This document shows, piece after piece, positions 1 to 12,151 of a DNA stretch of 12,151 bases (within the stretch, counting starts at the first letter, position 1; every line of letters starts with the position of its first letter). The notes beneath the pieces are model-generated. The model was not told where the DNA came from and searched no databases. It saw nothing but the letters and a program-made list of their open reading frames with translations. A program made the position numbers and the translations under genes. The DNA comes from Candidatus Iainarchaeum sp. (GTDB lineage Archaea; Iainarchaeota; Iainarchaeia; Iainarchaeales; CSSED10-239), in contig CALBUD010000040.1 of NCBI GenBank assembly GCA_937968065.1, positions 1 through 12,151 of the forward strand, in the 5' to 3' direction.

Positions 1-46
1 CGAGATCACTGTGTGACTGGAGTTCAGACGTGTGCTCTTCCGATCT
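1..46. other. Synthetic Illumina TruSeq-type indexed adapter (contamination at contig end)
   Basis: 1-6 is CGAGAT. 7-12 is CACTGT, whose reverse complement ACAGTG is a 6-nt index (TruSeq index 5 as I recall it). 13-46 is GTGACTGGAGTTCAGACGTGTGCTCTTCCGATCT, the read-2 adapter stem. Composition switches abruptly to AT-rich DNA at 47. Confidence 0.95.
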
Positions 47-574
47 TATTTTGAAAAAGATGAAGAAGAAAAACAAAAACTAATTAATCCTATAGATTCT
101 AAGATAATTGCTATTGGTCTTAAAGAAAAAGATAAAGAATCTGTTATTTTTATGGGAGAAGATGAAAAAAAAATTTTAGAAGATTTTTGGAAATATTATT
201 CTAATTTTAAAACAAATAATATTTTTTCAAAAATAGTTGGTTTTAATATTAAAAGTTTTGATATGTCTTTTTTAATATCTAGAAGTTTTATTAATAAAGT
301 TAAAATTAAACCTTTTAGTTTAAAAGAAATAATGGATTTAAGAGAATATATAACTTGTTTTAGATATGGAAAGAGCAGAGGTACTTTAAAAGAGTTTGGA
401 GAAGCTGTTGGTGTATCTTTAATAGATGATATGGATGGATCTATGGTTGCTGAGCTTTGTTATAAAAAAGATTATGCCTTAATTGAAAAATATCTTTTAA
501 AAGACATGGAACTTACAGAAAAAGTTCATGATGTTTTAATGGAACTTGACATTGATAAGATTAAACAATATTAA
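47..574 (+). CDS. 3'-5' exonuclease, RNase H-like fold, PolB-exonuclease-related family; 5'-truncated at the contig end
   Basis: The open frame runs out of the adapter (track ORF 32..574; codons 32-46 are adapter-encoded). It has an Exo II-like GFNIKSFDMSFL and an Exo III-like YLLKDMELT. The Exo I motif is absent because the N-terminus is missing. TAA stop at 572-574. Confidence 0.55.
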   Translation, partial: YFEKDEEEKQKLINPIDSKIIAIGLKEKDKESVIFMGEDEKKILEDFWKYYSNFKTNNIFSKIVGFNIKSFDMSFLISRSFINKVKIKPFSLKEIMDLREYITCFRYGKSRGTLKEFGEAVGVSLIDDMDGSMVAELCYKKDYALIEKYLLKDMELTEKVHDVLMELDIDKIKQY

Positions 575-581
575 TTTTTTT
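575..581 (+). terminator. Oligo-T tract (T7) directly after the stop codon; candidate archaeal intrinsic termination signal
   Basis: A T7 run immediately follows TAA 572-574. Archaeal RNA polymerase terminates at oligo-T tracts. Confidence 0.3.
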
Positions 582-645
582 AAAAAATAAAAAGTTCCTC
601 TTTCTTTATCTTTAAATACTTTTCTCTTTATATAATTATTTATGA

Positions 646-882
646 GCGACAAATGGTGTTGGGTTTACAACAAAGAAACCTTTAACAAAAACTTCAAAAA
701 AAATATTAACTGAATTGTCTAGTCGTGAGTCTATATCTATTTTTGAATTAAATGAATTAGTGAATATATCAAACAGATGTATTAGAAATAATTTAAGAAA
801 GCTTATTAATAACAACCTAATAAGTATAGTTATAGATACAGATGATTTAAGAAAGAAGCTTGTTAAACTTAAAAAAATTTAG
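646..882 (+). CDS. Small winged-helix DNA-binding protein (MarR/ArsR/TrmB-like); start codon unresolved, possibly frameshifted
   Basis: There are 78 stop-free codons in very AT-rich DNA: ATNGVGFTTKKPLTKTSKKILTELSSRESISIFELNELVNISNRCIRNNLRKLINNNLISIVIDTDDLRKKLVKLKKI. This is a typical wHTH pattern (helix, turn, recognition helix, then wing). There is no in-frame ATG/GTG/TTG before the HTH. The only nearby ATG (642-644) is one frame off and overlaps the in-frame TGA at 643-645. A TTTAAATA box lies at 611-618. TAG stop at 880-882. Confidence 0.5.
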   Translation, partial: ATNGVGFTTKKPLTKTSKKILTELSSRESISIFELNELVNISNRCIRNNLRKLINNNLISIVIDTDDLRKKLVKLKKI

Positions 883-891
883 TTTTTTTTT
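883..891 (+). terminator. Oligo-T tract (T9) after the wHTH ORF
   Basis: A T9 run starts right after TAG 880-882. Confidence 0.3.
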
Positions 892-906
892 AAAAAGAAA
901 AAATCT

Positions 907-977
907 CCCCTCATGGTGTAATGGTAGCACAAAGGGCTGTAGACCTTTTAGAATCGGTTCAAATTCGGTTGAGGGGA
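907..977 (+). tRNA. tRNA-Tyr (anticodon GTA), archaeal type
   Basis: Hand-folded 71-nt cloverleaf. Acceptor 907-913 CCCCTCA pairs with 970-976 TGAGGGG. U8 is at 914. D stem is 916-919/927-930 with D loop AATGGTA. Anticodon stem is 932-936/944-948 with loop CTGTAGA (937-943; anticodon GTA at 939-941). The variable region is 4 nt. T stem is 953-957/965-969 with loop TTCAAAT. The discriminator is A977 and CCA is not encoded. C1-G72, A73 and the short variable arm are archaeal/eukaryal tRNA-Tyr features. Confidence 0.85.
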
Positions 978-1056
978 CCTTTTAATTATTTTATAACTTT
1001 ATAGAAAATTTTAAAAACTCTATCTTCTATAATAATGTTATAAATTAAGAAAAAAT

Positions 1057-1695
1057 ATGATTAAAGATTTAAAAAACAATTTAATTTTGAAAAAATGTTA
1101 TAAAAAACCTAACTTTGTAGATGATAAGTTTATTTTTAAATCTAAAAAATATCTTTTAAAAAATGATTTAGATTCTTTTTTTAGATTAGTTAAAATTAAT
1201 CTTGAAAGTAAAAAAGTATATTCAAACAAGTTATTTCATCTTTATTTCTATTTATTATATCTTTTAGAAAAAAAAGAAAAAACAAATTCTTTTTTAAAAC
1301 ATTTCGTTTATTCTAAATTAAATTATAAAATGCATTTCCTTTTTGAAAACATAATAGATAAAGAAATTTATTTATTTTTAAAGAAAAATCATAAACTTTT
1401 TAAAGATATTAAAGGAAAAAAATATTTAATTGTAAAAATTGATAATGATTTTATAAAATTAAAAGAAATGTTTTATAAGTTTGATGACTTTAATGAAAAA
1501 ACCATAAAAAAAGATGTTAAAGAATTAATCTCTTTTTTAAAAAAATTAATTAAATCAAAGAAGATTACAAAAAAAATAGCAAACAGTTTACTTAATTTAA
1601 CTTATTTAGATATTTCTGATTCTTTTGATCATTATAAAAACAAAGATAAAATAAATTTAGATAAGTTTATTAAAAAAAAAGATTTTAAAATTTAA
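1057..1695 (+). CDS. Hypothetical protein, extremely Lys/Asn/Phe-rich, predicted mostly helical
   Basis: A 212-codon stop-free frame in DNA of about 12% G+C cannot be chance. It has an ATG start and a TAA stop. I recognise no motif. Confidence 0.5.
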   Translation: MIKDLKNNLILKKCYKKPNFVDDKFIFKSKKYLLKNDLDSFFRLVKINLESKKVYSNKLFHLYFYLLYLLEKKEKTNSFLKHFVYSKLNYKMHFLFENIIDKEIYLFLKKNHKLFKDIKGKKYLIVKIDNDFIKLKEMFYKFDDFNEKTIKKDVKELISFLKKLIKSKKITKKIANSLLNLTYLDISDSFDHYKNKDKINLDKFIKKKDFKI

Positions 1696-1785
1696 ATTTT
1701 TTAACTAAAATTAAATAAAAAAATTTTTAATGAAAAAATAATTTTTTTCTTACCCTTTTTAAACCTTTTTCTTCATATATTATAT

Positions 1786-1801
1786 ATGATGTTAATATCA
1801 T
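1786..1801. promoter_or_regulatory. Imperfect palindrome ATGAT-GTTAAT-ATCAT upstream of sod; possible Fur/PerR-like operator
   Basis: TGATGTT/AATATCA forms a 7-0-7 inverted repeat with one mismatch. The half-sites resemble Fur-family TGATAAT. It lies about 60 nt upstream of the sod ATG and upstream of the TATA-like TATTATATAAAAC at 1824-1836. Confidence 0.25.
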
Positions 1802-1858
1802 ATTTACTTAATCTTTTTATTACTTATTATATAAAACTTGAAAGGAGTTGATTTACTT

Positions 1859-2482
1859 ATGGATCAAGAAAAAAATATTAATCAATTTGGAGAACTTCCT
1901 TATTCATACGATGCTTTAGAGCTATTTATAGATAAAGAAACAATGAGTGTACATCATACAAAGCATCATAGAGCCTACTATGATAATTTTTTAAAAGCAA
2001 TTACTGGAACTTCTTTTGAAAACAAAGCAGTTACTGAAATTTTAAAAGATCTTTCTCTTTTACCAGAAGATAAAAAACAAGCAATCATTAATAATGGTGG
2101 TGGGTATTTTAATCATAATTTCTTTTGGGATATAATGACTCCTTCATCTACAAAAAAACCATTAGAAAATCTAGAAAAAGAGATTATAGCTTCTTTTGAA
2201 AGTTTTGAAAATTTTAAAGAAAAATTTAAAGAAAAAGCATTAACTTTATTTGGATCAGGTTGGGTATGGCTTGTTTTAAACAAAGAAAGAAAATTAGAAA
2301 TTATTCAAACCAAAAATCAAGATTCAGCTATATCTTTAGGTTTAAAACCAATTTTAGCTTTAGATGTTTGGGAGCATGCATATTATCTTAAATATCAAAA
2401 CAAAAGAGCTGATTATGTTGATGCTTTCTGGAATGTTGTAAATTGGAAACAAGCAGAATATCTTTTTAATAGTTATTTATAA
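1859..2482 (+). CDS. sod: Fe/Mn-family superoxide dismutase
   Basis: Signatures are LPYSYDALE, HHTKHHRAYYDNF, FNHNFFW, GSGWVWL and DVWEHAYYLKYQNKRADYV, which include the His/His/Asp/His metal ligands. ATG 1859 is preferred over the track's TTG 1838 because AGGAG (1843-1847) sits 11 nt upstream of it. Confidence 0.93.
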   Translation: MDQEKNINQFGELPYSYDALELFIDKETMSVHHTKHHRAYYDNFLKAITGTSFENKAVTEILKDLSLLPEDKKQAIINNGGGYFNHNFFWDIMTPSSTKKPLENLEKEIIASFESFENFKEKFKEKALTLFGSGWVWLVLNKERKLEIIQTKNQDSAISLGLKPILALDVWEHAYYLKYQNKRADYVDAFWNVVNWKQAEYLFNSYL

Positions 2483-2609
2483 CTATTTTTTTAATAATTT
2501 TTTTCTTATTTTCTATTTTCTTCTCGGCCAAGATGCCTCTCTCTTTCCAAAACAAATATATAAATTAAAGTAGCTAATATATATAAGTATTATTAAAAAA
2601 AAGAAAAAT

Positions 2610-4538
2610 ATGAATAAATTCAAAGTAGTTTCAAAATTTTCTCCAGCAGGAGATCAGGGAAAAGCAATTGAAGAACTATCAGACTCTTTAAAAAAAGGAA
2701 ATAAATTACAAACTCTTAAAGGTATAACTGCAAGTGGAAAAACCTTTGTTGTTTCAAAGATTATAGAACAACATCAAAAACCAACCCTTGTTCTAGCACA
2801 TAACAAAACCTTAGCAGCACAGCTTTATAGAGAACTAAAAGAATTCTTTCCAAATAATAAAGTTGAATATTTTGTATCATATTATGATTATTATCAACCA
2901 GAAAGCTATGTTCCTCAAAGAGATTTATATATTGAAAAAAACACAAAAATTAATGAAAAAATAGAAGAATTAAGACTTTCTGCAACAGCATCAATTGCTT
3001 CAAGAGAAGACACTATTGTTGTTGCTTCTGTTTCATGTATTTATTCTTTAGGAAATCCAGAAAAATTTAAAGAAATGGGTTTTGAATTATTTGTTGGACA
3101 AAATATTTTAAGACAAGATATTTTAGAAAAACTTGTTAACATACAATATGAAAGAAACGATATGGAGCTTTCACAAGGAAAGTTTAGAGTTAAAGGAGAT
3201 GTTATTGATCTTATTTTAGGATATTCTCAAAATATTATAAGAATAGAACTTTTTGGAAAAAAAATAGATAGAATAACAGAGATTGATAAGATCACTGGTC
3301 AAGTATTATCAAAAATAAATAAACTATATGTTTTTCCAGCAAAACACTTTGTTGTTGATCAGACAACAAAAGAAAAAGCTTTAGAATCTATTGAAAAAGA
3401 GCTTAATGAAGTTTTGCCAAAAATGAATGTTTTAGAAGCACAAAGATTAAAACAAAGAACAATGTATGATTTAGAGATGATAAGAGAAGCAGGATACTGT
3501 TCTGGTATTGAAAATTATTCAAGACATTTTGATGGAAGAAAGAAAGGAGAAAGAGCATACACATTAATTGATTATTTTCCAAAAGATTTTCTTTTAGTTA
3601 TTGATGAAAGTCATCAAACTTTACCACAACTTAGAGCTATGTATGCTGGAGATTTTTCAAGAAAAAAAAATTTAATTGATTATGGTTTTCGTCTTCCTTC
3701 AGCATATGATAATAGACCTTTAAAATTTATAGAATTTGAAAAAATTTTCATGAATAAAGTTATTTTTGTTTCAGCAACTCCTGGTGATTATGAACTTTCT
3801 AAATCTAAAAAAATATCAGAGCTTATTATTAGACCAACATGCTTAGTTGATCCTTTAATAGAATTGCAAAAATCAGAAGGACAAGTAAATCATTTAATAA
3901 AAAATATTAATGAAACAACTAAAAAAGGATTTAGAACTCTTGTAACAACTTTAACAAAAAAACTTGCTGAAGAAATATCAGAATATTTTGCAGAACAAAA
4001 TATAAAAACAAGATATTTACATTCAGAGATTAATACTTTAGAAAGAACAGAGATTATAAGAGAATTACGTTTAGGAAAATTTGATTGTCTTGTTGGTATT
4101 AATCTTTTAAGAGAGGGTCTTGATATTCCTGAAGTTGGTTTAATTGGTATTTTAGATGCTGATAAAGAAGGTTTTTTAAGAGATCAAAGAAGTCTAATAC
4201 AAATTATTGGAAGAGCTGCAAGAAATAAAGATTCAAAAGTTATTCTTTATGCTGATAGAATTACAGATTCAATTAAAAAAGCAGTTGATGAGACAGAAAG
4301 AAGAAGAAATATACAACTTGCTTATAATAAAAAGAATAATATTAATCCTAAGACAATAGTTAAACCAATTGAAGAAAAACATACAGAAATTAAAGATGTT
4401 AAATCTATTCCTAAAAAAGATATTTCAAGAATGCTTGTAGAGCTTGAAAAAGAAATGAGAAAAGCTTCAGATAATCTTGATTTTGAAACAGCTATTACTT
4501 TAAGAGATAAAATAAATCTTTTAAAGACAAGAAAATAA
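2610..4538 (+). CDS. uvrB: Excinuclease ABC subunit B (UvrB)
   Basis: Signatures are [14 protein letters not shown], Walker [48 protein letters not shown] (almost identical to bacterial UvrB), DESH box VIDESHQT, helicase motif [11 protein letters not shown], and a C-terminal UVR domain [12 protein letters not shown]. Confidence 0.95.
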
Positions 4539-4548
4539 AGGTTTTAAA

Positions 4549-4574
4549 AGGTTCAATTCCCGTCAGAAGCTTTT
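4549..4574 (+). repeat. tRNA 3'-end-like direct repeat, copy 1 (AGGTTCAATTCCCGTCAGAAGCTTTT)
   Basis: Identical to copy 3 over 26 nt. It starts 10 nt after the uvrB stop codon. It contains a T-loop-like GGTTCAATTCC, an acceptor-3'-strand-like CAGAAGC, and a T-run. Confidence 0.85.
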
Positions 4575-4613
4575 TAAAAAATACTCTTTGGCAGTGAGTA
4601 AATAGCACTTTTT

Positions 4614-4632
4614 TTCCTTTTGTAAAAAGGAA
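4614..4632. promoter_or_regulatory. Perfect 8-bp inverted repeat TTCCTTTT-GTA-AAAAGGAA upstream of the ATPase gene
   Basis: Read directly from the sequence. It lies about 35 nt upstream of ATG 4667 and is followed by duplicated TATATACT TATA-like boxes. Confidence 0.25.
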
Positions 4633-4666
4633 TATATTTATATACTTTCCTATATACTATATTTAT

Positions 4667-5926
4667 ATGGATAAAAGCTATTTAGAAAGAATAATTTTAG
4701 ATCAGTCAGAAGATCTTAAAAAGATGGATTTAGGTTTATCTAGAGATAAACTTTTAGAATTAGATACTCATATAAAATCAAAAATAAATATAATTATAAC
4801 TGGAGTTAGAAGGTGTGGTAAATCTACTTTATTATTACAGATAATGAATAAATATTATAAAAATAAATTTTATTATTTAAGATTTGCAGATGAAAGATTG
4901 TCAAATATACAAATAGAAGATTATCAAAAAATATATGAAGTTTTCTTAGCTAATTTCAATAAAAATAATATTTTCTTTTTTGATGAAATACAAGGAAAAC
5001 CAAATTGGGATAAGTTTGTTAATAGATTATATGAAACAGGAAATAAATTTTATATAACGGGATCTAATTCAGAACTTTTAAGTAAAGAAATATCTACACA
5101 TCTAACTGGTAGGCATTTAGATATAGAATTATATCCTTTTTCATTTAAAGAATATTTAAATTATAAAAAAATAGATATAGATTATAGATTTACAAAAAAT
5201 TTAATAAAAATAGAAAAAGAACTAAATAATTATTTAAAAAATGGTGGCTTTCCACAAGTGGTTGTTGAAAATAATACTTTCTTACTTGAAGAAATATATG
5301 AAGATATAATTAATAAAGATGTTTTATTGAGATATAATTTAAATGATGTTTCTACTTTCAAAAAAATAGTATTATTTTTAATCTCAAATGTTTCTAAAGA
5401 ATTTTCTTATAATTCAATTAAAAAAATGTATAATTTAGGTAATTCAGATACTGTTAGAAACTATATTTCTTATTTAACAAACTCATATTTATTATTTGAA
5501 TTGCCAAAATATGATTATTCTTTAAAAAAGCAAGAAACTTATGCTAAAAAAATATATGCAATAGATACTGGACTTATAAATAAGATGGCTTTTGGTTTTT
5601 CAGAAAATATAGGTAGATTATATGAAAATTTAGTTTTTATAGAATTAAAGAGAAGAGGTAAAAATATTTATTTTTGGAAAGATAAACTTGATTATGAAGT
5701 TGATTTTATGACTGTGGAAAAAAATAAAGTGACTTCTTTAATTCAAGTAACTTATGATTTAAGTAATTTTAAGACTAAAAAAAGAGAAATTAAAGGTTTG
5801 CTTTCTGGGTTAAAAGAGTTTAAATTAAAAAAAGGAATAATAATAACTAATAATTTAGAAAAAGAAGAAACTGTAGATAATAAAATAATTAAATATATAC
5901 CTTTATGGAAATGGTTATTGGATTAA
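4667..5926 (+). CDS. AAA+ superfamily ATPase, COG1373 type (AAA_14 N-domain + DUF4143 C-domain)
   Basis: It has Walker A GVRRCGKSTLL and Walker B FFFDEIQ with the following PNW. Further matches are ITGSNSELLSKEISTHLTGRHLDIELYPFSFKEY, KIYAIDTGLIN, and the C-terminal GRLYENLVFIELKRR...DYEVDF. This pattern is characteristic of the family. Confidence 0.85.
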   Translation: MDKSYLERIILDQSEDLKKMDLGLSRDKLLELDTHIKSKINIIITGVRRCGKSTLLLQIMNKYYKNKFYYLRFADERLSNIQIEDYQKIYEVFLANFNKNNIFFFDEIQGKPNWDKFVNRLYETGNKFYITGSNSELLSKEISTHLTGRHLDIELYPFSFKEYLNYKKIDIDYRFTKNLIKIEKELNNYLKNGGFPQVVVENNTFLLEEIYEDIINKDVLLRYNLNDVSTFKKIVLFLISNVSKEFSYNSIKKMYNLGNSDTVRNYISYLTNSYLLFELPKYDYSLKKQETYAKKIYAIDTGLINKMAFGFSENIGRLYENLVFIELKRRGKNIYFWKDKLDYEVDFMTVEKNKVTSLIQVTYDLSNFKTKKREIKGLLSGLKEFKLKKGIIITNNLEKEETVDNKIIKYIPLWKWLLD

Positions 5927-5971
5927 AAAGAGTGCTTTTAACTCAAGGTTCAATTCCTGCCAGAAGCTTTT
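5926..5971 (+). repeat. tRNA 3'-end-like direct repeat, copy 2 (extended 46-nt form; 26-nt core at 5946-5971)
   Basis: The core is AGGTTCAATTCCTGCCAGAAGCTTTT, with 2 substitutions relative to copies 1 and 3. The 20 nt upstream (AAAAGAGTGCTTTTAACTCA) align with the copy 3 flank at 15/20. It starts at the last base of the ATPase stop codon. Confidence 0.85.
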
Positions 5972-6097
5972 GCTAACGCAGGTTTGGAGTCTGCAGTTTT
6001 CAGTCTGGAGAGCTTTAAACAGTTGGTTTACAGCAATCTTATTCTATAAAGTATCAAAAACAAATTCTTGCAAAGATTCCTTTAATCTTTGGAAAAT

Positions 6098-6137
6098 CTA
6101 TAAAAAGTCATACTTTTTCTATAGAAGTCATACTTTC
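6098..6137. repeat. Tandem 20/21-bp direct repeat CTATA(A/G)A(A)AGTCATACTTT, two copies
   Basis: 6098-6118 is CTATAAAAAGTCATACTTTTT and 6119-6137 is CTATAGAAGTCATACTTTC. An 8-bp inverted repeat CAAAGATT/AATCTTTG lies just upstream at 6071-6091. Confidence 0.6.
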
Positions 6138-6166
6138 TAATATTAATTCTAATATAGATAAGATAA

Positions 6167-6501
6167 ATGAGAATGATAGGTCTGTTAAACTTACAAGGTT
6201 GATTTTAAGGTACCATATCTTTTAAAAGAAGAAAAAGATATTAAAAAATATATTAAAAACATTAAAGAGAGTGAGGATGTTTTTATTGATAATAATATAA
6301 AAAAAAATTAAGGATTTTAATGATTTTAAAGAGGTAATATCTAAGTTTAATCAAGAATATAATAACACAGATGATTATCTTGTGTTATTTACAAAAGCTT
6401 TAGAGGTTAATGTTTTTAATAGTATTAAGGACGAGAATTTTAAAAGATTTATAATAGATAATGATCTTTTTAATAGGTTGAAGTATTATTGTGAAAGATG
6501 A
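6167..6501 (+). pseudogene. Possible decayed gene: three consecutive open segments in frames 2, 3 and 1
   Basis: ATG 6167..TGA 6202 gives MRMIGLLNLQG. 6204-6308 gives FKVPYLLKEEKDIKKYIKNIKESEDVFIDNNIKKN. 6301-6498 gives KKIKDFNDFKEVISKFNQEYNNTDDYLVLFTKALEVNVFNSIKDENFKRFIIDNDLFNRLKYYCER. The last two would fuse if one A were removed from the A9 run at 6299-6307. No recognisable domain. Confidence 0.3.
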
Positions 6502-6570
6502 GTTATTTTTCTAAATTATTGATTGAAAATAGTTCAGAAAGGATTTTTAAATGTTTTGTTATTCTGTATT

Positions 6571-6612
6571 TATAGCTATTGTTTTATAGCTATTGTTTTA
6601 TAGCTATTTTTA
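6571..6612. repeat. 14-bp tandem repeat TATAGCTATTGTTT x2 plus a degenerate third copy, in the promoter of the pilin-RCC1 gene
   Basis: 6571-6584 and 6585-6598 are identical. 6599-6612 is TATAGCTATTTTTA. The repeats are followed by TTTAAAATAT at 6609-6618 and ATG 6636. Confidence 0.8.
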
Positions 6613-6635
6613 AAATATTTAAAAATGTAGATTAT

Positions 6636-7577
6636 ATGATTAGAAAAACTAACTTGGATTTTGATAAAAAAAGAAAAACAAGCTCTCAACCTTTTTTAGA
6701 AAAAAATGTTGACGAAAAAAGAAAAGCAATCTCTCCATTAGTAGCAACCATTCTAATAATAGTTGTTGCTGTTGCAATAATAATGATTGTTTTAAACTGG
6801 GGAAAAGCTTTTACACAAGGAGGTCTTCAAGATGCAACAAATGTTACAAGTTTTACAACTTCTGATGCTAGTAGTTTTATTTTCAGACCAGATATTAAAG
6901 GACAAACTTTAACCTTTACTTATTCTCCACCAGCTTCTTTAAAAAGTCAAACAATAATTGTTGATAGATTTTCAGTTCTTGGTTATGAAGGAATAATAGA
7001 TATTGATCCTCCAGTAACTTTAAGAGAAGGTTTAACTGGTATACAAAATTTAGATTTATCTTCTTTAGATATTCAAGAAAGAACAATAACAATTGTTTTT
7101 TATACAACAAATAATGAAATCATTACTTTAAAAAATATTGATTTAATAAATTATGTTCCTCCAGAATATGAATATTATTTATATGGTTGGGGTTCAAATT
7201 ATTATGGGAAATTAACGTTTTTTTTAAATTTAGATGTAATATCTGCTGGTCAGGAACATTCATTAGGTATTAGAAACGGAGAGCTTTATGCTTGGGGTTA
7301 TAATCAGTATGGTCAACTTGGAGATGGCACAACCTATAATGAACTTGTTCCCACAAGAATCGGAACTGATAGTGATTGGACAATGATCTCTGCTAGTGGA
7401 AGTCATTCATTAGGTATCAGAAACGGAGAGCTTTATGCTTGGGGTGAGAATGTTTATGGTCAACTTGGAGATGGCACAACTGATGATAAACTTGTTCCCA
7501 CAAGAATTGGAACTGATAGTGATTGGACAATAGTCTCTGCTGGTTATGAACATTCATTTGGTTTAAAAAATAGTTGA
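6636..7577 (+). CDS. Secreted/surface protein: archaeal class III (type IV pilin-like) signal peptide + unknown middle domain + C-terminal RCC1-type repeats
   Basis: KRKA|ISPLVATILIIVVAVAIIMIVLNW matches the archaeal pilin N-terminal pattern: a basic residue, then A/G, then xSPxxxTxLLI and a hydrophobic helix. The C-terminus carries RCC1 blade signatures HSLGIRNGELYAWGxNxYGQLGDGTT..LVPTRIG twice, plus a degenerate GWGSNYYGKL. ATG 6636 is preferred over the track's TTG 6579, which lies inside the tandem repeat. TGA stop at 7575-7577. Confidence 0.75.
   Translation: MIRKTNLDFDKKRKTSSQPFLEKNVDEKRKAISPLVATILIIVVAVAIIMIVLNWGKAFTQGGLQDATNVTSFTTSDASSFIFRPDIKGQTLTFTYSPPASLKSQTIIVDRFSVLGYEGIIDIDPPVTLREGLTGIQNLDLSSLDIQERTITIVFYTTNNEIITLKNIDLINYVPPEYEYYLYGWGSNYYGKLTFFLNLDVISAGQEHSLGIRNGELYAWGYNQYGQLGDGTTYNELVPTRIGTDSDWTMISASGSHSLGIRNGELYAWGENVYGQLGDGTTDDKLVPTRIGTDSDWTIVSAGYEHSFGLKNS
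7257..7577 (+). repeat. 147-bp (49-codon) in-frame tandem repeat encoding RCC1 blades: two full units plus a 27-nt decayed third
   Basis: Units at 7257-7403 and 7404-7550 differ at about 20 positions by hand alignment and share identical runs of 19-27 nt. The third unit (7551-) decays, and its TGA stop aligns with the GAG codon of NGELYAWG. Confidence 0.85.
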
Positions 7578-7660
7578 ATAAAATTTAAAAAACTTGATAA
7601 AAACAAGAAGATTTTTGCATTCTATTACCTTGGATATAGATATATATTTCTACTTGTTAT

Positions 7661-7706
7661 AAAAGAACGCTTTTCACTTTAGGTTCAATTCCCGTCAGAA
7701 GCTTTT
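7661..7706 (+). repeat. tRNA 3'-end-like direct repeat, copy 3 (extended 46-nt form; 26-nt core at 7681-7706)
   Basis: The core is identical to copy 1. The extended part AAAAGAACGCTTTTCACTTT aligns with copy 2. It lies between convergent genes, 103 nt after the RCC1-gene stop and 15 nt before the stop of the minus-strand gene. Confidence 0.85.
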
Positions 7707-7721
7707 ATTATTTTTTAAAAA

Positions 7722-8441
7722 TTATTTTGCTTCTGGAACAAAATTAAAATTTTTATCAAGTCTATATCCATTTTCAGGAGTAAAATAAACTTCAAATCCA
7801 AATTTTTTTAAAATATTTAAAACATTAAAAACAGTTTTTTTATTTTTTTTATTCCCTTCCATAGTGGATGCTTTATGCACTAAAAACCTTGTAATTTTTT
7901 TTCTTGTTTCTAACAAGCTTTTATTTTCTGAAATTGATTTTTGAATTTCTTGTGTTATATTTTTCATAAAAACATGATTTATCTTTATTGTTGTATACCC
8001 TAAAACTTTTTTTTCAGGATTTACAATTGCAATTACTTCATATCCATGTTTTGTTTTAGAATATTTAAAAATACCATCTATAAAAAGAAAAAGATCAGGA
8101 ATTGCATTTCCTTTGTTAAATTTTGGATTTTTAGAAGAATCTTGTAATTTAAAATAAAATAAACTTCCTTTTTGTCTAATATCTTTAGTTCTTTTTTTAG
8201 ATAATCTTTTTTCTAAAATATTTTTAAAAATTACATCATATCTTTTATTATTTATAACACTAAAAGAATTTAATCTATCTCCAGAAACATTAATTGCTTT
8301 TTCTCCAGGATGTTTATAAAAAGTTATTTTTCTAAGATTATTTATATCAATTTTTTTTAAACTATCAATTTCTGAAAGATATTTATCTCTTCCAATTTTT
8401 GGTTTTGGAATTATTCTTGGTATTATTTTTTTTGGTTTCAT
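7722..8441 (-). CDS. Hypothetical basic protein, paralog A of a tandem pair (possible inactive MPN-like member)
   Basis: 239 aa. Its ATG overlaps the upstream paralog's TGA (ATGA at 8438-8441). It shares with paralog B the N-terminal MKP..KIG, then PG, (A/I)(I/L)P, YxxIxxVxP....GYTTI(K/R)IN, and the C-terminal G(F/M)E(V/I)xFTPExGYRLDxxFN. Where paralog B has HTH and PSLSD, this protein has FYF and PDLFL. Confidence 0.6.
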   Translation of the reverse strand: MKPKKIIPRIIPKPKIGRDKYLSEIDSLKKIDINNLRKITFYKHPGEKAINVSGDRLNSFSVINNKRYDVIFKNILEKRLSKKRTKDIRQKGSLFYFKLQDSSKNPKFNKGNAIPDLFLFIDGIFKYSKTKHGYEVIAIVNPEKKVLGYTTIKINHVFMKNITQEIQKSISENKSLLETRKKITRFLVHKASTMEGNKKNKKTVFNVLNILKKFGFEVYFTPENGYRLDKNFNFVPEAK

Positions 8442-9061
8442 TTTTCTCTTATATAATTAAATCTATTATCTAATCTATAACCTGTTTCAGGAGTAAAAAC
8501 AATTTCCATGCCAAGACTTGGTAGCATTTCAAAAAGATGTATTTTATATTCTGCATTTTTTTTATTTTTAGAATTTAAATAAGGATTTATTTTTTCAATA
8601 AATTGTTCTGGAGTAACTTTGATATTATTAATTCTAATTGTTGTATACCCAATAGGTCTTCCATTTTTAGGATCAATTACAGAAATTATTTGATATTTAA
8701 TTGTTCTTTTTCTATCTTTTATAAAAGAAACAATATCTGATAAAGAAGGAAGAGCAATTCCATATTCTTCTCTTTTAGAATTTCTTTTAGTTATGTGAGT
8801 GTGCAAAAGTTGTGCTCTATTTTCAAGATTTCTAATTTTTCTTCTTATATTTTCTTTTATTTTTTCATTAAGTATTCTTTCAAGCTTAGCTGTGTTTTTT
8901 CCAACATGATTTTTTTGTCTATTATTAGAAACATCATGTATTCCTTTACCTGGTACTGAAAGTAATTGTATTTCTTTATTTTTAATATCTGCATCTTTTT
9001 TTAAAACATTTTCAAATTTATTTTTACCAATTTTTGATTTTCTAAATATTACAGGTTTCAT
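8438..9061 (-). CDS. Hypothetical basic protein, paralog B of a tandem pair (possible divergent JAMM/MPN+-like metalloprotease)
   Basis: Start moved to ATG 9061 (207 aa, MKPVIFRKSKIG...), which aligns with the paralog A N-terminus. On the minus strand TTTAAAATA begins about 33 nt upstream of this ATG. The protein contains H87-T-H89, P105-S106-L-S-D109 and IISVID130-P131..GYTTIRI. Confidence 0.6.
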   Translation of the reverse strand: MKPVIFRKSKIGKNKFENVLKKDADIKNKEIQLLSVPGKGIHDVSNNRQKNHVGKNTAKLERILNEKIKENIRRKIRNLENRAQLLHTHITKRNSKREEYGIALPSLSDIVSFIKDRKRTIKYQIISVIDPKNGRPIGYTTIRINNIKVTPEQFIEKINPYLNSKNKKNAEYKIHLFEMLPSLGMEIVFTPETGYRLDNRFNYIREK

Positions 9062-9208
9062 ATATATAAAATAAGGTAAATAGTATTTTAAATGTATGAG
9101 CTTTAATGTAGATATACATAAAAAGTTTGTTTTCTTAAACCTTCTTTTTTTAAACATATTGCTTTACATTAGATATATAAACTAATTTTTTTAAAAAAGG
9201 TGTTTTTT

Positions 9209-9805
9209 ATGCTTGAAAGATATACAGTAATTGACATTGAAACAACAGGGCTTAACAGAGAGAAAGATCAAATAACTGAGATTGCTGCTTTAAGAGTTGA
9301 AGGAAATAGAATTATTGAAAAATTTGAAACATTAATAAATCCTTTAATAAAAATACCGGCTGAAATAACTCAAATAACAGGAATTACAGATCAAATGGTT
9401 AAAAAACAACCAACAATTTCAGAAGTTTTACCAAAGTTTAAAGAATTTATAAAAAACGATATTTTAGTTGCACATAATTCTATTTTTGATATTGGTTTTT
9501 TAAATTATAATTATTCTAAATATTATAATAAACCTTTAGAAAATAAAGATTTATGTACTTTAAATCTTGCAAAAAAATTAGTTTCTTCAATACCAAGTTA
9601 TAGATTATCTTCTTTATGTAATTATTTTGATATAAAAAATGATAATTATCATAGAGCAATGGCAGATGTTTATGCTACAACAAAACTATTTTTAAAATTT
9701 CAAGCAATTATGCATAATAATGGTTTAAAAGAAGATCAAGATATTTTAAAATTCTATCAAGATCCTTTAGCAAAATTAAATCTTTCTTTAACAATTTTAA
9801 TTTAA
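9209..9805 (+). CDS. DnaQ-like (DEDDh) 3'-5' exonuclease
   Basis: Exo I is VIDIETTGL, Exo II is LVAHNSIFDIGFL, and Exo III is YHRAMADVYAT (H-x4-D). ATG 9209 is preferred over GTG 9200 because AAGGTG (9197-9202) lies 6 nt upstream. It is transcribed divergently from the paralog pair. Confidence 0.85.
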   Translation: MLERYTVIDIETTGLNREKDQITEIAALRVEGNRIIEKFETLINPLIKIPAEITQITGITDQMVKKQPTISEVLPKFKEFIKNDILVAHNSIFDIGFLNYNYSKYYNKPLENKDLCTLNLAKKLVSSIPSYRLSSLCNYFDIKNDNYHRAMADVYATTKLFLKFQAIMHNNGLKEDQDILKFYQDPLAKLNLSLTILI

Positions 9806-9809
9806 TTTT

Positions 9810-10001
9810 TTATTTATTACTTAGTGGCATTATTATCCATAAGATAATATATAAAAGTAGAAAGGTTCCAAAACTTATAAATGTCAAAATAACCCATATA
9901 ATTCTTACAATTGTTGGATCAGTATTAAAATATTCTGAAAATCCTCCATAAACTCCACCTAAAACAAATTCTTTTTTACTTCTCTTTAATCATTTTTTCA
10001 T
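9810..10001 (-). CDS. PspC-domain small membrane protein; reading frame interrupted by in-frame TGA at codon 4 (or 1-nt frameshift after a second ATG)
   Basis: The minus strand reads ATG AAA AAA TGA TTA AAG AGA AGT..., giving MKK*LKRSKKEFVLGGVYGGFSEYFNTDPTIVRIIWVILTFISFGTFLLLYIILWIIMPLSNK. The part after the TGA matches the PspC domain pattern (L.RS....GV.GG.aeYf..dPt.VR...v.......lY..lw...P). There is no other in-frame start. TAA stop at 9810-9812. Confidence 0.6.
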
Positions 10002-10085
10002 ATCTTATCAATCAGTTTATAAATTTTAATAGTTATATAATATATATTAATAAGTAATATATATTTAAAAAAACTATGATTTAAT

Positions 10086-11021
10086 ATGGAATATACAAAA
10101 GATTTTTTATGGAAAAAAGATTTAAAAGTATCAGAGTTAATTAAAGCTTATGGAAATATAGGATTTCAAAGTTATGAACTTAAAAGAGCTTCTGATTTAA
10201 TTATAAAAATGAAAAAAGAGGGTGCTAAAATTTATTTTTCATTTACTTCAAACATGGTAACTTCTGGTCTTAGAGGTTTTTTTGCACAAATTATTGAAAA
10301 AAAAATGTGTGATGTTATTGTTACAACTGTAGGTTCAATTGAAGAAGATATTATGAAAGCAGATGGTGATAATTTTATTTTATCTTCTTTTTCTTCAAAT
10401 GATGAAGAATTATATGAAAGAGGAGAAAACAGAGTTGGAAATATTTTAATTACCAATGATCAATATCAAAAATTAGAAGAAAAAATTAAAACTTTACTTT
10501 TAGATATTTATAAAGACAAGAAAAGATTAACTATTTCAGAACTTTTAAGAGAGATTGGTTTAAGACTTAATGATGAATCCTCAATTCTTTATCAAGCAGC
10601 TAAAAATAATGTACCAATATTTTGTCCTGCAATAACAGACGGTTCTTTTGGTTTTCAACTTTATTTATTTAAAGATGAACATAAAGATTTTGAGATAGAT
10701 ATAATTAATGATTTTAAAAATATTATTTTTTCAACATCTCATGATGAAAAAAAAGGAATAATTGCTCTTGGTGGTGGAGTTTCAAAACATCATGTTATTT
10801 TAACTACTTTAATAAATGGTGGTGCAGATTATGCACTTTACATGACAACAGCATCTCCAAGATCAGGTAGTCTTTCTGGAGCAACAACTGATGAAGCAAA
10901 ATCATGGGGAAAAATAAAAGATAATTCTGATGCTGTAACTGTTGTTGGAGATGTTACAATAACTTTTCCTTTAGCTATGGTTTCTGCTTTAGATATTTTA
11001 TCTTTTGAAAATATAATTTAA
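10086..11021 (+). CDS. dys: Deoxyhypusine synthase
   Basis: 311 aa. Motifs are TSNMVTSGLR, CPAITDGSFG, GGGVSKHH, and the catalytic-Lys region DEAKSWGKI followed by VVGDVTITFPLA, which is colinear with eukaryotic/archaeal DHS. Confidence 0.9.
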   Translation: MEYTKDFLWKKDLKVSELIKAYGNIGFQSYELKRASDLIIKMKKEGAKIYFSFTSNMVTSGLRGFFAQIIEKKMCDVIVTTVGSIEEDIMKADGDNFILSSFSSNDEELYERGENRVGNILITNDQYQKLEEKIKTLLLDIYKDKKRLTISELLREIGLRLNDESSILYQAAKNNVPIFCPAITDGSFGFQLYLFKDEHKDFEIDIINDFKNIIFSTSHDEKKGIIALGGGVSKHHVILTTLINGGADYALYMTTASPRSGSLSGATTDEAKSWGKIKDNSDAVTVVGDVTITFPLAMVSALDILSFENII

Positions 11022-11035
11022 TTTTTTGAAAAATT

Positions 11036-12082
11036 ATGAAATCAAATGCCAAATTTATTTTTTCTAAAAAAAAAGTTTTAGAAGAATATAAAAAAATAAA
11101 TGAAATATCAGATATTGTAGCATATAGTGTAAAGTCAAATCCATATATTACAAATATTTTAGAAGAAAACACCTCTTCTAATTTTTTAATACATCATATA
11201 AATGAAATTAAAAATATAGAAGATAAAGAAAGAATATGGTTTATGCTTCATTCTCCTGATAAAGAAGAAATCTCTTTTATTTTTAAAGAAAAAATTAATA
11301 AATTTATTGTTGATAATAAAAATGATTTAGATTTTTTACTTAAAGAAATTAAAAAAGAAAATAAAAAAATAACTTTACTTTTAAGAATGAGACTTAAAGA
11401 GTATACAGTAGTTACAGGTAAATTTTTTGTATATGGTTTTTATTCAAAAGAAATAAATCTATTAATAAAAGAAATTAAAGATAATCCTTTTATTGAAAAG
11501 ATTGGTATTCATTTCCATAGAAAAACACAAAATTTATCTGAATGGTCTCTTTTAGAAGAAATTTCTTCGTCTTTATTAAAAGAAACTTTAGATTATCTAG
11601 ATTTCTTAGACATTGGTGGAGGGCTTCCTGTTGTTTATAAAAATATTAATCCAAAATCAATAGATGTTATTTATAAAAATATAAAAGAATTAAAAGAATT
11701 TTTAAATAACCAAAATATAAAATTAATAACAGAACCTGGAAGATCAATTGCAGCTCCTTCAGGAGTTTTAGAAACAACAATTAAAAATATTGTAGATGAT
11801 ACTATTTTTGTTGATGCTTCTTTATTTAATTGTTCAATGGATACTCTTATAACTCACATTAAACTTTTAGTTAAAGGAGAAGAGGATAAAGAACAAGGAA
11901 AAGCATACACAATAAAAGGATTAACTCCAGCATCAGAAGATATTTTTAGATATAAAGTTTATTTTAAAGAAGAAAATCTTCCAAAGATAGGAGATAAAAT
12001 AACTTTTTTAAATGCTGGAGCATATATTTATTATACTGATTTATTTAATCTTGAAAAACCTAAAATAGAAATTATTTATTAA
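11036..12082 (+). CDS. PLP-dependent decarboxylase, fold type III (ornithine/arginine/diaminopimelate decarboxylase family), compact and divergent
   Basis: The PLP-Lys motif is AYSVKSNP. Other matches are GIHFHRKTQ (HxH region), DIGGGLPV, EPGRSIAAP, and the C-terminal FLNAGAY. It starts 14 nt downstream of dys, so co-transcription is likely. At 348 aa it is shorter than typical family members. Confidence 0.75.
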   Translation: MKSNAKFIFSKKKVLEEYKKINEISDIVAYSVKSNPYITNILEENTSSNFLIHHINEIKNIEDKERIWFMLHSPDKEEISFIFKEKINKFIVDNKNDLDFLLKEIKKENKKITLLLRMRLKEYTVVTGKFFVYGFYSKEINLLIKEIKDNPFIEKIGIHFHRKTQNLSEWSLLEEISSSLLKETLDYLDFLDIGGGLPVVYKNINPKSIDVIYKNIKELKEFLNNQNIKLITEPGRSIAAPSGVLETTIKNIVDDTIFVDASLFNCSMDTLITHIKLLVKGEEDKEQGKAYTIKGLTPASEDIFRYKVYFKEENLPKIGDKITFLNAGAYIYYTDLFNLEKPKIEIIY

Positions 12083-12151
12083 TTATTTTAATAAAAAATA
12101 AACTTATACTTTTTAAACTATTTGTTTCATAAATATATATTATATATTAAT

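Follow-up and report, generated by a model that had tools for sequence, protein, structure and literature searches.

Tandem accretion of integrative elements, together with the cis-mobilisable elements (CIMEs) that belong to it, is known from ICESt1/ICESt3 of Streptococcus thermophilus. Gene cassettes are also found in integron arrays, which are built from IntI, attI and attC and have been reported in archaeal MAGs too. In archaea, the so-called suicidal integrases of the SSV1/pTN3/pT26-2 type (PF16795) mediate integration into tRNA genes, a process in which the integrase gene itself is partitioned into an int(N) and an int(C) portion (PMC8371274; PMC7253208, Badel et al. 2020). DPANN archaea are not mentioned in the review of these suicidal integrases (PMC8371274). 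Finally, in Caldiarchaeum subterraneum the presence of scattered tRNA-Thr(GGU) fragments has been put down to a mobile element (Sugahara et al. 2012, PMC3293823).

The locus considered here is found in a contig of 12,151 nt from Candidatus Iainarchaeum sp., the whole of which is referred to as the window, where a tRNA-like repeat is present in three copies downstream of uvrB. What is the origin of these copies, and what kind of process places genes between them? The copies are very probably att sites left behind by elements with an SSV-type suicidal integrase (PF16795) that target tRNA-Thr(GGU). In such elements the attP would correspond to the 3' part of tRNA-Thr(GGU) and lie inside the integrase gene, such that integration would cut the gene in two and leave int(C) beside attL and int(N) beside attR. 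Remnants of tandem integrations were the first of three alternatives raised in the original prediction for this locus, and it is this alternative that is borne out, given that the repeat is the 3' end of tRNA-Thr(GGU) and that int(C) and int(N) sequences are found at copies 2 and 3.

The repeats and their relationship to tRNA-Thr(GGU)

The pattern AGGTTCAATTCCYGYCAGAAGCTTTT occurs as three direct repeats at 4549-4574, 5946-5971 and 7681-7706, all on the + strand, against a chance expectation of 0 (200 dinucleotide shuffles). Copies 1 and 3 are the same in sequence and copy 2 has two mismatches. The first copy starts 10 nt after the uvrB stop, the second 19 nt after the stop of an ATPase gene and the third 103 nt after the stop of an RCC1 ORF. 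Copies 2 and 3 also have in common a longer form of 46 nt (5926-5971 and 7661-7706, both +), over which they are 85% identical. These repeats, the distance of copy 1 from uvrB and the shared 46-nt form are all as originally described, as is the lack of an intact target tRNA: neither ARAGORN, even when introns are allowed, nor Rfam reports a tRNA at the three copies, and the sole tRNA of the window, at 907-979, is a tRNA-Tyr of archaeal type. Neither an intact tRNA-Thr nor an intact integrase is present in the contig.

An intact tRNA with the same 3' end, the existence of which had been suggested as a check, is however found in related archaeal MAGs, where the repeat core represents the 3' end of intact tRNA-Thr(GGU) genes. 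The direct-repeat core is identical to this part of the tRNA gene in L021 (3499-3570) and in L007, and the tRNA-Thr(GGU) of L039 (5875-5946) differs from it at two T-loop positions (GGTTCGACTCC). Within the window, copy 1 extends from the T-loop to the 3' end of the tRNA and on into the oligo-T, and would represent the left boundary of the inserted array. The 46-nt short form retains a remnant of tRNA positions 21-36, followed by an 18-nt deletion and then the T-loop to the 3' end, with positions 37-53 of the tRNA deleted. The consensus arm of this form aligns to the tRNA body as AGAGCGC----AACC-TTGGT with a score of 21, versus 9.9±1.9 for shuffles, none of which (0/2000) did as well. To judge from its sequence the short form is a truncated pseudogene of tRNA-Thr(GGU) that has lost 18 nt internally, and not the minihelix that had been proposed earlier. 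That structure, in which GCTTTT and AGAAGC pair as an acceptor/T-arm minihelix, finds no support: folding of the 46-nt forms gives z-scores of +0.37, -0.20 and +0.63, and the pairing is no better than in column shuffles, with a register slid by +1 being nearly equal.

Integrase remnants and the segments between the copies

The absence of an integrase was a further part of the original prediction, and this is incorrect, since fragments of a split SSV-type integrase pseudogene are present at 5972-6222 and 7585-7655. The first of these, psi-int(C) (5972-6222, +), belongs to PF16795 and has a frameshift near 6022, after which it is truncated, ~70 codons in, with the catalytic domain missing. The match to the integrase family HMM at 6019-6222 (E 1e-11 to 7e-11, score 39.8) covers HMM positions 21-78 of 272, and a colinear fragment at 6189-6308 (E 0.4) may be a weak continuation of int(C) up to 6308. 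At the DNA level, 5947-6208 of the window is 93.5% identical over 263 nt to 5925-6187 of L039, a region in which an intact tRNA-Thr is followed by an intact Int(C) (P0034). This homology begins at 5947, exactly at the GGTTC core of copy 2. The second fragment, psi-int(N) (7585-7655, +), represents the 5' end of an integrase gene, with codons ~4-27 followed by a deletion of ~100 nt, and is located just upstream of copy 3. It displays ~88% DNA identity over 70 nt to the int(N) of L020 (local score 94 versus 19.8±3.0, 0/500 shuffles), with weaker matches at the protein level (tblastn E 0.01; N-terminal HMM E 0.04). Besides these PF16795 remnants no tyrosine recombinase was detected in the window.

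The organisation of such genes can be seen in related loci. For instance, tRNA-Thr(GGU) reads in frame into an Int(C) ORF in L007 (12-884) and in L039 (P0034, PF16795), and Int(N) ORFs cross the 47-nt 3' part of tRNA-Thr in L020 (327-560) and L029 (2-175). The same N-terminus is shared by the full-length family members P0061, P0062 and P0066, and the reconstitution of the integrase from int(N) and int(C) is therefore valid. PF16795 is carried by all 66 of the 66 homologs of the reconstituted Int, the catalytic part of which is missing from the window remnant.

With int(C) beside copy 2 and int(N) beside copy 3, these copies are the attL-type and attR-type junctions of a single element, copy 3 also representing the right boundary of the array. 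The interval 5946-7706 is thus one decayed element of 1.76 kb, in which attL is followed by psi-int(C), a truncated gene of the pilin/RCC1 type, psi-int(N) and finally attR. The gene in question is a pilin-like/RCC1 ORF (6579-7577, +, with a likely ATG at 6636) that encodes an archaeal pilin-like signal and a Pfam RCC1 match. It stops after ~2.2 repeats, with 147-nt tandem repeats at 7237-7562, which points to truncated cargo of a decayed element. The N-terminus has a weak match (24.7%, 158 aa) to a large pilin-signal protein of comp/L006, a protein whose gene likewise comes after an ATPase gene and a repeat copy.

In contrast, no int remnant is present in the segment between copies 1 and 2 (4549-5971). 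This segment is flanked by att sites and has as its sole gene an AAA_14/DUF4143 ATPase (4667-5926, +; Pfam PF13173 and PF13635), which matches the PADLOC candidate defence family PDC-S01 (E 8.5e-114). The cassette recurs in two other genomes: homologs of the ATPase with 64-67% identity are found between repeat copies in L020 and L001/comp, and a degenerate copy lies upstream of the homologous gene in both L020 (1687) and comp (4345). In having two att sites of a co-resident element and no recombinase of its own, the segment is CIME-like, and this integrase-less cassette with its candidate defence ATPase may formerly have been, or may still be, movable by an integrase acting in trans.

The uvrB hotspot and the repeat in relatives

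The array sits between two conserved flanks. To the left is uvrB (2610-4538, +), with Pfam UvrB domains and a product that has 91.6% amino acid identity to that of Ca. Forterrea multitransposorum CP045477, and to the right is a conserved hypothetical gene (7722-8441, -), one of two overlapping paralogs. Homologs of the latter also border a variable region in Forterrea L019, L034 and L037, and the gene content from uvrB up to this gene differs in the window and in these three loci. The orthologue of copy 1 in Forterrea is decayed (L019 6804-6784, 16/21 match), and where copy 3 meets the downstream gene, the orthologous junction in Forterrea consists of a partial, decayed copy and a gene fragment.

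An empty site, for which the original prediction had foreseen uvrB joined to the downstream gene by a single copy of the repeat, is seen in L036. Here 5 nt separate the uvrB stop from that of the convergent 7722-like gene, and so the joining of the two genes is as anticipated, but the remaining copy is not, as the site has no repeat and neither a tRNA nor an att-like sequence. The first entry into the locus is therefore left unexplained by canonical integration into a tRNA gene. Nor is an intact target tRNA restored at attL, for copy 2 has a truncated pseudogene as its left arm and L036 has no tRNA. In copy 3 the left arm has the short form where an intact int would give the 47-nt attP, such that extra deletion or conversion steps have to be assumed. 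We infer that the array would have grown by successive integrations into an existing copy and not into a functional tRNA gene, and that copies 1 and 3 probably owe their perfect identity to a recent recombination event within the lineage.

A search for the repeat in related loci, which had been recommended, does reveal further arrays, with 26 copies across the loci against 0.25 in shuffles. Same-strand arrays at other Iainarchaeota loci include nine copies in comp (eight by fuzzy scan plus the decayed one at 4345) and three in L020. Short-form copies are present in comp, L019, L020 and L028, with no int remnants beside them in these four loci, and many copies of the related arrays are decayed at 5-8 of 21 positions. 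Within one metagenome the repeat is the exact point at which L028 and L026 diverge from L029. Cassette-like behaviour is compatible with this swapping of flanks at the repeat, and with the existence of att-flanked segments that lack an integrase.

Other readings and known systems

Could the arrays represent more than scars? It is possible, if doubtful, that they form an active cassette system, in which the 46-nt short form acts as a portable recombination site for integrase-less cassettes in Iainarchaeota/DPANN genomes, served by a suicidal integrase in trans. Cassettes carrying surface proteins, the defence ATPase or methyltransferases would be excised as circles and re-inserted at any other copy, thereby seeding arrays where no tRNA gene ever was. 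This extends the explanation by att scars and does not contradict it. At least six junctions in one population have an identical 38-nt short form with unrelated flanks, next to neighbours decayed at 5-8/21, and contigs of the same metagenome combine left and right flanks differently, with the point of exchange exactly at the repeat. The unit of copy, leader, ATPase and copy is found in three different chromosomal contexts, most cassettes have a copy downstream of one or a few ORFs that point the same way, and copies 1 and 3 are identical even though their Forterrea orthologues have decayed roughly neutrally (uvrB third-codon identity 73%). However, neither circular or excised forms nor precise presence/absence polymorphisms are seen, the arrays examined have no linked integrase gene apart from the split remnants, and in the short form, the putative substrate, the inverted repeat of the T-arm is without its left half. 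Identical copies could also arise through gene conversion or through homologous recombination between strains, the latter being documented for Forterrea (PMC5905446).

A further proposal, also made in the original prediction, is that selection maintains the repeat as a tRNA-like element of 3' UTRs, which would travel with its gene and serve either in RNA processing, as a substrate for RNase P, tRNase Z or the CCA-adding enzyme, or as a terminator. Every copy in the window is 3' of a + strand ORF and ends in oligo-T, an archaeal terminator signal, which makes incidental termination plausible. As an account of the repeat itself this is very unlikely: the minihelix has neither thermodynamic nor covariation support and lacks the 5' strand of the T-stem, and the frequent decay of copies in related arrays (5-8/21) indicates that they are not uniformly constrained. 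In addition, the int(N) and int(C) remnants adjoin the copies, the tRNA/int junction homology starts at the core, and in three genomes a copy lies upstream of the ATPase gene as well. Least credible of all, to the point of being negligible, is that each copy is one half of a functional tRNA-Thr gene which, being split, permuted or rich in introns, is overlooked by standard finders. Split tRNA genes are known in DPANN and other archaea, and the short form keeps pieces of the D-stem and anticodon-stem regions. However, ARAGORN (introns allowed too) and Rfam give no match, the 3' side of the anticodon, the variable loop and the 5' strand of the T-stem have been lost, and neither a 5' half that would match nor a complementary leader is seen. 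There are, moreover, at least three copies per locus, and in close relatives tRNA-Thr(GGU) is normal and intact.

Under the att-scar explanation, the region between uvrB and the conserved gene becomes a hotspot to which suicidal-integrase elements would repeatedly have delivered accessory genes, here a candidate defence ATPase and a surface protein, and an enigmatic tRNA-like repeat "without integrase" becomes a readable integration history. Because a truncated tRNA-Thr att is shared, copies are identical within one population and an array lies outside a tRNA gene, exchange of cassettes in trans is possible. If true, such exchange of integrase-less cassettes would give DPANN archaea a new route for gene flow, and the short-form arrays would be the archaeal equivalent, derived from a tRNA, of integron or CIME arrays.

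How, then, does the locus compare with the known systems? As with integron arrays, the cassettes are short, mostly co-oriented and each followed by a repeat, and their content varies among close relatives. Unlike integrons, the repeat is tRNA-derived and tied to a PF16795 integrase; no IntI-type integrase gene adjoins the array in the window and no attC-type folded hairpin was found in the 46-nt forms, and membership of the integrons, the remaining alternative of the original prediction, is accordingly set aside. With the ICESt1/ICESt3 CIMEs the locus shares an integrase-less att-flanked segment (4549-5971) beside an element of the same att specificity, and three direct att copies; the integrase here is of the archaeal suicidal type rather than that of a bacterial ICE, and any mobilisation would be putative. 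Caldiarchaeum subterraneum provides a case with the same tRNA species, in which fragments were duplicated and dispersed by an integrating element in a heterogeneous population, but that case concerns a 5' fragment and intron gain, linked to an element whose dinucleotide composition is like that of a pNOB8-type plasmid (PMC3293823), whereas the window has 3' fragments that bound cassettes and a link to an SSV-type integrase. The closest fit is with the SSV1/pTN3/pT26-2 type, through an att core that is the 3' part of a tRNA, an attP within the int ORF, direct-repeat remnants, PF16795, and int(C) adjoining attL and int(N) adjoining attR. The differences are that the attL-side "tRNA" is a truncated pseudogene, that the locus is not a tRNA gene, that the int remnants are heavily decayed, and that the host is a low-GC DPANN archaeon (Iainarchaeota/Forterrea-like) rather than a hyperthermophile. 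The process that leaves attachment scars is itself a known one, met here in a little-studied DPANN archaeon and with a few unusual details, and it shows PF16795 integrases, usually a hyperthermophile topic, at work on the small genomes of Iainarchaeota/Forterrea-like archaea as well.

The repeat copies and the genes around them

The repeats at this locus are best read as relic att sites, quite probably left by serial integrations of elements carrying a PF16795 integrase specific for tRNA-Thr(GGU). The 26-nt sequence AGGTTCAATTCCYGYCAGAAGCTTTT occurs on the + strand at 4549-4574, 5946-5971 and 7681-7706, and, as the original prediction had it, copies 1 and 3 are the same in sequence, copy 2 has two differences and a 46-nt form is common to copies 2 and 3 (85% identity); dinucleotide shuffling (n=200) gives no expected 26-nt match. 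Neither ARAGORN, with introns also allowed, nor Rfam at E<=10 finds a tRNA, split tRNA or RNA family at any copy, and the only tRNA in the window is an archaeal-type tRNA-Tyr (907-979), so that the predicted absence of an intact target tRNA stands. A viral origin was rejected, as no IMG/VR contig matches the 21-nt core exactly. The GCTTCTG at 7731-7737 was also discarded as a permuted 5' acceptor strand, since it falls within the conserved ORF 7722-8441, and in 12 kb chance alone is expected to produce a 7-mer.

The window, which spans the entire contig, has a G+C content of ~23%, falling to only ~14% over 1001-1800, which includes an ORF (1057-1695, 212 aa) with no Pfam match. It encodes a PolB-type exonuclease, SodA, UvrB (2610-4538), an AAA_14/DUF4143 ATPase (4667-5926), an RCC1-repeat protein (6579-7577), two overlapping 239-aa paralogs on the - strand (7722-8441 and 8438-9157; 28% identical, no Pfam family), an RNase_T-type exonuclease and deoxyhypusine synthase. 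Exact-protein look-ups with these genes, seeking population variants, found none. In PADLOC the ATPase hits PDC-S01, a candidate defence family (E 8.5e-114). The RCC1-repeat protein carries a class-III (pilin-like) signal peptide of archaeal type and looks truncated, because the stop comes after ~2.2 of the 147-nt tandem repeats in its gene (7237-7562). Directly upstream of the likely ATG of this gene (6636) lies a perfect tandem repeat with a 14-nt unit, TTTATAGCTATTGT x 2.9 (6569-6608).

A tRNA-Thr(GGU) integrase family and its remnants

Scanning the 21-nt core against one genome per species gave 25 loci, and a metagenome scan with the repeat added 8 contigs, 3 of them with two copies each. 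In Akkermansia and the archaeal MAG SO_2016_LW2_139 (L021 3499-3570, L007) an intact tRNA-Thr(GGU) has the core as its 3' end; an intact tRNA with the same 3' half was among the things that the original prediction had suggested looking for. Several Iainarchaeota/DPANN MAGs and Candidatus Forterrea multitransposorum (L019, CP045477) match the core without a tRNA, and these loci carry the extended form AAAAAGAGCGCTTTTAACCTTTGGTTCAATTCCCGCCAGAAGC, which window copies 2 and 3 also have.

The intact tRNA-Thr of L007 and L021 continues in frame into an ORF, SATLVRLRSRVQFPPEACQEISLDAF...SGIRVLEG...CRKWFF...GSNHYL, and two further loci, L020 (327-560) and L029 (2-175), hold a short ORF with an RHH-like N-terminus that crosses a 47-nt tRNA-Thr 3' part and ends ...NLSTLVRLRSRVRLPPEA*. 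Joining the short, int(N)-type ORF to the tRNA-fused ORF reconstitutes an integrase for which 66/66 database homologs carry the SSV-type archaeal integrase domain (PF16795). Of these, most are Int(C)-sized (200-290 aa), and the three full-length proteins (P0061, P0062 and P0066) begin MPRPK... as the reconstituted integrase does, which validates the joining. The architecture is of the 'suicidal' kind, where attP lies within int and integration splits the gene into int(N) and int(C) (PMC8371274, PMC7253208). In GCA_964526055.1 (L039) an intact tRNA-Thr(GGU) (5875-5946) precedes P0034, an intact Int(C) of 277 aa; the attR of this element was not found within 6.9 kb downstream. Low-GC Iainarchaeota/DPANN MAGs commonly encode 'suicidal' integrases of the PF16795 family that have a tRNA-Thr(GGU) attP (L039 5875-6834; L021 3499-4376; L020 327-560).

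The window had been described as lacking an integrase, a claim which is overturned by remnants at both ends of the second segment. The family profile matches the stop-to-stop frame 6019-6222 (E ~1e-11, score 39.8, HMM positions 21-78), followed by a weak colinear fragment at 6189-6308. The closest homolog of this int(C) remnant is P0034, and 5947-6208 is 93.5% identical to L039 5925-6187 over 263 nt, with homology starting precisely at the GGTTC core, to the left of which L039 has a real tRNA and the window a short arm. Upstream of copy 3, 7585-7655 matches the 5' end of int(N) in L020, with ~88% of positions identical over 70 nt (local score 94 vs 19.8+-3.0, 0/500 shuffles as high; tblastn E 0.01, HMM E 0.04), and a gap of ~100 nt separates it from the copy 3 short arm. 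Given these remnants beside copies 2 and 3, the segment 5946-7706 consists, in order, of attL, psi-int(C), cargo (the apparently truncated pilin/RCC1 gene), psi-int(N) and attR. Together with the tRNA-Thr(GGU) identity of the core, the flanking remnants favour the first of the originally proposed readings, remnants of tandem integrations. The segment 4549-5971 contains the ATPase only, with no int remnant, and none was found at E<=1 beside the other short-form copies in L019, L020, L028 and a 20.5-kb composite made of L029 and L003.

The short form, the hotspot and arrays elsewhere

The only unusual element in the case is the short-form att. The left arm of its consensus aligns to tRNA-Thr positions 21-36 as AGAGCGC----AACC-TTGGT (score 21 vs 9.9+-1.9), after which the sequence continues at T54, with 18 nt missing between the anticodon GGT and G52-G53-T54. 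This alignment and deletion mark the short form as a truncated tRNA-Thr pseudogene; derivation of the arm from int(N) codons was rejected, its alignment not being significant (88/2000 shuffles, vs 0/2000 as high for the tRNA body).

The uvrB to 7722-like interval differs among relatives. Forterrea, a close relative (UvrB protein 91.6% identical to that of the window, uvrB third-codon identity 73%), has directly after uvrB a decayed copy (16/21 match), then a 318-aa methyltransferase-like gene, a perfect short-form copy, a partial third copy fused to a 7722-like gene fragment, five unrelated genes and, at the end of the region, the full 7722-like gene. L034, another Forterrea-like strain, lacks the methyltransferase cassette and has an ORF of 75 aa, and L037 has an ORF, a short-form copy, a CYTH gene and then the 7722-like gene. 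The original prediction had suggested testing for an empty site that joins uvrB to the downstream locus by a single repeat copy; L036 does provide an empty site, where uvrB and the convergent 7722-like gene have their stops 5 nt apart, with neither repeat nor tRNA between them. This differing content makes the interval a hypervariable hotspot whose variable genes are bounded by repeat copies. Forterrea, L034, L036 and L037 all conserve the 239-aa paralogs beside the RNase_T-type exonuclease, and in Forterrea the 3' part of one paralog is present a second time as a fragment (L019 5353-5592).

The composite contains nine same-strand copies: an int(N)-attR at 145 in the 47-nt form, and others, which differ from the core at 0 to 8 positions, at 4345, 5833, 11970, 13679, 14244, 16136, 17766 and 19175. 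Decay rising with distance from the tRNA-proximal end was dropped as a pattern, since the copy at 4345, near that end, has 8 mismatches. Among the cargo of the composite are an ABC transporter, a membrane protein, an ATPase with 64% identity to that of the window and a pilin-signal protein of 1931 aa. As in the window, the array runs ATPase, copy, pilin-signal protein, copy, with the 1931-aa protein in the position of the much smaller RCC1-repeat protein. L020 and L001/composite both have ATPase homologs (64-67% identity) next to repeat copies; a copy precedes the gene in 3/3 genomes (window, L020, composite), decayed in the latter two, and the chromosomal surroundings are different in each.

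Within one metagenome, L028 and L029 share a left flank and repeat and then diverge, L026 and L029 share the repeat and right flank with different left flanks, and the 38-nt short form is identical at no fewer than 6 junctions. In one MAG, one contig ends (L001, 5678-5698) and another starts (L006, 34-54) in the repeat, which therefore breaks short-read assemblies, and such arrays are probably under-represented in MAGs. Elsewhere in related arrays, cassettes encode a protein with a Fic-type motif, HPFLDGNKR (L020 656-1597), and a single 1129-aa secreted repeat protein (L028, reverse strand, 464-3853).

Alternative readings and known systems

A cassette-like system built on the short form and mobilised in trans seems rather unlikely. 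The predicted integron-like array does not hold, as the defining features of an integron fail. The third predicted reading, an RNA processing or termination element, is without positive support: the proposed acceptor/T-arm minihelix was rejected, since GCTTTT/AGAAGC and GG/CC pairs across 13 distinct copies are 89.4% paired vs 88.5% after shuffling and 87.5% when slid to the +1 register, and the folding z-scores of the 46-nt forms are +0.37, -0.20 and +0.63.

Under serial integration, later elements would have entered an existing pseudo-tRNA copy and not a functional tRNA, and the ATPase cassette (4549-5971) may be cis-mobilisable. The identity of copies 1 and 3 could come from a recent recombination event in the window's lineage; the orthologous Forterrea copies have decayed at a roughly neutral rate.

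The Forterrea paper mentions neither integrases nor the repeats described here (PMC5905446). A 2021 review of archaeal tyrosine recombinases associates suicidal integration with hyperthermophiles and makes no mention of DPANN, the host group here (PMC8371274). It is already established that SSV-type elements integrate into tRNA genes, that int is partitioned and that remnants occur in tandem (PMC8371274), and the window locus quite probably represents this established process.

What the first reader, a model, noticed from the sequence alone, without database searches (positions are those of the whole stretch)
6636..7577. Archaeal pilin-type signal peptide fused to an incomplete, GC-richer RCC1 repeat array
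The N-terminus carries a class III signal/pilin-like helix (KRKA|ISPLVATILIIVVAVAIIM). The C-terminus carries RCC1 beta-propeller blades encoded by 147-bp tandem units. Only two intact blades are present, plus a degenerate leading one (GWGSNYYGKL followed by TFFLNLD, next to a T8 run at 7219-7226) and a 9-codon stub, whereas RCC1 propellers need seven blades. The repeat DNA is compositionally distinct: 42% G+C in line 7321-7380, against 12% in 1381-1440 and 33% in 3001-3060. That suggests foreign origin or recent expansion. The protein may therefore be a decaying acquisition, a propeller assembled by oligomerisation, or an array shortened by short-read assembly collapse. The gene is the main cargo of the second repeat-bounded cassette.
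Basis: partly seen in the sequence, partly recalled or inferred. Interest (0 to 1): 0.55.

Follow-up and report, generated by a model that had tools for sequence, protein, structure and literature searches.

The report
Archaeal pilin carrying three RCC1 blades
This is a real gene from a tiny symbiotic (DPANN) archaeon: a complete pilus-subunit protein whose outer end carries only three RCC1 propeller repeats instead of seven, one member of a large family of pilins with interchangeable sticky heads.

Summary
ORF 6636-7577 (313 aa) starts with an archaeal class III/pilin N-terminus (KRKA|ISPLVATIL...) and ends in 147-bp RCC1 repeats.

The N-terminal 175 residues are a whole archaeal type IV pilin, not just a signal peptide. 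They are modelled as a long helix plus a beta-sandwich (pLDDT above 90, Foldseek hits to solved archaeal pili).

They belong to a family of at least 518 proteins whose C-terminal heads are swapped: GLUG, Lcl_C, Laminin_G, Kelch, NHL and, in four others, RCC1.

The RCC1 array has exactly three units: a short starter unit and two of 48-49 aa. Relatives with 4, at least 7.5 and 14 units share its start (LYxWG) and its end (…GLKNS*). The ends are therefore native, not a random truncation.

The head is modelled confidently (pLDDT 93) as an open arc, about one third of a seven-bladed propeller.

The higher G+C comes mostly from amino-acid composition (33.9% expected, 37.2% observed), with a small excess at third codon positions.

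Assembly collapse is unlikely but was not tested.

The gene sits in a variable cassette bounded by tRNA-Thr-derived repeats. That cassette is absent from the same locus in Ca. Forterrea multitransposorum.

The parts
6569..6608 (+). Perfect 14-nt tandem repeat (TTTATAGCTATTGT, 2.9 copies) holding three TATA-box-like TTTATA motifs. The last one lies about 35 nt upstream of the ATG. Probable promoter region.
   Evidence: TRF gives 100% matches; sequence read. The promoter role is inferred from the usual archaeal TATA-to-start spacing.
6636..7577 (+). Pilin-RCC1 gene, 313 codons plus a TGA stop
   Evidence: ORF list; exact protein P0001
6636..6728 (+). Basic leader of 31 aa ending in KRKA (predicted prepilin-peptidase site A31|I32). 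It contains a degenerate second copy of the motif (KKRKTSSQP).
   Evidence: Alignment with P0121-P0123. P0121 shares the long leader, also at the DNA level. Most relatives have leaders of 2-10 aa.
6729..6839 (+). Hydrophobic N-terminal pilin helix (residues 32-68)
   Evidence: AF2 helix 34-68, pLDDT 85-97. NCBIfam UpsA 0.008 and arch_flag_Nterm 0.04, both below threshold. PDB profile hit to 8fk7 pilin at E=0.0067.
6858..7160 (+). Pilin globular beta-sandwich domain (residues 75-175). Conserved in at least 518 proteins.
   Evidence: AF2 pLDDT 90-98. Foldseek hits to archaeal pilins 8fk7, 6nav, 6w8u and 8q30, probability 0.99-1.0, TMt 0.40-0.51. Profile search.
7179..7283 (+). RCC1 starter unit (35 aa): half-blade LYGWGSNYYGKL, a shortened loop (TFFLNLD), then VISAGQEHSLGIRNGE
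   Evidence: tBLASTn HSP starts at 7179; alignment A7. The starter motif LN[LF]D.I.AG is shared with P0245 and P0246.
7284..7430 (+). RCC1 unit 2 (49 aa)
7431..7574 (+). RCC1 unit 3 (48 aa). It ends in the native C-terminal half blade ...SAGYEHSFGLKNS.
   Evidence: P0246, P0245 and the gene upstream in L071 end in the same phase.
4529..4574 (+). Repeat copy 1: core only (4550-4570), the last 21 nt of a tRNA-Thr(GGU), 11 nt after the UvrB stop codon
   Evidence: A degenerate copy sits at the same place in Ca. Forterrea.
5926..5971 (+). Repeat copy 2: 22-nt extension plus tRNA-Thr core, immediately 3' of the AAA_14/DUF4143 ATPase gene. Left boundary of the pilin cassette.
7661..7706 (+). Repeat copy 3: extension plus core, 84 nt after the pilin-RCC1 stop codon. 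Right boundary of the cassette.
   Evidence: The orthologous copy in Ca. Forterrea also lies next to a hyp7722-like 3' end.
6140..6503 (+). Frameshifted remnant of a coding sequence inside the same cassette, upstream of the pilin gene
   Evidence: Three-frame translations; no homologue sought

Best explanation
The gene encodes an intact, modular archaeal type IV pilin-like surface protein from a relative of Ca. Forterrea multitransposorum (DPANN archaea, Diapherotrites).

**Inferred mechanism**
- A prepilin peptidase cuts after KRKA.
- The hydrophobic helix (residues 32-68) anchors the protein in the membrane or in the core of a type IV pilus-like filament.
- The beta-sandwich (residues 75-175) forms the pilin body.
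- The C-terminal RCC1 module is displayed outward as a binding head. This resembles the RCC1-propeller minor pilin PilX2 of Saccharibacteria and PilY1 of Pseudomonas.

**What is shown about the head**
- It is one of many interchangeable heads in this pilin family.
- It consists of exactly three RCC1 units with native half-blade ends: strands C and D at the N-terminal side, strands A and B at the C-terminal side.
- It can form only an open arc of about three blades of a seven-fold propeller.

**Most likely history**
This is a genuinely short array in the genome. Units 2 and 3 arose by a fairly recent duplication or were homogenised by gene conversion. The array is not a randomly truncated pseudogene and not an assembly artefact.

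Whether the open arc binds a ligand alone, pairs its half-blades with another molecule, or is a weakened relic is not known.

**Shown versus inferred**
- Shown: domain architecture, fold predictions, family membership, native ends, composition, and the variable cassette context.
- Inferred: processing, filament incorporation and adhesion.
For: **Architecture**
- Pfam RCC1 repeats are above the cut-off.
- Residues 1-183 have homologues at 50-54% identity that carry an Lcl_C head instead.
- A profile search finds 518 relatives. Their heads include GLUG, Lcl_C, Laminin_G_3, Kelch, NHL, DUF5122, FGE-sulfatase and PKD, and RCC1 in four others.

**Fold**
- AF2 predicts a helix at 34-68 and a beta-sandwich with pLDDT above 90.
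- Foldseek matches solved archaeal pili 8fk7, 6nav, 6w8u and 8q30 at probability 0.99-1.0.
- A sequence profile hits the 8fk7 pilin.

**Head**
- The RCC1 part alone is modelled at pLDDT 93.2, pTM 0.88.
- It overlays about one third of UVR8, RPGR and HERC2 propellers: TMq 0.75-0.87, TMt about 0.3, rmsd 1.4-2.8 A.
- P0245 (14 units), P0246 (4 units) and the gene upstream in L071 (at least 7.5 units) have the same end phase. P0245 and P0246 also share the start phase and the starter-unit motif.

**Gene integrity**
- No frameshift or internal stop.
- The N-terminal part has native codon usage: GC3 7.1% against 6.8% expected.
- TATA-like motifs lie about 35 nt upstream of the ATG.

**Against assembly collapse**
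- The longest word shared by units 2 and 3 is 26 nt.

**Functional analogy**
- TM7x PilX2, a minor pilin with a seven-bladed RCC1 propeller, is needed for efficient host binding (PMC11623550, read).
Against: - No seven-bladed ring is possible, and no closed three-bladed propeller is known. The head may therefore be non-functional.
- The full-length AF2 model gave low confidence for the head (pLDDT 40-60). Confidence became high only with a hand-phased alignment.
- The pilin HMMs do not reach their curated thresholds for this protein.
- The 31-aa leader is long for a class III signal peptide.
- No prepilin peptidase or pilus assembly gene is in the window.
- dN/dS of about 1.1 between units 2 and 3 is compatible with relaxed constraint.
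- A frameshifted gene remnant sits in the same cassette.
- Read depth could not be examined.
Confidence: 0.6

Rival explanations
1. Assembly collapse. The real gene has seven (or more) RCC1 units, and near-identical internal units were merged by a short-read assembler. The native first and last units were left in place.
For: - The ends are the native ends seen in the 14-unit P0245. Collapse of internal units would leave exactly this picture.
- Units 2 and 3 are unusually similar: 81% in DNA against a median of 63-66% in relatives. This shows that recent amplification happens here.
- The unit length is 147 bp, about one read length and a multiple of 3.
Against: - The two units retained share no exact word longer than 26 nt, so they are resolvable at usual k-mer sizes.
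- The contig runs through the array without a break.
- A 4-unit relative, P0246, was assembled independently next to an array of at least 7.5 units on one contig. Short arrays therefore exist, and long ones do assemble.
Confidence: 0.15
2. Decaying gene. The RCC1 head is a functionless remnant of a once complete seven-bladed head, and the gene (or at least its head) is on the way to loss inside a degrading mobile cassette.
For: - Three units cannot close a propeller.
- The starter unit lacks about 14 loop residues.
- dN/dS is about 1.1 between units 2 and 3.
- A frameshifted ORF remnant lies in the same cassette.
- No integrase is present.
Against: - The reading frame is intact over 313 codons in a genome with 23% G+C, where random stop codons are frequent.
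- The start and stop of the array are at the native positions.
- The structural consensus residues of both full units are kept: 49-54% identity to intact bacterial RCC1 blades, and pLDDT 93.
- The pilin core keeps the columns that are invariant among its close homologues.
- A 4-unit relative shows that short arrays recur.
Confidence: 0.2
3. Recently acquired foreign (bacterial) RCC1 DNA was fused to a native pilin gene, which would explain the G+C jump.
For: - GC3 of the RCC1 part is 18.5% against 10.2% expected from native codon usage. The excess is concentrated in unit 2 (24.5% against 11.4%).
- The top-scoring RCC1 matches in the general database search, where a source names them, are bacterial proteins, and the best local identities are 58-63%.
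- The gene is in a variable cassette.
Against: - About three quarters of the G+C excess is forced by amino-acid composition: 33.9% expected, 37.2% observed, 23.1% for the contig.
- RCC1 arrays of relatives in AT-rich archaeal contigs have 33-35% G+C.
- A GC3 of 18.5% is still far below that of typical bacteria.
- The array phase (starting at strands C,D and ending at A,B) and the starter motif are shared with the archaeal pilin-RCC1 proteins P0245 and P0246. The bacterial homologues inspected start at strand A and end after strand D.
Confidence: 0.08
4. Not a filament subunit. The class III signal peptide only targets and anchors a cell-surface binding protein, as with the bindosome sugar-binding proteins of Sulfolobales, without assembly into a pilus.
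For: - Class III signal peptides on non-pilin binding proteins are widespread in archaea (bioRxiv 10.64898/2026.04.22.720090, read).
- No pilus machinery is in the window.
- Bulky heads on every subunit would be hard to pack in a filament.
Against: - The protein has the complete pilin body (helix plus beta-sandwich) that matches subunits of solved archaeal pili, not only the signal peptide.
- Relatives occur in clusters of several pilin-like genes (L071).
Confidence: 0.15

Closest known systems
PilX2 of Saccharibacteria TM7x (minor type IV pilin with a C-terminal RCC1 beta-propeller; PMC11623550)
   Same: A pilin-like N-terminal module carries an RCC1-repeat head. The organism is an ultrasmall (epi)symbiont. 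PilX2 is needed for efficient host binding, which is the role inferred here.
   Different: PilX2 is bacterial. Its pilin part is unrelated to the archaeal Pilin_N type. It has a complete seven-bladed propeller and no predicted PilD signal peptide. The window protein has three units and an open arc.
Pseudomonas aeruginosa PilY1 (pilus-associated adhesin with a C-terminal seven-bladed propeller)
   Same: A beta-propeller is displayed on a type IV pilus as the adhesive element.
   Different: PilY1 is not a pilin. It is large, and its propeller is not RCC1-type. No sequence relationship was tested or expected.
Archaeal type IV pilins of solved filaments (S. islandicus LAL14/1 pilus 6NAV, P. calidifontis 8FK7, P. 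arsenaticum 6W8U, S. acidocaldarius Aap 8Q30)
   Same: Same lollipop fold for residues 32-175: an N-terminal helix plus a beta-sandwich (Foldseek probability 0.99-1.0). Same kind of N-terminal motif.
   Different: Those pilins are about 130-145 aa and have no extra C-terminal domain. TM-scores are moderate (0.40-0.51 on the target), and sequence similarity is confined to the helix.
Closest homologues P0121, P0122 and P0123 (uncultured archaea; JGI name 'flagellin-like protein')
   Same: 50-54% identical over the leader, helix and beta-sandwich. P0121 also shares the long leader.
   Different: Their C-terminal head is an Lcl_C/DUF1566 domain, not RCC1. The swap point is at about residue 176-181 of the window protein.
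Archaeal pilin-RCC1 proteins P0245 (14 units) and P0246 (4 units)
   Same: Same RCC1 subtype: the array starts at LYxWG, has a starter unit with LN[FL]D.I.AG, and ends at ...K[NT][NS]*.
   Different: Different numbers of units. Extra domains lie between pilin and array. Their pilin parts are only distantly related to that of the window protein.
Oligomeric beta-propeller lectins (for example Ralstonia solanacearum RSL, two blades per chain, trimer forming a six-bladed ring) - recalled from the literature, not tested here
   Same: A chain with too few blades for a ring can still give a functional propeller by oligomerisation.
   Different: Different blade family. No evidence here for oligomerisation, and three-unit chains cannot tile a seven-fold ring.

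Membership tests
Archaeal type IV pilin / class III signal peptide protein (Pfam Pilin_N PF07790, TIGR02537) | Basic leader ending in [KR][GA], cleavage before a roughly 20-residue hydrophobic helix | tested here: met
   The sequence reads ...DEKRKA|ISPLVATILIIVVAVAIIMIVL. The same motif is the consensus of 157 relatives. The 31-aa leader is longer than usual.
Archaeal type IV pilin / class III signal peptide protein (Pfam Pilin_N PF07790, TIGR02537) | Score above the curated HMM threshold | tested here: not met
   - No Pfam Pilin_N hit for the window protein, even at E up to 10.
- TIGR02537 scores 13.4 bits against a cut-off of 20; UpsA is at E=0.008.
- The close homologues score 19-20 bits against a cut-off of 25.2.
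- 23 of 157 relatives hit Pilin_N at E up to 1e-3.
Archaeal type IV pilin / class III signal peptide protein (Pfam Pilin_N PF07790, TIGR02537) | Lollipop fold: long N-terminal helix plus a C-terminal beta-sandwich, as in solved archaeal pili | tested here: met
   AF2 pLDDT above 90 for residues 40-175. Foldseek 8fk7, 6nav, 6w8u and 8q30 at probability 0.99-1.0, TMt 0.40-0.51.
Archaeal type IV pilin / class III signal peptide protein (Pfam Pilin_N PF07790, TIGR02537) | Processing by a PibD/EppA-type peptidase and assembly by a type IV pilus ATPase and platform | not testable with these tools
   No such genes are in the 12-kb window. The rest of the genome is not available.
RCC1-like domain (seven-bladed beta-propeller) | RCC1 repeats recognised above the Pfam gathering score | tested here: met
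   PF00415 at 104.4 bits against 21.7; PF13540 at 55.4 against 22
RCC1-like domain (seven-bladed beta-propeller) | Seven blades closing into a ring | tested here: not met
   - Three units only.
- PF25390 WD40_RLD scores 89.5 bits against a cut-off of 150 and covers profile positions 199-314 of 363.
- The model overlays about one third of UVR8 and RPGR (TMt about 0.3).
Pilus-displayed beta-propeller adhesins (PilX2 / PilY1 type) | Pilin or pilus-associated N-terminal part plus a complete C-terminal propeller | tested here: inconclusive
   The pilin part is present. The propeller is incomplete in this gene but complete in the family members P0241, P0252 and P0245.
Pilus-displayed beta-propeller adhesins (PilX2 / PilY1 type) | Demonstrated role in adhesion or host binding | not testable with these tools
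   Needs experiments. The only evidence is the analogy with TM7x PilX2.
tRNA-targeting integrative element (context of the gene) | Direct repeats identical to the 3' end of a tRNA gene flanking the inserted DNA | tested here: met
   - Three copies of the last 21 nt of tRNA-Thr(GGU).
- The orthologous locus in Ca. Forterrea has other cargo between the same repeats.
tRNA-targeting integrative element (context of the gene) | Integrase gene in the element and an intact tRNA gene at one end | tested here: not met
   No integrase family was found among the window proteins scanned. The only tRNA in the window is tRNA-Tyr at 907-979.
Integron-type gene cassette array (context of the gene) | Structured attC site 3' of each cassette gene, plus IntI and attI | tested here: not met
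   The site does lie 3' of each gene in one orientation. However, it has no significant fold (z-scores -0.8 to +0.7), and no integrase is in the window.

The most novel reading that the evidence does not exclude
Short RCC1 arrays on archaeal pilins (3 units here, 4 in P0246) may be deliberately incomplete propellers. Their complementary half-blade ends (strands C,D at the start, A,B at the end) would pair between molecules. Partner chains, for example 3+4 units, or neighbouring subunits on a filament would then complete blades in trans. This would resemble donor-strand complementation and give combinatorial adhesive heads. These heads would be exchanged among DPANN archaea on small cassettes bounded by a tRNA-Thr-derived site.
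Probability: 0.1. Interest if true: 0.75.

Novelty: new variant of a known kind. Interest (0 to 1): 0.42.

Why it matters
DPANN archaea and CPR bacteria are ultrasmall organisms that live attached to other cells. How they recognise and hold on to hosts is largely unknown.

This gene belongs to a large archaeal pilin family that is, as far as my literature searches show, undescribed. In this family a conserved pilus-subunit body carries interchangeable lectin or adhesin heads.

The RCC1 head parallels the RCC1-propeller minor pilin that Saccharibacteria need for host binding, so the two groups may have converged on one solution.

The three-unit array with native half-blade ends is also a natural case for asking how few blades a propeller module needs.

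The cassette context points to a route by which such surface genes are swapped between genomes.

Tried and rejected
- **Second copy of the gene:** I looked for another assembly of the same gene to compare unit numbers. The exact protein has no other contig on record. The scan of JGI metagenomes found only relatives at 42% identity or less over the whole pilin part. The copy number could not be cross-checked.
- **Known RNA in or near the gene or repeats:** Rfam found only tRNA-Tyr. At a relaxed threshold there was one chance-level snoRNA match.
- **Repeats as intact, split or tRNA-like genes:** ARAGORN finds nothing at the repeats. The 5' strand of the T-stem is missing. The element has no significant fold.
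- **Element in viral contigs:** no match in IMG/VR.
- **T8 run as a frameshift site hiding more RCC1 sequence:** the other frames give no RCC1 similarity. Such runs are common in this window.
- **Alternative start at TTG 6579:** rejected, because it would lie inside the TATA-like tandem repeat.
- **Bacterial-type promoter and terminator scan:** uninformative, at the level expected by chance.
- **dN/dS between units 2 and 3:** about 1.1, Fisher p=1. Too few sites to separate neutral from diversifying evolution.
- **First AF2 run:** a mixed whole-protein alignment gave a poor head model.
Full report
**Observation.** The window is a whole 12,151-bp contig with 23.1% G+C. It carries housekeeping genes: UvrB, superoxide dismutase, deoxyhypusine synthase, an RNase T-like exonuclease and a tRNA-Tyr.

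Residues 28-50 read KRKA|ISPLVATILIIVVAVAIIM. The C-terminal third gives Pfam RCC1 at 4.6e-30 (104 bits, cut-off 21.7) and RCC1_2 at 4.3e-15. TRF reports a 147-bp period, 2.2 copies and 84% matches at 7237-7562. The G+C values quoted for the three 60-nt lines are correct. The T8 run is at 7218-7225 and is one of 20 such A or T runs, so it needs no special explanation.

**The N-terminal two thirds are a complete pilin.** A search with residues 1-183 found only three homologues among 5.8 billion proteins. They are 50-54% identical and 283-296 aa long. They have the same leader, helix and middle domain but end in an Lcl_C (DUF1566) domain. JGI calls one of them 'flagellin-like protein'.

A profile of these four sequences, run against 1.84 billion cluster representatives, found 518 proteins at E up to 1e-3. 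Most match from their residue 2-10 onwards, which means a short class III leader followed by the helix and the middle domain.

AlphaFold2 models residues 34-68 as one long helix and 75-175 as a beta-sandwich, with pLDDT 90-98. Foldseek matches this part to subunits of solved archaeal type IV pili at probability 0.99-1.0 and TM 0.40-0.51 on the target: P. calidifontis 8FK7, S. islandicus 6NAV, P. arsenaticum 6W8U and S. acidocaldarius Aap 8Q30. A sequence profile also touches 8FK7, Iho670 and a Natrinema pilin, weakly.

The curated pilin HMMs stay below threshold for this protein. Membership therefore rests on motif and fold, not on an HMM score. The 31-aa leader is unusually long. It contains a degenerate copy of the cleavage motif and is shared with P0121, also at the DNA level.

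**A family with interchangeable heads.** I scanned 157 relatives with Pfam. C-terminal to the pilin body they carry GLUG repeats, Lcl_C, Laminin_G_3, Fn3_assoc/CHB_HEX_C_1, DUF5122, Kelch and NHL propellers, FGE-sulfatase, PKD, DUF285 and others. Four further proteins carry RCC1. The 'fusion' is therefore the normal architecture of this family.

The pilin part of the window protein is closest to the Lcl_C-headed members. Its head is of the type found in P0245 and P0246. This implies a head exchange at about residue 176-181.

**The RCC1 array.** In the phase LYxWG the array has exactly three units:
- Unit 1, 7179-7283, 35 aa. It lacks about 14 loop residues.
- Unit 2, 7284-7430, 49 aa.
- Unit 3, 7431-7574, 48 aa.

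No RCC1 remnant exists elsewhere in the window.

Three independent relatives have arrays of the same subtype with the same boundaries:
- P0245 has 14 units.
- P0246 has 4 units.
- The gene upstream of P0246 on L071 has at least 7.5 units and is cut by the contig end.

P0245 and P0246 start at LYxWG directly after a non-RCC1 domain. Their first unit has the special motif LN[FL]D.I.AG, and the window has LNLDVISAG. All of them stop within one residue of ...G[IL]K[NT][NS]*.

In blade terms the arrays begin with strands C and D and end with strands A and B. Seven or fourteen units would close by a 2+2 'velcro' blade. The bacterial homologues that I inspected instead start at strand A and end after strand D.

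So the 'degenerate leading blade' and the 'stub' are native ends, and the array is an integral three units.

With a hand-phased alignment, AF2 models the head at pLDDT 93.2 and pTM 0.88. Foldseek lays it on about one third of the seven-bladed UVR8, RPGR and HERC2 propellers: TMq 0.75-0.87, TMt about 0.3, rmsd 1.4-2.8 A. It is an open arc that keeps seven-fold geometry, not a closed fold.

**History of the array.** Units 2 and 3 are 81% identical in DNA (69% in protein). The median between units in the relatives is 63-66%. dS is about 0.19 and dN/dS about 1.1. This points to a fairly recent duplication or conversion, but the counts are too small to infer selection.

**Composition.** The RCC1 part has 37.2% G+C. 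Re-encoding its amino acids with the codon usage of the other ten genes gives 33.9% (sd 0.8), against 23.1% for the contig. About three quarters of the excess is therefore forced by Gly, Trp, Asp, Pro, Ala and Arg. RCC1 arrays of relatives on similarly AT-rich contigs have 33-35% G+C with GC3 of 11-13%.

A residual GC3 excess remains: 18.5% against 10.2% expected, mainly in unit 2. The units are not independent samples, so this is weak evidence. The pilin part has native codon usage. Foreign origin of the repeat DNA is therefore not supported by composition.

**Collapse.** The longest exact words shared by units 2 and 3 are 26, 23 and 19 nt, below usual final k-mer sizes. Longer arrays of this subtype assemble intact elsewhere. 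Collapse of additional near-identical units cannot be excluded without reads, and I put it at about 0.15.

**Context.** The three direct repeats found have a 21-nt core that equals the 3' end of tRNA-Thr(GGU), from the T-loop to the acceptor strand. An intact gene with this end is seen in another archaeal MAG and in Akkermansia.

Copies 2 and 3 carry a further 22-nt extension. The same extension plus core occurs outside any tRNA gene in several DPANN MAGs, including Ca. Forterrea multitransposorum.

The window is syntenic with the complete Forterrea genome: UvrB is 91.6% identical, RNase T 76%, and the two 239-aa proteins 58%. In Forterrea the order is UvrB, a degenerate core, a 318-aa methyltransferase-like gene, extension plus core, then a fragment resembling the 3' end of hyp7722.

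The window instead has, between the same landmarks, an AAA_14/DUF4143 ATPase cassette and the pilin-RCC1 cassette. The latter also holds a frameshifted gene remnant at 6140-6503.

In another MAG an orthologous ATPase (64% identical) is followed by the element and then, across a contig junction with a 55-nt overlap, by a GLUG-headed member of the pilin family.

No integrase or intact tRNA-Thr is present. The element has no significant RNA fold and was not found in IMG/VR.

**Mechanism and comparison.** The best-supported reading is a pilin-like surface protein that displays an RCC1 module as a binding head.

The nearest described analogue is PilX2 of Saccharibacteria TM7x. It is a minor pilin with a seven-bladed RCC1 propeller, and its deletion halves host binding (PMC11623550). 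PilY1 is a looser analogue.

A recent survey of archaeal type IV filament systems mentions adhesin-like and class III signal-peptide proteins, but in the passages I read it does not mention this family or RCC1 heads. Full-text searches for RCC1 with archaeal pilins returned nothing relevant.

What differs from every known case is the three-unit open arc with native half-blade ends. Processing, filament incorporation and adhesion are all inferred.

**Verdict.** The gene is a new variant of a known kind (pilus-displayed propeller or lectin heads), of moderate interest. Two open questions remain: what a three-blade RCC1 arc does, and what the tRNA-Thr-derived cassette site is.

Noticed in passing
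window 4529-4574, 5926-5971, 7661-7706; also L020 5748-5768 and about 6780-6805, L002 5656-5698, L007 12-54, L017 561-605, L021 3767-3809: A 45-nt element derived from tRNA-Thr(GGU): a 22-nt extension AAAAAGAGCGCTTTTAACCTTT plus the last 21 nt of the tRNA. It is conserved across several DPANN MAGs, lies outside any tRNA gene, and sits 3' of unrelated genes. In the window, three copies bound two single-gene cassettes. The orthologous locus of Ca. Forterrea multitransposorum has different cargo between the same repeats. No integrase, no significant fold, and no match in IMG/VR.
   Followed up: partly
window 6569-6608: A perfect 14-nt tandem repeat (TTTATAGCTATTGT, 2.9 copies) just upstream of the pilin gene gives three TATA-box-like motifs. 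Changes in copy number could alter promoter strength or spacing (possible phase variation).
   Followed up: no
window 6140-6503: Three overlapping reading frames together read like one frameshifted coding sequence, ending ...FKRFIIDNDLFNRLKYYCER*. It is a probable pseudogene remnant inside the pilin cassette. No similar sequence was found in the first 26 fetched loci (L001-L026).
   Followed up: partly
window 4667-5926; L002 4285-5547; L021 1732-3042; L032 1-681; L004 1396-2670: An AAA_14/DUF4143 ATPase gene recurs next to the tRNA-Thr-derived element (window, L002, L021). It also recurs within a few kb of a gene of this pilin family (window; L032; L002 joined to L007 by a 55-nt overlap at the contig ends). 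Identity to the window protein is 50-81%.
   Followed up: partly
window 7722-8441 and 8438-9157 (- strand); L020 597-2043 and 5416-5592: Two tandem paralogous genes for 239-aa proteins of unknown function, overlapping by 4 nt. There is no Pfam match above threshold. Both are conserved in Ca. Forterrea (58% identity), which also has a truncated third copy right next to the tRNA-Thr-derived element.
   Followed up: partly
window 1057-1695: An ORF of 212 aa with only 14% G+C (GC2 9%), extremely rich in Lys, Asn, Ile, Phe and Leu, with no Pfam match. It lies directly downstream of tRNA-Tyr (907-979).
   Followed up: no
window 5972-6060: A stretch clearly richer in G+C than its surroundings (the 60-nt line from 5941 has 45%) directly after repeat copy 2. 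It has no long ORF and no Rfam match. Folding z-score is only -1.2.
   Followed up: partly
L071 2-5476 (Logan SRR14932604): A cluster of four consecutive genes. The first encodes an RCC1 array of at least 7.5 units (its N-terminus is cut by the contig end). The other three have class III signal-peptide N-termini: P0246 (4 RCC1 units), a 176-aa pilin-like protein, and a Laminin_G-type protein of more than 786 aa. This looks like a pilin and adhesin gene island in another AT-rich contig, presumably archaeal.
   Followed up: partly
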